Position numbers and translations under genes: made by a program | In this document: positions 1 through 64,000 of the stretch, in pieces | Numbering within the stretch: position 1 is the stretch's first letter | Layout: every line of letters starts with the position of its first letter | The notes under the pieces: model-generated | What the model saw: only the letters and a program-made list of their open reading frames with translations | What the model was told of the DNA's origin: nothing | The model's database searches: none | Source: Eledone cirrhosa | Lineage: Eukaryota | Assembly (NCBI GenBank): GCA_964016885.1 | Contig: OZ024752.1 | Span: 22,506,001-22,570,000 of the forward strand | DNA length: 64,000 bases | Reading direction: 5' to 3'

Positions 1-2001
1 GCATTGGCTCCTTACTATAGGTCACGTATTTGTATAGGTTGTTTTTCTCCATCTGAACACAGTCCTCTATGCTGATAAGACCTCTTCCACCCTCAGATCT
101 CCTTAGGTAGAGTCTATCGACATCACTCCTCTTGTGGAACATGTTGTAGATAGTCAATAGCTTCCTAGTCTTCCTATCCATTTCTTTTTGTTCAGCAACA
201 TTCCATCTCAGAATTCCCGCACTGTACCTAATAATAGACACAGCTCGGGAATTTACTGCGCTTATGGCATTTCTGCTGTTCAGATGTGACTTCAATACGC
301 TCCTTACTCTCCGAATGTATTCAGTTCTTAACAATTCCTTCATTTTTTTGTTCTTTATGCCATCAGCCTCCAGAACGCCCAAATACTTGTATCCTTCCTC
401 AGAGTCAATTTCCTTTATCATCTCACCTGTTGGTATCTGGATCCCGTTACTTCTGCTCAACCTACCCCTCCTCATCACAATGACTCCACATTTACCAATA
501 CCAAACTGCATACATATATCACTGCTGAAAATACGGACAGTGTCAACAAGCACATCCAACTCCTTCTCACTTTTCCCGAAGAGCTTAAGATCGTCCATGA
601 AGAGGAGGTGATTGATGGTAAGCTCTCCCCTTCCCAACTTGTATCCTGCTCTCACTTTTCGCAGCATAATGGTCAAGGGCATCAGGGCAAGGACAAACAA
701 CAGAGGGGACAGGCTATCTCCCTGGAAGATACCTCTCTTGATCTTCACGCTTCCCAAGGATACTCCAGTTGATGTCAACTCTGTCTCCCAGGACCCCATA
801 CTCCTGCCCAGCAACTGTCTGATGTTATCTGCCACCCTGAAGATCTCCAGGCTTTTGGTGATCCAGGAATGAGGCACCATGTCAAATGCCTTTCTGTAGT
901 CTATCCATCCCATGGCAAGATCAGTGTGTCTCCTCCTGCAATTCCCCATTACCATCTTATCAATAAGCAACTGGTCCTTTGTACCACGTGACTTCTTTCG
1001 GCATCCTTTCTGTTCGTCCGGCAACAAGTTGTTTGTGTGGAGGTGATGGTAGATTTCCTCAGACACAATGCTCGTCAACAGTCTCCACATTACGGGCAGA
1101 CATGTGATAGGTCTATAGTTGGTAACATCATTACCCTTGATTCGGTCTTTCATTATCAGAACTGTGGTACCTTTTGTCAACCACTCTGGCACCTCACCCG
1201 ACACCAAGCAGTCATTGAACATGGCCGTCAGCTTCGGGTGGAGGGATGTTAAATGTTTAATCCAATACCCCTGCACACCATCTGGGCCTGGTGATTTCCA
1301 GTTGGTTAGTTTTTTGGCTTGCCCCTTAAGAGTTTCAACTGTGATACTCAAATCAGTCTGTTGCTGTGCCTGCTCACCGATCTCCCTCTGTACTGTCTCA
1401 ATCCACCCTGCCTGGGCATTGTGTCTAACATCCTGCTCCCATATTCCTCTCCAGAATGTTTTAGCTTGTTCCGCCCCAGGGATCAAGTCGGTGCCTCTTT
1501 CTTTCCCCTCAAGCTGTCCAAACAGCATCTTCTGGTTGTTGTCGAACATGCGGTTCTGTTTATACTGACTGACTCTGTTCTCGTATCGCCTGATTTTGGC
1601 ACACTTTGCTACAATGCGTTGCTTCAATTCCTCTATGATAATATTTAGCTTTTTACTCCTAGTTTTGTATTTTATTTCCAGTCTATTTTTAGTGCCTATG
1701 TTTTTTAGTGTCCCATTCAGTAGTGACTCAAGCTTTCCTATGTCATTTCTCATTTCCCCGATTTGCCCACTCAGTCGCTTCTTCCACCACGGCTCTGCTC
1801 TTTCTTGTCTGTTGTTTCCTCTCGCTTTTATACCAAGTAGTTTCCTCACCGTATTTGCTGTTGCTTTGAGGATATTGTTGCACTGGTGAAGACTCCTCGC
1901 CTCAAGGTATGGGATGACTTTGTTTACCTTAGCTGTTGTTTCTTTTAACTTTTTCCTGTCTACAAATCTTAGGTTCATAGGTCTCCCACTATCATTGTTC
2001 A
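1..2001 (-). mobile_element. R4/Dong-clade non-LTR retrotransposon, 5'-truncated copy 1 (RT ORF runs off the left window edge)
   Basis: Minus-strand frame reads ...EPWWKKRLSGQI...EELKQRIVAKCAKIRRYENR... into RT motifs WIDYRKAFDMVPH, RGIFQGDSLSPLLF and HLLFMDDLK. Bases 1-979 are near-identical to 5911-6882. The 5' end abuts (ATT)n at 2002. Confidence 0.88.

Positions 2002-2058
<57 letters not shown>
2002..2058. repeat. (ATT)n microsatellite
   Basis: Direct reading. Confidence 0.98.
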
Positions 2059-2259
2059 GTGCTTAGTCTCTCGAGACGTGTGTAACTACGACGGAGTAAG
2101 TCAGGATGAATTTTATGAACTTATCGAAACTTTTATATAGTAATTTTTACATTGTTGTGTAGTTAAAGAGCCCCTCTTTCAAAGGAGGTGGGTTTTCAAC
2201 TGCATCTCTTGACCTTAAGGGCTGAATTTGTATTTATTTACAATCATTACCCTCAATTG

Positions 2260-4853
2260 AGGTCATCCCCGATGTAATAGACCTGCACGACGGCAGCCAT
2301 CTATCTGTGACTGTCGAAGGGAGGCGCCAAGAGAACACGACGAGCACATGCTACTTGATCCCGGGCAGATATGTGCGGCTTTTCAGCAGCACTTTTTCCC
2401 AGCTGTTCGGGAAGCAGTAGCACGCCGGATCGAGAGATGGACTTTAGTGCCTACCACTACGGACTGCCGCGACTCTCAGCCACTGAGGCGGAGTGTTGCG
2501 AAAAGCCGATAACAGCTGCTAAAGTACAGGAGGCAATGACTGGCTGCACAAGGGGTAAATCGCCTGGTTTAGATGGTCTGCCCAACGAACTTTACGTACA
2601 TATACCAGGCTTGTTCGGAGGCCTCTTGGCGAGCGTCTACTGCAACTGGCAGCAGAACGGGAGAATTCCCAGCTCTGTGAGCCAAGGAGAGGTAGCGCTG
2701 CTGAGAAAGGATCCGAACAAGGGGGATAACATAGATAATTTCAGGCCCATAACTCTGCTAAACACAGAGTTCAAGATTTGGGCTAATGTGCTAGCAAAGA
2801 GGTTCGCGATTGTCATCGGTGGTCTGGTGGGAGAGGCGCAGACATGCGCCATTCCAGACAGATCCATCCACGACAACCTCCACCTCATGCGATACATCGT
2901 GAAGAGGGTTGCTAGGGAACCTGGCACGAGTGGGTCCTTGATCAATTTAGATCAGTCGAAAGCTTTCGATAGGGTCGACCATCATTATGTGGCGGCAGTC
3001 CTGAGGCGGGGCCAGCTTTGGGCCTGTCTTCAGAGGCTGGATTGCTGCCATGCACAGCGACATCGGCTATGTGGTGAGAGTGAACGGTCACCTTTCGGAA
3101 CCGTTCAACATCATGCGTTCGGTCGACCAAGGATGTCCTCTCTCGTCTGTGTTGTACGTATTAACTCTCGAACCATTACTGCACTAAATAGAGATGCTGA
3201 GGGGGGTCCTGCGGAAGAACCGTGTCAGCATATGCAGACGACGTCACCGTAGTGGTGTCGAACGCCAAACATATCGAGGCGATCGGCACTACACTAAGAG
3301 AATACGAGGCGGTGACAGGAGCAATGATCAACCAGGAAAATTGGTGGGCCTGCAGCTCGACACCTGGAGAAGCAGATCCATGCCGTCCAACAGCGTCGTT
3401 GGGCGTCGGACGGACGGACCGGTTAAATTGCTAGTGGTCTGGTTCGGTCCGGGCCTCCAGACGGACAAAAAATGGGATGAGGTGACGAGGAGGGTGGCCT
3501 CTCTCACTCAGAAATGGGATGAGGAAGCTATCCCTGAAAGGTCGAGCGGAGGTGGCGAACGCGTACATCGCATCCGTCATCTACTACCGCATGACCGTCG
3601 TGCCTTGTCCTAAGCCTCGCCTGACTGCACTGGAGCGTTTGCTCTTTTGCTTTTTGTGGAAGGAACGTGCTCTGATAGTCAGGCGGTCAAGCTGCTGTTA
3701 ACACCCGCTATGCAGAGGACTGAGCACGCCGTGGCTGATGATGCACAGACATGCTCTCAGGCTACGGCATCTCCACCTCCTCCTCGATGGTGATCAGGTG
3801 TGGTCGCCATTTGCTAGATGTTTCTTTCCCCAGCTCGTCTCCTTGACTGAGCTGCAGTCCTGGGTCAAGCAAAAACCGAGAGGGAGCGGGTGGAGACTGG
3901 AATGTCTTCAGGCGCTTACAGCCCTCGACCAGTCGGGCAATGCGATCATTGGCGTTCTATAGAGGGTTAGTGGAGGGAAAGAGCGACGACATCCTTGGGG
4001 AGACTCTGGGCGCCGACGAAAACCAACTAGCCAATCTCTTTGGGAGACTTTCAGGTCGGGGCCCATGGACAATTTCCAGAAATCCCTGGCCTGGCAGTGC
4101 TACCGAGGAGCCTTGCCAGTTCAGGATAAAGTCTATAGGCCTGTAGGTGCCATCATCCGGACCTGTCCGAGAAGCGCGCAGGGATACGCAACCGTCCTTC
4201 ACGCACTCGTCCAGTGTCCGAACATTGCTGACTTGTGGGTTTATGTCGAACACCTGCTGTCGCGTGTAGGACGGATCCAGCTATCAGTTGAGTCCATCGT
4301 GAGGATTGCCCTTGCCGCCTTTCTTTAGCTGGGAAGGGCAGGCAGTTTTTATCTCTCTGGTGGCCATGGTGATAGAGATAGTATGGTGGACACGTCTGAA
4401 AGGGTTGAAGACGGGTACTTTCCTCTTCGGTGATGCCCTCATTAACTTTTTCAGGTTTCACCTAAAAAGGAAAATCGGGGTGGAGAGGGAAGTGCTGCCT
4501 TCCAGCCAGTTTGTTGAAAGGTGGGTGAGAGAAGCAAGAAAGGCTCGTGTGAATGGGCCTGCCCATGGTGTGTAGCTATAGTGTCATAGGAGGAAAACTG
4601 GAAGAGGGCACTTGCCCTAGCGGTCAGGGTAACCGTGGCTTTTTTGTGATCTTTCTTCACGAGTGACCCTCGGAAGTCTCCCCCCCCCCCACCTCTATTG
4701 GGGAATTTTTCGTTGTTTTCTTTTTTTGTTACATCCTCTGTTTTTGCTTTTTTTTTTTTACATGCAGAAATGCCCATTTGTACCGTCCTGTATTGTCCTG
4801 TGTTGTCCTTAATGTTATACTTTGTGTCAACCCTTGTGGTTAATAAAGAAAGC
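2260..4853 (+). mobile_element. L1/Tx1-clade LINE, degenerate (ORF1 scrap, frameshifted ORF2 RT and C-terminal Zn motif, 3'UTR)
   Basis: GKSPGLDGLPNELY, FRPITLLNTEFKI, QTCAIPDRSIHDNL, LINLDQSKAFDRVDH, SAYADDVT, CPRS...LHALVQCP. AATAAA at 4842, then an ATT tail. A sister copy lies at 52890-54500. Confidence 0.85.
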
Positions 4854-4879
4854 ATTATTATTATTATTATTATTAATAT

Positions 4880-4969
4880 AACTTTGCCTTTCATCCTTCC
4901 GGGGTCGATAGAATAAAGTACCTGTAATGCATTGGGTAATTGCTGGCCTTGTGCCAAAAGTAGAAACAA
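4880..4969 (+). mobile_element. 3' fragment of tRNA-derived SINE (same family as 18858-19040)
   Basis: ttgcctttcatccttccggggtcgatagaataaagtacc...ggccttgtgccaaaagtagaaacaatt matches the 3' half of the full copy. Other fragments lie near 8708, 14165, 16217 and 49960. Confidence 0.75.
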
Positions 4970-4994
4970 TTATTATTATTATTATTGTTGTTAT

Positions 4995-6880
4995 TCTTTG
5001 AGTCTCAGTCATTGATGTTAGTTAACTGGAAAGTCCGTTGGATTGAATATCAAGTCACTACCTGCAGCCTCAGATATTCAGGACGTATCGGAGGGTTCTT
5101 GCTGTTCCAAGCAAGCATGCCTTTTGAAGCGTTCCAAAAAGCGTGAAGGGGCCGATTTTCTTTAACCATCCCTGGAAACTTTTGGAGATAGTCCCCAGTG
5201 CGCCTATGACAATCGGGATCACTTTGACTTCATGGCAGTTCCAAATCCTTTTCGCCTCCCACTTTAGGTCCTGGTATCGGTTAATTTTCTCCCTCTCCTT
5301 CTCTTGCACTCTCGTGTCGAACGGGCAGGCCACATCCACAATCAGACACGATCTTTTTTCTTTGTCCACAACCATCAGGTCAGGTCTATTGTGTTCCAGT
5401 TTTTTGTCCGTCTGTATCCTAAAATCCCACAGCACCTTCACCTGATTGTTCTCCATCACCGCCTCTGGCCTATGCTCATACCATTTCTCAGAATGTGGTA
5501 AATTGTTTACTTTGCACAGGTGCCAGTGGATCACGCTGCCCATCACATCGTGTCTCCAGCCCTTATAGTGGGTCTGGGCTAGGTGTTTACACTCGGACAC
5601 AATGTGAGCCACAGTCTCCTCTCTCTCTCTCCACAGATCCTGCACAGTGGGCTAGCCTCCTCCTTGTAAATATGGTGCTTCAACCACTTCGTTTTGAGGG
5701 CCTGCTCCTGCGCAGCCATTAGCATTCCTTCTGTAGCCTTTTTGAGGTCTCCTCTTCTCAACCAGTTCCATGTCTGTGGATCTCTAAATTCAGTTTTCTC
5801 AAAGAAGGTACTATGAAAGGATTTTCCCTTAAGGCTGCTCTTCCTCCTTGATGTTATTTCCTCCTTGGACATCCCCTGGCCTACTGTCCCCTCCTTCAGT
5901 ACAGTTCTGAGCATTGGCTCCTTACTATAGGTCACGTATTTGTATAGGTTGTTTTTCTCCATCTGAACACAGTCCTCTATGCTGATAAGACCTCTTCCAC
6001 CCTCTGATCTCCTTAGGTAGAGTCTATCGACATCACTCCTCTTGTGGAACATGTTGTAGATATTCAATAGCTTCCTAGTCTTCCTATCCATTTCTTTTTG
6101 TTCAGCAACATTCCATCTCAGAATTCCCGCACTGTACCTAATAATAGACACAGCTCGGGAATTTACTGCGCTTATGGCATTTCTGCTGTTCAGATGTGAC
6201 TTCAATACGCTCCTTACACGTATTCAGTTCTTAACAATTCCTTCATTTTTTTGTTCTTTATGCCATCAGCCTCCAGAACGCCCAAATACTTGTATCCTTC
6301 CTCAGAGTCAATTTCCTTTATCATCTCACCTGTTGGTATCTGGATCCCGTTACTTCTGCTCAACCTACCCCTCCTCATCACAATGACTCCACATTTACCA
6401 ATACGAAACTGCATACATATATCACTGCTGAAAATACGGACAGTGTCAACAAGCATATCCAACTCCTTCTCACTTTTCCCGAAGAGCTTAAGATCGTCCA
6501 TGAAGAGGAGGTGATTGATGGTAAGCTCTCCCCTTCCCAACTTGTATCCTGCTCTCACTTTTCGCAGCATAATGGTCAAGGGCATCAGGGCAAGGACAAA
6601 CAACAGAGGGGACAGGCTATCTCCCTGGAAGATACCTCTCTTGATCTTCACGCTTCCTAAGGATACTCCAGTTGATGTCAACTCTGTCTCCCAGGACCCC
6701 ATACTCCTGCCTAGCAACTGTCTGATGTTATCTGCCACCCTGAAGATCTCCAGGCTTTTGGTGATCCAAGAATGAGGCACCATATCAAATGCCTTTCTGT
6801 AGTCTATCCATCCCATGGCAAGATCAGTGTGTCTCCTCCTGCAATTCCCCATTACCATCTTATCAATAAGCAACTGGTCC

Positions 6881-6882
<2 letters not shown>
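4995..6882 (-). mobile_element. R4/Dong-clade non-LTR retrotransposon, 5'-truncated copy 2 with RT, CCHC knuckle and restriction-like endonuclease
   Basis: ORFs 6214-6873, 5579-6205 and 5070-5645 give LFMDD, CRICGE...HIVSEC, RHD, LWDFRIQTD, RPDLMVVDK...IVDVACPFD and KINRYQDL. A net 7-bp deletion versus copy 1 near 6218 causes a frameshift. Both ends lie in ATT repeats. Confidence 0.9.

Positions 6883-6939
<57 letters not shown>
6881..6939. repeat. (ATT)n microsatellite
   Basis: Direct reading. Confidence 0.98.
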
Positions 6940-7920
6940 GAAGGTGAAGCCACGCTTCTTATCGGCTCTAGTTTTTTCCTCCTAAAGCTGCTGCTTCACC
7001 TTTTATTTATATATCCCTCTTGGTTGTCCATCGTAAACGATGATGACATCTTTATTGTTGTTCCCGTCTGCCGTTGGCACGAATGTGGCTGTGGTGGCCG
7101 ATCCTTGACTTACAGGTCTGAGGACAGTGGGGTCAGGGGAAGAGACCGGAGTCAGACTGGCAACTCCCAGAGGTTACCTCCACCTATTACCTCCGCCTCT
7201 TGCCTATCGCCGCAGGGCTTTGGGAGTGCACGCTAAAGAAGACACCTGTGCGGGCAAGGTTTATAGTGGGAGGGCCAGTGCACAGTGACGATCCCACTCA
7301 CTCGGCCGCAGAAGCCAGAATCTGGTGGTACGGAGGATCGTCACAACCAGGGACTTCCTTGGCTGCAGTGGATGCAGGAGCAGGCATCCCCTATCTAACT
7401 CACTGGGAGGTTTCAGACCCATCCGGCTACCCTCAACCTGGTTCGGCCCACCAGCCAAGGCGGTTTACCGGGGTGTGGCCGCTGTCGTATTCTACAACTT
7501 CTTGGGGCCATAGGTGAGAGCTGAGTGTCAGGTGGGACCCAATGCATGACGAGCTGACCTGAAAAGGGCATGGCTAGCCCCCCCCTACAGAGGTACATGC
7601 TCCTCCCTGACACCCCAGGCAGATACACACGCATACACATATGTACATGTGTATATACATATTTACACATTTTTGGATAGCCGTTGACTCTTATGAGTTC
7701 TTCCGCGCTTTGTCAGGTTTTGTTTTCTGTCCTGCAGGGTGCCCAAAATCACCCGCCTCACCAAGTTTGGTGAGGTTGCCAGTTTAGTCGCCTACGACCC
7801 GACCATGCGACAGGTTGTACTGGTTTACATGTTACCAGTAGCACTCAAGAGTGACCTGACATTTATATATATATATATATATCATCATCATCATCATCAT
7901 TGTTTAATGTCCATTTTTCC

Positions 7921-8545
7921 TCACTACAAAGATTGCAAGCAGCTGGTACAGTCCTCATTTAGAAATATGAAGGATGCTTGGTGGATGGCTAAAGCACCGG
8001 AACTACAAGAAGCTGCTGATAAAAAGGACTCACAAGCCTTTTATAACGGTCTCAAGGCAGTGTATGGTCCGAGGGAGGGCAGGTCAAATCCAGTGCTTTC
8101 CTCTGATGAAACAACCCTATTCATGGACAAAGCTGAGATTCTCACTCACTGGAAGAAACACTTTGAGAAGGTCCTTAATACAGAATCAAAGGTTGATGAA
8201 GATGTAATTTTATCTACTCCACAAAGGCCGGAGATCTCTGAATTACCATTAAACCTAAACTTGAATGAAATAAAAGCTGCTATCAGGCAGCTATCATCCA
8301 ATAAGGCTCCTGGTAAAGATAGCATTCCACTTGAAATCTTCAAATTTGGTGGTAAAAAACTGATCCGTAAAAAACCGATCTTCAGCTATTTCTAGAGATC
8401 TGGAGGGTTGGGAGCATCCCCCAGGACTTCAGAGATGCATCAATAATCCACCTGTTCAAAAACAAAAGTAAAAAATCTATTTGCGACAACTCTTGCGACA
8501 TCTCCTTCTCTGTATTGCTGGTAAGATACTATCCCGTGTTATTAG
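7921..8545 (+). mobile_element. RTE (BovB-like) LINE ORF fragment, region N-terminal to and including the RT start
   Basis: WWMAKAPELQEAAD...FYNGLKAVYGP...HWKKHFEKVLN...KAPGKDSIPLEIFKFGG, followed by a frameshifted IPQDFRDASIIHLFK. Confidence 0.8.
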
Positions 8546-8939
8546 CAGACCCACTGATCAGCCAGATTTGCATATCAGCAGATAAGCCAGTCAGTTTCAT
8601 GTATAAGAACAATTAATGGCTGGCTTTGCCATATTCAAATAAACAAATAGTTTATCGCTCTACATGGCTGAATACAATAAATGTGATCTGAGTTTTTCAA
8701 ATATTAATAATTGTTTCTATTTTAGGCACAAGGCCAGCAATTACCCAGTACATAATAATAATATTCGATTTGTTTGCAATTATGAAAGAGCCTCTTTAAA
8801 GCCATGTCAGTAGAATGAAACCTTCATTCTTGCTCTTGTGTTGGCATGTAAACAGAACTGCAGACACTAATGTTTCTAGGTGATTAGCCTTTATCAGTAC
8901 AGTATACTGCCTACTTGCCAACTGTCAGAGCTAATGAAA

Positions 8940-9665
8940 ATGTGTGACACCTACACCTACACAACCACTCTACAGTGTGGGCTGAGTGCTTTTTGTTGTG
9001 ACACCCACACAACTACTTTACAGTGTGGGCTGGAGTCTTCACTGGACGTATGCTACAGCCTCTCCTCATAAGATGTATGGGAGGATAGGGTGGGGGTGAT
9101 GCATACTATATACATGTATGCTTCAGCTTCAGCCTGTGCCCATGGGTAGGTGGGTCTTCTGTATTACTGCATATATATATATATATATATATATCATCAT
9201 CAATATTTAATGTCCACTTTTCCACACTGGTATGGGTTAGATGAGTTATCCTGTTATGGACAATGCCAGGTCATCAGGTGACCATGTCTTGCTCATACAG
9301 AACTGATTTGGCTTGCTTTCTACAGCTGGATGCCCTTCCATTTACAGTGAATACTGGGTGCTTTTTGATGTGACACCTACACAACCACTTTACAGTGTGC
9401 GCTGGAGGCTTCACTGCATGTATACTTCAGCTCGACCTCATGGAAGATGAATGGGAGGGTAGGGCGGGGTGGCGTGGTGTGGTGCATACTACATATATGC
9501 TTCAGTCTTGGCCTGTGCCTATTGGAAGTCTGGTTTTCTGTAATACTGCATAACACCAGAGATCTCGGTCATGTGTCATCCATCATCTTTGAGAGGTGCA
9601 ATATGGCAAGGTCAGCTTTTATCACCTCGTCCCAAGTCTTCCTGGGTCTTCCTACTCCTAGGCTT
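8940..9665 (-). mobile_element. RTE LINE 3'-end fragments carrying 1-2 copies of the 48-bp 3'UTR motif
   Basis: 9340-9660 is homologous to 13400-13660. Minus strand reads GRPRKTWDEVIKADL, and a (CAT)n tail complement lies at about 9194. Confidence 0.7.
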
Positions 9666-9899
9666 ATATATATGTATGTATGTATTATACATGTCCATTA
9701 CATACTATATATTTACCACAGAGCGGGTGGATAGTGTTTTGTGACTAACAAATTGAGGTGTAATAGGTCTAATGAATTGAGATGTTATAGGAGGATTAGT
9801 AGAGCTATCTAAGGGAAGTGGAGGCCGAAAGAGTCCACGGCGGATCCACAGCAACATTGGTGTAGCTCGCAGATCCGGAGGCCGAGCCTCAAGGAAACG

Positions 9900-11510
9900 C
9901 CGATGCGCACAAAGCTAACTATAGATTTTAAGGAAAGTTTTAGACATCTTGTGCCTACAAGTGTTGAAGAAGTTTGAATGTTTGTTTATTAGTTGGTGCT
10001 CATCATGTATAATATGCAGAGCTTCGGTAATGCACCATGACAGAGAGTATTGTGTTCTAACCTGCTTAACTCTAATTGTTCTGTGCTCCATCACTTATCA
10101 ATGTGGTTTTAAGAAGTGGCGATGGTTGACTCACTTAGCCTTAAAACTGGTCGCTGTGGCACAAATTTATTTGTATGTTGTGTCACTAGTGGTAACCTTA
10201 CACTCATATACATTTGTACAGAAGTATTTATTCTGCATAGGGCAGTTAGCTAGAATTTTACAGTTACAGTCATTGTTTTGTGTTTTGTTGTAATCATGTC
10301 TATAGGGGTGGTTGTCTACCTGGTTTAGGTGAATAGAGTTGTGTCTGTTAGGTCCCTTACTATGTTTCCCCAAAGTATTTATGTAATACTCACAGCTAGA
10401 AGTAATGTCAAATATAATGATGAACTTTGGACACACAGGGACAGACTTAATGATTTTGACATCACCATAGGCTCCACGAACTCCACCCAGGTAACAGACC
10501 TTGTTGGATGATACATTCTCCACCTAATTAAACATAGGATACTGGTACTGGACAGAGGTTTGTACGGCAGTGATGCACTTTTTATCTTGTTTAAAAGAGA
10601 TAATCTGAATAGGAAAAAGAAAATGAACATTAAATTTTTTTAATAATTATGATCTAATAAGTTGAAATAGGTACTTATAGAAAAATAGTCAATTTCCTCG
10701 ACATAACCTTAAACCTTCATTCTGGCCTCTATTACTCATATCACAAATTAAACAAAAATCTCAGTTATGTTAGCTACAACTCTAACCACCCACGGATGAT
10801 GATTATGGCTAATGTTAATAATGTGATTAAGAGAATTTCTATGCTTTTTACGAATAGGGACATTTTTAATGGTAGGGCTAGTTACTACAATGACACACAA
10901 GCAAGGGCTGGATACAAGGAGAAAATGAAATACATAGGTAGTGATAGTTGACAACACATCTATAGACAACTCATAGAGCAACCACTGACATATGTACCCT
11001 AACCTGAAAATACAAGCTGAGGCAACTCACATAAGCATTGCATAGATAGCACTAATATAGCAAATTCTAGATGTAGCAAGACAACAACCATTGGCTTAAC
11101 TGTAGGGTCAGATATAGACAGAGCAGCCCATAGACACAATAACCCCACTACTACTTGTCACAAGGGGAAATCAAACATGCCCTCCACATCCTCTAGTGCA
11201 TCTGTACACCTTAAGGAACCCTCCCCCTCACACACACACTAAACACATAGAACACAATGAAACAAAGTAACGACAGAACAAAATCTACTTGTGTTGTAGC
11301 TCACCTCACTACTCGTGGCTTAAAATTAACATCAGCTGATGTTTTTTCAAGGTATTTGATGTTTCCCCAAATCACATAGGAATGAGTGTAACAGTATTTG
11401 CACCTGTATAATACATAAATACCTTGAGGAAACATAGTAAGGGGCCTAACAGACATGACTCTATTCACCCACACCAGGTAGTCAACCACCCCTATAGACA
11501 TAATTACAAC
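9900..11510. mobile_element. Penelope-like element (Neptune-type), degenerate, with inverted 5' part
   Basis: Minus strand 10385-9900 has a Cys linker (CNCKILANCPMQNK) and a GIY-YIG remnant ending FFNTCRHK. Plus strand from 10385 has RT motifs ILTARSNVKYNDELW...FDITIGSTNSTQVTDLVG. 10295-10385 is an inverted duplicate of 11410-11505. Confidence 0.75.
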
Positions 11511-12239
11511 ACAATACATACATTTTTATAATATATATACGTCTGAATAAAAAGAGTTTAAATTTTAAACTTATTAAATAAGTTTCGATGTGATTGAAGT
11601 GTCTAGTGTAAGGAAAGGGCACCTTAAGACTTTAACTATAAACATTTATTTTTTTACATTCCAAGCGACTACTGTGGCTGGTCTTCATTGGTAACTAATG
11701 GCACGATCGTTGGTATAATTTCTGTACGATAGTCACTGGCTGTTTTTGGTGTTTAAATACAAAAGTGTGTTTAATGAGTTTATATGTACTTAAATCATGT
11801 AGAAGAGGTATTTTAAGCTTAAACTATGAAAACAATGACTGTCTTTATGGTCTCTCTATATCGCGTTTGGTTCTGGAACGTACACCCCCACCCCCAGCCC
11901 ACCCCCACGATAAACAGGGGATTATCGTATTATGAAAGTAACAATTTATTTCGGTACATATTATTACCTGTCTTTTTTGTATTCTCTCTTACTTTATTGC
12001 CATTTTCTTTCTTCTGCTTGTTATTCCATTTTAGATATTCCTACAGAATGGAGAAACAGAGACGATTCCAAAATATAATAGCCACATTGTTTTTGTATGA
12101 ATTCAGGAAAATAAATAGAATTGAATTCAATATATATAAAATTTTTATACCTCAAAATAAATACTACCATTACATGTCCGGGGTATGTATACATCTCTCT
12201 TACATTCTGTATATATATATATATAGCTATATATAGGGT

Positions 12240-12553
12240 AAAGACCACTCTTCGGTCACAAATGACTATCAGATTTGAACCTAGAAAGTTCCTCTCCGAG
12301 GCACATGTCCAGGCAAGGCTGTTTGTGGAAGCCCATCAGTCATCCATACATACAAGTCTCCTCTCTCCACACCACTGATGATGTCCAAGGAAAAGGCAAA
12401 GGTGATACAGCTTGGCACCAGTGACGCCACAACTTATTTCTACAGTTGAGTGACGTGGAGCAACGTGAAATAAAGTTTCTTGCTCAAGAACACAATGCAA
12501 AGCCCGATTCGATTATTGAACTTACAACTCCACAATTGTAAGCTCTAACCACT
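12240..12553 (-). mobile_element. tRNA-derived SINE, degenerate
   Basis: Minus strand starts tagtggttagagc...gttcaataatc, then gtgttcttgagcaagaaacttta, as in the copies at 51773-52036 and 61590-61712. Confidence 0.65.
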
Positions 12554-12632
12554 AATATATATAATCTCCCTTACATTCTATATATTCAGTTTCCTTACAG
12601 GCTATATATATATATAAAGAAAGCTCCCTTTC

Positions 12633-12635
<3 letters not shown>

Positions 12636-12727
<92 letters not shown>
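12636..12727. repeat. (TA)n microsatellite
   Basis: Direct reading. Confidence 0.98.
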
Positions 12728-12729
<2 letters not shown>

Positions 12730-13700
12730 TCCTCATTACCGTTTAACGTCCATGTTTCCACACTGGCATGGGTTAGATGGATGCCTTTCCTAGTGCCAAC
12801 TTCAAATACAGTGAGTATTGGGTGCTTTTTGCTGTGATGTCTACACGACCACTTTACAGTGTGGGCTGGGTACTTTTTGCAGTGACACCTACACGACCAC
12901 TTTACAGTGTGGGCTGGGTACTTCTTGCAGTGACACCTGCACGACCACTTTACAGTGTGGGCTGGGTACTTTTTGCAGTGACACCTACACGACCACTTTA
13001 CAGTGTGGGCTGGGTACTTCTTGCAGTGACACCTACACGACCACTTTACAGTGTGGGCTGGGTACTTTTTGCAGTGACACCTACACGACCACTTTACAGT
13101 GTGGGCTGTGTACTTTTTGCAGTGACACCTACACGACCACTTTACAGTGTGGGCTGTGTACTTTTTGCAGTGACACCTACACGACCACTTTACAGTGTGG
13201 GCTGGGTACTTTTTGCAGTGACACCTACACGACCACTTTACAGTGTGGGCTGGGTACATTTTGCAGTGACACCTACACGACCACTTTACAGTGTGGGCTG
13301 GGTACTTCTTGCAGTGACACCTACACGACCACTTTACAGTGTGGACTGGGTACTTTTTGCAGTGACACCTACACGACCACTTTACAGTGTGGACTGGGTA
13401 CTTTTTGCAGTGACACCTACACGACCACTTTACAGTGTGGGCTGGAGGCTTCACTGGATGTATACTTCTGCTTGTCCTCATGGAAGATGTACATATATGC
13501 TTCAGTCTTGGTCTGTGCCCTTTGGAAGTCTGGTCTTCTGTAATACTGCGTAACACCAGAGATCTCGGTCATGTGTCATCGCCTTTGAGAGGTGCAATTG
13601 GGCAAGGTCCAGCTTTTATCACCTCGTCTCAAGCCTTCCTGGGTCGCCCCACTCCATGGCTTCCATACACTTTGAGAGCTCTGCACTTTTTTATACAGCT
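12728..13700 (-). mobile_element. RTE LINE 3' end with internally amplified 3'UTR
   Basis: Minus strand 13700-13530 encodes a decayed RTE C-terminus (GRPRKA*DEVIKA...[14 protein letters not shown]). The end at 12728 matches the termini at 39910-39960 and 46098-46160. Confidence 0.8.
12843..13445. repeat. 48-bp tandem minisatellite, about 13 copies
   Basis: Unit acacgaccactttacagtgtgggctgggtactttttgcagtgacacct, starting at 12843, 12891, 12939 and so on to 13419. Confidence 0.97.
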
Positions 13701-14469
13701 GTAAGAATCTTTGTTAAGCTATGCTTTGAATTCCAGTTTAATAATGAAAAGGTTCATTATATTAATAAATTCCTCCAAATTCATATTATTTTTCCAAATT
13801 ATTTAAACACAATGGCTAGTGTTTTTCTTAAGAATTATGGTAAATGACAGGTTAATCTTATGTAAATTAGTTGGAGCAGGATGCAATTGGGACGTCATTG
13901 ATGATGAATCATTTTCAGAAATTCTTACCCACTGGCATACAAGGCGAGTGGGCGTATAAGACGACCCCAAAATTTTCAAGTTAAAATGTAGGTTTTGAGC
14001 TATATTCACCATACAAGACACACCCAAAAATCCTATTTTAAAATGAATTTTATTGAATTTATTAAATAAATTTTTTAGTTTGTTTATAAATTTAAGAAGT
14101 CTCAGGTATATATAAAAATTTGTAAATAACATAAATTGCTTGTTCAGAAGAACATAACAGATATAGTTGTTTCTACTTTTGGCACAAGGCCAGCAATTAC
14201 CCCAGTGCATAAAAGGAAGAAGAAAAAAGGGGTGGAAGGAAAAACAAAAACGAATATCAGTTCACCACCAGGTGCGATAATCGACCCACATCACATCATA
14301 ACTAAACACTTTGAGGCAAGCCATTATGCTCGCAACATTGTCACGGGTGATGATGAGGTTAAGGCACTGAAACAACCATGTACCTTTATTGGCCTTACCT
14401 GACACCTAAGTAAGGTGAGCCGCCAGCAATGACTTGGGGCTTCCCTGGGGCCTGGCTTCTGGATCTGCG

Positions 14470-14990
14470 AGCCACACAAAAGTCGCTGTGGATTCATTGT
14501 GGACTCTTTCAGCCTCCACCTGCTTTCCTGTCGCTACAGTGTCAGCCGCCTTCCACGCCATGCTGCCCTGAATGAGGTCATAAAACATGGCTTGGATGCC
14601 TCAGGCTTCCCTCCCAGCTCGAAATGGTTGGGCTGGAGATGGCAAAAGGCCAGATGGTATGACCCCCTCGTCTGGGATGCCACTTGCAGTGACACATTCT
14701 CCAGTGGCAACCTGGTGCAGTCTGTGACTAATCCAGATTCTGTTGCACTTCGGACTGAGGAGGGTAAACTCTTCAAGTGTCAGTCGCTCTCTGACAGGTT
14801 TGCAGTCGAGCCCCTAGCAGTGGAGACTTCTAGTCCTTGGCCCTAGGACGACCTCCCTACTTACCACTATAGGCGCTGAGTTGGCTAGCCGCAGGTATGA
14901 GCCTTACGAGATGGAATGGCTCTTCCAACGCATCTCCCTTACCATCCTCCGGGGAAACGCCTTCTCCATTCCGTCCGCCGGCGCCATGGG
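14470..14990 (+). mobile_element. CRE-clade non-LTR retrotransposon, restriction-like endonuclease fragment
   Basis: HLLSCRYSVSRLPRHAALNEVIK, GDGKRPDGMT, LVWDATCSDTFS and EPLAVETSSPW fit the RH..RPD..D..K RLE layout. Confidence 0.75.
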
Positions 14991-16339
14991 GCGGCCAGCA
15001 TGTGGGACCCCATTTGCTCATAATAGAGAGAGACGGGGAGGGTGAGAGAGATGGAGGTGATGACAGTGGGAGTTTGGCTCTTCTATGTGTCAGTTGTCCA
15101 TAAGGAGGTAGTGATTCATCTATTATCTAGGGCGCTGATTTCACGGGGTGCATTTCTCCAAATCTTTGGCCTTTCTTTTATGGATAAACCTTTGTTAAAT
15201 TTTATATCAAACATCAGCTTAAAAGCATATACTTTCTTTTCACACAAATTCTACTAAAATAAACTTCCATAATCTACCCGGTACACTTACCGTTACACAG
15301 TAATGATAACACGATCAGCTGCTGTTAGTGTAAACACTGGTGACGTCACTTTAAAAAAGATACCGGTATATAAAGGTTAATATATTATTGACAATTGCTT
15401 ACAGGTAAAATATTAAAAAAATAGTTGGTGGGGTCTTGTAATAGCTGGATTCTAATAATGTTAGCCCAAATAATGCTAGTAACAAAGTGAGAGTTTGCAC
15501 CTCACCACGTGCCGACAAGAACAGGCTAGCATGCTAAACTAAGATTACCAGTCTATTCCTTGAATTATTACCGTTAACATCTTTTTTCCTGAACACTCTG
15601 GCAGAGCAAGCACTCTCTCTGTTGAACGCTTTGAACGACCCAAGGCTAACAGTTGTTTTGTTTACAGTGTCTGATGATTGTTTTGGATTTCTCTCTTGAC
15701 GAATTAGCGTTTTATTTGGCATAGGAAAGAATTTAGTGTTTCTGTGAATCAAGAAGGTTATTAATTAATAATGGACAGTAGAGCAAGACTCATAAAATAA
15801 CAGTGAAGTTCACAGTTGTATAAATAACATTACAAATTCGTAAATAACATTATAAATTGCTCGCAATTCATTCAGAAGAACATTACAAATATAATGTTGT
15901 TGATAAACACAAATATAAACGCATAAAAGAGAGAGAGAGAAAAAAAAACGACTATCAATTCACCATCAGGTGCGACAATCGACCGCACATTACATCTTAG
16001 GAGTTAACTAAACACTTTGAGGCAAGCCAATACGCTTGTAACATTACTACAAGTGATGGCGAGCCTAAGATGTTGAAACAACCAGGCGCCCCCATGAGCA
16101 TCACCTAACACCTCAGTAAGGCAAGCCATCAGTGATGACAAGGACTTCGCTTATTGTCAATCATACCACATATTATATAAGGTAACAGTACTTTCATTAC
16201 ACTAGCTTTTAATATTATAATTGTTTCACCTTTTTGGCACAAGGCCAGCAATTACCCAGTGCATTACTGGTACTTTATTTTATAATAATGTGAATTAACT
16301 TGTTTCAGTAGAAAATATTTGTGTTGATAGTTACCAAGT

Positions 16340-16950
16340 TAGGAGTTAGCCTACCATAAAAAATCTCCCATGCTAACAACTTACCATAAACCACAGGATT
16401 TAAGGTTCACATTTGCAGACTATACATTTTCTATTGGTGCCGGGTTTTTTTTAAACCGATATGTTCTACTAATTAGGGCTTTTATGGGAATGCCTGGCCT
16501 TTCAACTATCTTAATATTTAATTTTTGTTCATCTAGAGCCCTTCTAAATCTGTAAGCTAGTTCGCCTCTGGGGGTTGAATTGACGAACATTACACTCTGG
16601 TATTTATTGCTATCATACCAAGACTTCATTGATGTTTTCTTAATTATTTGTATTTTATTCCAAAATGTGCTCCTATACATGGAACAAGTCCAATTTGCAT
16701 CATTTTCTGCAATCTTTTGCCCATTTGGTCCTGGCTTTTTTATATACCCTGATCTTGTCTCTCTGATTGTAGCTAGAGTGGGTGCATGCAGTGGATGAAG
16801 TGTTGTATGTGTCCCTCTAATTCTTTAGGATTGCACATGCAGGACACATTCCTCATCACTCTTACTAAATCCGCAATCAGAATGTTTACTTCATGTTATC
16901 CAAAACGGTTGAGATTTAGTGGATCAGGTACTTGGAGGTTGTGGGTTTGG
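16340..16950 (-). mobile_element. Penelope-like element fragment (thumb/linker region, possibly Naiad-type)
   Basis: SVMFVNSTPRGELAYRFRRAL...IKIVERPGIPIKALISRT, followed after a frameshift by CIVC. Confidence 0.55.
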
Positions 16951-17300
16951 CATAATGTGAATGGAGGATTTGTGTCCTATTATTAGTTTCTAACCGGAAA
17001 TTTGTAATTAATTGAAGTGAAACCCAACAGGTGTGTGTGTTTTTGTTGGCAGCATGACCCTCCCAAAGTATAATAATATCTGTTTCAACACACGGTTTCA
17101 GATAAATCTTGCAAAACAAAGTATGTGTATATATATAAACATATATAAGCATCCAGCCCACACTTTTAATGTGGTTGGCGTTAGGAAGGGCGTCCAGCCA
17201 TAGAAATCAAGCCAGAAACAGTTCTGTATGAGCAAGACACGTTAAACAGTGATGATGATGGATATATGTGTGTGTGTTTGTTTTTTCCATACAGTGTCTT

Positions 17301-18020
17301 CTGGGTGCATTTATCATGGCCCCAGCACTACACTTTACAACATGGACTGGGTGCATTTTATTATGGCACCAGCACTACACTTTACAACATGAACTGGGTG
17401 CATTTTATCATGGCACCAGCACTACACTTTACAACATGAACTGGGTGCATTTTATCATGGCCCCAGCACTACACTTTACAACATGGACTGGGTGCATTTT
17501 ATCATGGCTCCAGCACTACACTTTACAACATGGACTGGGTGTATTTTATCATGGCCCCAGCACTACACTTTACAACATGGACTGGATGCATTTTATCATG
17601 GCACCAGCACTACACTTTACAACATGGACTGGGTGCATTTTATCATGGCACCAGCACTACACTTTACAACATGGACTGGATGCATTTTATCATGGCACCA
17701 GCACTACACTTTACAACATGGACTGGGTGTATTTTATCATGGCCCCAGCACTACACTTTACAACATGGACTGGATGCATTTTATCATGGCACCAGCACTA
17801 CACTTTACAACATGGACTGGGTGTATTTTATCATGGCCCCAGCACTACACTTTACAACATGGACTGGGTGTATTTTATCATGGCCCCAGCACTACACTTT
17901 ACAACATGGACTGGATGTATTTTATCATGGCCCCAGCACTACACTTTACAACATGGACTGGGTGTATTTTATCATGGCCCCAGCACTACACTTTACAATA
18001 TGGACTGGGTGTATTTTATG
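17301..18020. repeat. 47-bp tandem minisatellite, about 15 copies
   Basis: Unit ctgggtg[c/t]attttatcatggc[c/a]ccagcactacactttacaacatgga with period 47. Confidence 0.97.
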
Positions 18021-18386
18021 ACATAAGCACTACTGCTTTACTGAAAGTTGTGTGCATTTTATTGTGACACCAGCACTGGGGTAATTTTTGTATTTAGCAG
18101 GATAGAAACAGGCAGCGTGGGGGGGGGGGGTGAGAGTATGGTGCAAGTAGCATTGTGGAATGGGTAGCAATGGCTTCTATATGTTACTTGCTGAGAAAGA
18201 AGGAAAGAAAGTGGGAAGAGATGTTTGGATCATGGAGGTGTCCTTGAAGAGAAGGAAAGTGATGACTAACATCATCTCTTGAGGGGAGATGGGGTAAAGG
18301 TTGTAAAGTGATACACAGCATAGCATCTTAGGCAAGTGTCATTTACCATAAATTGAAAGAAATAATCCATTTTGTTTTGCTAACAC

Positions 18387-18857
18387 TTCATCTGGGATGC
18401 CACATGTTGTGACACCTTCTCCACCTCAAACTTAGTCGATTCGGCCGCAAACCCCGGTACTGAGGCCAGCCTTGCAAAGAAAAGGAAGATAAACAAATAC
18501 CAGGGATTGTCTGGCCGCTTCCTCTTTGCACCTGTTGCCGTCGAGACCTCATGCATACTTGGACCCCGTACAGTCGAGCTCCTCCGTAAGATCGGAACGT
18601 CAGCGGCCCGTCTGAGCCCTGTGAGGTGGAGTGGCTGTTGCTGATCATTGTCCGCAGGAATTCTTTTGCAGTCTTGTCCGAGAGGCGCAGCCCTTTATCG
18701 CCGTGCCCTAGGCCCAGAGCCTAATCACCCTCCCCGTTCTTCTTTTCCTTTTTTTTTTATATTTTCCCATTTTACATTCCATTCTTTCTTCTCCATCTAA
18801 ATTTTATTTTTGTTTTTCTTTTTCTATGGAAAAATTTATGCACAAAATGTAAAAATA
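18387..18857 (+). mobile_element. CRE-clade element 3' end (RLE C-terminus and T-rich 3'UTR)
   Basis: IWDATCCDTFSTSNL...KINKYQGLSGRFLFAPVAVETSCILGP, homologous to 14670-14850. Confidence 0.72.
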
Positions 18858-19040
18858 ATAATTGTTTCTACTTTTGGCACAAGGCCAGCAATTATCCAGT
18901 GTATTACTGGTACTTTATTTTATCGACCCCGTAAGGATGAAAGGCAAAGATAACCTCGGGTGGATTTGAACTCAGAATGGCAAGGGCCGTAACTCTTTGC
19001 GTCAAAGCATGGCGTCCGACCCTCTACCGATACTGCCAAA
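18858..19040 (-). mobile_element. Near full-length tRNA-derived SINE with Meta/Sauria-like central domain
   Basis: Minus strand has A-box TGGCAGTATCGG, B-box GAGTTCAAATCC, core GCCTTTCATCCTTACGGGGTCGATAAAATAAAGTACC and an ATT tail. Confidence 0.8.
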
Positions 19041-19044
19041 TGAT

Positions 19045-19330
19045 AACTATAATAACGGCAATAATAAAAAAAAGAAAAGGAAACAAAAGTAAAAAAGAAT
19101 AGGGAAATATAGAAAAAAAAGGGAAAAAGAAAGAAAAAAAGAACGGGAAGGGGAGGGGAAGGCAAGAGCTCTGATGTCGCAGAAGAGAGGGGGTGAAGGG
19201 GGAGGGTGATTGTACCTAGAGCATGGAGGCAGAAGTGCTGCGCCCCGTGGCCAGTGGCACCCGCTGCAACAGCCACCCCACTTAGCAGGGATCCTTCCTC
19301 AGACGGGCGGCCGACGTTCCGATCTAAGTG
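19045..19330 (-). mobile_element. Second CRE-like 3' end, inverted relative to 18387-18857
   Basis: Reverse complement agatcggaacgtcggccgcccgtctgag...gtggctgttgc...aatcaccctcccc matches 18590-18735. Confidence 0.65.
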
Positions 19331-21095
19331 GGACATAAATATAAACACTTCATGTGTGTGACAGCTTTTGCCATTTTTGTTGGTATTTTTGTTTGTTTGT
19401 TTTTGTTTGTTTTTTACAATTTCACTCATCTCGCGTTTTTCCTGTAGTTTTTGCTGTGCTTTGAACGAGTCTGATGTTCAAACCTGTCGGAAATTATTCG
19501 GTTTTTAGTCAGCTGGAGCATGGTGCTAAGGTGCTAGAATAGTTAAGCACCTTCACGAACGTCACCTGATACTTCATTAAGGTGAGCTGCCAACAATGAC
19601 ACAAACATCGTTGTCAGTTGTCAATGGTTCAGCTTCCCCAAATGTGTTGAATGTGACAGGCTGAAAAAAATGTGGTTTATCAATAATAAATCATGGGCTG
19701 AAGGCAAATGAGGTGGATTCATCGGGAGGGCTATTGCCTACAGAAGCATCATTGTTGAATATTGGGGTTTAGGAACGTATGGTTGACACTAGCTGAAAGT
19801 TAGACATATTTAAAGAGAGAATCTGGACTAAAATTACAGAGGTAAACTTATAGAAAAGCACCCGTTGGGGGTTCGTTGAGAAAATAAAAATTTGTCTAGG
19901 TATTTTTCGTGTGTTTTTAATCTGACCTCCGACAAGCGCGCAATCGACTTTCTTCCCCGCAAAACAGAATGGTAGGAGGGAGGCGAGTTGGGGACCCTTC
20001 AGATTTTCCTAGTCTTACAGTTTTCTTCACTGGGATTTTTTTTTTTCCTTTACTATGTTCTTTTCGTTTGTTTTCGACCAATCTGACACCCGACTCACTT
20101 ACAAACGATTCCTGTTTCCGAAAACGGGGCCGACGAGGAAGGTGGATCCTAGGTGTTCCAGATAAGCACCACTCAGCCGCTATGATCGCTAAGAACATTT
20201 TTTCCTAGGTGCTTTCGTGTTTTCATGAAAAAGACGATTACGAGCATTTCGGAGGACAGATTAATTGAACACACACGAAGGGGGTAGCGAACCCCAGCGG
20301 GTGCTTTTCTATAAATTTACCATTACAGAAACATTTGTTTAATATTCTGAATAATATGCACAAAACTGATGGAAATTTAGTACTCACATTGCAAGAGTAT
20401 AACAGGAAAGTCACACTGCATGCTAGTGTCATCATCATTAACAATTCGAAAAACATTTCCGATATTTTCACTCTTCTTTATCTTATATATATATCAGTAT
20501 CTCAGTAGATATGTATGAAATATATTGGTTTAGGTATACGTATGTATGTTACAGACAGACAATTTTAGGATACACTTAGAACATCCAGTAGAAAAGAAAC
20601 TTAGATATTATCTATCTTTACAAATAGATTATCTTACAATACAATACGTAATGATGCGATTTAGGATTCTTTTTCTAGTATTTACATGTGATAAGATCAG
20701 GGCTATTTTCCGGAAAATGCAACTTTGGCATCAATTCTAAATACCGATGTTTATATCACAATCAGCTTGAAGTTGTATCAACTGAAGCCAATAATTATAT
20801 TGTATCCTGTGCTGTTATATATATATATTTGCGTACATATGTAATATATATATATATATACGTCTCCGAGGGTTTCAGAACGAAGACTACACAATGAAAT
20901 TATTAACAAATCTAGACATTATGCTAGCTTTTGCGAAAATTCACCAAACTGTGTGACTTAGACAAGTTTTACTGAACGGGTGGAATTTCAAATGATTTTG
21001 ACGTTTGTTTGAGTTTTTGTTACGTTGGAAACACTACGTTGTTACCATGGTGACACAAGTTGTTCGGTAAAAACATAGATATGTCTATATATAAT

Positions 21096-22170
21096 ACCAG
21101 ATAGAAAAATGCGTACAGCAAAAAAAAGTAATATTGTTGGAATATAAACCTTTAAAAATACAGGACAAGAAACTAAAATAAAACTTTAAAAGAATAGGAC
21201 AAGAAACTAAGATAAAACTTTAAAAGAATAGGACAAGAAACTAAGATAAAACTTTAAAGAATTGGACAAGAAATAAAAAATTTTACAATAATATTAGTGG
21301 CAAAATTTTTATTGGTAAAAAATCGAGTTCCACATTCATAGGCTCTGGGTTCCACATTCAGAGGTCGTCAACCGGGGGGATCATTTGATCCTGGTTTGAA
21401 CACCAATTGGGCCATAACCATACCCCTATTTCATCATTCGGCGACACGCCTCATGTGTCATGCATAATGGCCCATGAGCACAGATCTTGAGCAGCAGCGA
21501 ACGGTCTTGTCGTTCCGCTCATCCTTGATCTTGACCAACCCGTCCATCTTCTCCTTGCATCTTGTCCTTGAGTTCAAGTCCGGCAGTCCAGATGAATGCG
21601 TGCCACAGCTTTCTGGTACAGGAAGGGGGAGCAGGAGGACTGGAGGGATAACGGGACAGAGGAGGGAGGACCGGTGGTTGAGGGAGGTGCCGTCGTCGGT
21701 GGTCAGAGTCGACATCTTGTCCCGGTCGTCTTCTCCATCTTCGTCTGGTGTTGCGGGACCAGAAGTGCATTCTTGGAGGAGACCTGCAGCTGCATCGGCC
21801 AATTCTTATTGCAATGGTCATTCTGACGGAGCAGAACTGCTCAGCCAACCAACCCCAACCAGAACCAACCGCTCAGGGGCAACGCACAATGAGAGCATGA
21901 CAATTATTATGCACTAATCAAGAAGATACTGGGGCATAGCACAGGAAACGAATAAAAAAATTTTGCCACTAATATTATTGTAAATTTTTTTATTTCTTGT
22001 CCAATTCTTTAAAGTTTTATTTTAGTTTCTTGTCCTATTCTTTTAAAGTTTTATCTTAGTTTCTTGTCCTATTCTTTTAAAGCTTTATTTTAGTTTCTTG
22101 TCCTGTATTTTTAAAGGTTTATATTCCAACAATATTACTTTTTTTTGCTGTACGCATTTTTCTATCTGGT
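21096..22170. mobile_element. Foldback-like element: about 218-bp inverted repeats with internal 34-bp tandem subrepeats around a GC-rich core
   Basis: 21096-21313 is the reverse complement of 21951-22170. The subrepeat aggacaagaaactaagataaaactttaaaagaat occurs about 3.5 times per arm. No TSD was seen. Confidence 0.7.
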
Positions 22171-22443
22171 CTACTATTTTTTAAGGCAATGCAAGCAACA
22201 ACTATCTAATAATTAAATGATCATAGTGAATTACTGACAAGTGATTGAAATTTTAAAGTTCTTTTGAGTATAATTGCAATCTAGTTGAGGCAACTGGCTT
22301 AATGACAAAGCTAGTAAATCATGAATGCATTTGAGATGATTAGTGCATAATAGTGAATTGGTGAAACTTGTGCATTTCAATGGTGTTACAACAATAGATG
22401 TAAGTTATATAGTAGTAATACTTGATCATTTTAACTTTTTAGA

Positions 22444-22803
22444 ATGGACAAAAACCCATGCAAAGAAATGTCTTTGACTGCAGTGATTCTCTCCAATTTA
22501 CTTACAAAGCAAAACGTGGTCAAATACCTTATCATCTCTGATAAAATGCCCATTGAATCACTGAAAATCGGATGCATGGAATTCCTCATAAAATGCACCT
22601 ATGAATCGGAAGCCATCACATATATCAATGGATATAGGGAGTTGTTCACACTGGAAGACCATCACTTCATTTGTGACTTCATCAGTTATATCCACGATTA
22701 TCTCAGACACCCAATGCCATTGATGAGAGGTGATCCAATGTGTGAGCATGTAACTAATCTTATAGAAGTTGTTATCGACCACCTGGCTTTTAGTGACATT
22801 TGA
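22444..22803 (+). CDS. Orphan 119-aa ORF of unknown function
   Basis: ATG-to-stop ORF with globular-looking composition in AT-rich DNA. No family recognised. Confidence 0.3.
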   Translation: MDKNPCKEMSLTAVILSNLLTKQNVVKYLIISDKMPIESLKIGCMEFLIKCTYESEAITYINGYRELFTLEDHHFICDFISYIHDYLRHPMPLMRGDPMCEHVTNLIEVVIDHLAFSDI

Positions 22804-23559
22804 CTGATTTGACTGATAATGATGTATTTTTAAAAAGTATGTGTACATTCTTGTTACTATTTTAAGGCAATGCAAGCAACAACTATTTAATAAAATTTAA
22901 ATTTTAAAATGACAATTGTGCATTACTAGTATGATGACATTTTATTAAGTCACAAAATTAGTCAGTCAGCCATAGAACAAGGATTAAGTGGCAAAAACAT
23001 TGGCAAAAATTTGTGTCAATTTAAGATTTCCAACATTGTTCAAATGATTCATATCTGGTTTGAAGTCAGATTTGTCAAATTTTGACCAATTTTCAATGTT
23101 GTAAAGATTGGGCAAGTTCAATTTTTGAATCATTTCTTTCATGCAGTAATTAAACTTTTCCAAACGTCGTCATTTCTGGATTACCTCCCCTAGCGTCACG
23201 CTTACTACTCACTCACTTGAACACAAGATTTATCAGCAAACTTTGATTATAAACTTTTTCCCGCTGGACCAAATTTCTAGATTTTTAAGCCAAAAGATGC
23301 GTAATGATCTACTGTTTATGCTCATATAAGTTTTATCTTAGTTAAATAAAGTAGAGCCGCGCTGTACTGTCGTAAACAGACGATTGCCAACGAAAACACG
23401 ACCACAAAAATATTACTAAACGGACTGCCGTCCGTTTAGGATATATTATATTAAATGAAAAACATTGTCTTTGATCGAGACCAAGTGAGAGTGTATTTAA
23501 ATACATATAAAATTAGGAAACTCATCACTAGAACAACCGTTAACACGGCCCATCGTTGT

Positions 23560-23699
23560 CAAAGACAGCGATGGGCAAAAAATGAACATAATGAAACAAA
23601 GCTACAACGGAACAAAATCTGCTTGTTATAGCTCACCCGACTCCTCGTGGCTTAAAATTAGCATCAACTGGCGTTTTTTCAAGGTATTTGATAAATGTT
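23560..23699 (+). mobile_element. PLE linker fragment, the target of Gypsy element A (continues at 33418-33455)
   Basis: Rejoined ...ttttttcaaggtatttgataaa-TGTT-tccacaaatcacataggaatgagtgtaac matches the uninterrupted homolog at 11280-11392. Confidence 0.8.
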
Positions 23700-24076
23700 T
23701 ATAACGAAGATTACGTGTCGCTGGAGATATTCAATTTATTGATTCAGAAGACAATGACAAAAACGACATAATCCGTGATAACAAAAATTCATTTTTATTT
23801 GTTGTACAAATATGGAATCGAAAATAACAAGAGAAGGTTGAGCAAGTCTTCACATCGTGTTGGCTGCATGGACGTCTTGATGCTGGTCGTTCAGTGAACT
23901 CTCTCTGTGTCTCTCTGCCTGTCAGCCAACTGTGTCTCTGGTCCCGCAACTTGTCTCGATCCGCTGAGGGCCCTGATTGGCTACTTCAGCCAATTCACCT
24001 CTGTGACACCATTCTTTCGCCAAAGGAAAATACATTTAACCGCAAAGGAAAATATATAATAATTCTGTTCACTACA
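23700..24076 (-). repeat. 3' LTR of element A
   Basis: Direct repeat of 33052-33417. The minus strand begins TGTAGTGAAC and ends CGTTATA. Confidence 0.93.
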
Positions 24077-24305
24077 GTACCCTCCGTTTAGATCGAAGAT
24101 CGATATCAATACATGAGTAGTGCAAAATATGCAATATGTCTACATGACATCAAACAATAAAAAATCATCGGGTACACTGAGAAAAAATACATGTATGAAT
24201 ACAACCAAGAGAAATGAAACAACATAATTGAACAAGCAAAAGTAATTGTTTACATAAGAGTCAAAAGTTTGAACAATATCACAGTTCATATATAGATTGT
24301 TTTAC

Positions 24306-27300
24306 TCAATCTCTGAGGCCAATGTACTCTAAGACCACTACGTGTCGTCGTAACACATGTGGGTGAAGGTGATGAAGGTGTGGGTGATGTTGTGGGTGAG
24401 TATGCTTGTGAAGATTCAACATGCAATGTATTGTATGTGGGGGGGGGGGTGTATGGGGTTCAACTGGTGGAGCGTCTGTAAAGGCCTGTTTAATCCTATC
24501 TACAGAAACTGTGTTTCCTACCACAAATGTCTATGGTAAAAAGTTTGTCTGTTTTTGCCAGGACACGGTAGGATCCTGTATAGGGTGGCACAAGTGGTCC
24601 TTTCACCGAGTCTTTACGTAGAAAAACGTGAGTCCAAGAAGTAATGTTTTTAGGAACCGAAGATTTAATCGTCTGTTGACGTGTTCCCATAGGCGGAAGA
24701 TCGTTGAAATATGATTGCAAACAGTTAATATATAACGTCGGATCTTCCAGCGATGCGTCGACTGGGACTAACATCTGTCCCGTCAATGATAAAGGTGTTC
24801 CGTACAGCAATTCCGATGGGGAATATCCGAGATCCTCCCTGACCGCCGCGCAACAGCCAAGAAGAACAATTGGTAGATATTCACTCCATTTTTGCTGGTC
24901 GGGATAAGCACGCAATGCTGCTTTTAATTGGCGATGAAAGCGCTCTATCATGCCATTTGACGCCGGGTGGTAACTAATAGTTCTAATCCGACGTATCCCT
25001 AAGATTTTAGAAAGTTCATGGAAGAGATGTGATTCAAATTGTCCACCACGGTCAGTGGTGATCGTGGAAGAGACACCGTATCGCGAAATCCAGCCGGACA
25101 TCAGAGCTCGTGCTACCGATTCTGCTGAAATCTCTTCGAGAGGAATGGCTTCAGGCCAACGTGTATACGGTCGATACACGTAAGAAGATATGTATATCCA
25201 TGACTGACCGGCCAAGGTCCAACTAGGTCGATATGAATATGGTAAAAGCGGGCATCAGGAGTGTTGAATGTGCCCAGAGGTGCTCGAATATGTTTGTGCA
25301 CCTTAGACTTCTGGCAAGGTATGCAGGAACGAGACCATGCAGTGATATCTCGTCTCATATTTGGCCAAAAGAATCTGGCCGTAATGAGTTTATAACAGCG
25401 ACGCTGGGTTGTATGAATATAACAAGACACTCGGTTGTATGTACAATGTTTATTTAACAAGGTTGAGCTATGTAGAGCAGAATAGTTAACATGCCAAGAG
25501 GGATGAAAGAATGAATTAAATTTATTTGTTTACCATTTTGAAGTCAGTGCGCATTAGAAATAGAGGTCTTTACATTACCATGTTCAGGTTGCCAGAGAGT
25601 ATACCCTCTGGCAGAACGCGCCTGGCTGAAGGGCCAGGCAGGTTAAAAAAGATGGAGATAGTTTTGAGTTCTCTCCTTTATAGGGTCCCTGGACGGAAGT
25701 GACAAAGAAGGCTCTGCAACTTCAACGGGAAGTAACTCCAGCTACTTCCTGTCTAGAGAACGCTACTGGTGATGTGATCGTAACAAGGGAAGCACCTCTT
25801 GCTACATTATCTCCCGCCAGATTTTTAAAACATAAAAATCGAATCAACCATATATGAAGTAAGATGGCGAGCATGTAACACCAAAGTCCAGGCATGAAAA
25901 TTACAAAAAAATAATGTAATGTAGCAAGAGTTGCCTCCCTTGTTACGATCACATCACCAGTAGCGCTCTCTAGACAGAAAGTAGCTGGAGTTACTTCCCG
26001 TTGAGGTTGCAGAGCCTTCTTTGTCACTTCCGTCCAGGGACCCTATATGGGAGAGAGCTCAAAGCTATCTCCCTCTCTTTTAACCTGCCTGGCCCTTCGG
26101 CCAGGCGCGTTCTGCCAGAGGGTATACTCTCTGGCAACCTGAACATGGTAATGTAAAGACCTCTATTTATAATGCGCGCTGACTTCAAAACGGTAAACAA
26201 ATAACTTTAATTCATTCTTTCATCCCTCTTGGCATGTCAACTATTCTGCTCTACATAGCTCAACCTTGTTAAATAAACATTGTACATACAACCGAGTGAC
26301 TTGTTATATTCATACAATCCAGTGTCGCTGTTATAATTGGTGACCCCGACGTGATCGTAACAAGGGAGGCAACTTTTGCTACAAGTTTCATTGATGAATG
26401 GATTCCAGGGTGTGAGAGGTTATGTAACATGTCGAAAACTGTTCGCCGATGAAGCTCCGGAACGAAAGGTCGAGGCGAATCAGTCGACATGTCACACAGG
26501 ATGCTTGTGTCAGAATTGTGTACAGGTAATTGTTTGAATTTGCACGTCGCAAATTCGGTTGCAGATAAATCCAATTCGTCCAAAGCAGGATGGTCATCAG
26601 CGAGCAAACGTAGATCAATATCCGTTTTTGTCGATAGTGAGTTGACAGGTAAACGAGATAATGCATCTGCCGCTAAATTCTGTGATCCAGGAATATGGCG
26701 TATATCACTAGTGAATTGTGATACATAATCTAAATGTCGAGTTTCACGTGGCGAGTATCTTTCGGGTTTCGCTTTGAGAGCAAATGTCAAAGGACGATGG
26801 TCCGAGAAGATCGTAAACTGGCGTCCTTCCAACGAATGCTGGAGGTGTTTGATTGCCAAATACATCGCTAACAGTTCTCTGCCGAAAGTACTGTATCGGG
26901 TTTCAGCGGGTTTAAGCTGTTTTGAGAAATATGCAAGTGGTTGTTGCATCTTCTGGTTGTGGTACTGCTGCAAAACTGCACCTACTGCTGTGCCTGATGC
27001 ATCAACGACCAGTGAAAACTGGGCATTAGGTACAGGATGTGCAAGCAGGGTGACATCAGCTAATTCCTGTTTCACTCTGCTATAAGCTTCGAGTTGAGCA
27101 GGGACTAAAGAAATAGATTCGTTTTTCTTTTTTCGATTCCGCAACAGTTCAGAAAGAGGTGCTATGCGCTCAGCACAATGTGGAATAAATCGACGGTAAT
27201 AATTTAGCAGTCCCAAGAACTGACGTAATTGACGTTATGATGTAGGAGGAGGTAATTCCTGAAGAGCTTTCACTTTATCCGGTGGAGGTGATATGCCTGT

Positions 27301-28430
27301 AGGACTAATGATGTGTCCTAGAAAAACTAGCGAAGACGCACCAAATATACACTTCGCGGGGTTAATGCGAACTTGGTACTTCTTAAACCGTTGAAATAAC
27401 AAACGAAGGTGTTTAACTTGTTCCTCTGGAGATGTGCTAGCAACGAGTACGTCGTCTATATAGCACTAAACAAAATCCAGGTCTCTGGTGATTTCGTCCA
27501 TGAAGCGTTGAAAGGTACTAGCGGCGTTGCGTAGACTAAAGGGCATCGTTAGGAACTCAAAAGCACCAAAGGGTGTAGTGATAGCAGTCTTCGGAATATC
27601 CGCTGGATTAAGTGGCATCTGATGATACGCTCAGACTAAATCCAGTTTAGAAAAAACTGTGCATCCATGTAAGGAAGAAGCAAAATCCTGAATGTGTGGG
27701 ATTGGGTAGCGATCGGGTACAGTCATCGAGTTTAATCGGCGAAAGTCCCCAGTCGGACGCCAATCGCCGGAATGCTTTGGAACCAAATGCAAAGGAGAGG
27801 CCCACAGACTGGAGGAATGGCGTATGATCCCCAGCATGTGGTTAAATTCAGCCTTCGCCGCTTTCAATTTTTCCGCAGGGAGTCGGCGAGGGCATGAAAA
27901 TACAGGAGCGCCAGAAGTTTCGATATAATGTTTTGTGGAGTGAGTAGGCTTGCTCACCACAAAATTCAAATTTGTCAATTCCGGGAAGGAATTTAGAAGC
28001 GACTGAAAAGGGTCCTCTGAAGCGGCGATGAAGAATACCGGGCAGATAGATGAGACAGTAGATTTCAAATCCGGAACGGAGAGTTCCGTATTAGCATCCA
28101 ACAACCGGCGTCTGCGCATATCCACTAAGAGGTTATAGTGGTGCAGGAAATCCGAGCCTAGAATAGGGTAAGGAAAATCCGCGACCTTGAAAATCCACGT
28201 GAAGTCTCTTTGCAATTCAAAGAATGAGAAATTTGACCATACGTGGAGATAGGACAATGATTTACGGCTTGCAGAGAAATAGATGAAACTGGCGGCTTCT
28301 CTTTGAGAAGTTTTAGCGGCCATATGCTGCAAGCAGCACCTGTATCCACCAGACATCGTGCTTGGGAAAACGTGTCAGTTATGAAGAACGCACGATTATT
28401 TGGGAGTGTCAGAGGAGACTGTGCCGTGCT
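24306..28430 (-). pseudogene. pol: pol of element A (protease-RT-RNaseH-integrase), disrupted
   Basis: [79 protein letters not shown] and a GPY/F-like end. It has stops and frameshifts and is split by the insertion at 25391-26383. Confidence 0.92.
25391..26383 (-). mobile_element. Miniature non-autonomous LTR element 'B' (TRIM-like) with inverted 5' LTR, nested in the integrase of A
   Basis: TSD AGTT at 25387-25390 and 26384-26387. Two 416-bp LTR copies (25391-25806, 25920-26335) lie in opposite orientation. The 113-bp interior ends in PPT aaaatctggcgggagataa. PBS at 26338-26356. Confidence 0.88.
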
Positions 28431-29226
28431 CAGGTCTCCTGAAATTCGTTTCCCTGGTTGGAAAAGGAACAGGGCTGTCTACAACAGCGTGCCGCCGCGC
28501 CAAAACGGCTGTGATAGTAGCACAGTCCTGGTTTGTTTGTGTGGCAGCGGCGTGGCGAGGGCGAACGGCTCTGTAGACGACGTCTGGGCGATTGAGCCCT
28601 GGATAAACTCAATTTTCTCACCTCTTTGATGAGTTGTGCTATGGCTTGAAGAATTGCCGTAGACGTGAGCGACTGATCGGTGTGAACGGCAGCCGCTGGA
28701 GAGAACGAAGAAACCTCAGTCAGTGGCTGAGGTGTAGCGAAGGAAGCTGGCTTTCCTGTGAAACTCATAATTTTGTCCGCCGAAGACGCCAGTTGCTCGA
28801 CTGAACTAGTCTCCATCATAGGCGCCAATATCGCCTGGACATTGGGCGGCAGCCTCGAAAAGAAAAGCTGTCACATGAGGGTGCTATCAGCTGGAGCGTC
28901 CTCCGCCAGTTCTTTCAGCCGACGCAGGAACTGGCTCGGCGTCCGATCACCCAAATGCTCGTCATTTACTAGCGTTTGAAACCTCCTCTCTGCGGACAAC
29001 GTGGTACGCCGCAGCACCTCGCGCTTAACGCTCTCATAGGTGGCTCCAGGGGCCGGATCAGTAATCAGATCCTTAAGCACTGTCGTTAAAGACGCCGGAT
29101 AGCACTCAAAAGAATATGTAGTTGTCTGTCTTCGGACGTTATGCCATTCGCAGCAAAATACGATTCAATCTGGGCGCACTAGACACAGACGTCGCCTGCA
29201 AAAGCTGGCAATGAAGTGCTACCCAT
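28430..29226 (-). pseudogene. gag: gag of element A, disrupted
   Basis: MGSTSLPAF...AQIESYFAANGIT...LGDRTPSQFLRRLKEL...FFSRLPPNVQAIL...CYYHSRFGAAARCCRQPC (C-X2-H-X9-C-X3-C). Internal stops are present. Confidence 0.88.
28448..28454 (-). promoter_or_regulatory. Putative -1 ribosomal frameshift heptamer GGGAAAC at the gag/pol overlap
   Basis: Minus strand cagGGAAACgaa lies just before the gag stop and fits the X XXY YYZ pattern. Confidence 0.6.
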
Positions 29227-29238
29227 CGTGAATAAAGG

Positions 29239-32200
29239 TGTAGAAGATCACATCGGGGTCACCATGCCTGTGGGCATCTCCATTACATATGGTGCCAAAA
29301 TCTCCTGGCGATTGGAGACCCACAGGGGATTACAGACGATTGAACTCGATGACCGTACCGGATCGGTATCCTATCCCTCATCTGCAGGAATTTTCATCCT
29401 CGTTGCAAGGTTGTAACATTTTTTCGAAACTCGATTTGATACGAGCCTACAACCAGATTCCTGTCAACAGAGACGACATCCCGAAAACGGCTATAACTAC
29501 GCCATTTGGATCTTTTGAATTTCTCACCATGCCTTTCGGGTTAAGAAATGCTACTAGCACCTTCCAGCGATTTATGGATGAGGTCACTCGCGGCCTCGAT
29601 TTTGTATACACATATATTGATGATCTTCTTGTTGCTAGCTCTTCTCAGAGCAACATTTGCGCCATCTGGATCTTCTGTTTTGTCGTTTGAGTGATTACAA
29701 TGTTCGGATTAATCCATCAAAATGTGTTTTTGGTTCCGAATCTCTGAATTTTTTGGGCCACGTCATTGACTCTGACGGTATTCGACCTATTCCTGAGAGA
29801 GTTAAAGCTATAGAGGATTTGCCTCCACCAACCTCACTCCGTCAGTTGCGCAAATTCTTGGGGCTGATTAATTTTTATAGGCGGTTTGTGCCTAATTGTG
29901 CTAAGCTACTCTTCTCTTTGATGGAAATTTTGAAAAATTGCCGAAAGAAAAATAAAGACATTTCTTTGAATGAAACTCAGCTCGAGGATTTTGAGAATGC
30001 GAAAATTGCTCTAGCCAATGCATCTTTGCTGGCTCACCCAGTGTCCAATGTTAAGCTTTCGCTTTGTGTTGATGCGTCGGATACTGCCGTGGGCGCAGTT
30101 TTGCAACAAAGTAGGAACGATCAACAGCAACCGTTGGAATTTTTTTCCAGAAAGCTGAAACCTGCCGAAACCCGCTACAGCACCTTTGGACGGGAGTTGC
30201 TAGCTATATACTTATCGGTGAAGCATTTTTCGCACATGTTTGATGGAAGAACGTTCACCATCTTTTCAGACCACAAGCCGTTGACATTCGCCTTGCAAGC
30301 AAAGGCCGACAAATACTCGCCCAGAGAAACTAAACATCTCGACCTCATCTCTCAATTTACTAATGATATTCAACATATTCCGGGTTCTATGAATACAGCG
30401 GCCGACGCCCTGTCTCGTTTGCCGATTGCTTCGATCTCGTCGTCCGATGACATAGATTTGAATCGCTTGGCAGCCGATCAGCCTACCCTCGAATCGTTGT
30501 ATCGCCTGAATTTGTGAATTGCAGGATCAAATACCACCATTATCGACTGCAGACGGACGGATCCTCTGCGACGTCTCTTTGGATGCGCCACGCCCTTTTG
30601 TTCCGTTGAACCATCGTCGAACTGTGTTTCTTGTTTTACACGGCATTTCACATCCAGGATCTTCTGCCACAGTAAAACTCATAACGGCTAAATTCTTCTG
30701 GACAAATATGAGACGTGATATTACTGTTTGGTGCCGTTCCTGTGTTGCTTGCCAGAAATCAAAAGTTCACAGGCATGTTAAGACTCCTCTAGGTACTTTT
30801 AGTAACCCGGACGCTCGGTTTCGCCACATTCATGTGGACATCGTGGGACCTTGGCCAATCAGCGGTGGTCATAATTACATATTGACTGTTATCGATCGTT
30901 TTTCGCGATGGCCTGAAGCCATCCCCTTGAAAGATATCACTGCTGAGACGACAGCGCATGCCCTTGTGTCTGGATGGATCGCTCGATATGGAGTATCAAC
31001 GTCAATTACCACGGACCGTGGAAGGCAGTTTGAATCGAATCTCTTCCATGAATTAACGAAAATCATCGGCGCTAAACGCATCCGAACGACTGCATATCAT
31101 CCTGCCTCTAATGGAATGGTGGAGATCTTCCACCGACAACTAAAAGCCGCTCTATGGACTTCTCCTGGCTCTACGCGGTGGAGCGAGTACCTCCCTATTG
31201 TGTTGTTGGGGATTCGGTCAACAATAAAGGAGGACCTTGGGTTCTCCCCGGCCGAATTATTATATGGTTCTCCTCTAGCGTTACCTGGGTAAATGCTTGC
31301 CCCTGTCGATGTTGCTGCACAGGATCCGCTTTCCTACGTATCCCGTCTGCGTTCCTATTTTCAGGACCTGCCGCCGATGGATACGAGGAAGCAAACTATA
31401 AAATCTGCAGTCCCGAGGGATATTGCCCCGTGGACCCATGTGTTCGTGAGAAACGATGCTGTGAGACCACCTCTCACACAACCGTACTCTGGACCCTACC
31501 GTGTATTAGCTCGTTCCGAGAAACATTTCACTGTAGACATTAAGGGTTCCAGAGAGACGGTTTCTATTGATCGACTCAAACGAGCACATTTGGACACAGA
31601 CGCTATCACACCTGAGCCACACACCTGCTTCTCCCCCCCTCCCCCCAATCACCAAGATATAAGACTACCACCCGTTCCGGTCGGAGAGTTCATTGGCCCC
31701 AAAAACTGTGTAGCACTGTATATTTTTAAGCTGCGATTGTGCGGCGCTTTAATCCTGTATTTTCTATTTGAACTATTTGAACTTTTAAAAATTGTATTTA
31801 CATTTTATTATAATTTTTTTCTAGCATGCTTGTTTCATATGTTCCTTTGAAATTTGTTGTGCCCTTCATGCTCGGTTGGGCTGATTGCTCCTTGGTTTGA
31901 GGTTTTTGCTAGTTGCTCATCGTTTTGCTACATACATGGTCCGATGAACCGATTTTTATTTCTTTTTCTAAAAATCTGGTGGGAGGCCATGTAGAAGATC
32001 ACGTCGGGGTCACCACTTCAGGAGAGATGGTCACCATTTTTAACTGCCCTTAGTTCTGACGTCAGTAGCTGAATACACTCTCTTTTCAACTTGGTGTGTT
32101 GATGCGAGCAGACGCATTTCACGGTGGAGAAACAGCGATATCACACCATGCGGTCACGGGATAATTGAACACCACCACTTAATGATAATTACGAATTACC

Positions 32201-32417
32201 AATCAAGGAACAACTGATATGATAACCTGTTTTTTTTATTGCTCTGATTAAAATGCTCATGTACATATAATCTCGAGGTATGTTCTTTTTGCTTAATTGT
32301 TTACCTACACTTAACAACAAATAGAAGAGATGTCCTAGCAGCCAAGCTAGGGAAACGAACTCCCCTCTAAATCGTAAAACAACGCAGCCTTCTAAAATGG
32401 TGACCATCTCTCCTAAA
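29239..32417 (+). mobile_element. CsRn1-type Gypsy element 'C', internally deleted, nested antisense in the 5'UTR of A
   Basis: TSD AAGG at 29235-29238 and 32418-32421. It has a 26-bp 5' LTR stub (29239-29264), pol from the RT start, PPT ggtgggaggcca and a 3' LTR at 31990-32417. Confidence 0.87.
29265..31720 (+). pseudogene. pol: pol (RT-RNaseH-integrase) of element C, frameshifted
   Basis: ORFs 29289-29690, 29657-30517, 30519-31292 and 31293-31850 give [34 protein letters not shown] and YSGPYRV. Confidence 0.93.
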
Positions 32418-33030
32418 AAGGTATGCCAGTAAGCAATAGAGAACAACAGGGAAAATGCAGGCCAAAAGAAATCCAAGAGAAAAGAAAAATATAAAATAAA
32501 AACAATGATATTTTCTTTCGTTGTTGAAGAGATAAATGTTAAGAATACAAAAAAAAATGTTTCTTTTCTTTCATATTTTTCAAAATGGCGTTGCCCTAAA
32601 GTCAATTTGGCGGGAAAAAGAACGAAGAAGACGGAAGTCGGCCATTATGAGCTCTCTGGAAATGAAAGCAAAAATCCTTCCTTTTTTTTTTTTTTTTAAT
32701 GGCGTCACCCAATCAGAATTTGGGCGGGAAACATGAATTTTGAAGAAGACAGCAGGCGCCATGATGGGTTTCCGATTCAATATTTATATTTCGAGACAGT
32801 AAAAAAACAAATACCATAACTCACCCGAGAAATCCATATGAATTTTGATTCTTTTTTTATTTTTTATATCATCTATTTCGATCGAGCTGCTGCTATATGT
32901 GTCCATCAGAGAGAAAACATTTTGTTGTACATAATTTTCTTGTTATCGTGTCCAAATTTTTTTTTTTTTTTTTTTAGTATAAAGTAAATCCGTATCACCA
33001 TTTATTATGTAGAGTGGTAAGTGGCATGTT

Positions 33031-33049
33031 GATCACTTCGGGGTCACCA
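33031..33049 (-). promoter_or_regulatory. Primer binding site of A, complementary to the tRNA-Trp 3' end
   Basis: TGGTGACCCCGAAGTGATC lies two nt after the 5' LTR. Eukaryotic tRNA-Trp ends ...ATCACGTCGGGGTCACCA. Confidence 0.9.
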
Positions 33050-33051
33050 TT

Positions 33052-33417
33052 TATAACGAAGATTACGTGTCGCTGGAGATATTAAATTTATTGATTCAGA
33101 AGGCAATGACAAAAACGTTATAACAAAAATTCCCTTTTATTTGTTGTACAAATATGGAATCGAAAATAACAAGAGAAGGTTGAGCAAGTCTTCACATCGT
33201 GTTGGCTGATTGGACGTCTTGATGCTGGTCGTTCAGTGAACTCTCTCTGTGTCTCTCTGCCTGTCAGCCAACTGTGTCTCTGGTCCAAGTAGTCCCGCAA
33301 CTTGTCTCGATCCCTGATTGGCTACTTCAGCCAATTCACCTCTGTGACACTATTCTTTCGCCAAAGGAAAATACATTTAATCACAAAGGAAAATATATAA
33401 TAATTCTGTTCACTACA
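33052..33417 (-). repeat. 5' LTR of element A
   Basis: Direct repeat of 23700-24076, followed by the PBS. Confidence 0.93.
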
Positions 33418-33659
33418 TGTTTCCACAAATCACATAGGAATGAGTGTAACTACTAAAATGCTTCAGAGGACAGAGACCAGCGATCAGTGACAACAGAGAG
33501 ACAATCCGAGAGGTGGGTAATATGCAGACAAAATATAGAAAAGATTGAAAGAAGAAGACCAGGAGAAATGCGCTGGCACACAGAAGTGACTGGAATAAGG
33601 AAATAAATAAAGGCGATGTACAAGACACGTTCACACAAACACACCTTCACTCTCATCAG

Positions 33660-34025
33660 CTTTCAAACCAGCAAAAGTTTATGCCTATTCCTTTTCTACA
33701 TATTGAGCAGGGTCACCTTCCTGAGGGAATCAGGATCCTATCTTCTTTCCTACTTATGAGCTCTTTAGTCTTGGCTAAGTTTACTCTCAGGCATTTTGAT
33801 TTCAAATTCTGTTTCCATAGTTGGAACTTATTCTCTAGTTCTTTTTGGGATTCAGTTATAAGGATCAGATCATCTGCATAGAGAAGTTTCCATGGGCAAT
33901 CAGTTATAAACTCCTTTGTTGTGGCCTGGAGAACTATAATGAATAGTAGTGGGCTGAGAACCGAACTCTGATGAATTCCTGTCTGCACCTTAAATTCCTC
34001 ACTGAACTCACTTCCTACTCTCACT
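33660..34025 (-). mobile_element. RTE LINE RT fragment
   Basis: GIHQSSVLSPLLFII...LLYADDLILI...LRVNLAKTK. Confidence 0.82.
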
Positions 34026-34185
34026 TTACTGACAGCTCTGCTGTATATGACTTGCGCTGCCTACAGAGACCGCTTCTCCTATGAAGAGATGCCAAACAGA
34101 ATTTGGTAAGCCATCGGGCCCTATGAAGACCTGCTGACCATTGTAAAAAAGCACAAATTGAGATGGTACACGCATATGACAAGAT

Positions 34186-36430
34186 TGTAGTGACCTACAT
34201 TCTGTGGGCTCATAGATACATTCTCCGTGCGTTATTTGGCTCAGCTCAGCCAATCGCCGCCAGCGGGAAAAATTCGCGCGTCGATTCTAGAAATCTGTCT
34301 CTTGCAGCTTTGACCGTGGAAAGGTAAACAACTATTTTTCTTTCGCCGTGAAATCACTAGCCAATATGTAACACAACAATATAACCACGGCCTTGCCAAC
34401 ACTTCAGCCAGTGGACCGTGCCTTCTGAAATCTTAATTCGTTTGTTTCATTTGATGCCAGCTCTACTCAGCCCAATCTTTGAGAATAAATTACTTAAAAA
34501 CATCGTAAAGTCTTGTGATGCTATTACCACAGCAATGCCTTTAAATGTGATATGGAAAGATTCCTTCCAGAGGTATTATCACAGCAGCAACAGAACCTGA
34601 GACTTACAGCCTAACTTCAATTCTTCTTGGTGATATTACTATCATTATACATATTCCTGCTAAAATGGTGACCTGACATGAGGAATATTTTAAATATAAA
34701 ATATTCCTTTTAAAATAAAAAAATTTAGCAGTTTTTTTTTAATAAAAAAAAAATGTTTCACCACGAGGAAATTTCAAAATGGCTATCATCTTCCTCTTCC
34801 AACAACAGCAGCGGCGGCGACAATATGGGTTAACTACTAACCATGTAAAACATTTATTGTTGATAACAACACCAGCTCTTCGGCGTTCGACTTCGATTCT
34901 ACTGAAGATTTACTGTGACTTCGCTTCGATAGCAACAACAACAACAACAACAGTTCTACTAGCTTCCCAAAGAAATTTCGAAGAAAAGAAAAGGCGAACT
35001 TTTTATTAAAAAACAATTTTTTTATTCTTTTTTTCTTTTTTTACAGGCAATGTTTGAACATTCATTTTTTTTTGTTAAACTGTATTATATGAAAATTCAT
35101 TTTTTTCTATCATTGTATATATGAGTGCACGCACACATTTTCTTGGCTGTATTACATGTCTGCATATGCACACACATTTCTTTGACACACACCAACATGT
35201 TGTTGCCTTAGTATATGATCTTCAAGCGTCGTAATATTCTGCCAGATCCCTTTCACCTGTGGATTCGTCATTTCTCCTATGGATTCGCCAGAATTATGGA
35301 ATTACCGCTTCAACTACTACCCACCTACAGATTCAACTTGCTTTTTTTCTTTTCAAAGCAACCAGCCATGTTTTCCTGGCTGCCTAGCACTTCCGGCAAT
35401 TCCTGGGAGGCCGACATTTTCTCGCCTACCCATCATCTTCTTGCCAGCTCTGCTACAACATTTACCATAACAGCTCCAGCTTTACAGCTCTGGTATAATA
35501 TTTACTATAACAACTCTGGTATAACACTTACCATAACAGCCATACAGCTCTAGTAAAGCATGAACAGCACCATCATTGACAACAGCTACTGGTAAACTAC
35601 CATAGCAGCTTCATCCACAGCTCTGGTATAGCACTTACCATAACAGCTAATATTTAATGCAAGAACAACAACTTCGCCCATGTCAGACTTTATCCGTTTT
35701 CTGTTAGACTCCTGGTGGTCATGTATAAATAGAAAAACAGCTAGTCATTTGACACAGTGGCTCAACACGGCCCTTAGCGCCTCATTTTTCTTCTTGCAAG
35801 CATCCTTTTGTTTAATTTTTTTCCTTGGTGTGCTCTTTCAGCATTTTTCCCTGCTGATTCAGTAATATGTATCGTCTTACGACTAGGAAGGGGGTATTGT
35901 AGTGACCTACATTCCGTGGGCTCATAGATACATTCTCCGTGCGTTATTTGACTCAGCTCAGCCAATCGCCGCCAGCGGAGTAGAATGTATCTCTACACGC
36001 CCTGAGGGAAAAATTCGCGCGTCGATTCTAGAAATCTGTCTCTTGCAGCTTTGACCGCGGAAAGGTAAACAACTATTTTTCTTTCGCCGTGAAATCACTA
36101 GCCAATATGTAACACAACAATATAACCACGGCCTGGCCAACACTTCAGCCAGTGGACCGTGCCTTTTGAAATCTTTCATTTGTTTCATTTGTTTTGGCAT
36201 GCCAGCTCTACTCAGCTCAATCTTTGAGAATAAATTACATAAAAACATCGTAAAGTCTTGTGATGGTATTACCACAGCAATGCCTTTAAATGTGATATGG
36301 AAAGATTTCTTCCAGAGGTATTATCACAGCAGCAACAGAACCTGAGACTTACAGCCTAACCTCAATTCTTCTTGGTGACTAGACGTGAGTCTTGGTGATA
36401 TTAGAATCATTATACATTATTCCTGATAAA
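34186..36430 (+). mobile_element. Non-autonomous CsRn1-type LTR element 'D' (non-coding interior) inserted in an RTE-type 3' fragment
   Basis: LTRs 34186-34664 and 35898-36430 start TGTAGTGACC. Degenerate Trp PBS TGGTGACCTGACATGA at 34666, PPT aggaagggggta before 35898, TSD AGAT. The flanks rejoin as LRWYTHMTR-SSGLSKTVLQGTVQGG. Confidence 0.85.
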
Positions 36431-36644
36431 AGATCTTCAGGGCTTTCCAAGACTGTCCTGCAGGGAACAGTACAAGGAGGGTGGAAGAGAGACTGACAGA
36501 GGAAAAAATGGGAGAACAACATCCCGGAATGGACAGGCATGAAGATAGGTGCAATCATGGGCAGAGGGGCAGGAGAAATGGAAGGAGCTGGTTGCCAGGT
36601 CATGTGTGGCACCCCAACGGTTAACCAGACTACGGGACAGATGA

Positions 36645-36724
<80 letters not shown>

Positions 36725-37539
36725 AGAAATGCAGATATTTTTTTCTTTTCTTTTTTTCATAGAGGAATAATCAACCCAGTTTATGACTGGTACTTTTTTT
36801 ACCGACCAAAAGGATACAATCATGAATAAAACAGCTAAAATGGGGTTCTTCAAAATATTCTTTGGAGTAACATTATTTGCGTCATAGAAAGGAGATCAGA
36901 GAGTTGCTATTTCTCCGAATTGAGAGATCACAGTTCCGATACTACGGATATGTGGTCGGAATGTGTCAGGAAAGAATCAGCAGACAGTTTATGAACAAAA
37001 CAAACTGGCAGGAGATCCAGGGATAAATCGAGCAAAATGGTGGGATAGCCTCCATGAACTCAGCTGTTCATGCTTGGGGGACTAGCCAGAACATAAGTGG
37101 GCAAAGAAGAACACATTGAAAGCATGAAAAGAAAAATTGACCCCAATGAAATTTGAACTCAGACTGCAGAGAGATGGGATAAGGACTGCAAAGTACTCTA
37201 TCTAGTGTATCTTAGGCTTTAAAACAAGGTGGAGTCCTTGCATGTTTTGGACATTTTAAACCTGGAAGAGCTCATTTCCTCTCCCCTTACAATCTGGAGA
37301 TTTGATCAATATCGGGCTCTGAAACTTTAAGTAATGCTCCATGTACGAACCTAAATAAATAATAATCCTTACTAGAAGACATGAAGAATGCACCTCCCAA
37401 CATAGCCTAATAGTTAGTGACTTCATAGTCAGGACTAGACGTACTTGACGATAGAGGACTACCTTGAGGAGAAGAATATGGAAGTTGAAGGACCCCACAG
37501 CCAGTAACAAATTTAAAAGCATATTACTTGATGCTTGTG

Positions 37540-39960
37540 ACAGTAAGGAAGCAATTAGAGACGTACAATATAGAGGAACAATGGGTGGGAATTCCTGAAA
37601 GTTAACCTGCTGAAGGCAACAGATGAAACCTGTGGCTGGAGCAGACCTTTAGGCAGGAGGAGAGTAACTTGGTGGTGGAACAGTAAGGTGGAGGAGACAA
37701 TCAAGGCCAGAAAGAATGGCGGGATGGGGAAAGTAGAGAACACTATCAGGTGGCTAAGAGACAAGTGTACTTTGCAAGAAGGAAGCAGAGGATAGAAAGT
37801 TCAAGTATGTTCTACAACGTGAGAACCAAAAACATGAGGTGTTCAGGATTACAAGACAATGTGTCAAGGAAAACTGTGATATTATCGAGGAGAAGTGTGT
37901 TCGTAATGATGATGGTGTACTTGCCCTCATTGATACTAATAAGAAGGTTGCTTGGAAGTGTAACTACGAGAGAGTACTAAATAAGGAGATTGAATGGAAT
38001 AAAGATAGTCTGAGATGTTGAAGGCATCTGGAATGGTGGGACATACTATGGTCACCCGGATAGTAAACCTAGTAATATAGAATGGGGTCATACCAAATGA
38101 CTGACGTAACAGCATCATCGTCAACTGTTACAAAGGCAAAGGAGACACCTTGGATAGAGGAAACTATAGAGGCATTAAGTTAGTTGACCAGGTCATGAAG
38201 GTCACAGAAAGAGTTATTACTCAACTGATTAGAGACCGAATTCATCTAGATGAAATGCAGTTTGGGTTTGTGGCAGGTAAAAGCACCACGGATGCTCTTT
38301 TCCTTGTACGGAAACTACAGGAGAAGTACCTAGCTAAAAGTAAACCCCTCTACTTAGCTTTTGTTGACTTGGAGAAAGTCTTTGACAGAGTCCCACGCAC
38401 ATTAATCTGGTGGGCTCTTAGAAAACTAGGAGTAGATGAATGGCTTGTGAGAGCTATACAAGCCATATATAGAGGAAGGTTAGAATTAACAATGAATATA
38501 GTGAAGAATTTAGCGTAAAGGTAGGTGTTCATCAAGGCTCTGTCCTTAGCCCCCTCCTGTTTATTATTGCTCTACAGGCTATTACAGAAGAGTTTAAGAC
38601 CGGCTGCCCATGGGAACTTCTATATGCAGATGATCTAACTCTCATAGCTGAATCTATGGCTGAACTAGAGAAGAAATTCCAAACATGGAAGCATGGCCTA
38701 GAATCAAAAGGTCTTAAAGTTAACTTGTCTAAGACTAAAATTCTAGTATGTAGAAAAGAAAATAGTGCACAGGTGCCCTCTGGGAAATGGCCATGCTTAG
38801 TGTGTAGGAAAGGAGTAGGTAGAAATTCCATTCTATGTCCCAAATGCAAAGTATGGGTACATAAAAGATGTAGTGGGATCACAGGCAAGCTATATAAGAA
38901 CGTAGATTTTATATGTGGTCGATGCTCAGGTGCAATAAGTAGCAAGTGCCCACAGGATACTAGCTCCTTCTACTGTCCAGATGGTTCTATAGAAATAGTA
39001 GAAACTTTCCGTTACCTGGGTGACAAAATCAGCAGTGGTGGAGGGTGCTCTGAACGTACAGTAGCCAGAGTCAGAACGTGATGGAAAAAGTTCTGAGAGC
39101 TTATACCACTATTGGCCACTAAAGGTTTCTCTCAAAAAATGAAAGGCAGATTGTATGATGCCTGCATACGAACAGCAATGTTACATGGCAGTGAGACATG
39201 GGCATTGTGTACAGAGGACCTGCACAGATTGGGAAGGAATGAAGCATGCATGCTCCGTTAGGAACGGCAAAACATAAACGAACTAATTGAGAAATTAGGA
39301 ATAAGAGGGATCAGATGCAGTTTACTTGAGAGGAGATTACGTTGATATGGTCATGTGATGTGCATGAAAGGCGACAGCTGTATAAAAAAGTGCAGGGCGA
39401 TCAAAATTGATGGAAGTTACAGAGTAGGTAGACCCAGAAAAACTTGGGACGACATGATAAATTCCCACCTTGCATACTTACACCTCTTTAAGACAATGTC
39501 ACTGTATTGAGACCTTTGGCGCTACGCAGTAATACAGAAAACCCGCCTTCTCTACGTGCAAAATTTACCTACAGTCAGTAGGCCTCTCCAAACCAAATAT
39601 ACACCCCGACCCACTATCCCCACTCCATCCTCCCACTCCCACCAATACCACTCTTTCTCTGTAAAGTTATGTTGGTACCACAACATCCAGTCCAAACTAA
39701 TGAGGTCGTGTAGGTGCCACGATAAAAAAAAACACAGTCCACGCTGTTATGTGGTCATGTAGGTAACACGGTAAAAAGGCTCTCAGTCCACACTGTAAAT
39801 GTGGATGATGTTTGGAAGGGCATCCAGCCGTAGAAAAGCTGCCAGATACAGTCCTATACGAACGAGACACGGTCACCCAATAATCTTGCTTCAAGTGGGA
39901 CAATTTCCATCTAACCCATGCTAGCGTGGAAGATAGACGTTAAACGATGATGATGATGAT
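37540..39960 (+). mobile_element. RTE LINE, decayed, with Cys-rich (PHD-like) insertion after RT and (GAT)n tail
   Basis: NYRGIKL, MQFGFVAGKSTTDA, AFVDLEKVFDRVPR, LLYADDL, CLVCRKGVGRNSILCPKCKVWVHKRC, GRPRKTW. The tail gatgatgatgat lies at about 39946-39960. Confidence 0.9.
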
Positions 39961-40229
39961 ATATATATATATATATATATATACATAAAACTGTTGTTGT
40001 CTGTGTGTGTGTGTCCTCATTTTTGCAAAGTCTATACAAATCCACATTTCTACTCCGATTGACTTCAAACTTGCATTTATATATTTCTTGCGGTCTAAAG
40101 ATATTAACTGCAGCTTTTATTTTTCAATTTTCTGATGTTAAACGGGTGTTAGGCGCTGGTTATCGATCTCCGTTGCGCTCTTATAATATCTGTCTGTATG
40201 CCTGGCTGACTGCATTACGACATTAAGAC

Positions 40230-40506
40230 ACATTGCTCCAGTTTACTCAGCTGTAGAAATGAGATGATAGGGACTGGGGTCCCTATCATTCCACTGCAAA
40301 GTGGTCGTGGAGGTGCCACGGCAAAAAAGCACCCAGCCCTCACTGTAAAGTGGACGTGTAGGCGCCACGGAAAAAAAGCACCCAGCATTCACTGTAAATG
40401 AGGTTGGTGTTAGAAAGGGCATCCAGCTGTAGAAATCAAGCCAGAATCAGTTCCCGTCCCACCCTTGCAAGCAGGGAAAAGCGGAAGTAAAATGAAATGA
40501 TGATGA
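40230..40506 (+). mobile_element. SINE or RTE-derived 3' fragment with about 2-3 copies of the 48-bp motif
   Basis: aaaaagcacccagccctcactgtaaagtgg is repeated, followed by gaaagggcatccagctgtagaaa and a GAT tail. Confidence 0.6.
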
Positions 40507-41422
40507 TATAGATATATATAAGGTTTTGTTCGTATATCTTTATTTTATTATCTAGATAGAAAATAAAGATGTACGAACAAAACCGTCTCTCTTATTTATT
40601 ATACTAAAACTCCGGATGCTACCTTACTGAGAAAAACCATGGAGTGCTTCACATCTGTTTAAGAATAAGTCGGCAGGTGAGACCGTAGTAAGTAAGAGAG
40701 AGAGAGATATGGTTTGTATATCTCTGAATGGTCTGTAATTACTTGTAGACCACTGTGGCTTGTACATGGTCTGTAGGAGTAGGGTTCCAATCGCTCTAGG
40801 TATTTCTGTAGACCACTGGGGTCTGTTGATAGCAGTGACTCCTTACATAGTTAGTTGCTAGCGTAATGCTCCGATGTCTCTGGCTGTAGACCACTGGGGT
40901 CTATTGATAGCAGTAAATCCTTACATAGTTAGTTATAGGTGTAATGCTCCGATGTTTCTCCTTGAGTGGGATGATAGCACAGGCTTTATATACCCGTCGC
41001 TTCCTGTCCCCCGCCTTGAGGGGATAGTCAACACATCAACCTGTCTACATCAAAAGGATGTTGACCTAGAATTTAACCTTTAGGTATCACCCAAAGTTCA
41101 AGGTGCGGACAGGTTTTGCTACATTAGTTCCCTACCCAGATCGATGCTGGAGCAGCGATCGATTATAAAAGGGGTAGCGGAATATGATTCCTAGAAGCGT
41201 GTCCCAAAACACACAAAATGTGGGTACTGCACCCGCACTTCGAGTGTAGAGAAATTTGGAGAGAGAAAAAAAAAATACAGTATAACTGAGTACCCATGTG
41301 TGTGTGTAACATTTAGAAGGAACTGTAAAAATACAAAGTTGTGATCATGTATTCGAACTGTTGTGTATGGATGGATGGGTTACGGTATCGGATTACGATA
41401 TGACAACACAGAAGACTATTTC

Positions 41423-41720
41423 TCTCGATGTATCATCATACGTAAGATTTTCTCCAGTGAGTCGAGGTTTACGCTATGACATGAGTGTGTGCTCAGTGAG
41501 TCGAGCAATTAAGTACCCGTGGGCTGATTATCATGTGTTAAATTGCTATTGTCGAACCTTGACCAGTTGAATCTCGATGTATTATCAAACGTAAGATTCT
41601 CTTCCCGTGAGTCGAGGTTTATGCTATGACATGAGTGTGTGCTCAGTGAGTCGAGCGATTAAGTAACCGTTGGCTGATTATCATGTGTTTCATAGCTTTT
41701 GCCGTACCTTGACCAGTCGA
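41423..41720. repeat. Tandem duplication of about 150 bp; a 79-bp tandem duplication also lies at 40806-40957
   Basis: tctcgatgta...gtgagtcgaggttta...ttgaccagt occurs twice. Confidence 0.85.
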
Positions 41721-42577
41721 TAAGTGATCCCGCAGAGACCCAACCGAATCCAGAATATACCACAGACAAAAACATTTTGGTGTGTGACAAGGAAAATGAT
41801 GTGTTTGATGTAAAACGTGTTATTAATACAGGCATATAATACAGTAAAACGAATAATAATAAAAAATATATATAAAAATGACATTCATATATAACCTGTA
41901 AAAAAAAAAAATATTTATATAATTGTTCTTTACAAAAAGTTCTGTTTTCTCTCCATTATGTGAATGTTTTCTTGCTAGGAAGCTAGTAGTATTATTTGTT
42001 GTATTTGGAGGTTACGAAGCAAGTGAAGTGTTTGGTAATTGTATATTGCTGAGGTTGGCAAATAAAGCCATGATCAGATCAAATAGGCTGCGTGTTATTC
42101 TAATTTTTTTTTAAAATACCACTTCGTTTTTTGTTGTTTTTTTTTTTAAATCACGTCGGGATTTACCAATTTAACGAAGGGTTAAAATGAAAAGTTAGAT
42201 GGTTATATGTGGTTATTAGTTGATATGATAATAACAAAGTTGTTAGATGAAATAACTATAATAATAATTGTAAATGTATAATAACGAGAATATAAAGAAT
42301 AAATGTTTTGGTTTATATATAGTTTACTTCACGTGAATCAATTAAAAAGTACATATAAAACAGTTACCAAGAGTTGTTAACGTTGTTATTGTTTCTGATG
42401 TGAGGTTGTTGTAGTCTGTTGTTGTTGTTGGTGTGAAAACAGCGAGCGACAGATAATTGTTGTTGTTGTTGGAATTTGGAGAAAGTGAGAAACGATCGTC
42501 GTTTATTTCCCTTTGTTTTATTAACTATACAATACGTACATTCATATATACATCCCTATTTCAAAGCACCAACACAA

Positions 42578-42678
<101 letters not shown>

Positions 42679-42681
42679 CAT

Positions 42682-42723
<42 letters not shown>

Positions 42724-42767
42724 TATAAATTATCTCCTTAGAAACGAATTCAAAATGGCTAAGAACT

Positions 42768-42845
<78 letters not shown>

Positions 42846-43121
42846 AGTTCTTAGCCATTTTGAATTCGTTTCTAAGGACATAATTTATAGTATATTGCTC
42901 TGATTATTTAATTTATTAATTCATCATTGAGCCACATCGTGAATGGTTGCCAAAAACATATCTATGTCTTTGTCTAGTTTGTGTATATGTAAATCTTTCT
43001 ATTTGATAATCTCCGATAAGGTTGAGATGCAATTTAGGCAATATTAGGCTGCGCTTTCTAGCAACCAGCCTACTAGCCGTAAGGCACCAATCACATTCTT
43101 TCTGACTTGACCATTGCCACG

Positions 43122-43569
43122 TCACAGTTCTTAGTCATTTTGAATTCGTTTCTGGCGGGAATCATTTAAGAAAAATCTTTGTCCAAGTGAGTTTGTTTCC
43201 TGATGAGTTCCAAGCTCGAGAATTTATCCTTGATAGGATATTTCCGAAAGCGAAGGAAACCCTAAAGGGTAGAAACGTAATCCTGGCATGTGTATCTGCA
43301 TTTTTTCTTCTAACTTTAATTTTATACCTAATTGTGTATGGTTGACGATATATTTAATCGATTTCCACGTGATATTAAAATGCTGGGTAAATATTCTATA
43401 ACTGTTGATCGCGAATAGATGGCTGTCGTTTATTTATCTATTATTTCTTCATAGGTGCCTTTTAATCTTATAGCCTGGTTTAATTGTTTTTTTGTGTGGT
43501 TGATTATGCTAATTGGGAGAGGAAATTGAGTATATATCTTATCAAATGATTCTAAGGACATAATTTATA

Positions 43570-43572
<3 letters not shown>
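43122..43572 (+). mobile_element. Small non-coding PLE-LTR or retrozyme-like element ending in (TA)n
   Basis: It contains a hammerhead-like motif, and its two ends recur fused at 42842-42892 and inverted at 42721-42771. Confidence 0.55.
43195..43276 (+). ncRNA. Type I hammerhead ribozyme-like motif (GUA site), possibly inactivated
   Basis: gtttc-CTGATGA-[long stem II: ttc/gaa, gct/agc, tatcct/aggata]-GAAA-ccct aa aggg-TA-gaaac. The stem II closing pair is G.G rather than G-C. Confidence 0.65.
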
Positions 43573-43640
<68 letters not shown>

Positions 43641-43645
43641 TATAG

Positions 43646-45602
43646 TGAAAAGATAACAAGGACGATTGGTTACTCCTTCATTACATTTATTGGTTGGTGA
43701 CGCGCGTTTCGCCACTGATCAGCTCAAGGTTCTATATGTAATCTGCAGCTCGATGGACCCCTTGAAATGCTAGTAGAGAATGAATACATGCTATATGATA
43801 AAGTCATAAGTTCATATGTTGGTCAATAAAGTTTGTTTTGATTAGTTCATAGGGATGTTTTTGCCTGTAGTGCATGTGGGGTGTGGGTGTGGTGACAAGA
43901 TGGTGGTGACGGTCTCAGGCTGAAGTGGGCGGTGGTGTGGGGGTGCTGGTTGTCGGTAGATAGATTGGCATGTAGTTGAGGCTGATTTTTGTATGTGGTG
44001 TTGTTGTTTGTGGTAATGGTGTTTATGGTGGTGTGATGGATGTGTTGGTGGTGTCATGGAGATACATACATAGCCACACTTAGTCTGACAAATATGTAGT
44101 ATACATACGCATGTATATATATATATAGAGAGAGAGCCAGTGGAGATGGCGTTGTACAAATAAATATACTTACACACAGACACACACACATGCGTTGTTT
44201 AGGGAGGGATGATATGTTTTGGTGTGTGTTATCGTGTGGCCTAGATTTGGTGCTGTGGAGAAAGAGAATTTGACAGTGTGTCTATTGAAGAGCTTGTGGT
44301 ATTTATGTGTGTGTGGGAAGGATTGTTCCAGAGCCCTGAAGAAGGTTCCCGGTATATTGGTGGCAACGTGTATAGAATACGGGGTGGTGTACCATGTGAC
44401 AGGTCTACTTCGGGCTTTACGGTGTTTATTGTGGTTGTAACACACACTAATAGCACACACTAATAGGACAAAATACGCAAACACATGGTAGCCCCACAAC
44501 AAAACACTAGCACAACCTAGGATGAAACCACACACTCAACACAACACAACAACCCACACGCCAGCTCCACACAGAATACGAACAACCGACAACGTGCCAT
44601 CGAACCTGTAACCCCCAACTGCAACTGCAAAAAGCGGGTGGAATGCTCACTAAACGGGGAGTGTCTCATTAAAAACATTATTTACCGGTGCAATGTCACA
44701 ACTGGCACAAAAGAGTACTCCTATATAGGTGTGACTACGTTTAAAGGGCGCTGGTATAACCACAAAAGCTCCTTTAAACACAGGATCAAACGATCCCAAA
44801 CTAGACTGGCCGATTTGATCTGAGATCTCAAATTCCAGATCCTATGGTCAGTTAAAAGACGTGTGGCCCAACTCCCCAGCGACAGAAACCACTGCAGGTT
44901 ATGCCTGGCCGAGGCGGCTGAAATCATTAAAATGAAATCTGCCATAAACTCTAGGTCTGACATAATTATAAATTGTAGACACACCAGGTCGAACACCTTC
45001 TCTGCACAAACATTCGGCCGAGGGCCACACACTAACCCTGACTCAACATAGTGTTAACCACGTTTGCTTTGCCTCACCGTCCCTCATCTCAGTGTATTTG
45101 TCATATAACATGTAACCCTTTGTAAGTTCAGATTTTGTAATTATCATGTTGCATCGATCACCCCCACCAACAGACACATCGCCATACATCCCTCATCTCA
45201 GTACCATTGTGTTCTATCTGTCCTCTCTGTCAGGTTTTACCTTGTAAACCACCGTAACATCCGATCCTGTAAATATAATGTCGAACATATCACCACATCG
45301 CCACCAAACACATCGCTATACATCCACCATCCCTCATTCACAACCTTGTTTTCCCCGTGTTCCCTATGTCACTTTTTAACCTGCAATCCATTGTAAAATT
45401 TGATCCTGTAAATATTTTGTCGTGCACTTATGACTTTATCATATAGCATGTATTCATTCTCTACTAGCATTTCAAGGGGTCCATCGAGCTGCAGATTACA
45501 GAGTTGGGTAAGATCGAAACTTGAGCTGATCAGTGACGAAACGCGCGTCACCAACCAAAAAATGTAATGAAGGAGTAACCAATCGTCCTTGTTATCTTTT
45601 CA
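43646..45602. mobile_element. Neptune-type PLE remnant bounded by about 170-bp inverted pLTR ends
   Basis: 43646-43811 is the reverse complement of 45427-45602. The minus arm encodes TWYTTPYSIHVATNI...KLFNRHTVKFSFS. The plus arm encodes CNCKKRVECSLNGECLIKNIIY...SYIGVT...CRLCLAE...CRH (GIY-YIG). Confidence 0.85.
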
Positions 45603-46097
45603 ATATAATACACTCTGTATAGCTCTACACCTCGACACTCAAGTGAACCTAAACATCGAATGCTCACCCGGGTGAACCTACAGTAACTCCATGCTACACT
45701 CCCTGGAGATATATATATATGGGGTAACAAGTTATCGTTACCTGAAATAAAGCCCCTTATTGTACAGCCAACCATGTTACTCTTCATTCTTTTACTATAT
45801 ATATATATTATATATGTATATATATCAAGAGAAATTTGTGTTATATATAATTAGAGAGAGAGAGAGAGAATGGGGGAGAAATCAGATGATGAGAAAGCGG
45901 AAGAATCAACCCTATTATGTGCTTGGTATTTTATATCAAGACTTCAAAAATAGAAGCAATGAGCAGAAAGCTGAAAGACTTACTGCAAATGTATACACAT
46001 ATATATACACAAACGCACATAAACATACATGTACGCATATACAGATACACATAATTATACACATACAAACATATACATGGACAAAAATTTCTACACA

Positions 46098-47085
46098 CAT
46101 CATCATCATCATCATCATCGTTTAACGTCCGTGTTCCATGCTTGCATGGGTTTGGACGGGAGTTTTCCCACTTGAGGCAAGAGTGGTTGTCTTGCTCGCA
46201 TAGGACTGTCTGGCGGGTTTTCTACAGTTGGATGCCCTTCCTAACACCAACCACATTTACAGTGTGGGGCTGGGAGGTTTTTACCGTGTTGCCTACACGG
46301 CCACATTACAGCGTGGACTGTCTGGCAGGTTTTCTACAGCTGGATGCCCTTCCTAACACCAACCACATTTACAGTGTGGGACTGGGACGTTTTTACCGTG
46401 TTGCCTACACGGTCACATTACAGCGTGGACTGTGTGTTTTTTTTTTTCGTGACACCTACACGATCTCATTTGTTTCGGCCTGGATTTTGTGGCACCAACA
46501 TAACTTTACATTGAAAGGGGCGGTGTGGATGGGGTGGGGGTGGTGGGACGGGGGTGTATTTTGTTAGAGATGCCTACTGAGTGTAGTAGGTTTTACTTTG
46601 TATTTAGGTAACGCGGGTCTTCTCTGTTACTGAGTACCTCCAAAGGTCTCGGTCCAGTGACATTGTCTTGGAGAGGTGTAAGTGTGTGAGGTCGGAATTT
46701 ATCAGCTCGTCCCAGGTTTTTCTGGGTCTGCCTACTCCGTGGCTACCATCTATCTTTATTGCCCTGCACTTTGTTATACAGCTGTCGTCTTTCATGCGCA
46801 TCACGTGACCATACCAACGTAGCCTTCTCTCGAGTAAACAACATCTGATCCCTCTTATTTCTAATTTTTTCCTTAGTTCGTTTATGCTTTGCCGTTCGTG
46901 TATATTACTATTACACATCCAGCGGAGCATGCAAGCTTCGTTCCTCTCTAGTCTGCGTATATCCTCTGCACACAATGCCCAGGTCTCACTGCCATGCAAC
47001 ATTGCTGTTCGTATGCAGGCATCATACAACCTGCCTTTCACTTTTAGGGAGAACCCTTTAGCGGCTAATAGTGGTATAAGCGGAC
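46098..47085 (-). mobile_element. RTE LINE 3' fragment with about 118-bp duplication in the 3'UTR
   Basis: ORF 46604-47134 reads KGRLYDACIRTAMLHGSETW...RLRWYGHVMR...GRPRKTW, with (CAT)n at 46098. 46204-46320 recurs at 46316-46432. Confidence 0.88.
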
Positions 47086-47289
47086 ACACAAACATATAGT
47101 GTTTGTAAATTCTATACCATAGTTTTATCAGCACAAGATTTGATTAATTTTAAAAATAAAATGATAGGAGAACAATTTCTGAGTAAACAAGTTTTATTAA
47201 GAACATTTACAACATAGGTGACACAATTTTGGGTGAATGATATGGTTTTTATCTTGTATGATTGTGTTTGTGTTTCATTGAGTCAGTTT

Positions 47290-48944
<1,655 letters not shown>

Positions 48945-49678
48945 AATGTTTCTTCTTCTTGACAACATATACAGATGCTTTTCTTGTAATATTTTTTTAT
49001 ATTATATTCCTAAAAATGTTTCTTCCATCAACAGTTAATATCTGAAGATGATGCAAACTTCTTTGTCATCCAAATTTAGTTAAACTACAAAATCATCTTG
49101 TAAACACTTCAGATAGTAAAAATAAATTTTGGTAATATATTCAGTAATTCTACCATAGACTTATATAAAGTGTTATAACAGTTCTGTATAAAACCTTTTA
49201 GTCTTAAAATGATGATGAATAATGATTACATGTGCAAGGTTTAAAAATTAATTTTTCTCAATGTCATCTGGTATTCTGAAATAAGAAAGAAACAGTATGA
49301 GATAATAAGAGAATACTTAAAAACTAGAGATAAATTTAACAGTGAAAATTTTACCTGTTTGTATTGATAGTTTTGTATGAGCAAGACATGGTCACTTGAC
49401 CTGGCATTGCCCACAACAGGACAACCCGTCTAACTCATGCTAGCGTGGAAGAATAGACGTAAAACGGTGGTGATGATGATGAAACTGTCGCTATAAAACT
49501 TTAATTGAACAATTAACTGACTTTAGTTTTTAATTTGCTGTTAAGATTACATCATACAACCTTGTGTGATGTCTCTATATATATATATGTAAAACTACAG
49601 CTATATCTTCAGATTGTATGACATTATACAAATATTTAAACAACAGCTACACCATTATATTGTGTAAAATTATATATA

Positions 49679-49945
49679 TCATCATCATTTTACATCCGCT
49701 TTTCTCTGCTTGCAAGGGTTGGACGGATCCTATTCAGCACAGCATCTCTCCACTTGTCACGGTCCTTCGTCATCTCCTCGGTGAGTTTCAGCAATCTGGG
49801 GTCTGCTCTCACCACCTCCGCCCATGTTTTACGTGGTCTACCTCTTCTGCGTCTTCCTTCTTGGCACTTCTTTACCCAGCGGTCATCCTCCATGCGCATC
49901 ACATGTCCATACCATCTCAGTCTTCTCTCCTGCACACCACAACTT
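49679..49945 (-). mobile_element. RTE LINE extreme 3' fragment
   Basis: ERRLRWYGHVMRM...RGRPRKTWAEVV...DRDKWR, with a (CAT)n tail complement. Confidence 0.82.
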
Positions 49946-50307
49946 ATCCCTCTTATATCCAGTACATTACTGGTACTTTATTTTATCGACCCTGTAAGGA
50001 TGAAAGGCAAATTTAATCGTGGCAGGATTCTATTTAGTTAAAGTGACTGCAAAATCTTTCATTCACACACACACATTATATATATATACACAGACACACA
50101 CATATATATATACACACACACACACATTATATATATACACACATTATATATATATACACACACACATTATATATATATATATACACAGACACAGATTATA
50201 TATATATACACACACATATATATATATATATAATGTGTGTGTGTGTGAATGAAAGATTTTGCTGTCACTTTGACTAAATAGAATAGTGTAATAATAATGG
50301 AGTTTAT

Positions 50308-51434
50308 AAACCCACTGATATACAGCTGGCCGCTAATGGGGTTGTATCCCATATAAACCCACTGATATACAGCTGGCCTCTAATGGGGTTGTATCCCATA
50401 TAAACCCACTGATATACAGCTGGCCGCTAATGGGGTTGTATCCCATATAAACCCACTGATATGCAGCTGGCCTCTAATGGGGTTGTATCTCATATAAACC
50501 CACTGATATACAGCTGGCCGCTAATGGGGTTGTATCCCATATAAACCCACTGATATGCAGCTGGCCTCTAATGGGGTTGTATCCCATATAAACCCACTGA
50601 TATACAGCTGGCCTCTAATGGGGTTGTATCCCATATAAACCCACTGATATACAGCTGGCCTCTAATGGGGTTGTATCTCATATAAACCCACTGATATGCA
50701 GCTGGCCTCTAATGGGGTTGTATCCCATATAAACCCACTGATATACAGCTGGCCTCTAATGGGGTTGTATCCCATATAAACCCACTGATATACAGCTGGC
50801 CTCTAATGGGGTTGTATCCCATATAAACCCACTGATATACAGCTGGCCTCTAATGGGGTTGTATCCCATATAAACCCACTGATATACAGCTGGCCTCTAA
50901 TGGGGTTGTATCCCATATAAACCCACTGATATGCAGCTGGCCGCTAATGGGGTTGTATCCCATATAAACCCACTGATATGCAGCTGGCCTCTAATGGGGT
51001 TGTATCCCATATAAACCCACTGATATACAGCTGGCCTCTAATGGGGTTGTATCCCATATAAACCCACTGATATACAGCTGGCCTCTAATGGGGTTGTATC
51101 CCATATAAACCCACTGATATACAGCTGGCCGCTAATGGGGTTGTATCTCATATAAACCCACTGATATGCAGCTGGCCTCTAATGGGGTTGTATCCCATAT
51201 AAACCCACTGATATGCAGCTGGCCTCTAATGGGGTTGTATCCCATATAAACCCACTGATATACAGCTGGCCTCTAATGGGGTTGTATCTCATATAAACCC
51301 ACTGATATGCAGCTGGCCGCTAATGGGGTTGTATCCCATATAAACCCACTGATATACAGCTGGCCGCTAATGGGGTTGTATCCCATATAAACCCACTGAT
51401 ATGCAGCTGGCCGCTAATGGGGTTGTATCCCATA
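50308..51434. repeat. 47-bp tandem minisatellite, about 24 copies
   Basis: Unit aaacccactgatat[a/g]cagctggcc[t/g]ctaatggggttgtatc[c/t]catat. Confidence 0.98.
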
Positions 51435-51772
51435 AAAGGCTTTTTGTTGCTTTAGGGACAGAGGCCTCAGCCTCTGGAAAGCAATGTGAAATAAAGAGTC
51501 TTGCTCAAGACCATAAGATGCCACATGGTATAGGAATCAAAACTGTGAGTTTCTGAGCGTATCTCCAAGATAAGGTAATTTAGATAATAAAGATATTTAA
51601 TTTACTTGAAACAATGACGAGGTACAGCTAAATATAAAATGTATTTTATGATGTAAGGTAGTGAACATGAGCAAGTAACAGTGGAATCTGGCTATAACAC
51701 ATCAACATTTCAGTTTAAATGTCACGAGGAAGAAACATATTTTTCCAATGTTAAATATTTTCTTAAAGTCTA

Positions 51773-52036
51773 AAGTCTGCCTCGGGCCTGGAAGCTCATT
51801 AGGCCAGTGCTTATCCCAGTTTCCAATGGTGTGTAGCGACTGAGAGTACAAGACTCCTCCCTGGGCAGGACGCCAGTCCATCGCAAGGGTTAAACCACCA
51901 GCTATTGCTGGTACTCATTTTCAGCTGAGTATAGTGGAGCAACATAGAATGAAGTATTTTTGCTCAAGAACACAACCCAGTCCAGGAATTGAACCTATGA
52001 CATGATGATCGTAAGTCCAACACGCTTACCACTCCA
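51773..52036 (-). mobile_element. tRNA-derived SINE with CORE-like and V-like segments
   Basis: Minus strand GGAGTGGTAAG...GGTTCAATTCC, then GTTGTGTTCTTGAGCAA and CTTGCGATGGACTGGCGTCCTGCCCAGGG, with tail gactttagacttta. Confidence 0.7.
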
Positions 52037-52889
52037 TATTTTCACTTGTATATAACTACAGAATCATTGGAGGGTTCACATAATTCTATTATTTACACAC
52101 ATCATTATAGACTTCAAGTAAATCTTTGTCAACTTACTATCAGATATAATCAATGTGTTGTGTCGTTAGTTTTTACTGAACAACCAAAGAAATAATCTCT
52201 CTGTTGTCAAATTATAATTTTCAAGGATTTTATCAGCTTTATTCCACATTAATGTTGGTGTATCTTCTTCATATTTAGTCATAAATTTATATCTTGTCAG
52301 AATGAAGTAGTGAAGCTGACTTTATGTCTTTAGCCACAGATTTGATTGGAAATATATATATATAAAGTTGATATGTGGTCTAAAATATATACTGTCCTAA
52401 GTGACTGGTGTCATTCTACTACAGATTGTAATGGAACTCTTAGTTCACACAACTGTAAAGTAAGAATAGATATGACAGTGTAAGACTGATGTCGGGGAAA
52501 GAAAAATTGTGTGAATATATATATAATTGTTACACAAGATTTAATTAGATTAATTAAAGTTATAATGAAGATAACATGTTTTACCTGCCTTCCATGATAC
52601 CAGTGACGTATGTTAAAAGTCCCTGACATAATTTAATGCATTCAGAAACTGTTCTAATCATATCTAAGGTTTTACCCAGTAAAATATCAATTATATATCG
52701 ATGAGGAAACCGAAAATATCTATCACAACTTTGTCTATTTGGTTAGGCGCTCATAATTTTAGTTATACAATCTCAAAAACAGGAAGCTTTTTGCATAAAC
52801 TTAGGATACACAAAGGCCGCCAGAAAACCATTCTCTTGCATGCGTATATATATATATTTGTATATGTGTGTGTGTATTGCTATATTTGG

Positions 52890-54500
52890 GGAAGGTTGTC
52901 CCCTCTCCCCTGTTGTACATATTGACACTCGAGCCATTACTGCACAAACTGAAGACATTCAGGAGAGTCCCGCACGAACTGGGATGTGGGAGAACCATAT
53001 GCCGATGACGTCACCATAGTGGTGTCGAACGGTAAAAGCATCGAGGCAATCAGCACTAAGAGAATACGAGGCAGTGACAAGAGCAATGATCAACCAGGAA
53101 AAGTCAGTGGGCCTGCAGTTCGGCACCTGGAGAGGCAGGTCCCTGCCATCCAACAGCGTCGTCGGGCGCTGGACGGATGGACCAGTTAAATTTCCAGGGG
53201 TCTGGTTCGGTCCGGACATCCAGACGGACAAAAAGGTCAAGCGGAGGTGGCAAACGCATACATTGTGTCCGTCATCTATTACTGCCTGACCGCCATACCT
53301 TGTCCTAAGCCTCACCTGACTGTGCTAGAGCGTTTGCTCTTTCACTTTTTGTGGAAGGGACGCACTCTGATGGTCAGGCAGTCCATCTGCTGTCAACTCC
53401 TACTACATGGAGAGCTGGGCACGCTGTGGCTGATGATGCGCAGACACGCGCTCAGGCTACGACATCTCCACCTCTTCCTTGATGGTGATCAGGTGTGGTC
53501 GCCATTTGCTAATGTTTCTTTCCCCAGCTCATCTCCTTGATGGAGCTGCAGTCCTGGGTCAAGCGAAGACCGAGAGGCAGCGTTTGGAGTCTGGAATGTC
53601 TTCAGGCGCTTATAGCCCTTGATCTGTTGAGCAATGCAATCAATGGAAACTCCACCTTGGTATTCTATAGAGGGTTAGTGGAGGGAAAGAGCGATGACAT
53701 CCTTGAGGAGACTCTGGGCATCAATGAAAATCAACTAGCCAATCTCTTTGGAAGAATTTTTGGGCCGGGGCCCATGGGCAATTTCCAGAAATCCCTGGCC
53801 TGGCAGTGCTACCGAAGAACTTTGCCAGTTCGGGATAAACTCTACAGGCATGAAAGTGCCATCAGCCGGGCCTGTCCGAGATGCGCGCAGGGCGACAAAA
53901 CCATCCTGCACGCACTCGTCCAGTGCCCCAGCATCGTTGACTTGTGGGCTTATGTCGAACATCTGCTGTTGCGTGTAGGATAGATCCAGCTATCAGCTGA
54001 GTCCATCGTGAGGATTGCCCCGCCGCCCTCCTTTAACCAGGAGGAACAGGCAGTTTTTATCTGCCTGGTGGCCATGGTAAAAGAGATCGTATGGTGGATA
54101 TATCTGAAAGGGTTGAAGACGGGCACTTTCCTCTTTGGTGACGCTCTCATTATCTTTTTCAGGTTTCCCCTGAAAAGGAAAATCAGGGTGGAGAGGGAAG
54201 TGCTCCCTTCCAGCCAGTTTGTTGAAAGGTGGGTGAGAGAAGCAAGAAAGGCCCGTGTGAATGGGCCTACCCTGAGTGTGTACCTGTAGTGTCGTAGGAG
54301 GAAGACTGGAAGAGTGGCTTTTTTGTGGGCTTTCTCCATGAGTGACCATGGGAAGACTCCCCCGCCTCTATTAGGGAATTTTTCCTTGCTTTGTTTTTGT
54401 TTTTTTACAAACAGAAATGCCCATTTGTACCGTCCTGTATTGTCCTGTGTTATCCTTAATGTTATACTTTATGTCAACCCTTGTGGTTAATAACGAAAGC
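52890..54500 (+). mobile_element. L1/Tx1 LINE, 5'-truncated copy 2
   Basis: Colinear with 3130-4853 (YADDVT, CPRC...HALVQCP) and has the same 3' terminus cccttgtggttaataa.gaaagc followed by ATT. Confidence 0.87.
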
Positions 54501-54589
54501 ATTGTTATTATATTACAAGAAATATTTAATAAAACACACTCAGTGTTTGGTTTGGGTTAGTTTTTGCTTCCGTATATATATATTTATAT

Positions 54590-57480
54590 TGTTATGTCTT
54601 CTTCGTTTTGTGTTGGGACAATAAAACAACTCATTGGAGGTGTTAATATGATTCAACCGTGATTATTTACTTATGTGTATATAGCGGAGTGATACACGTG
54701 CATATTCACTTTATTCACAGTTCATACTGACTACTAAATGCGCATAACAAAATAGTGCTAATCATAGAGATATATTTATATATATGTATACATACACATA
54801 CATATATATATATATGAACATATAACATCCCTTCTTCTAAAGAAAAAAGATCTTTTGGCAATTAAAAAAAAAAAATCTTCCCAACACTAGTGGATTGTCA
54901 GAGCGAAGGTGGCAATCCTGCAGCTGAAACCGTGAGATTTCTATTCTGCCCACACGCATGGTTTTCTGTTTCCTAATCTAAGCAAAATTAATTATTATTT
55001 ATCTATCTATTTTATTTACTTTCTTTTTTTTAGCGGTATCGAATCGATGGTAAGATATTGGGTCTCCATCTAGTAGACCTTGTGCTCTGTGCTGATGTCT
55101 GAGGTGTTGTACATGATGTTGATGTGTTGTTGGCTTGTTGATGGGTGGTTGGTGCCTGTTGAGGTGATGACTCTGTGGAAGTACACATTCTGTATGTGCC
55201 GTCATCTTCTGTGGGTGTTGTAGTTCTTGTTGGTGTTGCCACTAATGCTGCAGGTGTTGTGCATGTTATCCTTGGCAGCTTTGGTGTTGATCAGATGTGG
55301 GCCCTGTTTCATTTCAGCTGCCTACAAGATTCAGTCTCTATAAGGATTGATCTTGGAGTTTTGGCTCTACTGACGACTTGTGCTGGGATCCATGGTTTGG
55401 TTATAGGATCTTGAGCAGGCACATGTTGTCCTCCAAGTATCTCAGGTAAGTATTTTGCATGTTTGTTATAATATTTGTCCTTGCTCTTGAGGGGCTGCTA
55501 GCTTTGCCCTTGTCTCCTCCTGGTCAATAGGAGGTTGGATCTTTGTTGGCAGGGTGGTTTTGTATTTCCTGCTGGGGACTTCATATCAGCCCTCTGTGGT
55601 GTTGCTTGTAAGGACAGAAGTGCCAGATGAGGATCCTCCTTAGTTTCTCGGCATTTGATTAGGGTTTTCTTGACTGTCTGCACCTGTCTTTCTATGAATC
55701 CATGACCTTTGGGGTAATGTGGTAATGAGGTTATGATGTTGAACCCGTACTCATTGGCTAGCTTTTTGAATTCCTGAGATGTGAATTGGGTTCCATTGTC
55801 ACATATGATCTGCTCAGGTATTCCTATTTTCTGCTAGCAGTCCTCGAGCCACTGAAGTTATTGTTTTGGCTTTTAGGTCTTTCACCTTTTTCACAAATGG
55901 GAATTTAGTTTAGTAGCAGACCATAATTAAATACCATTCTTGGTTCTCTGTGAACAGATCTGCTCCAATAGCTTGCCATGGCCTTCTTGGGATGTCACTG
56001 GGTATCATTTCCTCCTATTGCTGTGAGTTTCTGTACTTTTGACAGATGTGGCATGTAGAAACCATATTTTCTATGTCTTTGTACATGCCTACCCAGTAAA
56101 CAGCTGACTTGGCTTGGAGTTTGTATTCCTCTATTCCCAGATGCCCTTAGTGGATCTTGTCAAAGATCTCTTTTTGCATTGATCTGGGTATGATTATTTG
56201 GGATCCAGCCATCAGGACTCCATTCTCTACTGATATGTCATCATGGATGGCCCAGTATTCATGAATGAGGGGCTGCACCTGATGTCTCTTCTCTGGCCAT
56301 CCCTGAATCACCATCTGGGTAAGTAGCTGGAGTTCTTTGTCTCTACTGGTCTCCTGTTTGATTTGTTCCAGCTTTATATTCATCACATTTACAATGTGAT
56401 GGATCTTTACACTGAGTCCTGCCATCTGCATCTGCTAGCACCAGGTCCTTTCCTAGCCTGTACTTGATATTGTAATCATACTCTTGGAGTCTCAACAATA
56501 ACCTTTAAAGTCTGGTTGGTGCTTTTGTGAGGGGTTTTTCTGTCTATTTGCTCAAGGGGGTGATGGTCTGACTCAATATTGAAGTGTCTGCACAGATATG
56601 TATGAAACTTTACACAGCCATAGACTATCACTAGGAGTTCCCTTTGTTTGCATACCTTATCTCTGTGGGTGAGAGAGCTTTCAAGGCATATACAATAAGT
56701 CTACCTTCCTGTATCAATGCTGTGCCAACTCCTCTCAAAGAAGCATCGACTTGGAGTGTTACTGTTTTTCATCTGTCATAGTACTGCAGAGTTGTCTCCT
56801 TGCTGATGAGCTTTTTGATTCTGTTGAAATCCTGTGTGTGTGAAGCACACCAATCAAACTATGTTATCTTTCCTTAGCTCTTGGAGGGTTGCAGTGTAAT
56901 CAGCCAGCTTGGGTATGAAGGCTCCTATGTACTGGATGAGTCCCAGGAAGCTCCTGAATTCCTTCTTATCTTTGGGTTCTTTGATGTGACTGATGGCTTC
57001 CACTTTTGCGAGATCTGGTTTCACACCCTATGCAGAGTACATCATTCCAAAGAATTTGCACTCTTTTGCTTTGATCACACATTTGTCTGCATTGAGCTTG
57101 ATACCTGCTTGTCGTGCTTTCTCCATAGCTTCATGTAGATTGTAGTTATGTGTGATCTCATCCTTGCCATACACTTGGATATTGTCTGCTATCCCGATTG
57201 CTCCCTTGCAGCCTTGGTAGGTCTCATCTACTTGGCATTGGAAGATATCTTGGCTCACCTTTTACCCAAATGAGAGTTGAATCTGCATCTGCCAAATGGT
57301 GTGTTGAAGGTAGTGATCATGGATGATTCTCAATCTATCTTTATATTCCAGTACCCATTTCTGGCATCCAGTTTGCTGAATATCTTAGACCCAGCTAATG
57401 ATGGTATGATTTCTTCAAGGGTTCGAATTGGCTAGTAGTCTCATTTTAATGCCTTGTTCAGATCCCTAGGGTCAAGACAT
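54590..57480 (-). mobile_element. Mag-type Gypsy, 3' half (RT-RNaseH-integrase, PPT, 3' LTR 54590-54827)
   Basis: CLDPRDLNKAL, SKLDARNGYW, GIADNIQVYG, MVIQGWP, CDNGTQF. PPT agaagaaggga is followed by TGTTATATG...CATAACA. Confidence 0.85.
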
Positions 57481-59005
57481 ATGTATGTGTATGTATACAT
57501 ATATATAAATATATTTCTATGATTAGCACTATTTTGTTATGCACATTTAGTAGTCAGTATGAACTGTGAATAAAGCGAAAACACGTGTATCACTCCGCTA
57601 TATACACATAAGTAAATAAACACGGTTGAATCATATTAACACCTCCAATGAGTTGTTTTATTATCCCAACACAAAACAAAGAAGACATAACATGGTGGCA
57701 GCGATAAGTACTTTATCAAAAACTGAGCCATTACAACAAAATAGGGACACAAAAATCGAGAAATTGACAAACTGAGTATCACTTCGTCTTCGGACACACA
57801 ACAATCCCAAGTGGCGGACCCCCTCGCTGTACAGATGAATTTACATCTGACCATGCTGATGATGTCGTGGAAGCATTCAAGAAATTCAAGCAAAAACGTG
57901 TATTGGCTTTCAAAAGCTTCCTGAAAGGTACAACTGCCGATAAAAAGGTAAGCTACATCCTTTCATAGACAGGAGAGAAAGGTTTAGACCTATTCAATAG
58001 TTGGGACATATCAGAATTGGATTGCAATAATCCAGACACACTCTTAGAAAAATTTGAAAGACACCTAGAGCCCAAATGAAACCACAGAATTCATAGGTAC
58101 GAATTTCAGGGTCTGAAACAAGAAACAAGAAACAATTGACAACTTCTTGTCCAGACTAAAGAATGTTGCCAAGAAATATGCAGCTGAAAGACAAAGACGA
58201 ATCGATTGTTGATCAACTCATATGCGGGTGTGCTCATGTGCGATAGAAGCAGTAGACAATAAATGTACATGAGATGGGAAATGACAACCAAAAAAAAAAT
58301 GAGGCATACACAACAATACAAATCCGAAGTCAGGCAAGAAATGAACAAACATTGACCTAAAGCTAAAGATCAACACTGGAGCTGAGAGCAATATCTTTCC
58401 TGTCAACCTTTACAAAAAGATGTTCCCAGAACACATGATGCAAGAGGATAAGGTCAAAGAAGGAATCCTCACACCACTGCATATGGAGGTACCAGGATTC
58501 CACAACTGGGCAAAACAACCATTACAGAGACACACAAAGGAAAAAAAAATCAAATGTTATTTTTATGTCATAAAAACAGAAGGACCTACAATTCTCTGAT
58601 TTAATACCTGCCAAAAGCTCAACATTGTGTCAATCAACACTGAAGTGAAGGCAGCCCTGAGCAGGATTGACAGAGATTTGCCTTTGGAAGACCAATTAAA
58701 AATAAAGATGAACTAATGAGCATGTACCCAGAATGTTTTGACGATACAGTCGGGTGTTTTGAGAAGTATCAGTACCATGGTAACAATTGATCCCAATGTC
58801 AAGCCAGTCATCCACCCACCTCACCGTGTTCTGCTAGAATTAAGAGAGAAGCTAAAAGCAGAATTGGACAAAATGGAAAAAAAACAAATAATCACCAAAG
58901 TGACACAACCAACCAACTGGGTGAACTCAATTGTAATTAAGGAAAAACCCAATGGTGCCCTACAAATATCCTTTGACCCTAGGAATCTGAGCAAGGCATT
59001 AAAAC
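57481..59005 (+). mobile_element. Mag-type Gypsy, inverted 5' half (LTR remainder, tRNA-Leu PBS, gag, protease, RT start)
   Basis: 57481-57692 is the reverse complement of the 3' LTR. PBS TGGTGGCAGCG at 57693, then LKINTGAESN and PTNWVNSIVIKEKPNG...DPRNL. Confidence 0.85.
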
Positions 59006-59007
59006 AA

Positions 59008-59301
59008 ATAAGTCTTACAGTTATATTGGTGCTACTTCTAAATTTAAAGAAAGGTGGTATGGCCCTCTCTGAATTGATTTGGTTGCTTAAAAATAATAAT
59101 ATTGAATATTCCTTTTCTTGGCAGAAACTTTCTCATGCTTTGCCTTATGAAAATGCATCTATATATAAGGAATGTAACCTCTGTATCACAGAGATTCTCC
59201 ATATCATTCAAAATAAGCATCTAATTATAAATAAACGCTCTGAAATCTTCAGTTCTTGTCTTCATAAGTTTAGCAAAACGTTTCATAGGGTATTTAGTTA
59301 A
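59008..59301 (+). mobile_element. PLE GIY-YIG C-terminal part (inverted continuation of 60898-61470)
   Basis: KSYSYIGATS...CNLCITEILHII...INKRSEIFSSCLHK. The first 34 bp are duplicated in inverted form at 60898-60932. Confidence 0.8.
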
Positions 59302-60897
59302 AATTTAAATAAAATTTTAATATACTGTTAAATAAATAATATAAAATTTTCTTTTTTATTTATAAATATTTTTTTAATTTATAAATATTTATAAAATGTT
59401 CTGCTTTTTTATTTATAAATCATTAATAAGCTAAATAAAAAAAATAAGTATTATAATATTCTTTCATCATAACTTTTATATCTATTTAAACTTTAATTAG
59501 TATAAAAATGAATTAATTTTAATATAAATTGACATATTAGGCTGTAATACATGCAGTTTTCGTTTTAAATAATTAGGCTACAACAAATACATCTTTTCTT
59601 TTGAACCAATTTATTAATCCCATAAAATGATAACCTAGCTAGTTATTAATATAGCAAAGTAAATTGTTGAATATTTTTTTCCACTCTCATAATATCTACT
59701 AAATTAAATTGTTTACTTAAGCTACAACAAAGTGTCTACGAAATTAATAATTTATAAATTTTTCTTTATTATATAGTTACATTATTAATTTGCATCTTCG
59801 AATATATATTAGTATAGTATCTAATTTAATCTAACATAAGTTATAAATAAATAACCTAACGGTCAATATTTGTTTTGATTTTTTTACCAATGCATTGCCA
59901 TCATATTATCGGCAGTTCGTGTCAATACCAACTGTAATATTTCTCCCACTCATATAATGCGTTCTGTGTAGAGGTTTTTCTATTTCATATGCCTGTTGGA
60001 TACGGATCTGGACAGCTCGTCTGACCGCCTGCATATTAAATGTTTTCTATATCTCCAGTGGATTTTGTCTGAAGAGAACATGTTTTGGCTTATGTTGTAG
60101 CGCAGTTATTTTCATGGCGTGTAACAATAATCTATTCATGCGTGATTTGATCACTGGTTGATCAATCATGTGTCACGCATGAATATCAACTTCCGCCCAA
60201 ACAAAGATTTTCGCGCTTCTTTTGTTTTCACTTTAACCAGTTGCTGCTTTGACGCCAAGACGTAAAACATCCATTTTTCCTTTCCAGCAAAATGTAACGG
60301 TATATTACAACTTCAGCCTGGTCGGCGACTGCTTCATTTGCATATAACAACTTTGTAATTTTAATTTGTTTGATTTCTTAATTTGGCATGCCAACACAAC
60401 TTTGTAATTCTATTTCGGTTGTAAATAAATCATGTAAAAAGTCCTAAAGTCTTATAATACTTTTACTGCCACCGCCTTGGACGTGATATGGGAAAATCCT
60501 TTTCCCAAGATTCTTATCACTACAACAGCAAATTCTCTTCTTTTGTGGCGACAACCTTACAACTGAACAACTTCTACATTCATCACTTTCGGCTAACATT
60601 GCCACACATAACAAAACGTTACATTTCTTGCTACGACAATTTAATAACATATTCCTATTATGCCAACACAGCATAATATTATATCTTTGCTAAAATATTA
60701 TACATAAGCCTTACATCTTCGAAATACGTATAATAAAATAAATTGGGATGGTCTAAAGTAACTGTCTTTCGTTTATTATTATATATATATATATATGTTA
60801 TATGTTCATATATATATATATATATATGTATGTGTATATATGAAAAGAGTCAGGACCCGACGGCTGAGCTCCGGTCATTTTGACAGCTAGATCTGAA

Positions 60898-63130
60898 TTA
60901 GAAGTAGCATCAGTATAACTGTAAGACTTATTCATTTTAACTATGCATTCATAAACTAAATTCCAATCAAGACAGTTATTATTTAGTGAGCAAATATTAC
61001 GGTTTTTACAATTATAATTATTTACGTTACTATTTAAATTTCCCTCTCTGTGTTCATAAGTCGGTAGATTTCCCTCGTCTATGTTAATGGAATTATGACT
61101 GTTATTTGAGATGTTAATTTTATTAGTGATTCTATGATAAATATTGTGAGTTATTTCCTTATGTTTAATTCCAAGATTTCTATTGTTAATTTTTGCTATA
61201 TTTTGAGCAATATTTTCAGTAGTCAAGTAGGAAAGTTTAATTGTTTGTCTGTTAAAGATTTTACTGTATTTATGTGATCTAGGAAAACATTTATCTAGTG
61301 TGTTAAAGAAAAGACTAGCTAAGTTCTTAATTCCTATAGATATTGGTGGAATATACCACAGAACGGAACGGGATCGAACCCTCTTATGTGACTTATTGGT
61401 TGTATTAAAGTTATATCCATTCGAAATCTGATTTGTCCTGACTCTATTGTTTAGGTTTGAGATATCCACATTATTATAAGTGTCATAAACCGTATGTATA
61501 AAAGGATCGATCGACTTTCGTCAAATCGGATCGAGGAAACAATGTTTCCGTTGGTTTTTCCAGTTGCTAGTACTACCTATCGGTCGCAACCCCAGGTAGA
61601 AGAAAACAACGTGAAATAAAGTGTCTTACTCAAGGACATAACGCATCGCCCAGTCCAAGAATCGAACTCACAACCTCAAGATTGTGAATCCAATTCTCTA
61701 ACCACTCAGCCTTCACTGTATGTATACTGGTGTTAATATCTATTATTTTTTATTTCTATGCGGCGGGGTGTAATTATTTTTATCAATATCTGTGTACTTA
61801 ATTTTATCATGTAACCTGCTCTATTTAATGCATTATTATAGTATTTAGCCTTACTATCAAAGATTTCCTTATTAGCTGAGGGTCTATAGATTCTCTGTTC
61901 TACACTATTGACTATGGCCTTGTAATGGAAATTTACAACATTGTGTGGATCACCAATTATAGTGATTAGTTGTTGGTAGTGGATTGTGTTCGAACCAATT
62001 ATAACAAGATGGTCAGCAGTGAAATAAAAAAAGTGTATAATAAATCAGAAGGCGTTTTGATTGAAAACAAACAGGAATTTATTAAGTCAAGTGACAAGCA
62101 TGACTAATGCAGAATATGTGACAGTAGGAAATAATGTTCAAGTCCATGAGTGTTGCAAATATTAGCTTCCAGTTATTCACATTGAAGAAGTAAAATCCTT
62201 GCTTCGTATTTAAGAATAATGTCCTGGGTTGCTGTTGCTACTGTTTGTGTTCAAAGGAGTCGCAAAGACCATGTCTGGACGGTGTGGAAATTCAGCGGCG
62301 ACTAACAAAGTCTTGGCGCTTCTTTTATCCTTGGGCGGAAGTGACGTCACTAATGTGCTTTGCGCATGTATCCATTATACCTTCTGAGGTTTCTAGGGTT
62401 GAGTAGTAGCTAACATAATTGAGGTTTTCATTTAATTCACGGCAAAGGCCTGAGTTGAGGTTTAACGTTACGTCTAGGTAGTTAACTACTCTATTATTAT
62501 TTTCTATTTCAAGTTTAAGACCATAATTATTTAAAAAATCTATTATTATTTTTTTTTCCTATTAAGGGCGCTATTATTATGGTTAATTAAGGTAAAAAGA
62601 GCATCATCACGGTACAAACTTCCGCCAAGTTCAGGTAATCTTCTGTGAATTAGGTTAAGAATGAAAACTCCAACAAGGTAAGTGACCTGAACCAAGTCTT
62701 TGGAACCCATGATGATGTCAAAATTTCCAGGTCGATCAGCTCTAGTCCATAATTCTCTATTGAAATCAATTATCGTTTTCCTAGCCGTAAGAATGATCTT
62801 AACTTCCTTGCTAGAAAGATCAGTATATTTCATTGCATCAGTTAAGGCTCTATTTATTAGTGTTGGTGAAATAGAAGAGTAGTAACTAGTTATATCCAAT
62901 TGTATAAATTTAATCAAGTTTTTTATTTTGAAGATCAGTGAATCAATCAATAACCTCATTGGTTCCATTCCATAATTTAAGTTGAGCAGCTTTAATGTTG
63001 GTATGATTCTGTCTAGAATGTTCTAGAATGTTCTTACTTATAATTCCTAGATCAGATTTAGATGGTGCTATAAGTCTAACAGGTAGTTCTGATTCAAAGT
63101 TATTTTTATGATCCTTCATATTTATTTATT
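60898..63130 (-). mobile_element. Neptune-type PLE, decayed RT and linker, interrupted by a SINE (61590-61712) and an unidentified insert
   Basis: FIQLDITSYYSSI, FDIIMGSKD, LYRDDAL, VNYLDVTLNL, VLWYIPP...KIFNRQTIKLSY, CKNRNICSLNNNC. Confidence 0.82.
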
Positions 63131-63138
63131 TTTCATTG

Positions 63139-63223
<85 letters not shown>

Positions 63224-63255
63224 TTGTTCAATGAAAAATAAATTTTACCCACCCT

Positions 63256-63300
<45 letters not shown>
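63139..63300. repeat. (CA)n and (TA)n microsatellites; similar tracts at 36646-36727, 42581-42842 and 43570-43643
   Basis: Direct reading. Confidence 0.95.
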
Positions 63301-63303
<3 letters not shown>

Positions 63304-63732
63304 AATGTGAAATGGGCGAAAATTGTCTGAGTCGTGTCTGGATACAGACAAAGGGGTAGTACCAATGCTCTGATTGCCATGAAAATTTACACATTAATGT
63401 AAAAGGTGCCGCGGAAGCGATAGGTCTACTTGGGGTTCTCTAAATTTTTCTATCGATTTTACCTCCCTATAGTTTCTTAGCTTTACTCTCTCCGTCGCTC
63501 TTCCCTCTCTCTATAATAGATCATTCCCCCTCTCTATAATTTAACTACTTTACTCTCTCTGTCGCTCTTCACTCCCTATATGACAACACTGCAGAGAGAT
63601 ATAGGCCGTTAGACAGAGGGAGATACAATTAACGTGTTAGATATTCAGAGAGAGAGAGACAGAGAGGGACCAGCAAACTTTAGTTAACGTTCAGTCACGT
63701 GTTATATATCTTTGGTCTGTCGTCACTCGCAT

Positions 63733-63771
<39 letters not shown>

Positions 63772-64000
63772 ACACGATACTTATATAAAGCTGAGCGTCG
63801 TGTGTATGCATGTATCCTACACACCTCCCTATACTATTTAACCTAAAATACTTTTATATCCATCTCTTAGTGAAGCATTTCCAATTCATTATACGTAAAC
63901 AATGACATTAATTTTTCGCTTTTAGCTTAGCATTTTACATTCAATGCCTTCCTTTTTTAATGCAACTTTTTATTGAAACGACTACGAGCTCTCAGTGGTT

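What the first reader, a model, noticed from the sequence alone, without database searches (positions are those of the whole stretch)
25391..26383. Mini LTR element whose 5' LTR+PBS is an inverted-repeat-bounded cassette that has flipped
Seen: the segment 25920-26383 starts TGTAGCAAGAGTTGCCTCCCTTGTTAC-GATCACATCACCA and ends TGGTGACCCCGACGTGATC-GTAACAAGGGAGGCAACTTTTGCTACA. So the PBS is followed by a 27-nt reverse complement of the LTR start. The cassette is oriented opposite to the PPT and 3' LTR, yet the whole 993 bp has a clean AGTT TSD. Inferred: plus-strand strong-stop DNA can snap back (anti-PBS on PBS) and copy its own 5' end, giving a panhandle that can join in either orientation. I know of no description of this.
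Basis: partly seen in the sequence, partly recalled or inferred. Interest (0 to 1): 0.8.

Follow-up and report, generated by a model that had tools for sequence, protein, structure and literature searches.

The report
Fold-back retrotransposon copy with rebuilt end
This 993-base jumping-gene copy has one terminal repeat upside down, most likely because its DNA copy folded back during reverse transcription, copied 18 bases of its tRNA primer and jumped to the start of the repeat, which rebuilt an end that could be inserted; about a dozen other copies in the genome carry the same joint.

Summary
The anatomy is real: two sister LTRs 95% alike in inverted orientation, a PBS followed by a reverse copy of the LTR start, and an AGTT target duplication. 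It is not a family trait or a switchable cassette. The arm occurs once in the genome. Normal family-B copies have direct LTRs, a 12-nt PBS and about 1.4 kb inside. Here the PBS is a full 18-nt tRNA-Trp copy ending just before tRNA base 58, and its last five bases (GTGAT) match ATCAC near the LTR start. Best reading: the minus strand folded back 111 nt past the 3' LTR, recopied the LTR and the attached tRNA, then jumped onto U3 and ran to the LTR tip, giving integrase a second proper end. I found 12 such capped ends genome-wide, 8 with matching 4-bp duplications; none lies in the 'unflipped' orientation. Two further copies show the same jump running on into the PPT and pol, which marks the jumping strand as the minus strand. 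It is a recurrent reverse-transcription accident of CsRn1-like gypsy elements. My literature searches did not find it described. The assembly at this locus was not confirmed by reads.

The parts
25387..25390 (.). Left target-site duplication AGTT
   Evidence: an empty-site form with these borders is seen in contigs of sample S2
25391..25806 (-). 3' LTR of family B (TGT...ATA); its U5 tip is the element's left end
25807..25818 (-). Polypurine tract
   Evidence: same position in normal copies
25807..25917 (-). Last 111 nt of the family-B interior (includes the PPT); the rest of the roughly 1.4-kb interior is absent
25911..25919 (+). Joint 1 (fold-back): 7-nt match ATAATGT shared by the interior and the PPT/U3 border, with a 5-nt duplication
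25920..26335 (+). Second copy of the same LTR, inverted relative to the 3' LTR; sister of it in the tree
   Evidence: support 100/96; 4 shared columns seen in 0 of 42 other copies
25948..25952 (+). ATCAC motif in U3 (LTR bases 29-33), the landing site of joint 2
26338..26355 (+). 18-nt copy of the tRNA-Trp 3' end (family norm is 12 nt); C at 26350 fits the tRNA, not U3
26356..26383 (+). Cap: reverse complement of LTR bases 1-28, ending exactly at the U3 tip (..TACA); the element's right end
26384..26387 (.). Right target-site duplication AGTT
23700..33417 (-). Host gypsy element (family A; gag with CHCC, RT/RNase H, integrase; TSD TGTT), interrupted by the finding and by a family-C element
29239..32417 (+). 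Family-C element (TSD AAGG) whose 5' end is a U3 cap plus reversed tRNA copy joined to pol, and whose 3' LTR (31990-32417) has an inverted PBS plus U5 piece after its own ATCAC

Best explanation
This is a single inserted copy of a non-coding CsRn1-like gypsy element whose two LTRs point in opposite directions, most likely because its minus-strand DNA folded back on itself, recopied the LTR and 18 bases of the still-attached tRNA-Trp, and then jumped onto the LTR start, which would have rebuilt a second integrase end. Shown by sequence: the window's plus strand reads, 5' to 3', reversed LTR, reversed PPT, 111 nt of reversed interior, LTR in sense, 18-nt tRNA copy, reversed LTR start, all between AGTT duplications. 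Inferred steps: (1) minus-strand synthesis stalls 111 nt beyond the 3' LTR; (2) its end ATAATGT pairs with the same 7-mer at its own PPT/U3 border (a 5-nt duplication is left, cause unresolved); (3) RT copies its own strand back through U3-R-U5 into the tRNA and stops before base 58, the usual methylated stop (recalled); (4) the end GTGAT pairs with ATCAC in U3 of a plus-strand strong-stop DNA and runs to that DNA's 5' end; (5) integrase uses the natural U5 end and the rebuilt U3 end and makes a 4-bp duplication. The copy is then an inert by-product; nothing flips after insertion.
For: Arm unique to this locus. Among 49 family-B LTR/PBS joints, all 6 with an 18-nt tRNA copy are rearranged, against 1 of 43 with a 12-nt PBS; with the duplicated L080 counted once, 5 of 5 against 1 of 43, p=3.5e-6. 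Genomic tRNA-Trp genes have A at base 58, so read-through would add T, whereas the 19th base here is C, as in U3. Base 13 is C (tRNA) in the three B/D-type caps (window, L174, L152); U3 would give T in 36 of 44 family-B LTRs, none of the 44 would give C, and the family-D LTR in L034 would also give T. Same anatomy with shorter fold-backs and clean TSDs: L110 (40 bp), L174, L152. In L169 and window 31990 the same jump runs on through the PPT into pol, as a minus strand does. In L058 the 18-nt end jumped to an interior site with a 7-nt match. A family-B LTR with a family-C cap (L108) is also seen in a contig of sample S2. The two LTRs are sisters. In Ty3 the tRNA-bearing plus strand is a dead-end by-product and the PBS is not inherited from the tRNA (PMC5371799 section 6); 14 of 20 family-C joints keep a PBS with an extra T, which fits that route.
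Against: At this locus only one base (26350) separates 'copied from tRNA' from '12-nt PBS joined to reversed U3'. In family-C caps the six bases after the 12-nt PBS could come from U3 alone; the case there rests on the PBS lacking the family's extra T (2 of 2 caps against 3 of 18 others, p=0.053). The 5-nt duplication at joint 1 is not predicted by a clean fold-back. 4 of 12 capped ends have no far att end or TSD. My patterns asked for known caps or a TACA end, so att-ended products are over-sampled. Full 18-nt PBSs are normal in other families of this genome. No read set spans the inserted allele.
Confidence: 0.72

Rival explanations
1. The cassette is a plus-strand strong-stop DNA that snapped back on its own U3 (panhandle). 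Its capped end was integrated together with the U5 end of a truncated minus strand, and the two halves were joined afterwards at the ATAATGT match by host end-joining.
For: Plus-strand-type products exist: L115 and L165 are LTR + 18-nt PBS + cap with U3 tips at both ends and clean TSDs. The second LTR is preceded by AA, the last two PPT bases. A 5-nt duplication at a microhomology is typical of end-joining (recalled). The finished cassette folds into a panhandle.
Against: L110, L174, L152 and L169 have the same order of parts but restart at different points inside the LTR, which a fold-back explains and a complete strong-stop DNA does not. It needs two molecules and a repair step.
Confidence: 0.17
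2. A short element with direct LTRs and a post-PBS arm was inserted first, and the LTR+PBS segment later inverted by recombination between the 36-bp repeats.
For: The inverted repeats are real and bound the segment exactly. A snapped-back plus strand ending in the reversed U3 tip could have landed on the similar interior site.
Against: No unflipped copy among the 9 hits or the 12 capped ends; every cap faces non-element DNA. It needs a second rare event between very short repeats.
Confidence: 0.06
3. A normal copy was rearranged after insertion by host replication or repair (template switching), with no part played by the tRNA.
For: Both joints have short sequence matches; only one base at this locus is tRNA-specific.
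Against: The rearranged end stops exactly at the LTR tip against an intact TSD. The same joint recurs at 12 ends in at least three LTR families, and one joins a family-B LTR to a family-C U3.
Confidence: 0.03
4. Assembly or chimeric-read artefact.
For: No reads of the assembled individual were available; sample S2 shows only the empty site.
Against: The arms differ at 20 of 416 sites with a transition bias, unlike a read fold-back. The TSD is clean. A sibling cap joint is present in an S2 contig.
Confidence: 0.02

Closest known systems
CsRn1 clade of Ty3/gypsy elements (CsRn1, PwRn1, AgCR1-14; PMC2582038, passages read)
   Same: tRNA-Trp PBS, 4-bp TSD, LTR ends TGT...ATA or TGT...AAA, PPT, CHCC gag in families A and C.
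   Different: Family B shows no coding sign here, and this copy has inverted LTRs, an 18-nt tRNA copy and a rebuilt U3 end; the passages I read describe no such copies.
Ty3 plus-strand synthesis with PPT recycling and dead-end strong-stop DNA (PMC5371799, passages and section 6)
   Same: A tRNA-extended strand is a by-product, the genomic PBS is not corrected from the tRNA, and spare plus strands are available as jump acceptors.
   Different: Ty3 copies 12 nt of tRNA and the product is described as dead-end; here 18 nt are copied and the strand jumps on and is integrated.
Aberrant retroviral reverse transcripts: fold-back DNA, strand-transfer deletions, tRNA sequence at circle junctions (Colicelli and Goff; Olsen and Swanstrom; Pulsinelli and Temin; recalled, not read)
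   Same: Template jumps at short matches, often from the PBS end, giving inversions and deletions.
   Different: As I recall, mostly unintegrated or cultured-cell products; here they are fixed genomic insertions with TSDs and a recurrent landing motif that restores an att end.
Auto-integration inversion circles (Ty1; Arabidopsis SISYPHUS, PMC7197481, passages read)
   Same: Inverted LTR arrangement arising inside the particle.
   Different: Those are integrase-made circles that are not inserted; here both joints have RT-type matches and one carries a tRNA copy.
TRIM miniature elements and DIRS elements with inverted terminal repeats (recalled)
   Same: Small size with LTR, PBS and PPT (TRIM); inverted repeats (DIRS).
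   Different: Not an amplified family (1 copy); it has an integrase-type TSD and belongs to a normal direct-LTR family.

Membership tests
CsRn1 clade (Ty3/gypsy) | PBS for tRNA-Trp | tested here: met
   18 of 18 match to genomic tRNA-Trp(CCA) genes plus the CCA end
CsRn1 clade (Ty3/gypsy) | 4-bp target-site duplication | tested here: met
   AGTT here; 4 bp also in families A and C
CsRn1 clade (Ty3/gypsy) | LTR termini TGT...ATA or TGT...AAA | tested here: met
   B and A end in ATA, C and D in AAA; definition
CsRn1 clade (Ty3/gypsy) | CHCC (CX2HX9CX3C) gag motif | tested here: inconclusive
   Present in family A and family C; no gag was identified in family B, so B is assigned by its cis features only
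CsRn1 clade (Ty3/gypsy) | RT phylogeny with named CsRn1 members | not tested
   No reference sequences fetched; Pfam shows only RT, RNase H and integrase domains in gypsy order
TRIM (miniature LTR family) | Multiple copies of the short form with direct LTRs | tested here: not met
   Arm found once; the next LTR is in the same orientation, 0.56-2.3 kb away and mostly about 1.4 kb, in 31 of 47 loci
Invertible cassette (recombinational switch) | Both orientations present among copies or alleles | tested here: not met
   0 of 9 hits and 0 of 12 caps followed by sense interior; alleles at this site could not be tested
Separate solo-LTR insertion | Own TSD and independent LTR ancestry | tested here: not met
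   Flanks of the inner LTR do not match; the two LTRs are sisters with private shared changes
DIRS-type element | Tyrosine recombinase, no integrase-type TSD | tested here: not met
   4-bp TSD present; the coding neighbours carry rve integrase

The most novel reading that the evidence does not exclude
The ATCAC(A/G)(T/C)CACC motif kept near the U3 start of divergent LTR families is a captured, decayed copy of the primer tRNA's 3' end that acts as a built-in landing pad: any strand that has run into the tRNA can jump there and finish as an integrase-ready end, also between co-packaged families. CsRn1-like elements would then have a second, tRNA-bridged route to insertable DNA that bypasses normal second-strand transfer and that can write tRNA sequence heritably into their LTRs (window 31990 would be such a capture).
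Probability: 0.15. Interest if true: 0.72.

Novelty: new variant of a known kind. Interest (0 to 1): 0.45.

Why it matters
If the reading holds, these insertions are fossils of intermediates that are normally thrown away. They record where RT stops on the primer tRNA, that stalled minus strands fold back while the tRNA is still attached, that integrase accepts very short donors (40 bp in L110) and donors with two U3 ends (L115, L165, L150), and that a non-coding family probably shares particles with a coding one (L108). The class is not rare here: 2 of 20 family-C and 2 of 49 family-B LTR/PBS joints examined are caps. Such copies are missed by direct-LTR finders and leave long hairpins in the genome. 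It is not a new replication strategy unless the landing motif proves to be selected.

Tried and rejected
Full anti-PBS pairing as the driver: the PBS/U3 duplex is no stronger than shuffles (B 205 of 1000, C 165 of 1000), though the U3 ATCAC is the best site in each LTR with the 3' end paired. L109 and window 33009-33050 looked like caps but are the normal family-A leader; dropped. L162 is cap-like but no matching LTR start was found; not counted. L124, L160, L172, L043, L080, L143/L153/L163 are other jumps from an 18-nt PBS; not counted as caps. L034's opposite LTR is a nested family-D solo LTR. L116-L121 were not called as tRNA genes and look like read-through PBS copies; the tRNA sequence was taken from L166 and L167. 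Metagenome scan: 5 hits; L183-L186 show no matching LTR start, and L187 is suggestive but has only 104 nt upstream; no support claimed. Reads: S2 contigs show the empty site, which may be an allele or a paralogous host copy; RAD reads X5-X7 do not reach the cap. Literature: nine searches returned no description of this product. Five of them returned nothing at all; the others I saw as listings only, apart from three papers. The library lacks most older subscription papers, where related retroviral cases are likely. Additional file 1 of PMC2582038 (an image of LTR ends) was not seen and could show whether the U3 motif is clade-wide.

Full report
Observation. The 993-bp element at 25391-26383 is as described. 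It holds an LTR on the minus strand (25391-25806), a PPT and 111 nt of interior, the same LTR on the plus strand (25920-26335), a tRNA-Trp PBS (26338-26355) and a reverse complement of LTR bases 1-28 ending at the LTR tip, between AGTT duplications. It lies in the integrase region of a larger gypsy element (family A, 23700-33417, minus strand, TSD TGTT). Contigs of sample S2 show an empty site with the same borders; this may be an allele or a paralogous host copy, and it confirms the borders, not the insertion. The genome is 3.0 Gb; that it is an animal is my inference.

What the family normally looks like. The arm pattern occurs once in the genome, at this locus. An exact LTR-end+PBS pattern gave 52 joints. 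Of the 51 outside the window, 44 have a 12-nt PBS. In 47 loci with a family-B joint, the next LTR downstream is in the same orientation in 31 (mostly about 1.4 kb away), opposite in 2 and beyond the fetched DNA in 14. The two opposite cases are a nested solo LTR of family D (L034) and a multi-jump product (L058). One family-B interior examined has no stop-free stretch above 142 codons; I treat B as non-coding. So there is no mini family and no family-wide arm.

One insertion, not two. Among 44 family-B LTRs the two window LTRs are sisters (100/96), share four alignment columns found in 0 of 42 other copies, and differ by 20 substitutions. The inner LTR has no TSD of its own. A separate solo-LTR insertion is rejected, and the divergence argues against a read fold-back artefact.

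The tRNA signature. tRNA-Trp genes in this genome have A58 followed by the 15 encoded bases that, with CCA, give the 18-nt PBS. The PBS here is exactly those 18 bases, and the next base is C, as in U3, not T as read-through would give. A stop before methylated A58 is recalled knowledge. The last five bases pair with ATCAC at LTR 29-33. Among 49 family-B joints (three ending in a different spacer were left out, the window added), all 6 with an 18-nt copy are followed by rearranged sequence, against 1 of 43 with 12 nt; counting the tandem L080 pair once, p=3.5e-6. Caveat: at this locus only base 26350 distinguishes tRNA from U3 as template. It is C here and in the two family-D caps, whereas U3 would give T in 36 of 44 B LTRs and C in none. 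Other families in the genome have 18-nt PBSs as their norm.

The same joint recurs. Three pattern searches, read, gave 12 ends where a tRNA copy is followed by a reversed U3 start that stops at the LTR tip and faces non-element DNA: window 26383, window 29239, L107, L108, L110, L114, L115, L122, L127 (=L174), L152, L155 and L165. Eight have a matching 4-bp duplication next to an LTR terminus at the far end (both window cases, L107, L110, L115, L174, L152, L165). For L107 and L110 the far end rests on only 8-10 bases of U5. Four have no far end that I could find. L155 and L165 have a cap three bases short. L110, L174 and L152 read reversed U5, a turn, sense U5 end, tRNA copy, cap, which is the finding's order of parts with shorter fold-backs. 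In L169 and window 31990 the jump lands on ATCAC and runs on through the PPT into pol, which is what a minus strand does; window 29239 and 31990 may be one event. L115 and L165 are LTR + tRNA copy + cap with U3 tips at both ends, so plus-strand-type products also integrate. L150 is an LTR-PBS-reversed LTR palindrome with a TSD. L058 jumped from the 18-nt end to an interior 7-nt match. L108 is a family-B LTR with a family-C cap; no B LTR among 44 starts like C, and the same joint is in an S2 contig, which suggests shared particles. No cap is followed by sense interior. The patterns favour att-ended products, so frequencies are biased; as examined, caps are 2 of 20 family-C joints and 2 of 49 family-B joints.

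Mechanism. Read 5' to 3', the window's plus strand is what a minus-strand cDNA would be if it stalled 111 nt past the 3' LTR, folded back on the ATAATGT shared by that interior site and the PPT/U3 border, recopied the LTR and the attached tRNA, and jumped to U3 of a plus-strand strong-stop DNA, ending at its tip. The molecule then has a natural U5 end and a rebuilt U3 end. The 5-nt duplication at the first joint is unexplained and leaves room for a panhandle joined by host repair. In Ty3 the tRNA-bearing plus strand is a dead-end product and the PBS is not inherited from the tRNA (PMC5371799, passages and section 6). The 12-nt PBS of family B and the extra T in 14 of 20 family-C PBSs fit the same route and would supply spare plus strands.

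Comparison. The cis features and the CHCC gag of families A and C match the CsRn1 clade as defined in PMC2582038 (passages); no RT tree was made. Auto-integration inversions (PMC7197481, passages) differ in being integrase-made circles. Aberrant jumps from the PBS end are known for retroviruses (recalled, not read). Nine searches found no account of integrated copies with a U3 end rebuilt through a tRNA copy, but the library is thin on older work. Earlier notes of this scan describe a related inverted-LTR accident and tRNA read-through accidents in other genomes; I did not test them.

Verdict. A real structure, best read as a recurrent reverse-transcription accident that happens to restore an integrase end; not a flip switch. 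New variant of a known kind, interest 0.45. The bold reading, a selected tRNA-derived landing pad in U3, has about 15% odds.

Noticed in passing
window 29239-32417: Family-C element with a capped 5' end joined straight to pol and a 3' LTR in which about 33 nt of U3 are replaced by an inverted tRNA copy plus U5 end; such an LTR would be heritable.
   Followed up: yes
L110 (G000:C2:161000879): 40-bp insertion made only of a U5 tip, a tRNA copy and a U3 tip, with a 4-bp TSD: a very short donor, if integrase made it.
   Followed up: partly
L150 (G000:C5:58528304): LTR-PBS-reversed LTR palindrome with two U3 ends and a TSD.
   Followed up: partly
L080 (G000:C28:96240492 and 96241465): Tandem three-LTR array with a 973-bp period; each PBS is an 18-nt copy that turns back on its own start and skips most of the interior.
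   Followed up: partly
rows, e.g. G000:C1:133585240 and C1:2169292: Many PBSs run past tRNA base 58 into the T arm, often with a changed base at 58; a possible record of the tRNA modification.
   Followed up: no
family-C LTR U5, window about 32384-32395: 12-nt stretch complementary to the tRNA-Trp variable loop and T stem, followed by a second PBS-like 8-mer (duplex -22.3 kcal/mol for the L175 copy); possible extended primer pairing as in Ty1/Ty3.
   Followed up: partly
L143, L153, L163: Three copies share an 18-nt PBS followed by an inverted piece of the LTR start, so one rearranged leader seems to have been amplified.
   Followed up: no
L187 (metagenome contig), 105-158: Cap-like end whose putative U3 start carries a 16-of-18 copy of the tRNA-Trp end; too little flank to verify.
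   Followed up: partly
L173 (G000:C4:87312525-87312659): Two 18-nt PBSs facing each other about 110 bp apart, each after a similar LTR end; likely another inverted product.
   Followed up: no
G000:C4:353.39-353.49 Mb: Tandem cluster of tRNA-Trp genes (about 30 pattern hits; three confirmed in L166).
   Followed up: partly
window 12807-13445 and 17301-18077: Tandem arrays with 48-bp and about 94-bp periods.
   Followed up: no
window 48055-48567 (minus): Open frame with repeated C2H2 zinc-finger motifs (read by eye).
   Followed up: no
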